Shown: positions 1 through 64,000, counted from the stretch's first letter. The stretch: 64,000 nucleotides of DNA from Eutreptiella sp. 'Long Island Sound 2002' (GCA_964036045.1 OZ038379.1:22754001-22818000), one strand, 5' to 3'. The notes: a model not told the origin generated them from the letters alone. A program made the numbers and translations.

Positions 1-2339
1 ATGCCTCGGGGAAGTGGGGGGGGGGGGGGGGTCAATGGTCGGGTCTGATCGACTCAGTGTCCCCAAAAGGACACTTCTAGCCATGAGTCCATGCGTGTGA
101 TGGTGGCCTTGCATGTCCCTTGCTCTGCATATGCCCCAGCACCCTGCTCCCGGGCTCCTCTGGCTCTCTCATCAGCATCCACCTCCCGTGTGAGAATTGA
201 CGAAACCAGCTTTCCTTTGGAGCCATCCACCCAGCCGGCCTCACAACTGTTAGTCCTTCATCATCCCGCCACTCAGTACTCGGAACATGAGGACACCACT
301 ACGTCCGCACACAATCGTCATAGCTCTATGGTCGCCGCGCGCAACTCCGATGGACTATTGGTCTAACTCTAGTGTAGTGGCATGGGAAGACATGTCACCT
401 CTGCAGACGGCTTGTGCGGCTACGCACATCCCACATCCCCGTCCTCATGCAGACACTCCTGCACTTTGAGGACCCATTGCACAGAGAATGCAATGAGGAA
501 TGTGCAGGGGCATGTTCATGGACTCGTCCTACTTGACCAGAGCCGACATCTCTGCCCCGCTCACATCTGGACACGAACAGCTGCTCGCAGCATTTCCTTA
601 GCCTTGTGCCTTGCCATAGCCTCGTGCAACGGTGCAAAGCCAAGCATACGGTCCCGATCATATCAACAGAGGCTTGCCATTCCAGCGTTGTGTGACACAT
701 ATCACATCAGGGGTAGGGGAATGACCGCTGCCTGCGCAGGCCTGCGCTTGATGGGAGGGCGGCTGAAAGGGGGTCATGGGACGACGGCGGTGGCTGCTGT
801 TCAGCAAATTCTGGGTGTGACACAGTTTAAGGGCAACTGGAGAGCACAGAACCAGGGGGGGGGGGGGGGTTGACCGGCGCGCTAACGTTCCCCCAGAAGC
901 TGTTGCGGTGGAATTGACGGTCACCCCTCAGAGGGCGGGTACCCCTCCCCCCAGTCAAGCACCTGCTGCCTCTGCCTGACTTCAGCTTCGTTCTAGTGGC
1001 CACGTTCAGGCCACGGAATGGCTACAGCCACCATCCAGACACCAGAGAACTGTTTGAAATACTTGTGCCGATGAGATGATACAAAGCCACACCTTGTGCA
1101 CTCATATTCTACACTCTGATCACTGCACGGCGAAGCAGAACTTATGTACAGAAAATCCATTCCACCGGCCTGAAGGTGTCGATACTGCAAGAATCCGGGT
1201 TGTGCGAAAAAGGAGTTCAGCAGGAGGAGGCTGCTTTGGCGTGTTCCGAGATTAGAATGCGCTACACATGCAAAGTGGGCAATCTGTTCATCGAACTGGG
1301 CACGGACACACACGGTCACATACGCCAAAGCTAAATCACAGGTCACACCCAACCCCAAGTGGTTGGACTATTTGACAATGGCCTGGCAGCAAAAAGAGAA
1401 ACAGACATTTGGTGATGTTTGTCCTCGAAAGACTTTGTGGATATGCAGTTTGGCGCTTGGCAGCACTTGGCAGAGGCAGGTGCCCGCGTGCATGCAGGCC
1501 ATTCTTCCTCTGGGCTCTGACCGAGATGGGCAATACCGGTATTGTGGTGTTCCCCAGACATGGCTCAGACTCCCCACCGCACCTCAGCACGACGCTTGTC
1601 CTCCAAAAGCGGATGGCAGCACATGACACCCCACATGGATTCCATTGTAGCGCCACAAATATCGAATTGCGGACCGGAGCAGAGGCAGGTTACATGGCCC
1701 ATGCTTTCACGGCCACCAAGGTCATGAGCATGGACCCAGTGCCACCATGCAACTGAGTGTGCCTCAACCCTTCAGGCAGGGTGGCGGAGGAGTGTGAAGA
1801 GAGGATGAGCGGTGCCGTAAGGCTGATGGTTCACAATGACGCAGATTAAAGTGTCCTGTGCACTCCTCCTTCTCTTGAGCATTTCAATGGTCATGACTGG
1901 AAGCCTATTTGGATGGGCAACAGTGAAATTCAAGCCGTTTGTGTACCTGACTTAGTTTTGGTCCGCAGGGGCGCTTTGCCGGATTGGCAGGTGGCACCTT
2001 CACTCGCTGAGCCTATTGACGTCCAAACCGACAAGGAATGGCCGAGAAAGTAAGGGAGAGGGTCATGGGTGACCCATCCCGGTGCCCCCCCCTGCACCAC
2101 CCTGTAGAGCACGGCGCAACAGATTGGTGGCCACCTGCTCACATGCCTTCACCAGAGGCCCTCCCATGCTACCCTAGGACGGGGGCCGAACTCCTAGGGA
2201 GGTCTCATCAGGCGGGTCCCACTCCCGTCTTGCCCAGTGCTGAGACACCACCCTCCGCCTGCCCTGTCTATCATCAAGGTGGGGCACAGAGCGTCGGAAC
2301 ATAGCGACTGTGTCCAACCCCAACGACGTTGGGGAAGGA

Positions 2340-3100
2340 GGCCAAAGCGAACATTGGACGCGGTTGCCACAGAGATCTGACTCCCGGGGTCACAAAGTCT
2401 GGCTAAGTTCTGCAGACATTAGGGCCTCTGGTGGAGACCACACCATTGCAACACAGGAAACGCACGTCGGCTTGTGGCATCACAGACTGGGGCAGAACGC
2501 ACATGTAGGCCCCTTCAAGTGCCGACTGGCCACTCTGCTACGTCATTAGCAGATGATAGAAGGCACAAATCAAACGGAAACACGGAAAGCCGGACTCCTG
2601 CTGTTCGGAAAGATTCAGAAAAATTCGGAATCATTCCGAGTATTCGGAATTACGAGTTCGACTCTAATTCCGATTTCTTTCGGAAACAATCGGAAACAAT
2701 AGGCTCCGAAAGGCCACAACCCCTGCCGAGTGGTCCCTGCTGTTGATCTAACCCTAGATGCGTACCGTCCTGGGGGGGGGGGGCAGATGCTGCCTTCATG
2801 GTCTGCCAGACCGCATGTGAATATTGTATTTGGGCAACCTGGCGAACGAACACAGTGGGGCCTGGCGTCAGGAGTAGTCTGGCTTGACTGCGGCGTTGCC
2901 CCAGTCCACGACCCTGACCCTTATCCTGGGCTCCGTCGCCTGACTCCAACTCATTGCGTGCGCCAGGGGGGTGGGGGTTTGGCGTGCGGCACTGGCTTTG
3001 GGGTGCTCACTGACGGCGCGTGCCGGTGTTTCTTCCAGGAGAAAGCGCCCAAACCCTTTGCCTCCGATGATCTTCATCACAGGAGTTCGGCTCAAACAAG
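2340..3100 (+). pseudogene. Degenerate LINE APE-endonuclease fragment, interrupted by a tcggaa-rich repeat (2600-2710)
   Basis: TIATQETHVG motif; WGLASGVVW..DPDPYPG. Confidence 0.35.
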
Positions 3101-3227
3101 CCCCTGCCGATGGTCTATGGGTCCGAGAACGTGTCCACAGGGCCCCCTGAACCCGAGTGACACGCAAATCCATGAGGGCGGTCGCTGGGCCCCTTCACAC
3201 TCCTGCCCGAAATCGACAGGGGTGCGC

Positions 3228-3818
3228 CCCGGGGGGGCGACTACAACCGGTCCTGATGCGACCCACCCCCCAACTATCTTTCAAACCTCGGGGGGGGGGG
3301 GGGGCTGTTGGGGGGGGGGGTCCAGGTGGGGGTCGGGGGGGGGGGTGTTCCTCCCGGGGGTCGGGGGGGGGGGGTGTTCCTGCCGGGGGTCGGGGGGGGT
3401 CTGGCCGGGGGTCATGGGGGCGTCCAGCCAGGGATGAGGGGGGGGGGTTAAGGTTAGGGTTAGCCCTAGGGTTAGGGTTAGGGTTAGCCCTAGGGTTAGG
3501 GTTAGGGCTAGGGCTAGGGTTAGGGTCAGGGCTAGGGTTGTGGTTGCTGTTAGGGCCTGCAGCCCTCCTGTAGCCCTCCTTCAGGTCAAAATTTTTCTTG
3601 TTGTTTTAACACAAATATGAATTCTATACAAAATTTTGAGTATTTTGAGTATAAACACATAGTATAAAAAACAAATTGGCGCCTTTGGCGCCAGAGAGTT
3701 TTCTCTAGAGACACTTGTTGGTGGCCAACCCGGCACCACTATCTTTCAAAACCCCGGGGGGGGGGGGGGGGGCTGGGGGGGGTCGCATACAAGGACCAGG
3801 CCCGGCCGCCCCCCCGTG
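3228..3818. mobile_element. Non-autonomous TIR element (8-bp TSD) carrying a telomeric repeat array, copy 1
   Basis: TIR c(c/a)cgggggggcg / cgcccccccgtg; TSD gggtgcgc at 3220-3227 and 3819-3826; (TTAGGG)n at ~3448-3540. Confidence 0.85.
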
Positions 3819-6800
3819 GGGTGCGCACTCGTCCGCACGCTTGTAGCCTATTCCAGGCGGCCCACGGTCTCGTTTCGGGCCCAAAGCAGCACCGCATCGG
3901 AACCCGCCACCGTAAGACAGTGCATGCCAAAGCAAACTGTGGGTGGGGTCGGAAGAATGCACCCTCCCCCCCCCCCCCGCCCCACGCCCCCCGAAGGACG
4001 GCTCCCAGGAGAACAGGCACTCTCACGTGATGGCCCGCCTTGGGACCTGCCGCAAGTGATGCAAACCATTAATGAAGATATGCAACAGCAGTCAACGTCA
4101 AGGAATGGGTGTCCCAAGGGGGCGGGGGGCAGCGCATTGCAGCGCATCGGAGGAGAAGGGGGTGGGGGGGGGGGGGGTGGAGGGTCAGTGGTCTCGACAA
4201 ACTCCATCCACTGTCAGGGGGCGGTCACAATATCTCCTTCCCGATGACCCTCGGTGCTTCACCCCGTTTCGGCTGCATCAAGCGACCCCCAGTGCAGCCC
4301 CCAAAACACCCCTGGGCGATGCAGCGCGGGGTATCTGACAGTTGGACCTCAGCATCGGGGCGATCAGATGCGCAGTACAACTCCCATTCTTCGGTCCCGT
4401 TCGTGCGGTATCACTTCTTGTTGGGCAAGAGCTGCGTCGACGCAGCCCTGACTCGGTTGTTGTCCGGCAAACAAAAGTGCCCCTTGCACTGCTCCGGAAA
4501 CGCAGACATAGCAACACAGGCACGCAGGTGCCCGTCACCAAATGCTGTGCTTGGCAGGACCCGGCGCCTGCGCGGCGTGCACAACACCTGCACTGACCTG
4601 CAGCAGGCCTCGGTGCACTCTCCGTGTGCAGAGCCTCGGCTCGGTACACAATCTGCCCATCAGCCCACTTCAGCCCGGCGGTAGTGTTGTGCGCCACGCC
4701 CCGCGGGAATTTTCAAAAGACGGGAATCGCCCCCGAAACTGAATTGGCCGTGGCACTTTCCACCGATTGTGGGGGTACGCACACAAGAAATGGTGATGGC
4801 AAAATGGGATGTTCGTGGTCAAGGTGCACGCAATACATGCACCGACGGCACACGACGGAGGAGAAGTGCCGATCAGCACACCTCAGGCACAAACCCAGCG
4901 CCTACCACACATCCATATCTCGTCACAGTCGCGCAACGGAACAGAACTGCAACGGACGACATCGCCTCGTTGAGAGCGCGAGTGCCTCGGCTGTCGTGCC
5001 AAGCAGGGCTGCCCGCACATTTTGACAGGGGCAGAGGCGATTCTGTGCTGCTCCCACATCGTTTGCCCGCGGTGCTCGCCGACACCGAGTGCTCGATGGG
5101 CATCTCAGTGGCTTGATGACCTCCCTTTTCTCTTCAACAAGGCAATCAGGCACCGTAGCTCAGAACACGAGATTTCCGCCGGGTGGTCACTCGCTTACCA
5201 CCGTGGTGACGGCAGGACTGCTGCGTGTCCAGGTGGCCCTATGTGGCAGAATCACTGCGGGCCTCACTCACGCCGCATACCCGCTCTGCCAGGGCCCTAC
5301 TCCCTGCGTCGACTGACGCAACTTCGCGCGCCATATAGACACCATTCATTCCCACAGGGTGCGCCACAGGCCCGCATTGTATTCTGTGCACCGCCTGTGC
5401 CGCACTGAACCAGCAGGTAGGCCGTGTGCACAGACTGACAAGCGGAGAAATTGAGAGACATGCGTCTGGCGTACGATGGAGGGGAATAGGGACCGGGGAA
5501 AATCTTATCACTTACATGGCTGTGGCTTGTGGGGGCAGTTTGAAACAACACCCTGGCAAATGTGGCGGACATGCAGAGACTGTGGCCGTCCTTGTGTTCG
5601 AGCAGCGTAAAGACTGTGGCCGTTGCCAGCTGCCGAAGCATTATTACATGTGCGACGGCTCACTCCAGAGACGCTGCCCTGAATCCCTCAGTTACAACAC
5701 AGGCATCAGAAGTCGAGCACCTAGCACCAGGGGTTGACTGGTTGTTTTGGCAGTCCACAGTGTACCCTAACCCTAATCTGTACCTTCAGACACCCTGTGC
5801 TATCCCCCATCCGTACTACCTGGTGCTGAGGGATACATGGGGGACATTATGGGGTGGGCAGGCCTGCAGATATCACGTGCTTTGTGGGGATATGGTCAGA
5901 CATGGCAGGGAGTATGGCAGGGAGCAGGCAGTGCTGAGAGGCGTCTCCTGCTGGCAGTCGAGATATCGCCAGGTAGCAATCCCATACCTCTGCGCGGTCT
6001 GGAGATCTCCCCGGGCACCCGGGTGGAGGTGACAGCCCCCCTCCCCCCATCCTGCCCTCCCTGGGGGGCGAAGTGTTGAATACGGGAGGAGCCCCGTTTC
6101 CAGACGCCCGCGCGTTGGGCAGGGACTCTGACTAAAATCGAGTGCTGAAGGTCTCGCTGAAGGGCAGAGACCGGGGAGCTCTCCTGACCCCCGGTGTGAC
6201 TGCCCCAACTACTACTAACCAAACCCACTGTGCCACAGCCCCCTGCCAGCCCCTTGTACCACAGCACAATTACTACCCGAACCCCTTGTACATCTGCCCT
6301 GTACCACTACGCTAGCCCCTTGTACCACAACAGGAATTGCTTGAAGGTGAAGTTGCCGTCCGGGCTCCGCTCAAGCCCTGCCAAAAGGAGTTCCATGTTC
6401 AAGGGAGAGAAGTCCCAGCCCACGCTCCGCAGCAGATCAAAGACTTTATCGGGGACCAGGAAGCCCTTGCCCTGAGAAAACACAAGCGAATGATGAGGAA
6501 AGCGCTGACCCCGCCACACAATAAAGCGGTTGGGTGGCGGGGGCAGCCTGAGCCGACTGCCAACAGAAGCCAAATACCTTTCATTTAACTGCCAACCACC
6601 GTCCATGGATTGCCAACCGCCAGCGATCCACCAGCGATCGCCAACTCGAGCCCCTTGGCTCTCCTCAACCACGAACATTTCTTGTCCCTGAACGAAGACC
6701 CTGCGAGTGGCCAGCAGCAGCAACCATCATGGGATCCATGGGCCCATGTACCTGGACTCTGAAGTGGGATTCATCGCACTTCCATTCACGTAGACGGACA

Positions 6801-6892
6801 TTGTACTCCCTCCCCGAGAAAACGGAAGCTGCACTGGTGCATCACAGTCAAGGAGACGTGCGGGGCAGGCGCTGAGGAGGGGGGGGGGGGGA

Positions 6893-7216
6893 GGTTGGCA
6901 CAAGGCCTCGGTATCAGATTGTTTGCCTTTGGTGGCGCCTATTGGCCTCTCGCCACTGCTCATTCTGACCCTCTGTGGGCCCGAACGTGTTTTGGTTGTG
7001 TCAATGGAGCCCCTGGATGACTTGTCCTGTTTGACTACTCCAGGGTCGGCTGTCCCGGAGACGGGCCGTTGCCCGTGCCGTTGACCAGCTGCATCCAGAT
7101 ACACACTCTGAGTCCATGCTGGGTATGCCGACTTCAGCACTGACTTGTGCGCGCTGGGGTGTGCATCTGCAGGACAATTTTCCTGACAGGGGCTTCTAAC
7201 AACCACAACAATTCTT
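6893..7216. repeat. ~320-bp dispersed SINE-like repeat, copy 1
   Basis: Near-identical to 16590-16913; preceded by poly-G; AAC-rich end. Confidence 0.85.
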
Positions 7217-7653
7217 TCCCTTTTTTCTGTTCCTTCTCCTCCTTCTGCGCTCTGCACCGTTTTCGGCGAGCGCAGTCTGCCCTGTCCTGTTATCTCCCCT
7301 TGTTCGGCCCTTTCCCCCGGCCCAGTTTCTTCTCCACCCTCTCTATTCTTTCTGCCCTGAGGGGCCTTGGGTGGCGGGCGAGCATGTTGCTGTAGGGAGG
7401 TAGAGGAGGGGGCGGGGGAGGGGGAGTGGGAGTGGGTTCGTCACATTGAGGAGGGAGATCCTGCTCAAGGGGGCTTCTTGTTGGTGTCGGTGTGCTTGGT
7501 GTGGGTGGTTTTGGCCACTTGCTTCTGCTGGCCCACATATCCCAGTCTGTCCTGGGCGTAGTTGCATGCTGTTTGATGGCATGATGGCCTTAGCTGGCGC
7601 GGCGGTGGTAGACCATGCACGTAGGGCCCGCTGTCAGTCTAAGGGTTCGGGAC

Positions 7654-8220
7654 CAGGCTTCGTTTATAAGAGGGGGGGGGGCGGTATTTTGGACAAGACC
7701 CACCCACCCAACTTTGGACCCACCCACCCGACTTTTGACCCACCCAGACCCCCCCCCCCCCTCTTATAATTCTGTGGGGAGCATTTTTTGTGAACCACAT
7801 TGAAGCCAAGGCGCTCTCCCGGGTTCGGCATCCCCAAAGGGTGACACACCAAAAACTTCACAATACCAGGGTTCGAAGCAGGGATCTTTGAAATTGCAGT
7901 CAAGGTCCTTGACAACTGGGCTACCAACCAGCTCTGACAGATCTGTGCAACAAAGGGTCCACAGGTTTAACATGTTATCAAAAAAAGTCCGCCATGTGAA
8001 AAATTGCCACCTGCACACCTGCCACCTGCACAACGACACAACAGAAAGGGGCACCAGCAAACAGCCAGACAAGGCTCCTGTGACCAAAGAAAGAAGGTGT
8101 GGCAGGAGCCTAACCCAGGAAACCCTCGGAATTATAAGAGGGGGGGGGGGGTCCAGAGCTTTAGACCCCCCCACCCAGACCCCCCCCCCATTGCAACTTA
8201 ATTCTTATAAACGAAGCCTG
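7654..8220. mobile_element. hAT-like non-autonomous element with nested inverted modules and ~360-bp cargo
   Basis: 17-bp perfect TIR caggcttcgtttataag; flanks ttcgggac / tttgggac (7 of 8 match). Confidence 0.7.
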
Positions 8221-8959
8221 TTTGGGACCGGGGCTAGTTCGCCTTTGTACGCGTCCCCTCAGTTGGGAAGAGGGAGGAGTCCACGCCCCCCCCCCCTTCC
8301 CTGAAAAGTGTCTGTTGGTTCATCACCCAGGGCCCGTGGTGCCCCAAGCGTCTTTTCTGGACTGTCTTTTGCTGTCCTGGGCTGCCCTCTATTGTTGTTG
8401 CGTGGGTGAGTGCGTTCTGCCATTGTCAGTGTGGGTGTTGTTGCGGCGTTGGCAGAGCTGTAGGTGTGGTGCGGTGGGGGCCGGGGGGGGGGGGGGTCCA
8501 TTCTGAGTGGTGCCAGCGTTGCTGCTGGTGATGTGGTTTTTAGTGGCACTGGCAACCAAATCAGTCTCAATCTCCGAGTCCCAACGGGGCTGCGTCCGCC
8601 ATCGGTGACCCTATCCCTCAGTTGCCGGATCAACTATGGTTTGGTCGCCGCCAACATTAGTGCCTTGCCACTCTCTCATCTCCCCCACATCCCCATGCCC
8701 TTGTGTGTTTGTTGTGGTGTGTGGTATTCCGTGTTGTTGTGTGTGTTAGTGTCCATGCGTTCGCAACCACAGTTCTGCTGCTATGATGTTTGCGTGGTTT
8801 AGTTGGTCCATGAGTCTCACTGGGTCGTCCACTATGAAGTGTATCCCTTCTCCCACAATAAACACTTCAGGTGCTCATATCCTTTCCTCCGGTCACGGGG
8901 GCTGCCGCTAGCGAATGTGTGACCCCGAGGGGTGTGCAACCGTTTGGGGGTTGTATGGG

Positions 8960-9420
8960 GGGGGGGGGGGGGGAACCCTTGGTTGACCCAAACCTTGGGG
9001 GTCGGCGGGTCAGGCGGTCAGCCGCCGGGCTCCTGGGGGGGGGGGGGGGTCAGGGGGTACCCCAACATACGTACCTCAAAATGATCCCCTCGACATGCTA
9101 ATCATTTTGAATATACACAACTGGGGTAAAAATTTAAAAAAAATTGCCCATCAAGTAGGGCTCCCATGAGCCAAGGTCCAACCCGGAGGTCGGGTCAGGG
9201 TCAAAATCCTTTTTTGTATTTTTCATCCATTTTTGAATTCTCTGCGAAATTCTGAGTATAGACACAGAGGGTCAAACAAAAACATTTCCCCCTGCCATAG
9301 GCCTAAAACAAAATCTCCGGCGCCTTCGGCACCCACAAAACCCATTGTTCCGTACAACCATTTTGGGGTGTGTAGAGGGGTGGGGGGGGGGGGTCCTGAC
9401 CAAGAGCACCCCCCGTGCCT
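8960..9420. repeat. G-tract-bounded dispersed repeat inserted into the LINE endonuclease region
   Basis: gggtaccccaac..tacctcaaaatg..tcattttgaa is shared with 21410-21470; endonuclease-like coding resumes on both sides. Confidence 0.55.
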
Positions 9421-9914
9421 CCGGTACCCACACACAGCCTGCCACTGCCTGCACCACCTAGACTTTGTCTGGTCCTAGGAGGTACTTTCATGTTCCTCCA
9501 TTCGGGGAGTCTCCTTTCCACCCCCATCTCGTGTGTTCCTCAATATGCGGTCCCCTTGTAGCCTCAGTAGGTCTGTTGTGTACCCCCTCAATTTCTCTCC
9601 AAAAAGCAGTGGTCTGGTCGTATTTGTGTTGTATCCCTGTGGTGGCGGCGCGCCTGCCGGCTGCGGCTCTGCCCGTCAACTTTTTCTTGTTCCCCACACC
9701 CACGAACTCCATGTTTGTTCTGCCCCTTGGCCCCCTCTGTCTTCTTCTTTGCTTTGTCGCTGGGCCCGCTGTGGGGTCTCTCTGTGCGGCTCATTTTGTC
9801 CGCGGCAATTCGATCTGAAGCATGTCGGGTTGAACTGAAAGTTTGTGTGGTGTGGTTGTGGGGCTGGTGGGTTGTTCCCTCCGTGCCCAGCTGGTGTCCC
9901 TGTACTCCTCCGGT

Positions 9915-10275
9915 TCTCATATGCTCGGTTCAACCGCTTGAACAAGTCTATTGCTTTCTCCTTGTTGTTCTTGTTTTTGTCTGGGTGGAGTCTGAGAACC
10001 ATCTTCTTGTGTGCCGCCTTGCCTTCCTCCTTGGTTGCCCCTGGTGTGACCCCTAACTGGGCCTGCAGTCCGACCTCTGCAAAATCCGGTGGTAGGACTT
10101 CTACCAGCTCCACCTCCATGTTGATTGTCGGCTTCCGTTTGTTCACCCATACTCGCCTCTCTCCTCCCACCAGTAGTACTTGGGCCTTTCCATCCTCCAC
10201 TTCTTCAATTATTCCCCTACACCCCTCCAAGTCCCCTTGTTTCATTCCAACCAATTGCACTCCATGGCCCACCTC
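9915..10275 (-). pseudogene. KOW/SH3-like segment followed by DnaJ J-domain
   Basis: LGVTPGATKEEGKAAHKKMVLRLHPDK...FKRLNRAY. Confidence 0.85.
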
Positions 10276-11299
10276 TAGGTCCCCCCCACCTGTGCCCTGT
10301 GATTTGCGCCCACCGTTGTTTCCCTTGCTGCTGCACCTGCCTTCCTTGGCTGCTTTTCGTTGTCCTGTTCCCTTCCCTCTCATGCTCTTGTTTCGGTGGT
10401 CTTTTCCTTACTCTAATGGGGCTTCCTCTAAACTCTTCTCGCAAATGTTGCTCCTCTCCTGCCCTGTCCCTGCGATCACGCACTAGGCGGTGGACGAAAT
10501 CAGCTTCTTCTTCCCTGGGGCCGTGGTCTTGTCTTTTTGTTGTTCCTTCACCTCTTTCACTCGCTTCATTGTGGTCTTCTCCTACCGACACCGTTGTCGT
10601 TGCTTGTCTATCTCCTCCGACCGTTTTTACACCTGTGCTTTCTTGCACTTACACTGGAACTCCCGCTTCTCCCTCAGCACCTTCAAAGCCCAGGCAGTTG
10701 TGTACCCTGCACACTGCAGATGGACCCAGTGTCCCTGGCCAAACTGTACCGCCCAAACTGTACCGCCCGTTGGCCCTTCCGCACTGGTCTGTTGCACAGC
10801 CCACACGTGTGCTTGGGCCCTGCCCATCCTACCTTCCCTTTCTTTTTCTGAGACCAATGCTCTGGTCCCAGGGTAGAGGCCATCCCTACAAACAGTGTGT
10901 CTGTCTCTTGATCTGTGGAGTTTGTTGTCTCCTGAACTGAGGAGTCTGCTGTCTCTTGATATGTGGAGTCTGCTGTGTCTGCTGACGTCCTATCCTCTGC
11001 GTGGGGTTCCCTCTTCCACTCTCCCTGATCACCCTTCTCCCCTCTCACTGTTTCACTAGTGGTGTGCTCCGCTGCTCTGCCTTTTGGTTCCTCTGTACAT
11101 TGACTGTTGGGGCTCTCTTTTGCCCTCAAACTGTGGTCCTCGTCCTCTATATCTTCTCCTATCCCTTGCTACGACACTCCCCCTTGTTGCATCCACCATT
11201 TAACTGGTAACTGGATGTGGTTGGCCATCCTCCCAAACTCCCTCCAGGTGTCGGTGGTGGTCATGGGGGACCCCCGGTGCCCTTCGTGCCCTTGCAGCA

Positions 11300-11770
11300 C
11301 ACCTTGCTACTGCCTCTTGTCCCTCCCGGGTCAGCTTATAGGCTTTCAGGGCGCTGACCACCCCACAGCCCCCTCTACTGATCCAGCTCTGGACCATGGC
11401 TGTTGGTGCCCTTCCCTCTAGGAGGATAGACCTCAAGAGTATCCCCAGCGTGTTTGTGGAACAGACGTCTTGTGCCGAGAGCAGTGGCACGTGATTTGGG
11501 TGTGTGTGCACCCAACCCAACGACCAACCTCCCATGGCCCTTCCCCACCGAATCGCCCCCTGTAGCTCGCACTCTCCGACCACGCACTCTGTTTTTGCCT
11601 GCTGCTCATGCGGGGGGATTGTGAGTCCTTCCACCTTTACTCCCGTAGCTGTTTTGTCCTCCCACAACAACCCCATGGTTTCGTTTCTCTGTGCTGCCCG
11701 GGCTGTGACTGCCATGGTCCACTGGCGGAGGAGGTCCTCATGCATTTCCACTACACACTCCTTCTGGTCC
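11300..11770 (-). pseudogene. JAB/MPN+ (AMSH-like) metalloprotease domain
   Basis: E...H-x-H-x7-S-x2-D JAMM motif: WVHTHPNHVPLLSAQD. Confidence 0.8.
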
Positions 11771-11950
11771 TCCCTGGTTCCTGCTGTCCCCTTTGGGCCG
11801 TTTCTGTTTCTGGGGTTGTGTGTTCTGCCCGCGTTTGCTCTCCTCCTTCCTCTTTGTCCCGTTGCGACTGGCCTTGGTCTTTCTGGTTCTCTTGATCTCC
11901 GTGCCCTCCACGGGGAGGGGGGAGGCGGGGAAGCGGGGGCAGCTGGCCAC

Positions 11951-12079
11951 CTGCGGGTCCTGCTTGTTGAAGGCCTTGGCCAATTTGTTGAACTCTGAGG
12001 ATGTAAGGCCCAGCATCGAGAGGTCCTCCGAAGGGGCGGTGTTGGGGATGGGCAGCAGATCCCGGACAAAATTGGAGAC
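11951..12079 (-). CDS. Alpha-kinase post-kinase exon
   Basis: VSNFVRDLLPIPNTAPSEDLSMLGLTSSEFNKLAKAFNKQDPQ; cattcag / gtggcc. Confidence 0.7.
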
Positions 12080-15000
12080 CTGAATGCAAGGGTTGGTGGG
12101 GCATCAGAGGGCAAGGCGGTCTGTATACAGCAAAGAAAACTGGAGCAGGGGAGGTGTGGGGTCATGCACGGAGTCTTTTTGACCTGCAGGGTACAGGACG
12201 GTACCTCAGGTGCCCCCTGCCGTGCGCAGACAGCGTGGACACTCCTGACGTGCCAAATACACTCAGGCCGAATGAAACACCGAGTAAGGGCTGCCCCTGC
12301 GGCCATGAAGGAGTAACAATGGCAGCCATCCGCCCCCAAACACCTCCGGCGCATCCATGGCGTCCGTAGGTGTCAGAGTGTGGTATGGGTCCGGGTGTTG
12401 GTCCAGAGTGTTGTTGGTGGTGGTTGGGGGTGTTGCTGGTCAGGCCTCCTCCAGGTGCCGGAGGTGTCTTCAGACCGCCCGGAGACATTCACTGCTTGCC
12501 GCCGATGTCTGGACTACCCTTCAGAGACACCTGCCAGGATGGGCTTGAGGTATTGCCCGGGCACTTGCGCAAGGCCACAGCCACACCTGGAATGTCTTGC
12601 TGTCGGCGGTTGAATTGGTTCGCCCCTTCCAGGGCTGCCGTGGCATTTTGGTCCCATCCACAACCTGGCGGCCGTTCGTCGGAGGAAGCCCCAGCATTTC
12701 GCAAAGGGGGTTGCAGCGATGCGTGCGCAGGAACTGCTGGATGCCACTGTCCCCGCAGTTGCCTTGCCCGAAGCCCTGCGAACGGCAGGATCCAAGGCGA
12801 TAGTAGTCCTGCCAGCGCCCGACAAGCCTGTCCAACCTTCACCCCTTGTGAGCAGCAGGAGAGGGAAAGGGGTCCTTTGACTTGATGGGGCCTGATCGAG
12901 CCCCTCCGCCCAAAAGAGAGGTCAATCAACAACCACCCCCCCCAGGGTCCCCACAGCCGAAAAACACGCCATCTTTATGAAAATGGCTGAAAATTGCACA
13001 AACTGTCACTACGTAGACACCAGCATTGCTACCAAAATCCCGCCGGGGACCCGTCCTGAAAGCGGGGTCATGCGCGACAGCTTGATGCCTGGGCAGATCC
13101 AAAAGGCCCAGCCGGGGCTATTTGTGCTGCCTTTCTTACTGGTGAAATGCTCCCCTTGGAGTAATTCCCCCCTCCACTGTACCTGAGGGACAAAGAAAAT
13201 GGCGGACTTCATGCGAAGCATTTTGCATCAGACCTTACAGGCTTCAAGGCACAGTGCCGGGCATGCGTTTCCTGTGCTGCCCACACTCCCCTTCCTCCCC
13301 ACTGATGCTTCTCAGGGGTCCTTGTCTGTTTTTTTTTCCTGACACCCACTCACACGGTGGGATGGGGGGGGGGGGGGGCTTGCTTGAGCAGTGGGGTTCA
13401 AGGGGTAAGGGGACCGCCCCCCGGCCGCCAGAATGTACCTAATACCCAGCAAATGGAAAAATTGTTGGACAATGACCCATTCAGTGCATGGAAATGTGGC
13501 ATTGTCAACAGGAAACGAAGCAAGATCTTCATTCTCGGCCAATTCAGGGTTCCCTCACCATACCAACACACAACAAATACAAGGAAGCGAGACATTGCAG
13601 ATCACCAGCCATTGCCAACTCTTTGTTTTGTTTGTACAAACACTTCGCTGCATTGCATGAGATTCATGCGGCAGACAAGGTACTGCATGGTCTCGTGCTG
13701 CCATTTCCCGCGCCACAATGACAAACTCGCGTTGCCATTGGTGCGCTCAAAAACAGTGTGGAACCTGCTTTTTGCACATCGTTGGGTGCTATCCTTCAAC
13801 CTAAAACAAAGCAGTGTGTCAGTTACATCTTCACATTTCACATGGGGCAGCGGTTCGGCTGGGAAGCGGAAATACACAGACAACGAGCAGTGGGTCATGG
13901 TAATCTGCAAGACAATGAACATAGAAGACACATGGAACAATAACTAAACACTCTTTCATATGCGCCGCAGGCGCAGAGAAACTTTTTTCCGGACACTGAA
14001 AAAAGTGCCCAGGTTTAACCCAGATTTTCAGCTGAGCGGAGGAAGGAGGGGGGGGAGGGGGCCTCTGGATCAAGAGGGACACGCGAGGACCAAGGGGGGA
14101 AAAGTTTTCAGCCCAGGCCGCACTTGAAAACAAGAGGCTGAAGGAAGCAAGCGGGGAAGACTTTGTGTGGCCACGCGAAAGATTCCGTGCTCAAAAGGTG
14201 AACAAGCACGCACACCTGTGCCAACCAGCATATTGACACCCCCCCCTCCCCTCAGGGCCTTTTTTTAATTTTTATTCTGGCAGGGGGGGGGGGTTCCCCC
14301 CTGGGCCCTCATGCACTCTCCGGGACAGATATGTATGAAGACGCGCGCACAGGCAACGTATCCGCGTATACGTTTACGCGTGTATGTATAGTCTGTCGAC
14401 ACTGTGCATAGTTTGTAGACACTGTGCACATACACGTTTAGCTGGGTATAGTCTGTAGACACTGCGCACCACAAGTAGACGCGGCCTGCTCATTTTAGAC
14501 ACTGTCGGCATGCTGTAGCCGTGAAAAGAGAATATTTGGGAACAGGGCTGAAGGCCCCGTCCCTAAAAACCAGTCTGCTAACGGCGCTTACCCATGCACA
14601 AGGGCATGTATATGCGTATACGTATACGCGTATACTTTTGTTGTTGCTTCCTGAGGCACCTTTTCAGCGACGCATTGGTCACAACAGCACAGCACCTCGC
14701 TCGCCATGAGGATTGGGATGCCCACGGGGGGGGGGGCTATGTGTGCATGTTGGAAATTGTGTGTGGGAGGCTTGGCGGGGGGGAGGGGGGCTGGGGATGC
14801 GTTGGGAGGGGCACACTTGGTCATGTACACTTCGTGCCCCTTCCCTGTCCTGCAAAAGTACAACATCAGGCTCGGACTGCGGGCCAAGCGTATGCACACT
14901 GCACACCCGCCCATCCGGAGTGTGGATCTGAGGATCGGTGTACATGTCGCCCACGCCCTGGATGTCCACGATCATGATGCGGTGTAAGGTGTGCTCCCAT

Positions 15001-18000
15001 GAGAAGTGGCTGAAACACTGTGACAGCGGTACAAATGCACGGCCGTCCGGAATGCGGACCCGCTTGTGCAGCGGTGCACATGATGCAGTCCTACCCCCCA
15101 CACACTTGTCCAAACAACGGTAAAAACACCAAACATTGCGGAAACAACACCGCACGATGGACACGCCTCTGTATGCACGCAGTACAAAGAGCACATGGTG
15201 GGCTCTGGGGCTGGCTGGGGCAGGCGGCCAGGGAGGCCAGAATGCATGAATCATCCAATCATCCACCAGGTCCTTAGTCAAATACAACTCGCCACCAAAA
15301 TCACCTGCAAACCATGCAAAACTGACACGCAGCATAACAAAAAAAAGGGGGGGAAACCGCCACTTTCATGGTTCCAAAATGTTGCGGAAACAATGCCGCG
15401 TGTTGTTTGGACAAGCCGTGGGACATGGGGTGGGGGGGGGGCATGATACAGTGTGTTCAACAAACCTCAGCCCCCCCCCTCCCCGCCGCCGGGCGACATT
15501 CCGTCCACTCCTCCGTTCAGACAAAGGGAGTCTTACAGTAGGGCTCTCTCATGTTCGTTTCGCCCTTTCTGTGTTTGTGCTGATGTGTTGCATTGTTTCC
15601 CAAAAATTCCCTGGGCTGCGTTCGGATTCCTCTGTCCCCTCCCACTGTGCGCTCCGGGGAGCCCCCTCGGCCCACACACCTAATCCCACTCACGTATCCT
15701 CTTACCAGAGGGGCCCCAAAACGTATTCGGCGTGTCAGGGGGCGGGGGTCTCCCCCTTCAGTGAGGGCATCCCGGGAGGACGCCACATGCAAAACGATAA
15801 CCTGCCGCGGCTTTGTGCCTCCGACTGAACCGCTTCCTAAAGCTCTCTGCAGACAGCTTTGTTCCACACCACAGTCTTCCGGAGGTTCCATCCACACAGT
15901 TTGTCTGCGGGGTGGATATGCCCAACCGGACCTGAAAAACGGTGCCTGTACCGGCTTCTCCTTATACCCTCATAGATTCGCCCCCCCCCCCCCTTCCCGA
16001 CAAAAATGGGGGGATTGTCTCTTACACACCCGCAAGAAGGCAGCAAGCGGTGGTGCATTTCTGGTCACACGTCGCCTGTGAGGCCGTGTGTCTCATCTCC
16101 GCACCACCTACACCACCGGTGTGCCCGATGGACATGCGTCGTGTTGTGAGTGTCTCTGGGCTGTGCGTTTCTGAAGGAGTGTGCCAGGAGGACTGTGTGT
16201 TGGGGAGGGGCGGTGGGAGGGGTGTGGTGTTGTGGGTGAGAGAGGAATGCTGTGCCACAGCTCACACTTGCCGCTGGGTTCCTTCAGCCCGTTGTCACCA
16301 AGCACAGCCAAGCGGAACCTCCAAAACCCTCCCTCTTGGTCGGCGTGCGTGCTTCCCCCCGCCGGCAGGGGGTAGGAGGCTGGGGTCCACCATCAAAAAA
16401 ATCTGTGACTTTGCCCAGAAACCGTCCACACCTCAAGACAGCCCCCACCGGCCTCATTTGACGAACAACTGCCACACGACACCCCATCGTCCAGCACTGA
16501 ACACTCGTGTTGAGGACAATTTCGCAAGCGAAATGCCACAATGATGTGCACGGGCAATGCCTCCATTCTTTTCGGCCGGGGGGGGGGGGGGTTGGCACAA
16601 GGCCTCGGTATCAGATTGTTTGCCTTTGGTGGCGCCTATTGGCCTCTCGCCACTGCTCATTCTGACCCTCTGTGGGCCCGAACGTGTTTTGGTTGTGTCA
16701 ATGGAGCCCCTGGATGACTTGTCCTGTTTGACTACTCCAGGGTCGGCTGTCCCGGAGATGGGCTGTTGCCCGTGCCGTTGACCAGCTGCATCCAGGTGCA
16801 CACTCCGAGTCCATGCTGGGTTTGCCGACTTCAGCACTGACTTGTGCGCGCTGGGGTGTGCATCTGCAGGACAATTTTCCTGACAGGGGCTTCTAACAAC
16901 CACAATGATTCTTGGGAGGAGGCTGGGGGCTCTCCTCCTACCGCACCGGGCGTGTCTCTCAGCTTTGACCGGACAGTGGACTCCTTGGCAGCAGGGGAGG
17001 GAGGTGCTCAGCCTCCAGACCATTGAGCACATCGCCCCTGCCCTCACCTGTGGCACTGCCGCTTCCATCCACACCTGCGGGGTATTCCGAGCGTGAGGTT
17101 GAACGAAGCCAAAGTTGTTGTTGTGCTTGACGTAATTCGCGGGGTTGATGTATGGTTCCACAGCCAACACCTGCAAGGGACAGCACCGCTTCTACAGCGT
17201 GCCTACTCACTGGTCCACATGTAGAGGCATGCGTGAGGGACAAGGGTTGGGGTGAGAGTGAGGGTGCAAGTGCGCATGAAGGATGCACAGGTGTCAGGGT
17301 GAGGGACGGGTGAAGATTAGGAAGGGCTGTGCATCATGGGACGTCTCTGACACATGGAGGTACCTCTGCCTACTGCCATTCCGGGCTGATCCTGAGTCCC
17401 GGTATGACAGTGTATGGCTCAAAATAGGCTTAAACCACTTGTTTGAGCACCCCAAGTGGTCAAGGAACAATTTTGAAAAACTCGTCTTTGTGCACTTTTG
17501 GACCCACAGGTGACCCCTGTAACCCAACCCTAGCACGTGCACCGTGCCTGTTGCACCACTCTGTGGCGCCCATGGGGCACTGAAGGGACTTGCAAATGGT
17601 GCCTGACAAAACCCTGATGGGAAAAAGGCATCCCTCACAAATGGTGCCCTGGGGCGTCACCTGCCTGTCCTCCCCAACAACCCTGCCTGTCCCTCCGTGC
17701 CACATGAAGCTGGAAAAGCTGGCAAATTTTGCAGATTTTAATGGGTGCCTGGTGTCATAACTGGGGCCTGAGCATGCAAGTGACCCCGTTGGACATATCC
17801 TGGCAGTCAACCAGTGGCCGGCTGATCTTGTTTAATGATGTTGTCCACCGGAAACTTCAGTGAGCAGGTCGGTCGGTGGGACGTGGCGGTGGCACACTGT
17901 GTTTGTGCCCTTCGAGGTGCCCTCACTCCATGTGAGGGAGGCAGCATCACCTCCTCATTCCCAGAACACAGCAGGGCTGCAGGGGGGGGGGGGGGGATGA

Positions 18001-21000
18001 AGGCTGAGGGGCCTTGCAGGTTGGCACTTCCAGTGGGGCACACGTGGTTGTGCTCGGTGGGGGCGTGCCCCCGGGCTGTGTATGGCTCTATGTCTGTGAG
18101 GGCCTATCAAGGTTCACAGCCGTAGTGGATCAAATTGGCGAGGGACCCCAGCGAGGGTCCGCACGCCGGGCACTGGGATTGGGGGGTGGGGGGTGCGGTC
18201 TTATCCCCTCCCTGCCCCTGGGCCCTCCCCTTTAATCGGATCCTCCTGCGATCTGAAGCTGGGAACTTCGAGTCCTGCCCTTCCGTGCCTGTCGCAGGGC
18301 CTCGGTCCCCCGGTCCCAGCGCTTGGTGGATGACGCTCTCCACCACAAATAAAGTGGGACCCTGGAACTCCCGGGTCGGGGGCTCTGGGCACTTTGCCCG
18401 TGGTGTCGCTCGGGGGGTAGGGGGCTGGACCAAGGCGTCGCTTCCGGCTCTTCGGAAATCTTCCGTAGATCAACCCGAGGGGGTCGGCGGCAGGGGCAGG
18501 CCCGGTGACACACTGTCGCGCCATCCACAACCAGCCCCTGCCGCTGCCCCTTCTGGTGGCACCCCCTCGCTGCCCCTGCCCCTGCCCCTGAAGTGGTGTG
18601 CACCTTCAAATGCTTCGGGAGGTTAGAATCCTTGCGCTTGATCACCCAAGCCTCGAGGAAAGTCACGGGCTTCGGTGGCTTGAATGAGTTGAAAGCCCGG
18701 CTGACGGCCCGGCACGCTTCCTGCATTTCGATGTCGATGTAATACTGGTCGTTCCCTGCAAATGTGAATGTGCATAGAAGACCCCTTTCCAAGGGAACTG
18801 CAGTGCACTGCACTGGCCGGAGTGGGAGGGGGGGGGAAGGTGCTCCATGAAGGCGGGTTGGGTGCAACCGATGGCCAGTGCTCTGCCTTGTGTGCGACCT
18901 GCTTGTTGCCCAAGGTCCTGTGTGTCTGTTGGAAGTGAGCAAGGGAAAGCGCAGGTTTGTGGATCAGAGAGGAAGGGGAGAAGGGGGAGGCAGGAGACAG
19001 TGGAGACCTAGTGGCCTTTCCTTGCTGACAGACCTAAAAGACCCACCCATTGGAATAGCGCCAAAACGGTGCCAGGGTTCACCTGAGGCAAGGACCACAT
19101 TATCCTGTGTCAGTGAAAACTCCACAAGGGATACCAGCTCATCCATAGACACGACGTGGAAGGCACCCTTTTTGGCAGGGCCGGCACGGTCCAACGATCG
19201 ATTCTCTTTGTGCACACTCCAGCCTAGCATGGTTGCGCGCCATCAGCGACACGCCTTTAACCGACATGCCTTTAACCAAGCAGCGGCTCCTTTCATATGC
19301 TGTATGACAAGGGAAGGAGGGACATGATTAAATCGGTCCTTACAGTTAGCTTCCCCAATGCATTCTGGGGACCATAATCCTAGCTGTTTCACCTGTGCAC
19401 CCATGTCTGCGAGATTAAAAACTAAGAAGGCTGCAGGGAGTTCCGCAACCAGTGTACAAACAAAGCAAGTTTAAGCGCATGCAGCGACCCGGAGACGACA
19501 TGCAATGACAGGGGCAGAGGGTCCGCCCCCCCCCTATTGTCCTGAAATTTCGGGGGGCACTTTTTGGGCCAGCCAAGAAATGCATCCGCCCAAGAGCCAC
19601 CAGCTGCCATGCAGTGTTGCACAAGAGGGGTGATTTCGAGCCCTTGTCGAAAATCTGTAAAGGCAAAAAGGCAGTATGAAGCCCAACAAAAGGACAAGAA
19701 AAAGACGGGGAACAGTGGCATATGGGGAGTACAATCAGCCACACCAACTACACAGTGCAAAATTGCGCCGAAGGGGCGGAGGAGAATTTGGTCCAAGCAG
19801 TTGAGAGGGGGGAAGGGGGGGGGGGATTGAGGGGGACTGGCGGGGTGGTCTGGGACCCCCCGGCCCGACCCCCACTGGTGCGGAGTGGTTAAGTGGAACT
19901 CTGGGCGTGGGGAGTCCCCCAGCAGCGGCACCTTACCACACTGCTTGCCATGTTAAAGGCAGCAGCAAAGACAGCGGCAGAGAATAGTCATGTCCTCTAC
20001 CCAACCCTGGCCATTCGAGGCAGACCTTCATATCGCGCAGCCTTGATGTGCTTAACAGCACACGCCCTTTTTCCAGGCGGGCGGCTCAGATCAATCATGC
20101 GGTAGGCCACACGGAGGCTCCCTTCTGCAATGGGTCGCTGCCAATCGATAAGTACGGAAATCTACAGGAGACAGTGCGGGGTGGCACCCTTATGACGTGC
20201 TGCGGGGAGCGGGGAGCGAGGGCGCTGGGGGGGGGGGGGGGTCCATGCCCATTGTTTGAGGGCATATGGGGCATGGGGTGCGTGCAGTGCATAACTGTTG
20301 TAAGACATGGCGTCTTGGAAAATCTAAGGCACATGTAAGACGCATGTAAGACAGATGTAAGACAGATGTAAGACGGATGTAAGACGGATGTAACACGCAT
20401 GTAAGACACACCGTCTTAGAAAATGTATGGTGCTCTATCTTAGATTCTCTTAGGCGCCCCGTCTTAGATCATCTAAGATGGGGCGTCTTAGATTATCTAA
20501 CACAGCACTTCTAGTACTTGGAATACGTATTGCAGTGTGTATTGGATGGGAGAACGAAAAATATGAAAAGGAGAGATATGTAGGACGTGTTGGTCATACA
20601 GATCTAATCCAGGTGTGCGGCACGTCACATTGTCCTTTGTTCTTTGCATTTTGTGTGCAGGCCCCTTCATCTACTTGGGGCAATCCTGGTGCAAACAGAG
20701 ACAAAACTAATCCCATTTATCTCCTTTGGGGCAATTCCAAAGCAAACAAGGACAAAAGGAGCCCCTTTATTTGCCTGGTGCATAGGGCACAGAACGTATG
20801 GAGCTGAAAGTGAAGCAAGGTTCAGATTGGGTTGTGGTGGGACACAAAAACAAGTATTGTCCAAATGTGTGGGGGTATTTTTGAAATGTGTGGGGAAGTG
20901 CACGCATTTTGGGTAGAAACACATGAGGTTTCTTCAAAACATCTGTGCCCTCGGTGTGGTACAGTGCTGCTTTTCCTGCAAAAATGGTCCTGACCTCTCA

Positions 21001-24000
21001 ACATTTTGAACCTCTAGGGTGGGGGGGGGGGGGGTCAGGGTCTGAGCCTGTGGCTGCCCCCGGGGGTAGATTCGTCTTTGTTTGCGCCAGGCTAGTTTTA
21101 GCTCTGTTTAAGATTGCCCCAGCGTAGATAGAGGGGCTACTTTTGTCTCTCTTTGCACCTGGATTGCCCCAATGCATATAACATTTGACCATATGTTTGA
21201 GAACTTCTGGTTTTGGTTGAGAGTTTGGCCATATTCAGCTGCCGCAATTAGACTGTTGGCAGGGGAAGAAATTGCGACACAGTGGTCACCCACAGGGGGC
21301 GTTGAGACTCAAATCCTGACCCCAACCCCCCCCCAGACTTTTTGGGGCCCGTGGGGGCTGCGGGGGGGGGGGGGGGTTGGGGGCACCCAGAGTGGGGGGA
21401 GGGGGGTCCCGGGTACCCCAACTACATACCTCAAAATGGTTCCCTTATCGCGCTACTCATTTTGAACACACATATGTGGGGTCTTTGAAAAACTTCTATT
21501 GCCTTCGGCAAATCCACCTCGCAGAGAATCTACCCCAAGCAACACACACCCAAGATAGGGTAAAAACTACATATATATGGGGGTAAAAAATGCCTTGGAT
21601 ACCTTGGATAGTCATTTTAGGTGATCGCGGTATCAAAAAAATAAGTTTCGGAAACTTCAACTTTGAGCTGCCCGGGGTGAAAAACTACATAAGCAAGTTG
21701 TGTACCAATCCCCTGGGAGCCCCCCCCCCCCCCCCCGCTGCGCGCCCAATACCCAAATAGGGTGAAAAACACATAAATACGGCCTAAAAACATGCTTTAC
21801 ATACCTTGGATGGTCATTTTACGTTCGAAATGTAAAACAAATAAGTTTTTTTGAAAAACTCCATTGCCTTCGGCAAGTCCACCTTGCAGAGAATCTACCC
21901 CAACCAACACACACCCAAAATAGGGTAAAAACTACATAAATACAGCCTAAAACATGCTTTACATGTCTTGGATGGTCATTTAAGGTGATCACAATATCAA
22001 AAAAATGAGTTTCAAAAACTTCGATTTTTTGAGCTCCCCAGGGTAAAACACTGCATAACCAAGTTGTGTACCAATCCCTTGGGAGACCCCCCTGACCACA
22101 CCCAATTCCAAATAGGGTGAAAAACACATAAAAACTGCCTAAAACATGCTTTACATACCTTGGATGGTCATTTTAGTTGATCACGGTATCAAAAAAAAAT
22201 AAGGTTTGAAAACTTCGATTTTTGAGCTGCCCGGTTTGAAAAACTGCATAAGCAGGTTGTATACCAATCCCTTACCTTCTCCCTGTTTGTGGGCTGGGCT
22301 AACCCTTTTCAAGAGTGTTGGGTTGTGGTTTAACGATGTGGGAATTTCTGATTTTCAGGCCGGCTACATGCTGTGGGTGCCTGGAGATTGACACACTGGT
22401 GTGGCAAGTGGGAAAAAGTGGCAGTCAAGGCCGAGTGAGGTCAATTTCTGGCGGTGTTGGTGCCATGCTGCTCTCTTGTGTGTGTGCAAATGTTTGCAAA
22501 AACAATCAGGGACCAGAGCAGGCAAAAAAAAACCCAAATTGTCAACCGTAACGCCCAATTTTCGAAAAAATACGCTTCCGGATCCCCCCCTAAACCATAC
22601 ATCTGCAAAAGACCCTTTTCAAGGGCTTTCTGAATAACCGCCCCGCTTCTACGGGACACTCAGTGGAGACAAATGTGGCAACAATGGTTCCGACCCTCAA
22701 AAATGCTCCTTGTTGGCACAAACAGGACCGTCCCCAAGAGACATATGGAGTGCTGTGCATGGCACGTTGTGTATGGCACGCTGTGTATGCTATGTATAGA
22801 ACCATGCACTATTACAGTGCCACTGAGAATCACCACTGAGCTGCTGTGGCAGTATTGATATGCATTGCTACCTTGCACCTGCGCTCCCAACATACCTCTT
22901 TGGACTCCCACACTTTCTTCTCCCAGTCGTACCAGTGTTTTGTGACATTTTCTGCCGGTACATTCAACTCAAAAGCATCCACCGCCCCTTGAGAAGGCTG
23001 AGACTTGGGCTGCGCCTGATTGACGTTCCCATGCATCAGCATCATTTGCTCTTGCGACAACTTGCCTTGATCCACCATCTGCTGCAGCCTGCGACAAGGA
23101 GACGAGAAGAAACAGCATCGGGCATGGGCATTGGTTCTTACAGAGGCCTGCTGTAGCATGGCACACCCATACTCTGCACGATGCGGGGCGCCAGAAGGTC
23201 ATCCGCAGTATTCCCAGACATGTTTCGTCTTTCTACTCTGGCACTCTGGCATCCCAGTGTTCTCAGCACTTCTGCTCCCATTAATGACCAGCAATGCCCC
23301 CATCGCTGTGTGGACAAGCTGCGCTCTATGCGTGTCCCTCGAGCCCACAGAGAACCAACGCAATGCCGCGGCCAAAATCTGCTTCAAGACGCACGAATGA
23401 CCGATGCGGTGGGAATTTGCAAAGATCTCTGTCGTGCTGACCCTCGTTCTTGACCATGCGCCTGCGGTCTGCTGTGTTGATGCCGAGGCGGTGGGATTTT
23501 TCATTGTACAACCCAGAAAACAGGATCGCAGTGAATGCTCCTCCAATCGAATCAGTTCCAGAGATCCCTGGCGGACGGCTCTGTTAAACAGGTGGAGTCG
23601 GAGCGCCGTCGGCACTGCTTGCATGCTGTGGGGGAGGGTGGCACTGACCACACATCAGGCGCACATTGCACGCACACTGCAGTACAGGCCACCCTCCTGG
23701 GCCACCCCCTCAAATCAGCCTCGGTGTTCGGTCAGCAACAGGAGCTGTTTCCTTTACCATGCAGACCGCCTTGCAAGCCATAAGGGCAGAGCCAAATAGA
23801 CCGGTCAATACATCCTGCGTGGTTGCGTGTGCTGGAAGGGACCCCCCAAATGTCGGCAGCTGATCCTGATCGATGCCGATCATGGGCTGCCCGCTGTGCA
23901 TCGGGTGGGCACTGGTCTTTGTATGTTGTTCGAACGCGGGCGTGTGGCTTTGTAGAGGCCAATGCATCCGGATGGACCGTTTGTGTGCGGGGCGTTTGGG

Positions 24001-25981
24001 AGGTCAAGAACATGCCAGGGCCTCACCAGGCCTCTCATACCCCCCACAAAAACCTATGCCCTCAGACCGGGCCTGCGCCTGGGCACCTGCGGTCCACTTT
24101 CTGCGTGTCATTATCCAGCTGTCCTGCTGAGCCTCCTCGTGGCCGGGCACTGCCGCATGCCGTGCACTTGCGGACCAGCACGTCATTGATGAGGGTGCAC
24201 GCCGCACACGTCCATTGGGTGACTGGGCCTACCGCGGCAGAGTGCACCGGGGCACTAACCCCAGTGCCCCCGCTCACGTCGCGGTACTCCACATTCAAAA
24301 TTTTGAATCCTCCGGAAGTGGCAGAGTACCCCATGGGGCCTTGGGCCTGTTGGGGAATGAAGAACGCACATGTGCAGGGCTTGGCGCGGCTGCCGGAGTA
24401 GAGATCGGGATTTTAAGAGGTTGGGGGGGGGGGGGCATCAAAGGCGGAGTAGGTTTGCCAGTTGGCACTTCCGGTTTCACGCACTTGGGTGTGTCTTGTA
24501 GAGGTTTGCCTCCGCGGCTCTGTGTAGTTTTGGGGGAATGGCCAATGGGAGGAAGAGCAGGTTTGTGGGTGGGAGTGAAATGTTTGTCAGACCAGCCAAG
24601 ATTGCCACTTGTTTCCTTGGGCCTCGTCTCGTGGGACTGGAAACCTTTCCCATGATTGTTGTGGAAGGGTAAACCATCAAAGGTGAGGTAGTTGTGCCGG
24701 CTGGCGCTTCTGGTATAATGAATTTCGTTGTGTGTTATGGGGTGTGCCTCCGGGGCTGTGGCTGTGGGGGGAGGGGGAGGGGGATTACCATAGAAGGTGG
24801 AGAGGGGGGGGGGGGGGTGCAGGTGACAGTGCAATGCCTGTCCCGCTGCTCACAGCTGCATCTCTCAGCCCTACGGCGCCCACTGTGCTGCCATCACAGA
24901 CAGGCCTCGCATTCAGGCACTTCCAAACTGTGGTGCAAAAAACAGGCTGAAAGTGCGAAGCCTGCCAGTGTGAGCCCCTTGACTTTGAAGGAACGGTGCT
25001 TTTTCTTATGCCCCACTCAGCACTCACAGGCGTTTGGACCCATCCCCCTGCTGTACTCTTCCGGCTACCCGTTGTAGCTCCCCATTGTCCACTGACAGGC
25101 AAAATGTTTGGCCAAACCCAGGAGGCACGGTCCGATCACGGCAACATCGATGGAAAAGCCCGTCGGAAAGTGATTTTGGGGCCAAGGGCGTCTCCCAACC
25201 GTTGTTTTGCATATCTCTGCAGTCTGACAGTGCAACAACATGAGGAGCGTGGAGCACAGGTGTGGCAGACCAGTGCATCACCAAGGAGTGGTGCACCACA
25301 CCAAAAAAAAAAAGCAGCAGTTCCGCCTTAAATTTCACGTGAACCAGCACCAACAAGACCCATGGCGTCTAAAGGCACGGTTCGACAACCTCGTCATTGG
25401 ACAAACAAGTTGTTGGAGGAGGGGCAGTGAAGGGTCTCGTTGGGGTGCACCGTGAGCGGACAGCGAAGTCCAGCGTATTGCTTTGCCGTACCCATCAGTT
25501 TTGTTGATGATCCTGCCTGATCTCGGGTCTGCGGTCGGCGCTGAGCTTGCGTCTGAGTGCATTTCCACATACCGCACCGTCCCCTCCAACCTTCCACAAC
25601 ACTTCCTCGGATCACCTTCAACCTCCCGGGGCACATCTGTCACCTGCTGCCGCTGAGCCGATTGTGCTGAGGAGCGACGTGGTTGCTGCTGCGGTTGCTG
25701 CGGCTGCTGCTGCACTGCACTCATGCCTTGCTGTGGCAGAGACCCAGTACGCACAATCCCGTGAGGTTGGTGTCCGGCCCGCTGCACCTGCGCGTGCTGC
25801 ACAAACTTTGCAGGAATAGTGACAGGCACGTCCGGGGACGGGGTCACAGGCGCCTGTGGGGGCGGCCTGCTGGAGTGAGGAGGGGCGGAGTGTGGTGCGG
25901 ATCCCACGGGCCGCACAACCCGTTGTGAGAGGACAATGGGGCCTGAGCTGGGGCCCCGTTGTTTGCTCATCGTGAGACAAA
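11951..25981 (-). CDS. Alpha-kinase (eEF2K/MHCK-like) with RanBP2-type Zn finger; multi-exon gene, both ends unresolved
   Basis: Phase-compatible GT-AG exon chain: 25573-25981, 25069-25216, 24087-24346, 22896-23088, 20026-20161, (19601-19654), 18899-18925, 18604-18755, 17075-17170, 14907-15017, 12587-12775, 11951-12079. Alpha-kinase motifs: KHWYDW, PIAEGSLRVAY, DIEMQ..FN, EPYI..YVKHNNN, FSHFSWEH..IVDIQG..TDPQIH, GFGQGNCG..F..HRCNPLCEMLGL. Confidence 0.88.
12587..12775 (-). CDS. Alpha-kinase C-lobe/Zn-site exon
   Basis: GFGQGNCGDSGIQQFLRTHRCNPLCEMLGLP; 189 nt; GT-AG. Confidence 0.9.
13440..13900 (-). pseudogene. Possible hAT transposase C-terminal remnant
   Basis: NWPRMKILLRFLLTMP resembles the hAT dimerisation box; weak. 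Confidence 0.3.
14907..15017 (-). CDS. Alpha-kinase catalytic exon
   Basis: CFSHFSWEHTLHRIMIVDIQGVGDMYTDPQIHTPDGR; 111 nt; GT-AG. Confidence 0.92.
16590..16913. repeat. ~320-bp dispersed SINE-like repeat, copy 2 (in alpha-kinase intron)
   Basis: Matches 6893-7216; related 5' stub at ~58347-58395. Confidence 0.85.
17075..17170 (-). CDS. Alpha-kinase exon
   Basis: VLAVEPYINPANYVKHNNNFGFVQPHARNTPQ; 96 nt; GT-AG. Confidence 0.9.
18604..18755 (-). CDS. Alpha-kinase exon
   Basis: NDQYYIDIEMQEACRAVSRAFNSFKPPKPVTFLEAWVIKRKDSNLPKHLK. Confidence 0.9.
18899..18925 (-). CDS. 27-nt micro-exon of alpha-kinase
   Basis: ccaacag|ACACACAGGACCTTGGGCAACAAGCAG|gtcgca; phase 1-1; joins (D)TQDLGQQA to GNDQYY. 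Confidence 0.7.
18990..19230 (-). pseudogene. Penelope-like RT fragment in alpha-kinase intron
   Basis: LVSLVEFSLTQDNVVLASGEPWHRFGAIPMGGSF resembles RT motif B' of PLEs. Confidence 0.5.
20026..20161 (-). CDS. Alpha-kinase exon (nucleotide-binding loop)
   Basis: ISVLIDWQRPIAEGSLRVAYRMIDLSRPPGKRACAVKHIKAARYE; ctgtag / gtctgc; not in the ORF track. Confidence 0.85.
20330..20495. repeat. 11-bp tandem repeat (gatgtaagaca) plus hairpin
   Basis: About 6 units, then gccccgtcttagatcatctaagatggggc. Confidence 0.8.
20675..21172. repeat. Foldback/MITE-like element with ~48-bp imperfect TIRs
   Basis: ttggggcaatcctggtgcaaacagagacaaaa vs ttttgtctctctttgcacctggattgccccaa. Confidence 0.7.
21400..22275. repeat. 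Complex tandem repeat (~300-370 bp superunits with shorter subunits); related to 9040-9130
   Basis: Repeated ccttggatggtcatttta, gttgtgtaccaatccc, aaatagggtgaaaaacacata. Confidence 0.8.
22896..23088 (-). CDS. Alpha-kinase exon (start of kinase domain)
   Basis: LQQMVDQGK...ENVTKHWYDWEKKVWESKE; tcgcag / gtatgt junctions. Confidence 0.85.
24087..24346 (-). CDS. Exon encoding RanBP2-type zinc finger
   Basis: WTCAACTLINDVLVRKCTACGSARP; acceptor ccccaacag; donor AG|gtgccc completes an Arg codon with exon 22896-23088. Confidence 0.75.
25069..25216 (-). CDS. Probable exon of alpha-kinase gene
   Basis: cag|A GAT ATG...CGG|gtagcc; 148 nt; phase bridges the flanking exons. Confidence 0.45.
25573..25981 (-). 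CDS. Probable upstream exon of alpha-kinase gene (Q/P-rich)
   Basis: Acceptor gatctgcag, donor CG|gtatgt; open frame with QQQPQQPQQQ; phase matches next exon. Confidence 0.5.
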
Positions 25982-27459
25982 CTGCAGATCACAAGAACAT
26001 TTGGATGGTGGGTGAAGACAGGAAGATGCAGAAGGGGGGGTGCGGCCTGATTAAGGTGAGCTGAGCAAGGGTGTCGACGAAACCTTTGGGTAGACTTAGC
26101 TTGTTTAACACAGCCACCTATCAAGAGCTAGTGGAAGACAACCACTCAAACACGGCACATAACTTCCTGTGCACGGCAACAGGTGGAAAATGGGGGGGGG
26201 GCTTTGTGCACTTGGGGGGGGGGGGGGGCAACAGTGTAGTGCCACACAGCAGCGACGTCAAGAGGCTGCAAGGCCTGTAGATAGCCATGATGAGCAGCCG
26301 CAAGAGTTCTAGCCCCCGCCCCTCTTGAACAGTATGCAGCCATGAGTGACATACCCTCAGAACCCTGAGAAAATGGCCCAGGTGAGGGGCCGTCACTCCC
26401 CGAGGGATAATCAGTGGCACACCACAGGCATGAAGCTTCTCACAGAACAGAGGCATCCATAAAACAAAGCAAAACAAAACATCATCAAATGGTGTGTTCT
26501 GCCTGGTGTCCCAAGCTACTGAGACCCCCCTCCTTGTGTCCAGTCTTGTGTCAAGATCCACTATGCATGTCTTCCCTTCAGCTGGTGGCCTGATTCCATC
26601 TGGGACCCACTATGCAACGACATACAGGGCTTTGGTGTCCAAACCACAGAGCTGGCGGGCAGATTGGAGATGGCAGACATGCAGCTTGCCGTTCTCTGCC
26701 TGATTGCTACCAAACACCTGCGGCCCGGCGCACGCCCGCTGCGCACCTGGCACGCTACCTTGGTATTAAATATTCCAATTTTAACCCTAGAGAAGCCCCC
26801 AACTAGACCAGAGTGGATTCTGAGTCTATATCCAGAACTCAAGGGGCCGCAGAAATTCGTGGATGATGAGTCCATATCCCCAACTCAAGGGGCCACACAA
26901 ACTTGTGGACTGTGAGTCCCTGTCCTGAAGGGGCCTCTCAATTTAGAGATTGTTTGGTGTGGATACGGGGTGAGGCAAAGCAGGGAGGGAGTCGGGAATG
27001 GTCATAGCTGGGGAATGGGCCAAAAAAGATGCCTGGTGTGCGCCCCGCACGCTAACACTCCCCCTACTTCAAAGGGTGTTCAGGTGCTGCAGACGCACCA
27101 AAACCAGGGGCGGCAGGGCACGTAACCGCAATTTCCAAGGGCTGTTGTACTATGCCTTCAATGTGTTGGAGTTACTACACTAGTACGTTACTACGCACCC
27201 CAGTGCACAGCAATTTACTGCATACTGAGGTGCTGAATAACATAGTAATGTAGTAATTACCTGCACACTTACTACCCACTTGCTGCCCACAGTGTTGACA
27301 AACTGTACACAGCATCTACAAACGGTGTGCAGTGTCTACAAACTGTACCCAGGTAAACGGACCTATCCAATCTGTTTGATGGGGGCACGAATATCTTAAA
27401 TGCCCATCCTTAATGTTGTCTCTTCGTGTCTACAACATGTGCACCATGTGCACCAAACA

Positions 27460-28235
27460 CCAAATACCAAGCACATCAAAATTCCAGAAAATTTTCGGCA
27501 AAAGAAAATGAAAAAAATTTTCAAAACCAATCAAACAAATAAGAAAGAAAGCAATAAACATTAATAATAATAAAACCAATAATAAAAAAAAACAATTCCA
27601 AACCAACTTCGAAAAGAACCGGAAAATGTTTTCCCAAAGCCCCCAAAAAATTCAAAAAAAATCAACGAAATTCCCAAAAATTACATGAATCGAAATAAGT
27701 AAATGTGGAAAAAACTGAAATCCAAAAAAATAAAAAAAAATACAACAAAATACAACAAAATGAAAAAAATGCCCATGAATGGCCCAAAAAAAAAGTACAA
27801 AAACTGTCAAACAAACCCCCCAAAAGAATCAAGAAAATAAAATAATCCCGGGAAAATGCCAAAACAAATTCAAAAAATTCCAATGAAAATTCAAAAGAAA
27901 ATCCAGAAGATAGACTTGCCCAAAAAATTCAAAAAAAAACAGCCTAAAACGTGCCCCCAAAAAAATGGATTCAAATGTTCAGAACTTAAAAAAAAATCCA
28001 ATTAAAAATTCAAAAAAGAGTCCAAAAGAATTCCATAAAGAATGCCAAAGAATCCAAAATCATAAAGTGCACAAAGGTTCCAAAATTCCCAAAAAAAAAT
28101 ACTAAAGAATCAATAAAGGTTGGAAAAATTGAAAAAATGTATTTTCGAAAAATTCTAAAAGAGAATTAAAAAATTCCAACAAAAACCCCAAAATCTCCAT
28201 AAAACCCAAAATTTTTCAAAAAAAATCCAAAAGCA
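27460..28235. repeat. A-rich low-complexity tract
   Basis: aaaattc(c)aaaa-type motifs; extreme strand skew; flanked by actac/gtagt-motif repeats. Confidence 0.85.
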
Positions 28236-29027
28236 CAGTAGTCTAGGCACTTACTATGCACTACTGCATGGGAGTGCCAAGTAAATCACTATGTTACTAC
28301 GGAACTACACACTCCAATGCACAGTAAATTACCACATTACAATGTTCGTTACTACGCTGGAGTGGGTAGTGCGGAAGCAATCATGACTCCAACACGTTGC
28401 AGTGTGTAGTGAAACTTTTTGCATGTATGGTGTACATGGCAATTTGGTTCGGCTGGGGCGGCCTGGGTCTGCTCATGGTACCCAGGCCAGCAGGCATGAC
28501 CCTCGGTGCTCTGGGTGCTCTGCCAGCAAATGCACTCACGACTGCCCCACGCCACTGGGGCTCACGGTACCAACAGTGTACCCACTCCAGGTGCCCAGCC
28601 CTCCCCACTCTGTGCGGCGTCTGGCTCTCTGACCTCACTCCCACCCCCACTTGCTGCAGTTCCCTTTCCTCTGTGGGAATAAGTGGCTCTCCAGCCCGGC
28701 TCACATGGGGATGACTAGCTCGCTGACCCAACTTCCCTGTCTGTGGGGTTGCATGGCCCTCTGGCCCTACCTCCCTCAAAGAATTGCCCCAATTAAATAC
28801 TTGACAGCCAACCGACGGCATTTGGCGGTTAACAAAAACTTGGCCAGCAAACGCCATCACGGTGGTCAACCGCCGGCTTGACCGTTAACGGACCGGCCCA
28901 GGGCGCAGTCCTGCAGGTCGGTGAAAAAAGTAATGTCGCAATGGTCAACATGTTGGGGACCGCCCTGAGTCCAGAGATGGTGAACTCATGTATGCAGCAC
29001 GGGTAAAGGCAGTCGCGACCCTGTCAC

Positions 29028-30764
29028 CCTCAGAACAGCACCCCATTGGGCCAGGGGCTGAAGTCTTCGGCGTCGTGGCCTCAACGCTGCAGCCCCGATG
29101 TCACTGAGGAGAGGGGGCAAGCGGGACGGCGCACCAAAGCCAACCCCCTCCCCCAAGGATTGCCCAATCCCATGGCAGTGGGACTGCGGGTGGCCAGCGA
29201 CCCACCAAACGATGGCTGGCGCCATCTCACACTCTGGGGCACCCATTACAGCGTCCCGAATACAGTGTCTGTGGTGCGATCTCTCTGGCACGCCTTCTGT
29301 GACGCAACTTCATGAGAAACAGGACCTAAAGACAGCCCGCGCCAGGTCACCCTGGTCACCCCCGGGCGCTGTCATCCGTTGTGGTCGCATCTGCAGGAGC
29401 CCTAAAGTCTGGATCACATGAACCCTGACATTCGTCAGCAACTGTGGGCAGTGCTGCACTGAGGAAACACAATCCACCTCTGTATAGAACGCGTCTTGAA
29501 AGCCGAGTCCCATGGACCTTGTCTCTCAGTCACAGCCACTGGGCCACTGTTGCTGGGCCTTACCGTCCATTACCGTCTAGTCATAGTCCCTGGGCTCTGC
29601 AGCCCAGTCCCACGTGTCTTACAGCAAACCTCCCACTCAGGGCTCGTTATCCATCGCCGCAATGTTGTCAGACATCGGCAGAGCGACGCACCGACAGCGG
29701 GTGCTCAGGTGCTGCGCAATGCTGGGGGCATGCAACCCAAAATGGTTGCCCTCGAGGTTCAAATACTTGAGCTGCAGGCAGAAGTGGGGACTGACCTCCC
29801 CCCATTCGGACAAAACATCCTCCAGCATAGGGGAGGTGATGGTGGTGGGCAGCCAATCACTGGCATTCAGGGCGTTCCACTCTGGAAATGGGTCGGTCCG
29901 GGGGTCAAGGGAAAGCTCAGGGTCGCTGGCACGAGACTGTACGAGGGCCATGTGGCGGGCTATGTCCTGTGAGAGGAAAGGACTGGAGGAGGCGAGGGAG
30001 TGGGGCTACACATGCCACACATGCAGTTGAGATGCATCCCTCCTCCCCCCTTACTCCCCCCCCCCGCCGTTTTTTGCGGGGGGGGGGGGGGTAGGGGGCC
30101 ATCCCCTTTCGAGCCACAAGGTGGTGAGGCAAACCACCAAGACTCCGGCTGCGTCTTCAAACTGCGGCCTTCATTGTCTGCTGAGTTCTTTCAGTGTGAT
30201 AAACAGCCGAGTCCATTCTACACACCCGTCATTGGGCGAACCCTATTGGACTGCGCTTTCTGGCATGCACATGCCTCAGTACTATCTTCCTTGAGTAACC
30301 AACCCAGCAGCTTCAGGTTCATTGTTCGCAATATTGTCTGTCTTACTGCACATTTGGGGTTTCTCTGCTGTTCCGTCCAACACATGTGTGCAGCTTTTGA
30401 ACTGGCAACAGGAAAAAATGTCAGAGTCTGTTCCAGGGCCTGGCTGTGAGCATACGCCAATTTTGTGCCTTGGGGCTCCTTTGGACCTCGTGGCACTAAG
30501 CAATTTTGAAGCGCAGTCATAGCGTTCAAAACCGTTCTGTGGGCATGGGTGTGGGTGTGTGCACGCACGCTTGCACACTGTTTTGTCCATCACCCCAAAT
30601 TGGCTTCGTAGAGTACTCACACATGCACGCTTAAAGCGGACAAACAGAGCAAGAAAGCGGTTGTCTGAGTGTTGATTTTGCCACGTCAAACTGCAAACCT
30701 CAAAAGTTGCACAACTGGGCGCCTTTCCAACACAGACATGCGCAACACGACAAACAGGCACATG

Positions 30765-30809
<45 letters not shown>

Positions 30810-33640
30810 ATGCAAAGAGCCCAAATCCCTGTACAACGGGAAAACACATGGGAATGAGATAAGTTTCAGGTGCACAAAAAATGTAAGCCATGTACCAAAA
30901 ATTGTGCTGCTATACTTCCCCCCTTCCCCCCTTCCCAGTAGGCATGGCGTTTTGACCACAACAGCACGCCCCGTGCCGCCTGATGACGGGGACAGGGCAG
31001 TGAGTACACACATTTCATCGTGGCCTGGACATCCTGTGGTGATGTGGCCTATGCCCTCTGCAGCCCTTTATGCATGGCTCGCATGGTAGCAGCCCAACTG
31101 TAGCCAGCCAAAATGCTGACCTGCAGCCATGCCAGTGCGCTCAAAAGTTGTTCTGCCCATGACCCCGCAAAAGGCAATGAGTTCTTCAGAACTCCTATAA
31201 AAATAGCGCCCAGGTATCCAAGATACTGGGAGTGGGGACTCAGCAGCGGTGCCCCTAGCCGTAGCGTCCAGTCGCCCTTCAACGCCGATGGCTCAGCAAA
31301 CGTGGTTCCCCTGCCGTCTGCGTTCCTCACCAAAACTACACCCATAGCTTTACACACGCGAGTAAATTCTTTTTTGCTGCAAGGGCGAGTAATTTTTTTT
31401 TAACTGTATGCCGTGTAACTTTGAAAAAAATCAGAAGAGCCCTCAAAAAATGCGTATTGCATGTAATTTTTTTCCTTTGTATAGGCCATTTTGTTTAACA
31501 ATGCTGCTTTTGTTGCAATATGCACACGTGCCGGACCGGAACTATGGGATGCCAAGTCCTTAAAGCACAAAGTATTATGTGTAGCCACCAATTAAAAGGA
31601 CTTGGCCAATATAACAACAAGGTTCTACCTCCACCTCTTTGGCACCCGAGAAGAGGTGGGTGCCTAAACACAACGCAGAGTTCAGCCAACATAACAACAA
31701 GTTTATAACTCCACCTCTTTGGCACCCTGGAAGAGGTGGATGCCTAAAGAGAGCGTGTAGTTGAATAAAAGACAAGATATGAGAATCGGTTGTGCAACAA
31801 AATGTGCATCCACTTCAAGTAGTCGCAAAGTGCATGCTTGTAGATCAAACCACACTTTGTGTCTAATGGTATACGCTTTGCACCACGATTCGTATTTGCT
31901 TACAATCAATCAAAAAGAGCTTTTTTGACGTGCTTGGCTAGGTCGTCAAGAAACATTTGGTCACGCCCCCACCAACTTGGTGTATCCTTTTGAAAACCGC
32001 TTGGGGCCCAAGAATCGCTTTCCAAGGATGGAAATGTATTGACGTCCTCCTCTATAGGATGGGTTGTGGCAGATTGCCCCCTGGCCTATCATGCTTCGAT
32101 GCCTTGCTCGCAGGAGGCATCATTGCCTTGGTACAGGGTGGGGTTGGCCTCAACGTTGTCCTTGGCCTTCGACATCTGCGAGCATGTGTCCTCATCTTTG
32201 GTAGGTGCAGCCATGGTAGGTGGCCCCTAGGGGTCCAAGGCTTCAATGGTTCACTTAGAGGAGGCATCATTGCCTTCCAGCAAAATGGGGGTGGCTTGAA
32301 CATAGTTGTGGGCCTGGGAGGAGTGCACTTGAACTTGGGTATTGGAGGGCAAGGTACAAGGGGCCCTCTGTCACCCCACACCACACTTCAAAATTATCAC
32401 CGGGCAACAAAATGATCTGCACAAAGCAATCAACATTGACAACGCTCAATACATAGCTCACAAAGCCCCGGGGCATGGGGTGAGGGGAACATCCGCAAAA
32501 GAACCCGGTGTTCAACCTTGCGATGTGTAGGCTCTGATGACCACAAGACCAAGCGTCACCGGCCTTTTGGAAGCCAAAGGCTGAATGCTCAATGGCAGAG
32601 TTGTGCCGCTTCAGCTCCGCTAGGAAGGGGCGGACCAATCGAATGGAGCTCAAGGGTTCCCCAGCCCAAATTGTGGGAGGGCTCGAACCATTTTTGCACT
32701 CACTATTACAGCAAAAAAAAAAAAACAAATACTCGCTTGTACAATTCCTTTGTACTCACCATTACAGCCAAAAACACAACGCACGACATGCGCAGTACTT
32801 CCGTCTCTAAAAAAACGTCTAAAGAGCATGTGGCATAGGCGCCTTTATGTCGCAACGGAAGAGGACAATGTGCACCTCCAACACGCGGTCACAGCTCCTC
32901 CAGACTGGCCCATTGGTGCCGTGCCTGTGAGATACACACGGGGTTAAGTGATGGAGGGCGAGCGCATTACAGTGGTGGTGCCAGAAATCCAGCTGCCCAC
33001 CCATGGCGCCGTGAGCCTACTGCCACCGGCCCAGGGCTCAGTACTGTAAGTTGTACAAAGATGGTCTGACCCTCGTCAGATTGCTTGGATGAGAGAGAGA
33101 GGAGAACAGCATAGAGGCCTTAACCTGTTGCCATCCAAATCAAGCAGCTGGGGGGTGGTACGGCAGGGTATGGCACGGTACGGGGGGGGGGCATCACGGT
33201 GCGCATTCAAAAGCGCGCGCGCAAACACACACCAAGGGAGCCCCAGCAGGGCACCCTCATGGGTTCACCACCACAGCGCGTCAGCGCCTCTGGCCCAATG
33301 CCCACAAATGGTTGTGCATGAGCCACTGTGGGGCAGACCCAATCTCTCATACGCCAGACGCCAGACCCAATCTCTCAAATTGGTGACACCGCCCCACCAA
33401 CCACCCTAGCGATTGCACACCAGTCTGCACCATGAAGGGTGACGTGCCGGGTCCACTGACACAGCAGAAGCAAAACCGTTGGGCTGCCGCCTGCAGGGCC
33501 TTGGTCACCGTGGGGGATGCACACACACACACACACACACTCTCTCTCTCTCACTCACACACACTCATTCACTCATTCACACACACGCACACACTGACTC
33601 ACTCACTCACCCACCCACACGCGCACGCGCGCGCACACAG

Positions 33641-33674
<34 letters not shown>

Positions 33675-36600
33675 TACACAAAGCACTGGGACCACATCCT
33701 CCTGAAGTGACAGCAACTAACAGCAAGGCGTGCCTGTCGGGCATACCTCTCCTGCGAGCGCACAGGATAGCGCAAAGCCAGAAATAGCCGACAGGCGGTT
33801 CTTGGACATGTCTAGAGCGCTGAGACCGCATGCAGCCTGGGCACTGGGGAGATTCTCGCAGGCGCTGGCGTACGCCTGCAACGTCGGCAGGTGCACAGGC
33901 CATGGGAAATGGCACTGGGCGGGCCCTGTCTGCACCAAACCACCACGCAGTTGGGTGGGGCCATCTATATCACAGCTGCTGTGGCCCAGGGCGTCAGGAG
34001 GGGGGATCGTCTGGGAGTGCGCAGCGGAAGGAGGAGGGTTGGAGTGAAGTGGCGGAGAGATATGGGGAGAGTGTGAATCACGCTCACAGCCCCGCAGTCC
34101 CACAGTGCCCGAGCGCCCTGCTGACCGCTGTGCCTGTGCGCGCGTCACCCTGGCAACCACAGATGCCGCTACCCTCAGGCCCCCCTCGTCCCCAATGCGG
34201 TTGCCAGAAAGCCGCAGTGTCTGGACACTGGGGCTGGCAGCCAAGGCCTCGGCAACAGCCGGTGTCAGGCCCTCAGGGCCCAGTGCTGTGTACGAGACGT
34301 CGAGGTCCTGCACGGGCCCGGACCGCAGTACGTGGGCCAGTGCCGGGGCCGCAGCCGGGCCCATCACGTTGTGGGCCAGGCTGAGCGTATGGAGGTGGGA
34401 GTGGGCGGCAGCGTACAGCAGCGCCACAGCGTCGCCACTCCCAAGGCGGCAATTCTTGACGTTCAGGCTCCGCAGGCACGAGGCTGGGGCACGGGGGAGG
34501 CATGTGGCGGCAGAGACGGTGGGCGAAGTGTCGGGGGAAGCGGGGCGGACCGCATCGGAGGGGGGCTGGAAATGGAGGGTGGCGTGGGCCTGGGGGTCCC
34601 CTGGCGGGCGCGAGGGTAGGGCTACGGCCGGACCTGACGTGGGGTCATTGGGCGGGTCAGAGGCGGCCCCCTGCAGCATTTGGCACAGGGTCCCGCACGC
34701 CGCCGTGGCGATGCTGTTGCCTGAGACGTCCAGGCGGTGCAGGTTAGGCATGGCGCCCTCGGCCGCGGGGCAGAGCACTTGGGCCAGTGCCGCGTCCGCG
34801 AGCCCAAGACCCGCCAGCACAAGCGTCGTGAGCCCCCGGCCCTGCCCCACGGGCCGCAGGTCGGGGGAGCGGACGAGGGAGGGCGCAGGGTCCGGGTACA
34901 GTGCCGGGGGAACGTCCCTGAGGCCGGCGGGGGCGGGAGGGGCACAAGGGACAGCCCAGCCCTGCCCCAGCCCCAAGCAGAAGCCCGCGGGCAGAACGCA
35001 ATGCGCCAGCGCGACAGTCCGGAGCCCCTCGTGGGCCCCGACGGCGTGCGCCAGGCGCACCGCCGCCGCGTTGTGGTCCCACTCCCGTGCCCCCTCCTCC
35101 GCCGCCAGCCCGCAGTCGCTGAGGGTCAGCTCCCGCAGCACGTCGCAGACCAGAAGCGTCTGGGTCAGGCCCATGATGACGTCGTGGCTCAGCCAGACCC
35201 CCCGCAGCCGCAGCGCACTGAGGCAGGGCCGTGCGGGGGGGCCCTGCAAGAGGGGGGCCGGGGCCGGGGGTTGGGTGCCATCCGAGGTCGTCGTGCGCGG
35301 GGACTGCGGGGGGTTCTGGGGGCCGTGCCCCTCGAAGTCGCCGTACGGGTCCCAGTCGGGCTCGCTATCACCCCCACCCCCACTCCCACTCCCACTGGGC
35401 CCCGAAACCCAGGCACCAGCCATCCCTCCCACACCGGCCTCAGTCCCAGTGCCCCGCGCGGTCGCAGCCTCCGCGTCCCAGTCCCACAAGTCGTCGTCGT
35501 CGGCCTCGCGTTTCCGCTTCCGTGAGGCTGCGCCGGTCGCAATGTGGCCACAGGCGCAGCAGAACAGCCCCAGCGCAACGGACTGGGTTAGAGAGGGGCT
35601 GCGCAGCGTCAGAGCATCAAGTTTCGGTAGTCGCTGCAACAACTGCAGTGCAGGGGCCGCCGCGGAGTCCGGAAGGTTCTGGAGGTCCACGTGGCGGACG
35701 CTGGAAAGCGCCCCAAGAATCTGCAACAGCAGCACGGGCGTGGGCCTTCAGGCGTGTACCCTCACTCCCAACACTCACCAACTCATCACCAGAACCCTGA
35801 AAACCGGGGGAACTGTGTCTTGGACGAAGCTGCATCTTAGACAACCGCCATGGTTCAGGGTGGTCGTCACCCACTCCAACACTCAAGACCGTACTCAGTA
35901 CTCAGTACATCAGCACAAATTGGTGTAGATTGCTTCACGGCCGACGTTGCCACCAGACTGTCGAGTGCTGCTGGGTATGGGGCAGGCACGGCACTAAGTG
36001 GCATTACATGAGAACGGGGTGGGCCAAATTGTGTTGGGATGGCACAGGCGCTGAGTGTGCACCAGGGCCACATACAGACACCTCAAGAGCGTCATCCTGG
36101 GACAGCAGAATGTGCGTCAACCTCAAGTCTGTGATGTACGCAGACAGTAGCTGGACCTCTTGCCTCAGAGTCGTGCAGTCTGCTGTCGCGCATGGGGTAG
36201 ACAGTAGCGAGTCGTCCAGAAGGGCCCTGCGAGGGAGCACCGTGGTGCCGATGAGGCTCTTGGGGGCTCGGTGCTGCCACGCCCTGTCTGCAGCACAGCG
36301 CAGGGCCTGCTGCAAGTGTCTACACAGCACCTGAGCACACGCAAAGCGAAGGCAACGCCCTTACCCTCACGTCCCCCCACCAGCACGTGACAGTCTGCTA
36401 CCAAAGGGGAAGTGTCCGCCCGGCGCGCTACATTTGTACTAACAATCCTGACTTCAACCCCAGATTTACCCTCCCCTAGACAAGCCCCCCAAGTAGACCA
36501 GAGTGGACCATAATGCGGGGCTCCCGAAAAATGTACCTGGAGCCGCAAGCAGGTCACAAAGCGCTCCACACCATCAACTACTCATCTTGCTTGCGCTGGC

Positions 36601-39026
36601 ACTCCTTGGCCAAATGAGCAGAGCAGGTTCAGTTTCCTTTTGGGAAGAGTATCAAGGGGTTGCGGGGTATAGGGGAAAATTCATGGGTGTTCACAGCCCC
36701 AATCGGGGCCGCGGCTTCACATCACTAGAATCCTTCGTCCTCATCACAGTCCAAGATAGGGGTGTGACAGCCAAAGGAAATTGACATCGTGTCAGACTGA
36801 CAATGATACTGAGAGCTGACCGCAGTGCTTGGGGTGTTTAGCCTCCTGCGTTGCCTTGGGGGGGCTGGTGTGGTGAGGGCTATGAGGCCAATTGCTGCCC
36901 ACACAGAGCAATTACCATCTAAATGGGAGCCCACGGTTTGCCTACTTGTGCAGGGTACGCCTATCCAGCCCCCCCACACAGACACACACATGTGTGCACG
37001 TGGAATGCAATTTCTGGTACCCAAACATGAGCCATACCTTGTCCCTCCACACGACATCAGCACTGTGCTCCTCGCAGGGAACGGGGCCCCTCTCTTGAAT
37101 GTAGATCCGCCGCCACAGCAGGTCCAAATGCAGCGGGAAGTGGGAGCAATCACACCTGTGCGAACTCAAAGCAGAGCTAGAACTGCTGGGCTGCGGGTTA
37201 GGGGAAGTGCCACTGCAATGGGCAGTGTCACCAAGGGAGCTGGAGGAAGGAGTGCTTCTAGTGATTGGCCCAAACTTTATGTTCGGCACAAGACCAGTCT
37301 CAAATTTGCTGTTGCTAAATACCAAACCCTAGATGGATTAGCAGCCCACAGGGTGCCGTTTGCGTACCGCGTGCACAGGGTATATGAATAGTCGGACGAG
37401 GCAAGAATGCATGGCTTTGAACTGATCTACCAGTCCAAGATTGTGACATCACATCTTCACACCATGATGCATGAGATGATGTGACACACATCATGCTTAG
37501 GACCCTGAAGGCATGTTGCGCACCTTATGAAGCAAGACAAGGATTATGAAACGTTACATCTTCTTGCACAACTTTGTAGTAGCTCGACTTTTGAATTCAC
37601 CACTCTACATCACCATCAGGCGATCTACGGTCAAGCCCATCAAGTGCCAAAGAGCAACTGTCTAAAATGGTTGATTTGTGCATCACCTTGACCACATCTA
37701 GGGGGAAAACTCATAAATGGGGGAAAAGCGATGGCAAAAACTGCTCCAGACGCCCAGGCGGACCAGGTGTGCTGGTGAGATTCCCAGCCAAATACACAGC
37801 TTGCATCCCTACATGCAAACGGCATGCTCATTCCCTGTGTTCATTGCACTCCAAACACTCTTATGTCACAGTGTGCCAGAAGTAGTATGCTTGTCAAGGT
37901 TCATGTAGATTGAGCTTGACGTTGCACTGCAGCGCACTACGTGCCACTGTCTCGGTGTATCCTTTCTCTGTGTGCAAAATTCTTTAAATTGGCAGGTAGT
38001 CGAACCACATCCCCAAACCACAAGCCACCTCCCCATCTTCCCATCTCCAAATCCAACCATCCCACTCATCTAGAGCTTGAATCTAGGCCCTTCTTGGCCT
38101 TCAGTGGTGTGCTACAATAGGAAGAATCTTGCTTCTTCCCATGCGGCCACACTGCAACTTGGCAGTGATCCATTCCATTTTCCTTTGCAAGCACCATTGC
38201 ATCTTCGTCTGTTCATTCTGGATGTGATGCTGTGCTGGCTGCTATGCGCCCTATGTCCAGCCTACTCTTTGCTTGCCCAGGGGTATGCAGCAGACAGAAA
38301 AGGTGCGCTGGCCACGTTAAGTCTTGTATGCTTTTGTTGATCAGCCGTCCCCTGCAAAACTTTCCATCTTAACCCCTTTCTGGCCTTCCCGCCACAGCCT
38401 AGCAGCATCTCCTGCAGGCGAAGTAGACTAGATGAGTAGACACGGCACTGTGGGCTCGGGGGCCAAGAGGTGTTTCTACCATCCAAGGGTGCCCAATAAT
38501 CAGCGTGCACAAAGCATGCGGCTTCACTTTGCAGCTGACAACCTCATGCAGCACCGTGCATCCACCAACGTCCAGCACACCAATTCAGGGCACCGTACAC
38601 CTCCCTGTCCCCACAGACCAACCTTCCAAACCCCAAAACCCCTAAGCACCCCTTCCACCTGCAAACCCCACCCCCCCCCATGCCACCCAGCAGAGTTTCG
38701 CACACAAAATGCAAGTAATTCAGCCTCAGCTTACATTACCTCTTGATTAGTGCCAGGGTTTGGTTCAGATGAGGTACAAGAGCACAAAGGTGTGTGCACT
38801 CCAGAGCTAGGCACACTGTGTGCGTGTAATCTGCGTTCCAGATCGAGGAGCTGATGCATATCCAGGCCAAGGCACACATACGCCAGGACAACAGGTGGGA
38901 GCCCCAAGAGCTCTAGAACACCGTATGCCTCGAGGGTGGAGGCTAAGTGGCGGGCTGTAAGCATCATCAGACTTACAGCCACCTTGGAGGCAGGGGTTGG
39001 CGATGGGGACGGCACGGCCCGGAAAG
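29028..39026 (-). CDS. F-box / RNI-like leucine-rich-repeat protein, multi-exon (incomplete model)
   Basis: F-box-like LLGLPPVVLAYVCLGLDMHQLLDL (38740-39026); exon 36082-36330; long LRR exon(s) 33747-35720 (LRELTLSDCGL, LHRLDVSGNSI, LHTLSLAHNVMG, LRLSGNRIGDEG); candidate exon 31121-31225; exon 29692-29966 (LKYLNLEGNHFG); exon 29028-29103 (DIGAAAL). Confidence 0.7.
29692..29966 (-). CDS. F-box/LRR gene downstream exon
   Basis: cctttcctctcacag acceptor; LQLKYLNLEGNHFG LRR; CG|gtgcgt donor is in phase with exon 29028-29103. Confidence 0.65.
30765..30808. repeat. (CA)n microsatellite
   Basis: Direct reading. Confidence 0.95.
31600..31770. repeat. ~80-bp duplicated unit with internal hairpin
   Basis: ccacctctttggcaccc(g/t)..aagaggtgg, twice. 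Confidence 0.8.
33520..33672. repeat. Compound (CA)n/(CT)n/(CACT)n microsatellite
   Basis: Direct reading. Confidence 0.9.
33747..35720 (-). CDS. Main LRR-encoding exon block
   Basis: 658-codon open frame between ttgcag acceptor and gag|gtatgc donor; repeated LxxLxLxxN motifs; may hide an intron near 33870-34105. Confidence 0.85.
36082..36330 (-). CDS. F-box/LRR gene exon
   Basis: gctcag|VLCRHLQQ...SQDDALE|gtgtct; 249 nt; phase 0-0. Confidence 0.7.
36380..37150 (+). pseudogene. Possible LINE RNase H-region remnant (related stub at 26700-26870)
   Basis: Shared ..cccccaa(g/c)tagaccagagtgga; ELTAVLGVF motif. Confidence 0.3.
38740..39026 (-). CDS. F-box-containing exon
   Basis: LELLGLPPVVLAYVCLGLDMHQLLDLERRL; donor gag|gtaatg; 5' boundary uncertain. 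Confidence 0.6.
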
Positions 39027-40089
39027 CCTGCATGGGGTGTTTATGAGGTATGCAGAACGACATCAGACAGCATAATCGTCTGTGCAGAATGCAGTGCGGG
39101 CTCAGCCTCAGCCATAGCACGAGTGCTCCATCTTGGGCCATGGTTTTGGGTTGACCATTCCACCAGGTCCTGCCCTGCCTACATGTCTGCAACCCAAACC
39201 ATCCGCAATGGTCACAGGTGTGACAGGCTGAAGAGTTGATTGAGCACAGCAGCACAACACAACAAAGGCATTTGAAAGGTGTCAAGCTGCCATACTCTGA
39301 CGTGTCCAACGCAAGCAGGATTGCCGCTCTTCCCGAAAACGCAGGGGGCATGTGCCCAACACATTAATACAAGTCAAACTAAATGCTGCTTCATCCCAAG
39401 AACACAGTGCTTGGTGCAGTGGCGCCCCATGTCAAGACCTCCATTCTTTCTTTTTCTTTGTGCCACCATGCTGATACCCCCAGCACAGTGATCCCCCCAC
39501 CGCCACAAATACTGAGACTAGGTGAGAGAAAACTTACCGACGTTTTTGCAAGTTGGGGTGGTCCGCTACCTGGGTGTCATATTCACACCCAACTGGATAC
39601 AGCACGATGCCACTGAAAATGCCTGCACCTCTTTGCACCGCATATGCAACGCCCCCGCCACCCAGGCCGCCCAACCCCACCACACCCCCCTGAGGGAGGG
39701 CACCGTCGCCAGACACGATGGCAAAGACAACTCAAGTGGATCGCCATGTTCTCTGCTGTCAAAATTATTTTTCGGGTCTTGGGGGCAATCCTGAATTCCG
39801 TGCCACATTCTGATTATTTTGACGATCCACAAGCGAAATGAAAACCCAATCTCTTTATGGGTACACACCAACAATGGCTGTGGATTGGGCCTACATACCC
39901 CTCGGCTTCTCATGGCCACACCCACAGAAAGGCCTTTTACAAAAACAGCCCCTCTCCATTGGCATAGGATGGGGGGGTCCGGAGGGGGGAAGGGGGGGCG
40001 CGGAGGTTTTTCTCCTGGGTGCAGGGGGCATCCACGAGTCCTGAGTGCAGCACTGGGGGGCTGGAATCATGGCAATGCCACGGTCCATA

Positions 40090-41020
40090 CAGTCCAAGCA
40101 AAAATTACCAAAGGCAAATATTACCTAAAAAAAATATTACTTAAAAAAATTACCCAAAAATTAAGGTCGTTTTGGTAATTGTGGTTTCCCCGCAATTCCC
40201 GGGCCCCAAGATCTTTATCATTTGTTCCCTTGCAGGCCCCTGTTTCTTGCGCAGTCTGCTTTTGTCATGGATGGGCATGTTGTTCCGACTGTGGTGGTGG
40301 ATGCACACCGGGCGAGACCTGGTTTGTCAGCTCCCCGGCACAATTGGAAAGATGAGTACATCAAAACAATTACTGATGGGGCAAGGCAACATGGTGTTGC
40401 TGGGGCTTTGCAGCGACATCAAAGGGGTGATGAGAGAGAGCGCAAGTTGGGGTACCACACAGTTCATGGGTGGCTGAAGTATTTCCAAAAAAAAAAGGTG
40501 ATTATTTTCACACCCAAAAACGAGGTTGCAAAAAGAGTCTGTCTCATCTCTATGCTTTATTGGCAGGGGCCATTAAGGACCTACCAGTGGACTCCATTGT
40601 CCGCTCATGGGATGCCACTGGGATTCCGCGAGCCTTATGGGGAGATGTGCCCTCTATCGAACCCATGTTTGACGTTCTCAAGAAGCTTCATTGTGAAGAG
40701 ACACAACACCCTTGTGAGTGTGGTTCTTTGACTGCACGAAAGTGTCTCTCTTGCTCCGAATATGTGTGTGATGGCTGTTGGTTGGATCACACCACAACCA
40801 TTTGCCCCGCCTTCTAGTACACCACAACCATTTGCCCCGCCTTCTAGTAAAAACCATGTATGGTGCGACTCACATGGGTTTCCCGTTGCTTTGTGTTGCA
40901 TCGTGGCAGGCAAGGATGACGTCCCCTTTGCTACGGTACCAAAATATTACCCAAAAAAATGAACCAAAAAATGGGCACCTTTTGCTAATTTTGACCTTTG
41001 GTAATTTTTGCTTTACGTAT
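40090..41020 (+). mobile_element. Internally deleted pogo-like DNA transposon
   Basis: TA|CAGT start; 19-bp TIR core aagcaaaaattaccaaagg (40096-40114 / 40995-41013); HTH-like HGVAGAL..YHTVHGWLKY..QKRG; C-terminal SIVRSWDATGI plus Cys-rich tail; DDE core missing. Confidence 0.65.
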
Positions 41021-42179
41021 AATGGTATCACATGCTGGTTTGTCCAAGAACTATCTCAGTGCACTGGATTTCGAGTAGAGGTATGAACAACCATCAAAGT
41101 ATGCCTCAAGGCCACGTGTTTGTAGGCAGACACAGCTAAGCAGCATAGTATAGCTTGCTTCCCTCACTCAAACCACTTTGTCTGTCTATCCTAGGACAGC
41201 CTCTATTCAAGCACCATACATCCCCTCTCTTGCCTTTTCAATACCTCAGATCACCATCGGTCCTGACCAATTCAAGGTTCTGACTTCATCTCAGCCTCTT
41301 GTGGGTGTGGTGTTGGGCCTCTCTCCACAGGTTCCGTGTGAGTTTCTCGTGGCACTTTCGAGTTTCATGCATCCAAGCTACCTGCTGAGGGCCATTCCTA
41401 GTCCATGCATGCTTCCACGTCTCCACAGGGGGCGTTTGTGCACAGCGCACAATCTCATTGGGCGGCACCACCAAAAGAATGTGGTGCATCTGTCCATACA
41501 CTCCCGCTGCAACTGATGAAACAAAATTCGGCAAAGCCAGTTGGCGTGGAGGGAAAAGGAAACACAACCTCCCCCTCGTCTCTAGTACATTTGTGTGTGT
41601 GTTGTTGTGCAACACCGGTCAGCCCAAGTTACCGGCAATGTGAACCTTTGGACTAAGGGCTGACAGTCCCTATGGCAGCGGCATTCAATCAACGAGAACC
41701 GACCATCAATTGCCCAAAGGAGTATGAGGGGCCATGCAAAACAACCTCGTGGTGGGAAGTTCAAACCACGCCCCTTCTAGCCTAACCCCATGACTTGGCG
41801 GTTGAGATGTTGTGGACCCCCCAGACAGTAGGGGTTATGTAGCCAATCCGCCCACTTGTGGGTAATTGCTGATTTTGCCCCCTGCTCTGGCTCAATTGTG
41901 GTCAGTAACAAGATACTGGATGCCCCCGCCCAGGCAATTCCAGCCAATGTCCAAAGAGTTCAATCAGGCACAGGCAAACACATACTGCTATGCTACAGAG
42001 GGCTAAGTACAGAAGCGACCTGAGTGGGATACACCAGAACCTGAAATGGCACCCAGAAATCCCGATGCAATGCAAACTCTGCTAGAGCTGCCCTAGTAGT
42101 CGCAAAGGCCCAAATGGGCGCCCAAAAAGACAAGTAATTACCTTTCACTGCGGAATGTGGAGCACGAGCGACAGGAGCC

Positions 42180-42285
42180 GGTTTAGGTTATGCACCCTGC
42201 ACTGAAACATGCACTGCACCACTGGACCATGTCACTGCATGCCTCCATCAGTCTCAACTCGGGGTTCAGGTCCATGCCCCTACCC
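42180..42285 (-). repeat. Split direct repeat B2 (3' end of YR element)
   Basis: ggtttaggttatgcaccc...tccatgcccctaccc. Confidence 0.95.
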
Positions 42286-42491
42286 GGGGGCAGGGCATGT
42301 GCAGCCAGGCAGGCTGCTTCCAATAGACAGTGTATGCAAGACAGATGCGGCCGGGCTGTCTGTACTGTGGAACAGGCGCAGGGTGCATTCCGCGATCCGG
42401 AGGGGGGGGGGGGGTGGGTGGGGGCAGGGCACTGGCCGGTGTGGTGGGTGGGCGGTAACAGAACCTGGGCCAGTAGGGGTGGGTGGGTGGG

Positions 42492-42574
42492 GGACCCAAC
42501 CATCAGTGCAAAGAACACACTATGCAACACAGTCGGGGTCCTAAACTATAGTTTATATCCATAAACTAAGGTTT
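42492..42574 (-). repeat. Split direct repeat A2
   Basis: Matches 47259-47341. Confidence 0.95.
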
Positions 42575-42675
42575 AGGTTATGCACCCTGCACTGAAACAT
42601 GCACTGCACCACTGGACCATGTCACTGCATGCCTCCATCAGTCTCAACTCGGGGTTCAGGTCCATGCCCCTACCC
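42570..42675 (-). repeat. Split direct repeat B1
   Basis: Identical by eye to 42180-42285 (offset 390 bp). Confidence 0.95.
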
Positions 42676-42852
42676 GATGAAATCGCTGTGCGGCTTCCCC
42701 CCCCCCCCTCCCTCAGCCTCCAGAAAGGGGGGAGAAGTACGGGGGGTAGGGCGGGGGAAGCGCTGGCCTACCTTGAGGGCCGGGTGACGTCCACGCGTAG
42801 CCCTTGCGGCCGCTGTGGGGGTCTCCCGGCGTCTGTGCGGCTCCCCCCCCCC

Positions 42853-44791
42853 TCAGCCTCTGTATCGCACTCTACCTACATGCAGGGGTGTGTGCACGCG
42901 TTCCTGGTCCAATCGTGCCTGTGTGCAGAGTGCTGCGACAAGCATGTCGTCTGGTGTGTCATAGGTCCTCCATCGGGATGGCACATCCGCCGGGTTCAAC
43001 TCTCCCTTGACCCACGAGACTTCAACTACCACCCCTGACCAACGCAAAACGTGTTGCAGCTGACGCAGCAGCTTGTTTTGTGCATCACAGGCCGTGGCGG
43101 CCCTGCCCTTCATGACAGAGAACAGGGAGGACATGTTGTCACCATAGACCCGCAGGAACTGTACCCGTCTGTATGCCCCCGTGCGCACTGTCTCAACAAT
43201 ACCTGCCAGCTCCGCTGCTTGCTGTGTAGCTACCCAATCTGGCAGCTTCTTTATACGCATCCCCAGTGAATCCCCCCAAAGGCCAACATAATAATTCTGG
43301 CCCTGTCGGGCCGCGTCGCAGTAAAACGTATCAGTTGATCCCAGGGTGCCGTGGGGCACCCATGGGGCCAAAGCACAGGCAATGCCTTCCAGGAGGCCTC
43401 GCAGGACCTTGGGTGGTGTACACTTTGCAGTACTGGGTCCCTGGTTGAGCCAACGGTACGCACCAGCCAGGAAAGGCTGTGCCCCCCTCCCCGGCCGCAG
43501 TGCCCACTGTAGTTTCCCCAGCATGCGCCTCAGCGCTTTGTCCGTATATCCGGTGGTGGCTAGTCTAAGCCAACAGCAGACGAGGTGTGCCTGCAGTGCT
43601 GGGGCATTCTGCACTCCTCCCTGGTCTCCCCCGACCACGTTTCCCATCCACTTCACGCGATTGCTGGGGTCCAGGGAGGACTTCGGGCTGACCACCCAAC
43701 CGGCCTTTTCTAAATCCGCCTTCGTACGCAGTGCCTGCTGACGGACCGAGCTGGAGTGCCTGCCTGCCACCAACACATCATCTGCATATTGGATCACCAC
43801 CACCGACCCTGGGAAATATTCTACAAGGAATGCTGCCAAAATGGCTTGCGCCATGGAGGGGCTGTGCTTCCAACCGAATGGCAGGGACTGCAGTGCGTAC
43901 ACCCGCCCCCCCACCCCCACCCTGATGCTGTCCCGCTGCGGTGGGGGCAGGCGACAACTCCAGAAGTGGTTGCTTATATCAAGGGTGCAGTAAAACAATT
44001 GCTCCCCTCGTAGTGCGCACAATTGCAGTAGGTGCGCCAGCCCATCCAATGTGGGCAATTTAAATGGCAGGGGGTCCACACAGCGGGCATTCAGGTCCAG
44101 CATAGGCAAGATTAAGGAGCACTTGTGCTCATTCTTGTGCTGGACATACGCCCTCGCATTCGGCGGTTTTTGCGACGGGGAAACCGCAACAAGCTGTTGC
44201 CCCAACAAGGTGTGAACAAGTGCAACCAACGGCGGGTCCGATGAAAATGGCTGGGGGGGGGGTGCCCTCAGAAGCCCACAGGAAATTAGCCAGAGCCATG
44301 GCATCCCAGACACTGTCCGGTATGTCAATGGCCCCCGTGTCCCCCAGGCCCTTCTCGGCCACCTCCACTGGCACCACCAACTTAGACCGGTGTCTCCGCG
44401 AGGATGACGTGCTGATGTCCGGCGGCGAGATGTCCGTGGCCGCTTCCACATTGGTAGCCAGCTCATGCATGACCGCTCCCAGGTGACGGCTGACTGGCCC
44501 CGCCTCCACGTTCCATCGGCACATAGTAGTCATCATGTAGTCCCTCAGCAGGTCCTTCACCGTCTGCTCCTTCACCCGGATCGTCTCCGCCACTTTCTTG
44601 GAGGCCTGTATCCAGTGGTCCGTCACCAGAACCCCGCATTCCGGGCACTTCATCTGGGCCAGCGCGGTGCACCTGCACAGGTCTCCACAGCTGGTACTGT
44701 GGACCTCGCCGAGTCGCTGTGACCACATACCCAAAGTGTGGGGCTGTGTCGGATTCGGGTTCCCGCACAGGTGGCTCGCCTCCTGCCTCAT
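42853..44791 (-). CDS. Reverse transcriptase-RNase H ORF with N-terminal Cys cluster; one frameshift at G10 run 44253-44262
   Basis: LDISNHFW, LPFGW, YADD; RNase H CDAA, QQAAEL, GDN, NPADVPSR; high-GC3 upstream frame from the ATG at 44791. Confidence 0.88.
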
Positions 44792-46265
44792 GTTCTCTCC
44801 TGCATGCCCGCTTGGCGCTGTCGGGCAGGTTGTCACCATCGCGTTGTCGCTTGCGTCGGGCTGGCGCGTCGTCCTTCGCCGCTGGTGTCGCAGCGTCTGC
44901 TCCCAAATCACTAGCTGGGTCACGAGCATCATCGGAGTCATCCACCACGACGTGTACCACATGCTCCTCAGTAGGTCCGCCGTCGCTTGCTGCAGCAGCA
45001 GGGTCATCAGGAGCCAGCTCGGTGTTCCCAACCTCAGCACCCACACCCTCCGCGATCTTCGGTCCCTCCGCTCCTTGAGCGACATCATCGAATTTTTCAA
45101 GCAACTCCACCGGCTCTGTCGTTGGCGTTTCCTCGTCTTCCGCATCGGGCCCCTCATCTGACGTGCAGGCGCTGGAGGTGTCAGAATCGTCTCCCGGTGG
45201 TTCGGGGTCGTCCTTGTCCCCCCTAGTGAACATGGCTGCAGGGATCTTCGGCACTGGCGACCATGCATCCGCGGGCCAGAGTGACTTAGGTTGGACCAGT
45301 CGTCCCTCCACATCTCTGGCCAACCATCCGCTGTTCCCCACCGGCCAGGGCACGTGGACTTCTGCTGGTAATGTCCATCCTGGCGGTGTCTTCCAATAAT
45401 GTCTGGGCTGGGCCTGTGACCACCAGCGACCCCAGACCTGCAACCCCCGCAACTTTCCGCCTTGGTGCCCCCATGACACGGCCCCCAGCTTCTTGAGGCC
45501 ATGCCAGGCAGCCTTTGCGAGGTCCCGGTGTTGCACCACTTGCTGGAGCACCGTTTGTAGCACCGACCTTCCTCCTGGGACCAGCGGCTGTCGTACTTGC
45601 ACGTGTCCAGGTCTGTGTTTCCAGAGGTATGCCCTCCATGCCTCGAGAAAAGGCGAGAGGGCGTATGTGGTGACCTTCTTGTTGCGCTTCTCGTCCCAGA
45701 ATGTAACGAACCCCGGCACTGATATCCACTCCCACGTGACGTTGGCCGCGTCGCCCACCCTCCAGAGGTACACGATGCTGCCAATGGCCAGGAACACCAG
45801 CCGGCCCCAGGCCCAGTGGCCCCGGCTGGTGGTGATCGCCTCGATGTGGTCCCATGTGGTGACCGGCTTAGGCTGTGCCCTGCGCGCCCATCCTTTACCA
45901 ATCGCCCTGGCTTGCATCCAGTGGACCTCGGTAACCACCGCTTGGATGATGCGTAGCTTCTCTAGTAGCCGCACCCCCGAGATGAGTGCTGTCGCGCTTG
46001 ACCCGCTCTTTCCCCTGGCCGCCAAGGCATTAAGCCTCCTCTCCACGGCGTCCACCAGGAGCTCGTCTGGTGTGTTGGCCAGCAGTGCTTGTCGCAATGC
46101 GCTGGTGTACGTGTCCACCGACCCGGGCTCCACGACCCGGATGGCTGTCGCTCCCGTGCTTGACCCTGAGTCGGTGTGCGTGAGCCTCCGGACATGCTGT
46201 AACGCCTCCCATGCATCGCGGAATGTGGGGGCCCCAATGGGGACCTCCGGGCCCCCTCCGCCCCT
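44463..46265 (-). CDS. Tyrosine recombinase ORF (in frame with gag, no own ATG near its start)
   Basis: LWRVGDA (R), DEKRNK (K), HGLKK (HxxR box with K), GRW, RHY (Y); acidic C-terminal extension. Confidence 0.85.
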   Translation of the reverse strand, partial: RGGGGPEVPIGAPTFRDAWEALQHVRRLTHTDSGSSTGATAIRVVEPGSVDTYTSALRQALLANTPDELLVDAVERRLNALAARGKSGSSATALISGVRLLEKLRIIQAVVTEVHWMQARAIGKGWARRAQPKPVTTWDHIEAITTSRGHWAWGRLVFLAIGSIVYLWRVGDAANVTWEWISVPGFVTFWDEKRNKKVTTYALSPFLEAWRAYLWKHRPGHVQVRQPLVPGGRSVLQTVLQQVVQHRDLAKAAWHGLKKLGAVSWGHQGGKLRGLQVWGRWWSQAQPRHYWKTPPGWTLPAEVHVPWPVGNSGWLARDVEGRLVQPKSLWPADAWSPVPKIPAAMFTRGDKDDPEPPGDDSDTSSACTSDEGPDAEDEETPTTEPVELLEKFDDVAQGAEGPKIAEGVGAEVGNTELAPDDPAAAASDGGPTEEHVVHVVVDDSDDARDPASDLGADAATPAAKDDAPARRKRQRDGDNLPDSAKRACRREHEAGGEPPVREPESDTAPHFGYVVTATRRGPQYQLWRPVQVHRAGPDEVPGMRGSGDGPLDTGLQESGGDDPGEGADGEGPAEGLHDDYYVPMERGGGASQPSPGSGHA

Positions 46266-47270
46266 TCACTGGCCCTCCCCTGTCGGGCAGGAGTCCTTGG
46301 ACCAGTGCATGTGGCCACTTTTTATGCACGGCGTGGGGGGCGGCTTGCTGGTGTCGTACGCCACCCCTTTTGCCGACACCCAGAGCCTGGTGTCGCCGAC
46401 CTGCTGGAAACCTCCAGTGGACCCCTTCTTGCCGCAGTCCGCGGCCCAGTGCCCGTCTTCGCCACATCGGAAACACCTGCCTGGCTTGGCAGGCCGCCCC
46501 TCGCCATTAGCACCCGTCTGTTGCTTGGGCGTTTGCGGGGTCTGCGCGTTGTGCTGCTGGACTGTCGCCCTACCATTTTGTTTCGCCAGGATTTCCTGGT
46601 GTAGCACGTTCCATACTGCCAGCACGAACTTGTCCTCCCGCCAATTTTCCGCATTCAGTGGCCTGGTTTGCAGCTCTGCCACCGCGGATGCCAGCGTGGT
46701 CATCCACTGGTATGGCAATGTCCTGCTCAGCATTTTCGCTATCTCCTCGTCGGTGAGCGCCGGGGCCGCCCGCGCTTTTGCCTTCTCCATCTCGAGGGTG
46801 GCCCTGGCCAGCTTCGCCTCCAGTTCCGCTATCCGTTGCTTGTCGGGCGTCTGATCTGCTTCCACGATGGCGTATGCATCTTTGACGAAGATTCCCGCCT
46901 CGAAATCGGGTCGCATGTACTTTCGGCCGTGGTACACTCCCATTGCCCTGATCAAGTCCGCCTTGTCGGTGAAATCTCCTCCGACCGCATCCATGAACTG
47001 CTGCAGCATTTCATCCGACACGTCCTCCACCGCCAGCCACTCGTGCATGCCGATTTCCCATTCCGCCACGTTCATCTTGTAGGCCTCGCTCTGGAGTAAT
47101 ACCCTGTACGGCCCTGCTGTCCACTTCTTCCAGTCAGACCGCACCTGGTCCACCGCCTCAGTGATCATGTCTGCGGCTCTCTGATCCTGGACCACTTCTG
47201 CTGATGACGCGCTTGTTGCTGGACTGGCCCCTCCTTGTCCCGTACCCCCATTTGCATCGGACCCAACCAT
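46266..47270 (-). CDS. gag: Gag-like ORF with CCHC knuckle
   Basis: CFRCGEDGHWAADC plus YDTSKPPPTPCIKSGHMHW; the ATG at 47270 lies inside repeat A1. Confidence 0.85.
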   Translation of the reverse strand: MVGSDANGGTGQGGASPATSASSAEVVQDQRAADMITEAVDQVRSDWKKWTAGPYRVLLQSEAYKMNVAEWEIGMHEWLAVEDVSDEMLQQFMDAVGGDFTDKADLIRAMGVYHGRKYMRPDFEAGIFVKDAYAIVEADQTPDKQRIAELEAKLARATLEMEKAKARAAPALTDEEIAKMLSRTLPYQWMTTLASAVAELQTRPLNAENWREDKFVLAVWNVLHQEILAKQNGRATVQQHNAQTPQTPKQQTGANGEGRPAKPGRCFRCGEDGHWAADCGKKGSTGGFQQVGDTRLWVSAKGVAYDTSKPPPTPCIKSGHMHWSKDSCPTGEGQ

Positions 47271-47341
47271 CAGTGCAAAGAACACACTATGCAACACAGT
47301 CGGGGTCCTAAACTATAGTTTATATCCACAAACTAAGGTTT
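47259..47341 (-). repeat. Split direct repeat A1 (5' end of YR element)
   Basis: 83 bp; one mismatch to 42492-42574; contains the palindrome TAAACTATAGTTTA. Confidence 0.95.
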
Positions 47342-47559
47342 GATTGTCTGCCACTGACCCCCACAAATCTATTGAGATGCATGAAGGGGGTCGGGAGCCT
47401 ACGAACTCTACAGTTCGTGCTGGCAAGGAGATAAGAGACAGAGGCGAAGACGGTAGCCCAGTGACGGGAGGCCCACTGACTGCCATAGTTGGTGCACTAA
47501 GGGCAAGGGTGGGGCTTGTGTGGGTTGCTGTTGGCCCACTGGTGGCTTGTCCCCCCCCC

Positions 47560-50220
47560 CAAATTGATCCCAATCAGAGAAAAGGGTACATGGTCGAACC
47601 GGTGGGAAATTGGGTGCCTGTGCTCTGGGGCAATTTGGTCGTGACCCTGTTGTGCCCGCGGGGCGGCATGTTTCACCCTAGGTGTACACTTGGGTGGGTT
47701 CAAGGCATCATCTGGCCGCTCCTTTAGCCCCTAAAGAGCACGTACTACGAGTCTGCGCAGATAGCTACCTTAGGGCAATGGGAATGCAGGTGCAGAGCCT
47801 GGACTGCAGCCAGAAGCTCTACTGAGTTGATGGTCTACTTCATGTCCAGTGGGACTGGCATGGAAACCGCCACGGGGAGCTCTTCGAAAATGCCATATCC
47901 CCCCACAACGCCAATTCTATGCAGTTTTTTGGACGAGCCGTCCGCAAAGACAAGCATATACCCCCTGCTCCTCTAAAGATTCCAAACATGCAATCAGCTT
48001 GTGCAAGGACCTCATTTTTCTCACTAAGCATCATTGGGACCTAAGTTGGGCTTTCGAAGGGGGAGGGGGGTATGCGGTGTTGGGTCGAGCACATGGCAGG
48101 GGGGGTTGCAGACGTCTACAGAGACATAAGCAGATTCAAAAACTGGCTGAGCGGGGCCGGGTGCACGACATGAGGTTTGGCCTGCTGCCAATATGCAAGA
48201 GTTTAATCCAGCCCTTCAGGAAACGCTGTTCGCTCATGAAGCGGCCAATGTGAGTGGTCGCTGCACACCGTGGGGACCAGTGGACTTTGATCGCCGACCA
48301 TCCTGGGAGTCTGGGTGGGATTTGCAAAGAAACCGTTGTGTGCTACTCGATGAGCTCAGACACAGAGGAGAGGGATTGTGCGTGCACAGGATACGGAGGG
48401 AAACAATTGTCAATGGTGGCAAAGGCAAAACTGAGGAATTTGTAGTGAAATAAGGCATGCTCTGTCGTCTCAGATTGATTGTCTAGTGGGCAGGGTAGAC
48501 ACTCAGTTTTCCAATTCTGTTGCCTCACCCCCACAGGCAGTTTACGCCACAAAGCAGTCCCGACAAAATCTTTATCTAGACGAGCCGGTTAAGACTACGT
48601 CTCTTCCGAGCTGGCCCTCACATGTCGCCGCCCAGGCAGGACCGCCAAGGGCGCTACTTCGGAGGGGGGTGGCCTGCAGGCCAGCCCACAGAAAATAGGG
48701 TCTGCTGGCGGCCCCCTCCAAGGGAGGGCCGCACATGCAGCAATGTCGATTGGGTGCACGTGTCCAGACTTCTGTGGGCTGCCGCCTGCCCTTGTCCCAC
48801 AGGGTATTGCGGTACACCTAGTGCAGAACCCCTGTTCCAATCGTGCCGACAAGGCACATGGTTGTTGTTGTGAACCCTCGGAAAACACATAATTGCAATT
48901 GGTCAGCCGTTCTATTGCGTCGCGGTAGATAGAGCACCAAGTGTGTGCAAGAAGGGCTAGGTTGGAGTCATCCTCCAACAGCTGGCCTGCAGTGGTGACT
49001 TGGGCTCGCATGAGGGGAGGGCAAGAGTATGCGTGATGGTGTTTATTCAGGAAAAGAACATTATGCCAAAGTGGCATATCGCATGCAAGATCTTCGAGGA
49101 CTTCAATGTTCAAACCCTTTCTTAGCAGAGAAAAGGATTTGGCACGGAGTGCTATGAAAGGTAGGGAGTCGCTGGGATTATTAACGTCCAACTGGTAAAA
49201 TTTGATATTGTGAGGCGTAACAGGATATGGACGCATTATGGACTGTCGGATATGGGTGCACAACTGACTTTATGAAAAGGGCTCAATGGGGCCACCTCAG
49301 GAAGTTGTGGGGCATGGCCAGTTCCATGCCACCTTCACATTCAGAGAGGGCTAGGATGTCCCGTGTCAAGCCCCAACAATTAAGGTCTAGAGCTATAATG
49401 TAGACAACTTTTAGGGCATCAACCACTTGCTTGACCGAGTAGATCACTGTAGCGGGGTAAGTCCACCATGAACCACATTGTAAGCAAAAAGACACGCTCC
49501 CGCAGCGTGAGTTTCCAATGTTGCATAGATTGGGTCCTCCCAAGAGCATTTTGCATTCTTCTGGGTTCACGTATCCTAGCTTAATGCCCAAATCTTTGTA
49601 AGACTCGCAAATGGAGATTTATATTTCTTGTAGAAGTGGTTTTTGGTGATCGGACCAAATCCCCTAGTAGCAGCAGGGCTAACTTTTTTTAATTGATTTG
49701 CAAACCAGAACAGACTGAGATGGTGATGAGGGCTACCTGTGGTGGGTTGGTGTTTTGCAAAGCACGCCCCGTCCCTGGTCCTGACCCCTGGCCCTGAACA
49801 TGACAATCACCCAGTCAAAAAGACAGTCAACTCCTGCTTTTGCGTCCGGGGTCGTCACCCATGATTGGGCCATCGGATGGCCGCGCCGGCTACGCTGCAA
49901 AGTAGTGTGTGCCTTGGTAGGTGTGATGCTCACAAGGGACATCAACTGGACACGCAAACAGAGTCTGAAGGAGGGGGGTGGATTGTCACAGATACTGTCA
50001 CTGTCGCTGTGGTTGTCACCCCCCCCCCCCCCCGGCAAAAATTCAGTTGCTTGCGCAACTTAAGTTTTGCAAAGCATGTCCCTGACCCTGACCCTTGGCC
50101 TTGAACACGACAATCAGCCAGTCAAGAAGACAGTCAACTCCTGCTTTTGCGTCTGGGTTAACCCTAAGGAAATCCCGAGCCCCATGTCCGGGGGTCACCA
50201 TCTCAGACACAATGCCCGAC
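47560..50220 (-). mobile_element. Degenerate L1-like LINE: RT fragments, zf-RVT, RNase H
   Basis: NPDAKAGVDCL (RT domain 1, duplicated); KDLGIKLGYV; CP..ETTEHALF (zf-RVT ~48400); GGYGIF..VELLAAVQAL..ICADS*YV (RNase H ~47730-47910). Confidence 0.7.
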
Positions 50221-50711
50221 ATGGCTGGGCCGCCACGATATGGTCTGCAGAGCACAGCAACCACTGAATCTGCTAAGCCCAACAGTGAAGCAGGTCTAAC
50301 AAGACTGGACCCGCTGGCAAGGGCTATCGCTACACTGGCGTAGAGATGAAGAAAAGAGAAGCAAGCCTGACAAGAGTGGACCCGCTGACAAGGCACTTCG
50401 CTAGCCAAGGTTGGGCTGGCCAATACTCTCACTATTAACGTTGCAAGAACGAGCCATTAACACCAGCCTGTCAACTCCGGGCTAGCCATCACGTTCGGGA
50501 TCAATGCAGCAGAATGGAAGCAGGCGTGACAAGACTAGACCCGCTAACAAGGCACTTCGCCGGCTAAGGTTGGGCTTGCCAGTCCTCTCACTATCAGCGT
50601 TGCAAGAACCAGCAAGCCTCACAAGACGAGACCTGCTGGGTCTCAACCACCCCATTGGTACCCCACCCACACCTTGTGGTCCCTGTCTCGTACAACTGCC
50701 CACGATGGCAA

Positions 50712-51180
50712 CTACGCCGTTCGTACGAAACACCCATGGCGCGCCCTGGCCTGCACAACCAAGTCTCTCGCACTGTGGCCCTGCCACCGGCTCGACACTA
50801 GGTCCGCCGGGTTGAGCTCCGACGGGACGTGCGCAATTTGCATGTTGCAGCCTTGCCACCACAGCAGGTGCGTCATGCGCCTCAGGATGCGCTGCTGCTC
50901 CGGCAGGCCTGCCCGCACTCGCCCCCACAGGATCATGGCCAGGGTTCCGGCATAGTCCATGTACAGGCGTGCTGCCGGGGCCTTGAGCCTCCTCATCTCG
51001 TCCATGGCCACCACCACACCCCACAGCTCAGCTCAGCACTTTGAGGCTGGTTACCCAGACAGCGCAGCGTTGGATACGGGCCCCCCTAGGCCCCCACAGG
51101 CCCACCATGTACGATCCCCACGGAGTCTCCGCCGCATCTGGATACATCTGTGGTGCCTTTGGAAGGGTATCAGTTGGGCA
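50712..51180 (-). pseudogene. RNase H of element 2
   Basis: MYPDAAETPWGSYMVGLWG...LYMDYAG...VPSELNPADLVS. Confidence 0.8.
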
Positions 51181-51189
51181 TGACGGCTC

Positions 51190-51590
51190 CCATCTGCGAT
51201 GTGCCGCCGCCACGCCCACCAATAAGCCCGCCACCATGGCCGGCGGCGTTCGGGGCGCCCACCGGGGCCCTTGGTGCACCCATGCTCGCGTACCAGCCCA
51301 GAAAGGTGACGCCGTGTTCCCCGGCCGTCCTAGCCACACAGGTTCAAGCTACTGTCCCTCGAGGGTCTTTGTGGATGGACCCGCAAAACTGCTATTGGTC
51401 CATCGTCCTACCGCCACGGCTACAACGAGCGATCCGTATTGGATTCCAGGGCACGACAATCGCGGTGGTGCGGGTGCTTTTGGCCGCCGCGTCCTGCAGG
51501 TGGTGAACCGCGTTGTGGCCGCACTGTGCGCACTGGGCTATCACTCCCGGCTGGGCCTCCACGCCTGGCTGCCCCTCCCCGGAACCTAAG
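51190..51590 (+). pseudogene. Inverted RT fragment of element 2
   Basis: LWMDPQNCYWSIVLPPRLQRAIRIGFQGTTIAVVRV is homologous to element-1 CTLDISNHFWSCRLPPPQRDSIRVGVGGRVYALQSL. Confidence 0.7.
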
Positions 51591-51828
51591 TGCTGCGGCT
51601 TGTGCCTCTGGTGGTGGGGCGGCTGACGGGCGTGTGTCCCAGGCGTTGCGGCGACGTACCCGAACACGCAACGCTGGGCACCTGGGGTACTCTCATGTTG
51701 GCCGCCCGTACCTGAGCAGCACCCCTGGCTGGTTTGGGCGGCGCCTTTGGTCGCGCCCTGGGCTTGGGGCGCTGTACTCGCACAGGTGTGGTAGTGGTCC
51801 ACGGTATCCCCTAGACCTCCTCGGAGTC

Positions 51829-52933
51829 TCAGGTGTCTGAGACAACGTACAGCTCTGGCTTACGTCTTGATCCTTTCCGCCCGCCGCGCTTTGGGGCGGC
51901 ACTACCCGCCACGCCAAAGATGGTGCCCATGGGCCACATGTCCATGACTCCCGTGGCTTTGTACCGCACGCCACCTCCTGCCATAGGCCAGAGTAGTGTC
52001 GGTGGTGCACCCCAGGTCGAGTCCATTGGCGCGCCTGCATATTTTGTTGCCTGTCTCTCCGAGCACCATCGTCCCCAAATGCCAACGGCGCGCATGTGCG
52101 CTCTGGCCGCAACCATTGCCACCGCGCCGCGGCGGCGGAACCCATGCCAGCCCATGGAGTCCCAGGGGGTGCCTAGCACCCTCTGACGGAGGGCATCCTA
52201 GCTTTGCGCGAAGATGGGCAGGAAACCGGGGTGGTGCACGACCAAAGTGTGGAGTTGCTGGCGCCATGCCTCACCCCACGGGCTGGCTCGCGCTGTAATG
52301 TACTCGTTTCTCACCTTGAAGTCGTAAAACGTGACTCTGTACGGTGTCTCCAGGTCGACCGGTCGGAGGGACGCTGCTTCTGACACCCTCCAATAGTGCA
52401 CTGCTGCCAGGGCCGCCACGGCCGTGAGGACGTCACCTGCTAGCCCTCCTTCGGTGATGGCACGGAGGGTGTCTTTTGTCGCCCACACCCTTCGTGGCGG
52501 TCGGGCGCAGTAGAGTCTGTCTGCGGCCTCGCAAAGTAACCAATGCAGCGGCCTAGCTGTTGCCGGTACCAGTTCGAGGCGCTCGGTCATCCTCACCGCA
52601 GAGACCACCCCCCCGGAGGGTGGCAGAGCGTCTCCCTTGGGCAGCCATCGTGGTGATGTGCATAGCCAATGCCTCTGCTACGGTTGAGTCGTGGTGTAGT
52701 AATGCAGTGCGCCCCAGGCTTCGCAGCTCATGTGTCCAATGGGAAACAGTTCTTTCCGCCCACCGGTGGACTACCAGTGCTAGTGTTGCGAGCTGCATGG
52801 TGTACAGACCATGCCAGAGGTCTGTGATGGCGGTTGCGAGGTACCGCAGGGCAACAGCCGTCCCTTCGGCGCATCGCTCGTCATTGCCCCCCCCCCACTC
52901 CCCCTCCCGGTCACAAGCCCTGCTGGGCTGCAA
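51829..52933 (-). pseudogene. Tyrosine recombinase of element 2 (frameshifted)
   Basis: ORF pieces 52553-52933, 52198-52608 and 51829-52179 align collinearly with the element-1 YR. Confidence 0.8.
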
Positions 52934-54399
52934 GCTGGGGCCGAGGTTGGGTTAGGCGAGAGGTTGTGGGTGGTACTGGCGCTGGCTTGCCGGCTGGGGC
53001 TGGGGCTGTGGTTGTGGCTGCTGAGGGTGCCCATGTGCCCAGGCTGGCCAGGGTTGCAAGCTGTAGTGCATTTGGGAGCATCGGCTGCAGGGATACGGCG
53101 GGGGCCCAGACACATCGTACATTCCGCCCGAAGAGAAAGCCGTGTACGTTGTCTAGGCCCCCACCGTCGCAAACCCCCCCCCATACACGGGGGGGGGGGG
53201 GGATGCCACGGATAGCGGTTCTTGCTGTACCACCACACGAGGTGCTGCTTGCAGCGTTGCCGCTGTCAGCGGTGCCGCCGAGTGATGTTGCTGCTGTTGC
53301 TACAATGTTGCTGCCACTGTTGCTACCATTGTTGTTGTGGGGGGGGCGATGCAGATTCCCCGGCCCAGCGGCCAAACATTCCACACCTGAAACACGGTCC
53401 AAGTGGTCCTCCAGGGGCGTGCTGTTGTTGGGCCGGTATTGGGGCATGTGGCGGCGCGCTGAACTGTGCCACCGGTGCTAGTGGTCCTTAGGGCTGCGGT
53501 GTCGCTGCCACATACGTTGCACTCCACGTCGCGCCCTGCAATGCCACCCCAGCCGCAGCCGCTGACTCCGGCGTGGACACGTCCGGTGCCGCATGCTGTG
53601 CCGACGCCGCACGTGCACCTCTGTGCTGGGGCCCTGTCCCCCACCAACCGGCTTTGCTCCGGCGTGCATTGGGGTATACGCGGCGCCCTCAGCTGTGAGA
53701 GACGCGCCTCCGGCTCCTCAATTTCTTGGCTGATCGGATTTGGGGCACCCTGCGCAGCTGCCTGCACCGCCGGTTGCGCTGTATTTGCCGCACGCTGTGG
53801 CAGCACGCTTTTGGGCGGAGGAGCTTGCCGGTCGGCCTTTTCGACGTCCAGGAAAGCGCCTATAAAGCGCTCGTACAGGGCCATCATGAGGAGGCACTTG
53901 TGCTGGGGTTTCTTTGGTGCCGCCCAATCCGTGGCCCTGTCGACACCCGCTAGTGACAGGCCACGTCCCATGAGTTCCATATACATGTTTGCCATTGTTG
54001 CCCCACATTCGTTAGTCTCAAGGAACGCCACCATCTGCTAGGACGGCCCATCTCTCCATTTTGCCCAAGCTTCAAATTGTGGGGACGGCGCCTGGGGCAT
54101 GTCCTCGTCGGATTCGAACACCGGTTTTCTCCGTTTCGCCTCATCTTGTTTTCATAATCGAGGATGGAGGGTCCCAGCCGCCCACCCTTCGGACAGTGTC
54201 TACCCCTTCAGATGAGGGACTTCGAACTCGACCAGCGGCACTACAAAAAGTGCTGTGGGGACCCGAGTGGACCGGCATCTGTTTTATATTGCATGCATTG
54301 CAGAGAGGAATGGAGTGTAAACATGTGCCACAAGTGGATTGCATCCTGCATTTCCCTTCAACTATAGGATTTTATTGCTGCGCCCTGTGCCAGCAAAAG

Positions 54400-55115
54400 G
54401 GTTTTCTTAAAGGTTGATGTATTTTGGCTCACATTTTGCAAGCTTTTGAGGAATGGCATACAAACAGTGAAGGGGTTTTCTGTCCGGCAGACTTCGGTAA
54501 GGCGTACAACTTGGTCTCACATCATTATGCACGTTCCTTGTTTCATTCGATTGAATTACCCACGGAAATTATCAATGTTCTAATGCTATTGTTTTAGGCC
54601 ACAATGGCCCTCATTGTGCATGACTCTGTGATACGGCACACACTGGTGCATCCCACTTCGGGAATAAGACAAGCGTGCCCACTATCGCCGTCTTTGTTTG
54701 CCCTCCTAATGTCCCCATCGCCTCTTATTTGCAAGAAGTCTCGCTACTTGTTTCCGTTTGGCTATATGTTAACGATCTTTTGATCATTGTAAACATGTAA
54801 ACACCAACCCACCACAGGTAGCCCTCCTCACCATCCGATGCACAATGCTCCGCAACCAGTTCTTAGCCTGTTCTGGTTTGCAAGTCAATTAAAAAAAGTT
54901 AGCCCTGCTGATACTAGGGGATTGGTCCAATCACCAAAAACCACTTCTGCAAGAAATAGAAATCTCCATTTGCGAGTCTTACAAAGATTTGGGCATTAAG
55001 CTAGGATACGTGAACCCAGAAGAAGCTTTTGCCCTAGCCATGCAAAATGCTCTTGGGAGGGCCCAATCTATGCAGCATTGGAAACTCACGCTGCGGGAGC
55101 GTGTCTTTTTGTCCC
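54400..55115 (+). mobile_element. L1-like RT fragment
   Basis: FLSGDFGKAYNLVSH, SGIRQACPLSPSLFAL, LYVND, KDLGIKLG; near-identical inverted copy at 49490-49760. Confidence 0.8.
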
Positions 55116-55149
55116 TTGTGAGCATCACACTTACCAGGGTTATTTTTGG

Positions 55150-55550
55150 TGAGTGGAGCCGCTGGATCGGCTGTGCCAAGTGGTTCATAAAGGGGGCTCT
55201 CCGTGTCGCTCTAGCAATCACCGGAGCATATGCCTCTTCGCTGGTCACATGCCCCAAAAGGAAGCCAAGGTATTTGACCCGTAGTTTGGCTACAATCCCA
55301 TAGGAGCGTAGTATGTCGGCCTGACCCTCAGTCCAGCCCCCCTTCGTCAGGAATGCTGACTTGGACACGTTCGGTTTCAGGCCTACAAACATCCCAAATA
55401 TCCGCAAATGTTCGAAAATGGGTGCCAACAACCTGCATACCACCCCCAAGGGCAGCGGTATGTACAACAAGAGGTTGTCCGTGTAGAACAATACATGGAC
55501 GTGGGGGGACATTGCCTTGATCGCATGAATCAGGATTGAGCACACCATGA
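55150..55550 (-). mobile_element. L1-like RT fragment, different subfamily
   Basis: VLFYTDNLLL (YADD box), GLKPNVSKS, VKYLGFLLG. Confidence 0.8.
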
Positions 55551-55575
55551 CATGTTCTGGGGGGGGGGGGGGGGC

Positions 55576-56230
55576 ACCGCTTCAGAGCTGGGGACAAAAT
55601 CAGAAGTAGCCCACAAGTAGCCGCATTGGCTACATAACCCCTTCCGTCCGGGGCATCCTCAAAACTTCAGTGCAAGGAACAAAATCAGAAGCGACCCACA
55701 AGCGGCGCGCGTTGGCTACGCCACCGCTGCCGCCTTGGGGGTACCCAACACTTCACAGTGGGGGACAAAATCAGTAGTGGCCCACAAATGGGCACATTCA
55801 CCACATAACCCCTGCCGTCTAGGGGGTCCCCAACGCTTCAAAAGCAGGGGACAAAATCAGAAGTGGCCCACGAGTGGGCAGATTGGCCACATTAGCTGCG
55901 CCATCTAGGGGGTCCCCAAAGCTTCAAAGCGGGGGGACAAAATCAGCAGTGGCCCGCAAGCGGGCGTATTGGCTACCTCACCCCTACTGTCTTGGGGGTA
56001 CCCAACACCTCAAAGCGGGGGACAAAATCAGCAGCAGCCCACAAATGGGCGCATTCATTACATAACCCGTGTCGTCTAGAGGGTCCCCGGCGCTTCAAAG
56101 CGGGGAACAAAATCAGAAGTGGCCCACAAGTGGGCACATTGGCTCCGTCACCCGTGCTGTTTGGGGGGTCCTCATAGTGGGGAAGGATCAAAGTGGCTAC
56201 ATAACCCCTGCATTCTTGCATTCTGAGGGT
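55576..56230. repeat. ~85-bp minisatellite, 7-8 diverged units
   Basis: Recurrent ggggacaaaatcag..gcccacaagtgggc..ggctacataacccc. Confidence 0.9.
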
Positions 56231-59200
56231 TCCCCAAAGGGGAGACATGAACAAGAGGCGAAGTGGTGCCTCTTCTCCATGCAAGAATGGTGTCTGTCAA
56301 ATAAGCCCTTTTCCCAACCCTCCCCCAGATCTTGAGGGCTCTATTGAGCCTCACCCCTCCCCCAGTTGAAAACCCGCCACCCCATTGGTGGTGCACTATT
56401 AGGGGCAAATGTAAGGGGTAAATGTACGTATTAGGGGCAAATGTACGTGAGATGAACTTGCGAAAGGCAATACACTTTTATGCGATGCAGGGGCACTACA
56501 TCGGGTTCCACCAGTTGTTTCTTGGGCCACTTTACGACTACTGGGAATTAACGAGAAGAGAGGATTCCCTTCTCTTTCCTGGGTGGGGTGGGGAAAATAA
56601 CACCCTACAAGTGGACTGTGGTCAGCTACTACCATCTGTAGCGCCTGTGGCCTGGATACTTTGGATCCAGTAGAGTGTCACTCAATGCTCCCCATCCCCC
56701 TCTGTGCAATGAAACATGTCAGTAAAAAGGAATCGGAGGGCTATGGGAAGAGTTATGCAACCTGCGACTCCACAGGATTCTTTGAACAACTTCATTTCAA
56801 AACTTTGCACGGTGTGCACATGGTGTATCCCATTCCTTCATCGTGGTTCACTCCGTACACAGCGTCCATGACACAAGATGCATGTTCCAACACTACCAAC
56901 AAAATCACAATTGAACAAAACCAATGCGGAAGAGGGGGCGTTTTCGTACAGCACGCGCACAGTGCCAATTATTACGTTGTTTATCCCCCTTGAACACCCC
57001 TGAAAACCACCCACCTACAGAAGCATGCATGATCCATTCAAAACAGCATCGGGGGTGCAGAACTCAGGACCCTGGGACCGTGGCAAGCATCAGACTAAAA
57101 CAAAAAATCCCTGGTGCACCAGCAGGGGCTGTAGGGTGCCCTGGGACCCGTGGCTACCGGTGGTGAAAAACAGCCGACTTTTCGCACAGCACGCGCACAG
57201 CGCACGGTGCGCCCCCATAGCATCCTCCCACAAGCAAGCATTGGTCCACCTTATTCCACTGGGGGTCCAGTCACCATTCAGTCCTGGTGCAAAGAGGCAC
57301 AGGCCTCGTAACAGACATTGCATATACAGAGGTTACAAGACGAAGCGGGTCAGCGCCCAACGGCCCTCAGCCCTGTGTTCCCACAGAACAGGAGCTACAA
57401 GGCCAAGAGAGAGCCAAGCCAAGTCGGCTCACTGGCCGTCCCAACCTCCACATTCTTTGTCCTCTACAGACAGGCAAACAGTGCTGAATCACATGTTCCC
57501 CAAGGGTGTTGCACACATCCTGAATGAAACCCTCTACTGATCAACACAGACCCAGTTACTGGGGTCAGCTTCGCCAGCAAGATGCAAGGAAGCAGGTTTT
57601 GCTGACCGTCGTGCCATGCTGACAATTGCTTGCAGCCCTATCCTGCAGCCCCATAGCATCCTGCATTCAAGGCAAGTACAACAGCATCAAATACTGTGCT
57701 GGGTAGCTGCTAGATCTAGCTCAATGGACTTGAACAAGGAGGATTGGCGGATGGTGTTGATTGGATGTTGCAAAAGCGGGAGGTGATTGATAAGAATCAG
57801 CACAATTCCGCTGCTGAAAAAAATTTGGCTGCTCCCTACTACTAATTTTGCAAACCAATGTTCAATTAAACGAAACACTGGCTGGAAGTTGGTCTAATGG
57901 CGCTGTATAGTGTGCAGACCATGTGCACACCGTCTCGCTTCCCATCTGCAGTCTGCCCACAACCCCCTTGTGTCTCACAGCACCTTCACACTACACACGT
58001 ACAGCGGAGTCAGGGCCCAAGGGTCAGAATACCATGGCGGAAGCATGGGCCAGGTTGCAAACGGCAGGCCGTGCGTGGACAGGGCCATGCTTGCGCAACG
58101 GAGCGGTAAGCTAAAATGATTTCGTTACACAATGTGTCCAGAATTGGGGAATTGTCGTACTTGGACTTACCAGGTCAGTTCTCCAGCGCTCACACAGCGG
58201 CCGCCCTATAGAATCAGCATGCCTCCAGCCAGAGCTGTAGGCTGACCCTCAGGGGTGGGGAGTTGGGGGAGGGGCGGGGGGAAGAAGGCCCGGTCTGACT
58301 GGACCCAGCCCAAATATACCTGGCGAAAAATCCGGAGGGGGGGGGGGTTTGGCACAAGGCCTTGGTGGTTGGCTCTGTTAGCATGTGGCGGCGGGGGGGA
58401 GGGGTAAATCTGACGCGTCGTTTTTGTAGAGGTTCATGCACTACTGGGTGGGCAGGATACCCATGCCAATGTTAACTATCATGGCCGGCAATCAGGTCAG
58501 TCCATCTCGGCCTCATCTCAGTCTTTCACCCTGTGGCACTGCCCCTGAGTCCGTCTCACAGTGACCATCCTTGTGAAGACTTGTGCTCGCCTCGGCGGAG
58601 CTTTTGTTTCCAAAACTTGGGAGGGTGGTCCACATGCTTCACCCCCCTGGGGGGGTTCCCATGCTCACCTCTTGGATCGGGATCTTGCATTCTCCCCCAA
58701 GCTCAATGTCCCATATTCCGCAATCACAAGCATACCGCCACTTCATCGATGCATTTGTCAGCATAAAATAGAGCAGTTCGTCTCACGAAAAAAAGAAAAC
58801 AACGGAGAAAATGGAGTGTGGATGGTGTTTAACAGGCAAGAAAACGCCAAAAGGTGGTTTTTATGTGCTGGGTCACGCTTCCTCAACAGCACTTTGTAGT
58901 GCCGCATATGCCTCTCCCTTGCGACAGACAGAATTGCAAATGGGTTGTGCGACTCACCCGAAATCTGTATTGCAAACTTCAGGATCTACACATGCTCCAC
59001 AATTGCTGGTCCAAAGCACCCAAATCTGAGAACTCAAGAGCAGGGGTTTACCGCCTGCCCTGGAGTACAAAATAGAAACACGAAAAAGGGAGGGCACGTG
59101 TGAAAGCATCACGTTTCCTCATGATCCTCCTGCTTTCCCTGCAGTCTGCACACATCCCACTCTAAAAAAGCTCAAGCAGTCTCTCATCCGGTGCTTGTTG

Positions 59201-60122
59201 AGCTCCGGGGTGCTGTCTCACTCACGGGTCTCCTGCCTCGTCTCCCTTTGCGATATTGAACATTCGAAGGGTGTCGGGTTTGGGCAAGGGTTGGAAGTTG
59301 GTGCCCACAATTTGGTGGCACGTTTGGCCAAAGGCCAGTGGAATGTTGGGCCAAAGACAGTCAGATCTCTACAATTTTCTGGAGGAACATTTCAAGAGTC
59401 TTGTGAGGGAAGGGGTTCACACTCCTGCTGAATACAAAGCGCCAGCCTGCACCATGGCATCCCTCCTGGCCCCAGAGCCCTCTCAAACCTACAAAGATGT
59501 ATTTCTCATCCCCAAAATAGGGATCCCCCCAACCAAAAACCCACCTGGTAGCCCCAACCCATAGTAGGTACACTGGTATGCTGATGTCACGTATAAATAC
59601 ACATGCACATGCACATGCACCTGACTTTGGTTGATGAGGCTGCCTGTTTGGCCCTTGCTTGGCACTTGCACGCAACAGCGCTTACTGTTGGCACTGAAGT
59701 GATGAGGGTATAACAGGTCCGCCCAACACCCAATTGGTTCCATGAATGGTGTCGTACATTCCCCTGCATTGATGCTTCTGTACTGCACAGGTGCCTGTGG
59801 ACTCCAACAGTGCGCAGTACAGGTACAGTTGGTGGCAGTAGCCAAGCCGCCAAGCCGCCAAATAGCCAAGATTCATACTTGTGAGATATGTATGCCGCTA
59901 GGTGATCAGACTCAGGCCCGATCCATCCTTGTGGGGTGTCTGCAGCTACAGGGCCAATAAGGATACCCCCTGTCCCTTGTTCACGCCTGGACCAGATCCG
60001 AAAACAATCCTCTTCTTCCATTGGGAGGGTTTCCGCACTATGCGCACACCGTGTCTGCGCCAAGGACAAGGGTTCTCAATAAGCGGGGGGGGCCGGGGGG
60101 ACCCTTGCCAGCCCCCCCCCCC

Positions 60123-61027
60123 CACCTGTCACGCGTCACCGGTCACGGGTCTAGGTCTGCAGGTCCAATACGGGTCCACTAGTCCACAGGTGTGACAATA
60201 ACTGTGATAGTGACTGTGACGGTGACTGTGACGGTGACTGTGACGGTGACTGTGACGGTGACTGTGACAGTGACTGTGACGGTGACTGTGACGGTGACTG
60301 TGACGGTGACTGTGACTGTGACAGTGTGACTGTGACTTTCACTGTCACTGTCACTGTCACAGTGACTGTCACTGTCACTGTCCCTGTCACTGTGACCGTC
60401 ACCGTCACTGTCAGCCTCAAAAAAACCAAGTGTGACATCCTAAACCCCCGCCCCAAAAATAAGAACATGCCCCAAACTAAGAACCGCCCCAAAAATAAGA
60501 ACCACCTGGGGCTTTCCACCGAGCGGGCCAAAAATAAGAACCACCTTGGACACAAGCAAGACGAAAGCGGGGAACACTGAAGATTTTTTTGTGCATCAGT
60601 TACTTGCGGAAATAGGAAGTGATAGTAGCTTGGCGCTTTGCTGCTGGCAGGTTGCAGACAGTATCAGGTTCAGGCACTGCCTGAGCCCTTGCAGCTACCA
60701 TTTGCTGAACATCCTGCTCCACCTCAGACATGGGAACAAAAGTGTAAGAGGGCAGAACCCGCAGCTTGCTGTCAGATGGGTCAGCAGGGAGATAGCCCAT
60801 CTTTTTGAAGACCTCATGTCGCTTGGCATTGCTAGCACTGATGGTTAAGCTGTGAGCCTTGGCGACAATGCGTGTCACCAACACCCGTCTGTCTCTGGCT
60901 GACAACGCAATAGGGACCGCCCCCAAAAATAAGAACCCCCCCTGCTACCGCCACCAACTGGGCCAAAAATAAGAACCGGTTCCTATTTTTTTTGGGGGGG
61001 GGGTTTACCCGTGACATTGTCACAGGT
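60123..61027 (-). mobile_element. TIR-like element retaining a transposase-like C-terminus with PIP-box
   Basis: ORF 60600-60926 ends AKRQATITSYFRK*; HEVFKKMGYLPADPSD resembles a pogo-type C-terminus; subterminal ccaaaaataagaac repeats; gtcacggg / cccgtgac ends. Confidence 0.5.
60190..60415. repeat. Palindromic microsatellite (GTGACT/GTGACG)n followed by its inverse
   Basis: Direct reading. Confidence 0.9.
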
Positions 61028-61233
61028 AGCCAGCCCCCCACCCCATCTCCCGGCCCCAGCCCCCGCATGGCGCGATTCTCATTGAGAACTCTGCCAAGGA
61101 CTAATACCAGGGCCAATGGTTTGGCCTTAGAAGCCCTGAAAATGGTGTCCTTTCGAGGTCTCTGGAGTATGCCAAAATTACCCCTAATGATTTTGAGCTT
61201 TTGAGCGAGTACACAGGGTCTAGAGGGTTGCTG

Positions 61234-61785
61234 CACGGGGGGGCGACTACAACCGGTCCTGATGCGACCCACCCCCCAACTATCTTTCAAAACTTGGGGG
61301 GGGGGGCAGTTTGGGGGGGGGGTCCCAGCCGGGGGTCGGGGGGGGGTGTTCCTCCCGGGGGTGGGGGGGGGGGGGTCTGGCAGGGGGTCGGGGGGGAGGG
61401 GGTCTGGCCGGGGGTCATGGGGGCGTCCAGCCAGGGGTGAGGGGGGGGGGGTTAGGGTTAGGGTTCGGGTTAGGGCCAGGGTTAGCCCTAGGGTTAGGGT
61501 TAGGACTAGGGTTAGGGCTAGGGTTGTGGTTGCTGTTAGGGCCTGCAGGCCTCTCGTAGCCCTCCTTCTTGTTGTTTTAACACAAATATGAATTCTCTAC
61601 AAAATTTTGAGTATTTTGAGTATAAACACATAGTATGAAAAAAAAATTTGGCGCCTTCGGCACCAGACAGTTTTCTCTAGACACACTTGTTGGTGGCCGA
61701 ACCGGCACCACTATCTTTCAAAACCCGGGGGGGGGGGGCTGGGGGGGGGTCGCATACAAGGACCGGGCCCGGCCGCCCCCCCGTG
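61234..61785. mobile_element. Same TIR element with telomeric array, copy 2
   Basis: Perfect 12-bp TIR cacgggggggcg; TSD ggttgctg at 61226-61233 and 61786-61793; TTAGGG array at ~61450-61525. Confidence 0.88.
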
Positions 61786-62944
61786 GGTTGCTGTTCATTC
61801 TTGGAGGCTTGCAACTAATTCCTAGCTGGTAAATCCGGAAGGGCTGCAATTGACTCTTGGAGGGTTGTTGTTAATTCCGAGAGGGATGCTGTGAATTCTT
61901 GGACGGTCGCTGTCAATTCCTGGGGGCGTGCTCTAATTTTTCGGGGCTTGCTGTTAGTTTTTGGAGGATCGCGCTACTCTTGATTTGGATCTGGTGGCAG
62001 GCCTAGGTCCAATCATTTCTTAGCTTCTTTAGCATCACCTACCTACACCCCGCTTCAAGGCATCATCCACTGGGGGCAAAGGTGAGGGGGTCCGTACACG
62101 AACATTGAACACGATGCGACGGTGCATTTGGATGCCACACCACATGGCCTTCAACAGAGGACTCGATTGCTACCAATTCCCCACATGGAGAAGGCGCAAT
62201 GACTTTGCCTATTACTTCCTCTCCAGTGGACTGAGTGTATGTGACACTTAAGCCCTTGGGCATCCATGCCATTGACATTGCTAAAAATGGTGGTACTGTG
62301 AAATGCAAAAGGGAAAGTAGCAATCAAACATGGGTCATGTGGACTGCTGGGTGAGGTACAAGCAATACGATAGGCAAATTGGGGACCTCAAAGCTTCAAA
62401 TACCATGTTTGCAACGCCTATTGGGGAGCAAGAGACGTGGTTCTCTCAGAAAATGCACCCTAACGATCTATGCATCCGGGCATGTATTCTACACCAGTGT
62501 AACTTGCAGTCAATTCGCTCTCAACTAGGGGTGTGGGTTCTTGGCACAACCCCAATATACGGACTGCGAGCGCACCGTGTCCATGACTCCCCAATTGAGC
62601 ACTCGCCATGAAAGTCACAAGCTTCATGCTTTGCTTATCTGTGGCAGATGTCATGCAATTGTCTACCTTGTTTTACACCCCAAAGGTGGAGCAACCTGCT
62701 GTCAACGTGCAGCTCCCCAGCGCAAAAGTGCCAACATCGCCGATGTAATGCTACTCCATGTGCGGTGGACAAGCCACCTCTTGTTCCAGCCCACCCTACA
62801 ATCGGCACCGAGTTGAATGGGACATGCAGTCCAAAATCATACGGTCCAAGGTGCTTGTGCTGTCAGACAATGAAAGGCAGTGGTGGAGTGCCCAGGTGAT
62901 CCATTTATCCCTCGCAATATCCTTCCTTTGCTTTCCTGCTGACC

Positions 62945-63016
62945 ACCACAGCTGGGGCTCAAATCCAGGACCTCTTGGGCAGGTGTCGTGTGCTATGACA
63001 GCTGAGCCAGACAACC
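62945..63016 (-). repeat. tRNA-derived SINE head / tRNA-like pseudogene
   Basis: A-box TGGCTCAGCTG and degenerate B-box GGATTTGAGCCCC ~33 nt apart; no complete cloverleaf. Confidence 0.45.
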
Positions 63017-64000
63017 TCCTTGTGGTGGCTTGGAGAATGAGGCGAGGGGGGGGGGGGGGGTGGATGAAGGCTAGGGATACTTCTGGGTGTACGCACTGGT
63101 TTGCATTTTGAGAAACAAATTGTTTACATTGCTTGTTCCAAGCCACTGGGGGAAAATGGTTTTTGGTAGGTGAGAGTGGGACAGTTGTCCATGCTCCTTG
63201 TGCCCCTTGGCGTGCTTGACCAAAATCTTCCCCAAGACATGAAGTTTGGAGGATGGAGGTTAGAGGGTGGGGGTGGGGGAGGTGCCCTTATGCGCACACC
63301 TCCCCTTTCCAGTTACGCCTGGTAACTGGCGTTCGCCCTGAAAACACGCCTGTTGAGTGATGCAAAAGGCCAGGGCCACCATACAGAGGGTAGTGCTCCA
63401 ACAGCTTCAGGCAGTCACATCATAACTGTGGATATGTCCAGTGAACTTTGTCATTTTGCTGAGGGGTCACACAAACTTCAAGTTTCAGGGAGGAATTCCT
63501 GAAGCGTTGCAACACTGGTCCCAGAAAGAGCAGTCACAAGCGTCCGCACTGCCCAGCACACACGGACAGCCTACGGTACGGGGGGTATCAGTGAAACACA
63601 CTCCATCCACCACCAGCCCAGGCAAGAGCGCAGGTATAATTCAAAGAAAAAGAAGGCAAACTGGAGTAGCACAGCAATGCCGGGCTTGGACCAAAGAGAT
63701 TAATGGTCCCACAGACTGCAGCACCACAGCGCGGGGGCACTAAGACAGGGGGCCCGGGCATCGGTTTGCAACTGCAGGGAAAGGTAATCTTGGGTCCGTA
63801 ATCAGATCCAACGGTCATGTTTATATTTCGTCCTATGGTTTGACGGAGCGGCACAGAGAGAGATTTCTGGGCACGTTGATAAATTGTTGTACATATTGTC
63901 TGGGATCACACCACAGGACTATGTGGGGCACTGGTCGCGATAGTGTGTACTAAGGGTCTCCTCAGCAAACACTGCAGCTTTACAGCAACAACCGCACTCC

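Follow-up and report, generated by a model that had tools for sequence, protein, structure and literature searches.

A decayed, probably Chlamys-type Penelope-like retrotransposon copy in a Eutreptiella genome and the predicted deubiquitinase and J-domain module of its family

Introduction

The window analyzed here is a stretch of 64,000 nucleotides from Eutreptiella sp. 'Long Island Sound 2002' (GCA_964036045.1 OZ038379.1:22754001-22818000). It contains sequences resembling a JAB/MPN metalloprotease, a PHD finger, a KOW/SH3-like barrel and a J-domain, which raises the question of what kind of unit carries such a combination and whether the unit makes use of it. The original prediction placed the four domains at the N-terminus of a single-ORF, LINE-like element, followed by an APE endonuclease and, further downstream, a reverse transcriptase (RT). 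The alternative pursued below involves the Penelope-like elements (PLEs). No other group is more closely related to telomerase, and the mechanism of these elements is poorly understood. All comparisons were based on natural copies and unaltered ORF pieces.

The copy in the window

Very probably, the element in the window is a PLE of the group with an N-terminal endonuclease, that is, the Chlamys type, and its copy is old, defunct and truncated at the 5' end (Table 1). As first described, the copy is intronless on the minus strand and displays the domains in the order JAB, PHD-like finger, KOW-like segment and J-domain. This domain feature is far beyond chance. The ORF encoding the KOW-like segment and the J-domain had 4,462 first-look candidates in the genome; 150 of them were scored, with at least 151 matches reported. 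The locus is a fragment of a multi-copy retroelement and not a host gene.

When the full-length ORF L024 was compared with the window by tblastn, coverage was restricted to aa 1883-2701. The longer sibling L039 aligned by blastn as far as position 11910 and then continued upstream into RT-coding sequence that is absent from the window. Alignments of further siblings of the window copy indicated that they begin at differing points. The absence of an RT from this copy, pointed out from the start, is therefore real, but it is due to 5' truncation at about position 11910, by which the upstream part was lost, and not to an RT lying downstream. The ~520-bp repeat nested in the coding part of the copy yielded 4,147 first-look candidates genome-wide.

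Table 1. Features of the Penelope-like element copy in the window (positions counted from the first nucleotide of the window).
Feature	Position	Strand	Evidence or remark
Whole copy of Penelope-like element	6879..11910	minus	~aa 1840-2705 of full-length frame plus 3' UTR
Remnant of acidic/low-complexity linker between RT-CCCH and JAB; truncation point	11761..11910	minus	L039 blastn alignment ends at 11910
JAB/MPN metalloprotease domain, AMSH-like (predicted)	11203..11760	minus	Pfam; 49% identical to young-family JAB
PHD-like treble-clef zinc finger (CGLC...HLQC...CKC)	10645..10805	minus	RAG2_PHD E 0.0061
KOW/SH3-like beta-barrel	10132..10281	minus	KOW5_SPT5 E 0.041, weak
J-domain (DnaJ), HPD at 9979-9987	9916..10056	minus	Pfam DnaJ E 1.4e-10
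Conserved post-J segment (NFQFNPTxFRSN...TWSSWVWG)	9679..9915	minus	aligned across subfamilies and to full-length frame
Beginning of C-terminal tail, shifted into another frame	9418..9580	minus	tblastn aa 2608-2661
Nested later insertion, ~520-bp high-copy repeat foreign to the element	8894..9417		absent from six sibling copies
End of C-terminal tail (IVGEGIHFIVDD...), stop codon 8746-8748	8746..8893	minus	tblastn aa 2658-2701, 55% identity
3' UTR, ending ...TGCCAACCT(C)13, C run 6879-6891	6879..8745	minus	sibling alignments and tail read
Nested 562-bp repeat, inserted later, interrupting the 3' UTR	7658-8219

Full-length copies in the genome

The full-length element is ~8.7 kb long and encodes one polyprotein, which measures ~2,170 aa from the first Met past the pseudo-LTR junction and lies in an open frame of at most 2,709 aa. 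Intact frames of 2,500-2,709 aa, in which the module continues the reading frame of the endonuclease (EN) and RT, were detected by the dozen. The young copies are 99.2-99.4% identical to one another, and their family has been amplified recently.

The order of the protein is GIY-YIG (lacking CCHH), CxC, a telomerase-like RT with a long insertion between motifs A and B, a CCCH finger, an acidic linker, the AMSH-like JAMM protease, the PHD-like finger, one or two KOW-like barrels, the J-domain and a conserved tail of ~200 aa. In the reference frame (L024:796-8913:-, 2,705 aa), the N-terminal half displays a GIY-YIG-like motif at aa 625, SCNC at 919, LPYIYGIWK at 1098, GDFVAMYPS at 1197, GFGMGLK at 1293 and YRFVDD at 1331, and the C-terminal motifs are CCCH at aa 1503, JAMM at 1909/1967, CGLCC at 2150 and HPD at 2466. 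The ORF of the intact copies ends ~240 aa past the J-domain, the module being C-terminal to the RT and no enzymatic domain following the J-domain. The claim that an AMSH-like protease, PHD, KOW and J are fused in a single ORF to transposition enzymes was thus correct as to the fusion, but the layout is the reverse of the one proposed. ORFs of ~350 aa downstream of the main ORF were considered separately and rejected as chance 3' UTR ORFs; they had no Pfam matches, and one that was checked overran the end of the element.

Endonuclease and reverse transcriptase

The EN and RT region had 800 relatives, and the alignment consensus contained GIY...YxG, E...N, CxC, DK(A)xHN, RT1-7 and RxIDD. A profile of this region with L024 as first sequence matched the GIY-YIG domain of I-TevI (1ln0) with an E value of 2.6e-5 over profile positions 6-99. 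The GIY-YIG domain is located N-terminal to the RT: in L024 its motif (aa 625) precedes motif C of the RT (aa 1331), and Pfam likewise identified GIY-YIG upstream of the RT region in the relatives P0023, P0040 and P0087. The first ~120 residues of the L024 EN region are devoid of cysteine, hence of both CCHH and a CX2-5CxxC linker finger. The CxC (zf-CDGSH-like) motif between EN and RT, represented by SCNC in L024, was conserved in the consensus of 53 relatives. Chlamys elements differ from Naiad in lacking both fingers and a canonical hammerhead ribozyme and in having a 'DK' motif whose third residue is not conserved. The family consensus of the 'DK' motif is DKAxHN, but L024 reads EDRGPHN (D-R) at this site.

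The RT was recognized solely through a 53-sequence profile and a fold search: Pfam RVT_1 matched neither the 2,705-aa L024 frame nor the RT segment alone, and a single-sequence phmmer search of the L024 RT against the PDB gave no match. The AF2 model of the RT had a pLDDT of 82. In a Foldseek search of the PDB with this model, the top 16 matches were telomerase RTs (E 4.6e-10 to 4e-5), followed by group II intron RT, and no LINE RT was among the best 50 matches. The A-B insertion spans 95 residues from the motif A Asp (D579) to the motif B Gly (G674) and is modeled as helix, hairpin and helix, resembling an IFD.

These results bear directly on the LINE-like arrangement of the original prediction. 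The window copy is indeed 5'-truncated and intronless, as LINE copies are, and contains the strings TW..(V)RG near 9710 and VGGD near 8660, which had been taken for the first and a later motif of an APE endonuclease. The TW codons do share the frame of the J-domain ORF. However, the in-frame reading is TWSSWVWG, which aligns with FWSFLWGS/TWSSWLWG in a non-APE segment conserved behind the J-domain in every subfamily, and VGGD is located in the 3' UTR, downstream of the stop codon. Pfam Exo_endo_phos matched neither the ORFs of the window nor the full-length frame of 2,705 aa, the endonuclease being the N-terminal GIY-YIG. The position of the module after the RT, the end of the ORF past the J-domain, the TERT-like rather than LINE-like RT fold and the presence of a poly-C tail and pseudo-LTRs are also at odds with a non-LTR element. 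Full-length copies rule out the LINE/APE arrangement, to which we attach next to no probability.

Comparison with known Penelope-like elements

The probable placement of the element in the Chlamys clade is based on architecture, motifs and predicted fold. Chlamys elements are found in green algae, Chara, Selaginella and Physarum (PMC8557442), and share with the present element the N-terminal GIY-YIG without CCHH, the CxC motif, the RT with an IFD-like A-B insertion and the lack of a hammerhead ribozyme; a DK-type motif is present in the consensus of the family but reads D-R in L024. Other shared features are the partial-tandem pseudo-LTRs, the frequency of 5' truncation, the targeting of (C)n and (CA)n tracts and the length of the units, which in Chlamys often include accessory domains, among them PHD, SAP and, in Chlamys-1_cBra, a Josephin-like protease (PMC8557442). 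In contrast, the C-terminal extension of the present element is much larger (~820 aa) and carries the predicted AMSH-like JAMM protease, the PHD-like finger, the KOW-like barrels and the J-domain, and its unit of ~8.7 kb is at or beyond the top of the published range of 3.3-8.2 kb (PMC8557442). The words 'JAB', 'DnaJ' and 'ubiquitin' do not occur in the text of that paper, and euglenids are not mentioned in it. If the host attribution holds, PLEs with an N-terminal endonuclease extend to a new host group. Craig, Yushenova, Rodriguez and Arkhipova (2021; PMC8557442) point out that truncated Chlamys models had received non-LTR/L1 annotations in Repbase, and the window illustrates the same misreading of Chlamys-type fragments as LINEs.

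The Penelope/Poseidon, Neptune and Nematis elements share the TERT-related RT, the GIY-YIG, the pseudo-LTRs and 5' truncation. Their endonuclease, however, is C-terminal with CCHH and their pseudo-LTRs contain hammerheads, whereas the endonuclease of the present element is N-terminal and an Rfam search of 20 kb around a full-length copy, including the pseudo-LTR and 3' UTR, detected no hammerhead at E values up to 1 and no other meaningful RNA family.

In ten full-length copies, part of the element's own 3' end, beginning at a variable point, is repeated ahead of the unit as a partial-tandem pseudo-LTR. The young family ends with ...CATGCCAAAA(C)n, the units having CAAAA(C)n at their ends. One truncated copy is inserted at (CA)n(C)n, and copy C7 adjoins (C)12 and has TTTT(GGTCCA) repeated at both ends; these (C)n and (CA)n insertions are examples, given without statistics.

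The C-terminal module

The JAB/MPN domain of the window is encoded by the minus-strand ORF 11203-12354 (Pfam Prok-JAB E 1.6e-4, JAB E 0.012). The predicted JAMM motif was recovered intact, with the upstream Glu (ETMGLL) at 11680-11682 and HTHPNHVPLLSAQD, i.e., HxHx7SxxD, at 11467-11508, and E...HxHx7SxxD is intact in the young family as well. The best sequence matches of the young-family JAB were the AMSH-like Sst2 and AMSH-LP (4msd, E 1.3e-5), and AMSH-like proteins made up the top 15 matches of its modeled fold. AMSH, AMSH-LP and Sst2 (PDB 2znr, 3rzu and 4msd) are JAMM deubiquitinases specific for K63, and their Glu, HxH, Ser and Asp are conserved in the JAB of the element. With regard to the second zinc site of the AMSH type, the element offers candidate ligands (Cys at D+2, then C...HxxHxH; in the window copy C...HxHHxH), although the first putative ligand is a Cys aligned to the His of AMSH. 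Identity to the AMSH group is only 20-24%, and the element has no MIT domain or ESCRT context. From sequence and model, the JAB of the element is predicted to be an AMSH-like JAMM deubiquitinase.

In the window, a tandem duplication at 10739-10768 (GGGCGGTACAGTTT x2) places the two parts of the PHD-like finger in different frames. Both the finger and the duplication had been seen correctly, but the repeated unit is 14 bp and not 13 bp. A finger residue that is Cys in the siblings (VQCGHGHW) is Phe in the window copy (VQFGQGHW), and the duplication together with this Cys-to-Phe change inactivates the finger. In a PDB sequence search, the best matches of the finger were PHD fingers, at a non-significant E value of 0.22; in relatives, Pfam PHD was detected at E 6e-6 to 2e-4. 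The KOW/SH3-like segment is present as predicted, albeit weak, and shares the ORF 9676-10383 with the J-domain. The window copy has a single such barrel. Of the two barrels of the young family, the first had a block-mean pLDDT of ~69-87; the confidence of the model for the second, as for the PHD-like finger, was too low to back fold claims. The PHD and KOW assignments (E 0.006-0.2) are thus weak.

The J-domain of the earlier description is borne out, the HPD being intact at about the expected position. Its Pfam DnaJ match (Table 1) had a counterpart of E 7e-7 in a young copy, in which the J-domain core was modeled at pLDDT 93-96 as part of the module. The alignment indicated that HPD is kept in all subfamilies and also in relatives with OTU and USP proteases. 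The C-terminal tail (~200 aa) had no significant PDB sequence match and gave a low-confidence model, and the model of the whole module was poor (pLDDT 53).

Relatives and selection on the module

The module could also be a host gene fragment, acquired as a processed pseudogene or by passive transduction, which rides along without serving the element. Transposable elements do capture host fragments, and among solved structures the JAB and J-domains come nearest to cellular proteins. However, the dozens of intact frames in which the module continues the EN-RT frame do not agree with a passive passenger. Subfamilies whose protein identity has fallen to 47-49% also retain the module, and their JAMM and HPD residues are intact. 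When the young family was compared with copies of 62-82% protein identity in the aligned module pieces, dN/dS was 0.18-0.50 over the JAB, PHD, KOW and tail, and the module is under purifying selection.

Distant relatives with the same backbone provided another line of evidence. The collinear relative P0172 shows 36% identity from the EN up to and including the RT thumb, yet has USP+DnaJ instead, and other environmental relatives carry OTU+PHD, OTU+DnaJ or CCCH+OTU+DnaJ. The class of deubiquitinase was thus exchanged at the same position while DnaJ was kept, which argues for a selected function and not for a one-off capture. We therefore regard the host-fragment explanation as highly improbable.

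Possible roles of the module

The exchange of the protease class with retention of the J-domain suggests a need, maintained by selection, to interfere with the ubiquitin and Hsp70 systems of the host during retrotransposition. We tentatively propose, with slightly less than even confidence, that a Chlamys-type PLE lineage, present in this genome and in uncultured protists, evolved an interchangeable cassette of a deubiquitinase (JAMM, OTU or USP, often with PHD) and a J-domain. This cassette would be required for retrotransposition, allowing escape from ubiquitin-dependent restriction or turnover and supplying Hsp70 for assembly or remodeling of the RNP. The GIY-YIG endonuclease may nick C-rich microsatellites, from which target-primed reverse transcription would proceed, and the C-terminal module, judging from its domain families, would deal with the proteostasis and chromatin of the host on behalf of the element. 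The JAMM protease would strip ubiquitin, probably of the K63 type; its substrate could be the protein or RNP of the element itself, a host factor or the chromatin at the target. The PHD-like finger and the KOW-like barrels could tether the complex to histone tails or nucleic acid, and the J-domain, as in its family, would bring in host Hsp70 and stimulate it, so that the very large RNP is folded or remodeled.

Alternatively, the module may act mainly on chromatin at the integration site, the PHD-like finger reading H3, the JAMM protease deubiquitinating a histone or repair factor, and J/Hsp70 evicting nucleosomes or repair proteins. PHD fingers recur beside the deubiquitinase in relatives, the KOW/SH3-like barrel and the CCCH finger suggest contacts with nucleic acid or chromatin, and ubiquitin on histone H2A is a known target of some JAMM enzymes, among them BRCC36 and MYSM1. 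The JAB, however, is nearest to the endosomal, K63-specific AMSH/Sst2 group and not to BRCC36, and the PHD assignment is weak. We consider a mainly chromatin-directed role rather unlikely.

The proposed cassette for host ubiquitin and Hsp70 has partial counterparts elsewhere. Polyomavirus large and small T antigens encode J-domains with HPD and, by analogy, are likewise mobile or viral units with a J-domain of their own, presumably for host Hsp70; there is no homology past the J fold, and the J-domain of the element is located inside a retrotransposon polyprotein. Cysteine-protease deubiquitinases are found in transposable elements, namely Josephin-like proteases in Dualen non-LTR elements and Chlamys-1_cBra and OTU in Helentrons (PMC8557442, PMC6431247). 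In these, too, a ubiquitin-family protease is fused to the transposition protein and is presumed to interfere with host protein degradation. The protease of the present element, in contrast, is a predicted JAMM zinc metalloprotease and is paired with a J-domain. A search of open-access papers returned no description of the JAB-PHD-KOW-J plus EN-RT architecture, in agreement with the earlier impression that the combination had not been described. The family is very young and of high copy number. Its intact polyprotein exceeds 2,000 aa and combines the core enzymes with a predicted AMSH-like deubiquitinase and a J-domain. If the proposal is true, the family would encode a counter-defense and proteostasis toolkit that is new for PLEs.

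Matches in environmental sequences

Contigs from estuary metatranscriptomes contained fragments 95-99% identical to the element; since DNA carry-over is possible, they were not counted as evidence of transcription. A length-filtered protein search with the module (aa 1870-2705 of the full frame) identified one protein of 96% identity, encoded on an ENA contig.

Domain organization of the window copy

An ORF scan of the window detected three adjacent minus-strand ORFs (9676-12354). Pfam searches and motif reading of these ORFs bore out the original prediction of an intronless module in which a JAB domain, a PHD-like finger, a KOW-like segment and a J-domain follow each other. A tandem duplication of GGGCGGTACAGTTT at 10739-10768 places the two parts of the finger in different frames; this duplication had been noticed before, and its length is 14 bp instead of the 13 bp first given.

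Features of the module on the minus strand of the window
Feature	Position	Strand	Evidence
JAB/MPN domain	at end of ORF 11203-12354	minus	Pfam Prok-JAB E 1.6e-4, JAB E 0.012
JAB Glu (ETMGLL)	11680-11682	minus	sequence reading
JAMM motif HTHPNHVPLLSAQD (HxHx7SxxD), intact	11467-11508	minus	sequence reading
Finger CGLC...HLQC...CKC, in two frames	10645-10805	minus	sequence reading
KOW-like segment	in ORF 9676-10383	minus	weak match, E 0.041
J-domain	in ORF 9676-10383, HPD at 9979-9987	minus	DnaJ E 1.4e-10

An APE endonuclease had been proposed from 'TW(N)VRG' and from 'VGGD' at ~8660. The in-frame reading of the former is TWSSWVWG, which aligned with FWSFLWGS/TWSSWLWG, a stretch conserved directly after the J-domain in all subfamilies, while the latter is located past the stop codon at 8746-8748. 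No Pfam match to Exo_endo_phos was obtained in the window ORFs or in the full-length frame of L024, a young-family copy of this genome. Neither string is a true endonuclease motif.

Copy number and full-length units

A search of the 2.28-Gb genome with the ORF encoding the KOW-like segment and the J-domain yielded 4,462 first-look candidates; 150 of them were scored and 151 matches listed. Among the listed matches was a subfamily with ~47% protein identity whose open frames reach 2,709 aa without interruption, and the expected multi-copy nature of the window element was confirmed by many copies, including intact frames, in the same genome. In L024 (frame at 796-8913, minus strand), JAB (aa 1885-2008) and DnaJ (aa 2445-2490) are located near the C-terminal end, and the ~1,500 aa preceding JAB contain the RT-like motifs GDFVAMYPS, GFGMGLK and YRFVDD. 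Contrary to the original proposal, the module is not N-terminal to the endonuclease.

Three copies of the young family shared 99.2-99.4% identity. The 3' terminus of their unit reads ...CATGCCAAAA plus a run of C whose length varies. In front of full-length copies lies a second stretch of the element's own 3' end, with a start point differing from copy to copy; in the full-length young copy on C7 this piece is 965 bp long and the junction with the body lies between ...CCAAAACCCCC and ACATACC. The repeated piece thus represents a pseudo-LTR of the partial-tandem kind rather than a true LTR. One 5'-truncated copy is located directly behind (CA)n(C)n, and the C7 copy adjoins a (C)12 tract and has TTTT(GGTCCA) repeated at both ends. 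An Rfam scan of the full-length copy region detected no hammerhead ribozyme.

Young JAB-bearing Penelope-like elements (PLEs) also form arrays on contigs C18 (13.15-13.35 Mb), C25 (12.48-12.58 Mb), C22 (16.08-16.44 Mb), C8 (70.73-70.90 Mb) and C13 (43.83-43.94 Mb). Such local arrays are consistent with copies inserting into the (C)n tails of one another, or with partial tandems.

Class of the element

The RT of L024 was missed by single-sequence searches (Pfam; phmmer against PDB). When the EN+RT part (981 aa) was searched exhaustively with phmmer, 800 relatives were identified, and the consensus of 53 of these displayed GIY...YxG, downstream E and N, CxC and DK(A)xHN, together with LPYLYxxxKxHK...RxIAG, DFxTMY, GIPMGT..AP.LANL and RxIDD in the RT part. 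The N-terminus of the EN+RT profile matched the I-TevI GIY-YIG catalytic domain (E 2.6e-5), and Pfam located GIY-YIG upstream of the RT region in relatives. The 16 best PDB fold matches of the AlphaFold model of the EN+RT part (pLDDT 82, pTM 0.72) were telomerase RTs, with group II intron RTs next and no LINE RT among the top 50. The assignment to LINEs was therefore given up in favor of an element with GIY-YIG N-terminal to a telomerase-like RT.

Chlamys elements were described as PLEs whose N-terminal EN is a GIY-YIG lacking CCHH, with CxC and DK motifs and an IFD, and without hammerhead; their copies show pLTRs, 5' truncation and (CA)n and (C)n targets, and their units are long and carry accessory domains, for example PHD, SAP or a Josephin-like protease (PMC8557442). 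The present family likewise combines an N-terminal GIY-YIG (the L024 EN region lacks cysteines and hence a CCHH finger), CxC, a spacing of 95 residues between RT motifs A and B and the lack of a hammerhead with pseudo-LTRs, 5' truncation and (CA)n/(C)n neighbours. The element, placed by architecture, motifs and fold, fits the published Chlamys description point by point, the sole imperfect feature being the DK motif (DR in L024, DK in the family consensus).

A CCCH finger (CWYGWRCRRKSCPFEH) was observed at aa 1503-1518 of L024, directly behind the RT thumb, in a segment absent from the window copy. P0010 and P0167, two relatives found by protein search with the EN+RT part, encode Pfam zf-CCCH_2 in the equivalent region, from RT thumb to OTU domain.

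The C-terminal module and its relatives

The young-family JAB matched AMSH-like Sst2 and AMSH-LP in sequence (E 1.3e-5), and the top 15 fold matches of its model were AMSH, AMSH-LP and Sst2. In the HMMER alignment a Cys stands opposite the AMSH His, two residues past the catalytic Asp, with C...HxxHxH downstream; this suggests a putative second zinc site of the AMSH type. In the model of a young copy, the J-domain core reached pLDDT 93-96 and the first KOW-like barrel block means of ~69-87, while the PHD-like finger, the second KOW-like barrel and the ~200-aa tail were poorly modelled.

The JAMM and HPD residues are kept between subfamilies with only 47-49% identity. Between the young family and copies with module pieces 62-82% protein-identical, dN/dS was 0.18-0.50 over JAB, PHD, KOW and tail, although these copies include neutral decay. 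Relatives of L024 encode other proteases, most of them on short ENA, JGI/IMG or Logan contigs. P0172, a 1,983-aa protein on an environmental contig of 6.2 kb, aligns collinearly with L024 at 36% identity from GIY-YIG through the RT thumb and carries USP/UCH (E 2e-32) and DnaJ (E 3e-19). OTU occurs with DnaJ and CCCH or PHD in P0002, P0007, P0010 and P0167, OTU with PHD in P0004, P0013, P0052 and P0064, and USP in P0120 and P0132. Residue conservation, dN/dS and protease swaps together argue that this PLE lineage carries the 'deubiquitinase + J-domain (+PHD)' cassette as a module under selection, and they oppose a host fragment carried passively.

P0120, a distant relative (1,900 aa; RT and USP; 24% identity in RT), is located on a 700-kb contig of another assembly (ENA ERZ25333236), so that PLEs with a protease also occur outside this genome.

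Elements bearing proteases have precedents, namely Josephin-like proteases in Chlamys-1_cBra and Dualen and OTU in Helentrons (PMC8557442, PMC6431247). The words JAB, DnaJ, ubiquitin and Euglen- do not occur in Craig et al. 2021 (PMC8557442), and searches of open-access papers uncovered neither a JAMM protease nor a J-domain in any PLE. In line with the original impression, no description of the combination was found in these papers.

Insertion might proceed by a GIY-YIG nick at C-rich microsatellites and target-primed reverse transcription, and partial tandems could arise from template jumps or read-through. The JAMM domain may strip ubiquitin, probably K63-type, from the element's own protein/RNP or from host/chromatin targets, with the PHD-like finger and KOW-like barrels as possible tethers and the J-domain as a putative recruiter of Hsp70. 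Fragments of the element are present in estuary metatranscriptomes, which is not proof of transcription.

Decay and nested insertions in the window

By tblastn, the window copy covers only aa 1883-2701 of the L024 frame. Its six siblings showed 80-94% DNA identity over aligned blocks (mostly 83-88%) and differ in their start points. The alignment with L039, the longest sibling, reaches window position 11910, from where L039 runs upstream into RT-coding sequence absent from the window. The 5' truncation of the window copy thus falls at ~11910, inside the linker, which explains why no RT had been seen; its 3' end is ...TGCCAACCT(C)13 at 6879. The copy is marked as dead by its frameshifts and, in the finger, by the 14-bp duplication and the replacement of a Cys by Phe.

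Comparison with the siblings identified 8894-9417 and 7658-8219 as later insertions, both members of short, high-copy repeat families. The first (~520 bp) represents a family of very high abundance, with 4,147 first-look candidates at 82-87% identity; its ends are rich in C/G runs and it may be a non-autonomous element. The second (562 bp), in the PLE 3' UTR, comes from a younger family, with 1,361 first-look candidates at 91-95% identity, and is bounded by ...(C)nTCTTATAA and TTATAAGA(G)n-like ends, which suggest terminal inverted repeats. The pseudo-LTR/3' UTR region of the young family (frame aa 200-285) has a second, short match at 16628-16900 on the minus strand, which is probably another PLE tail fragment.
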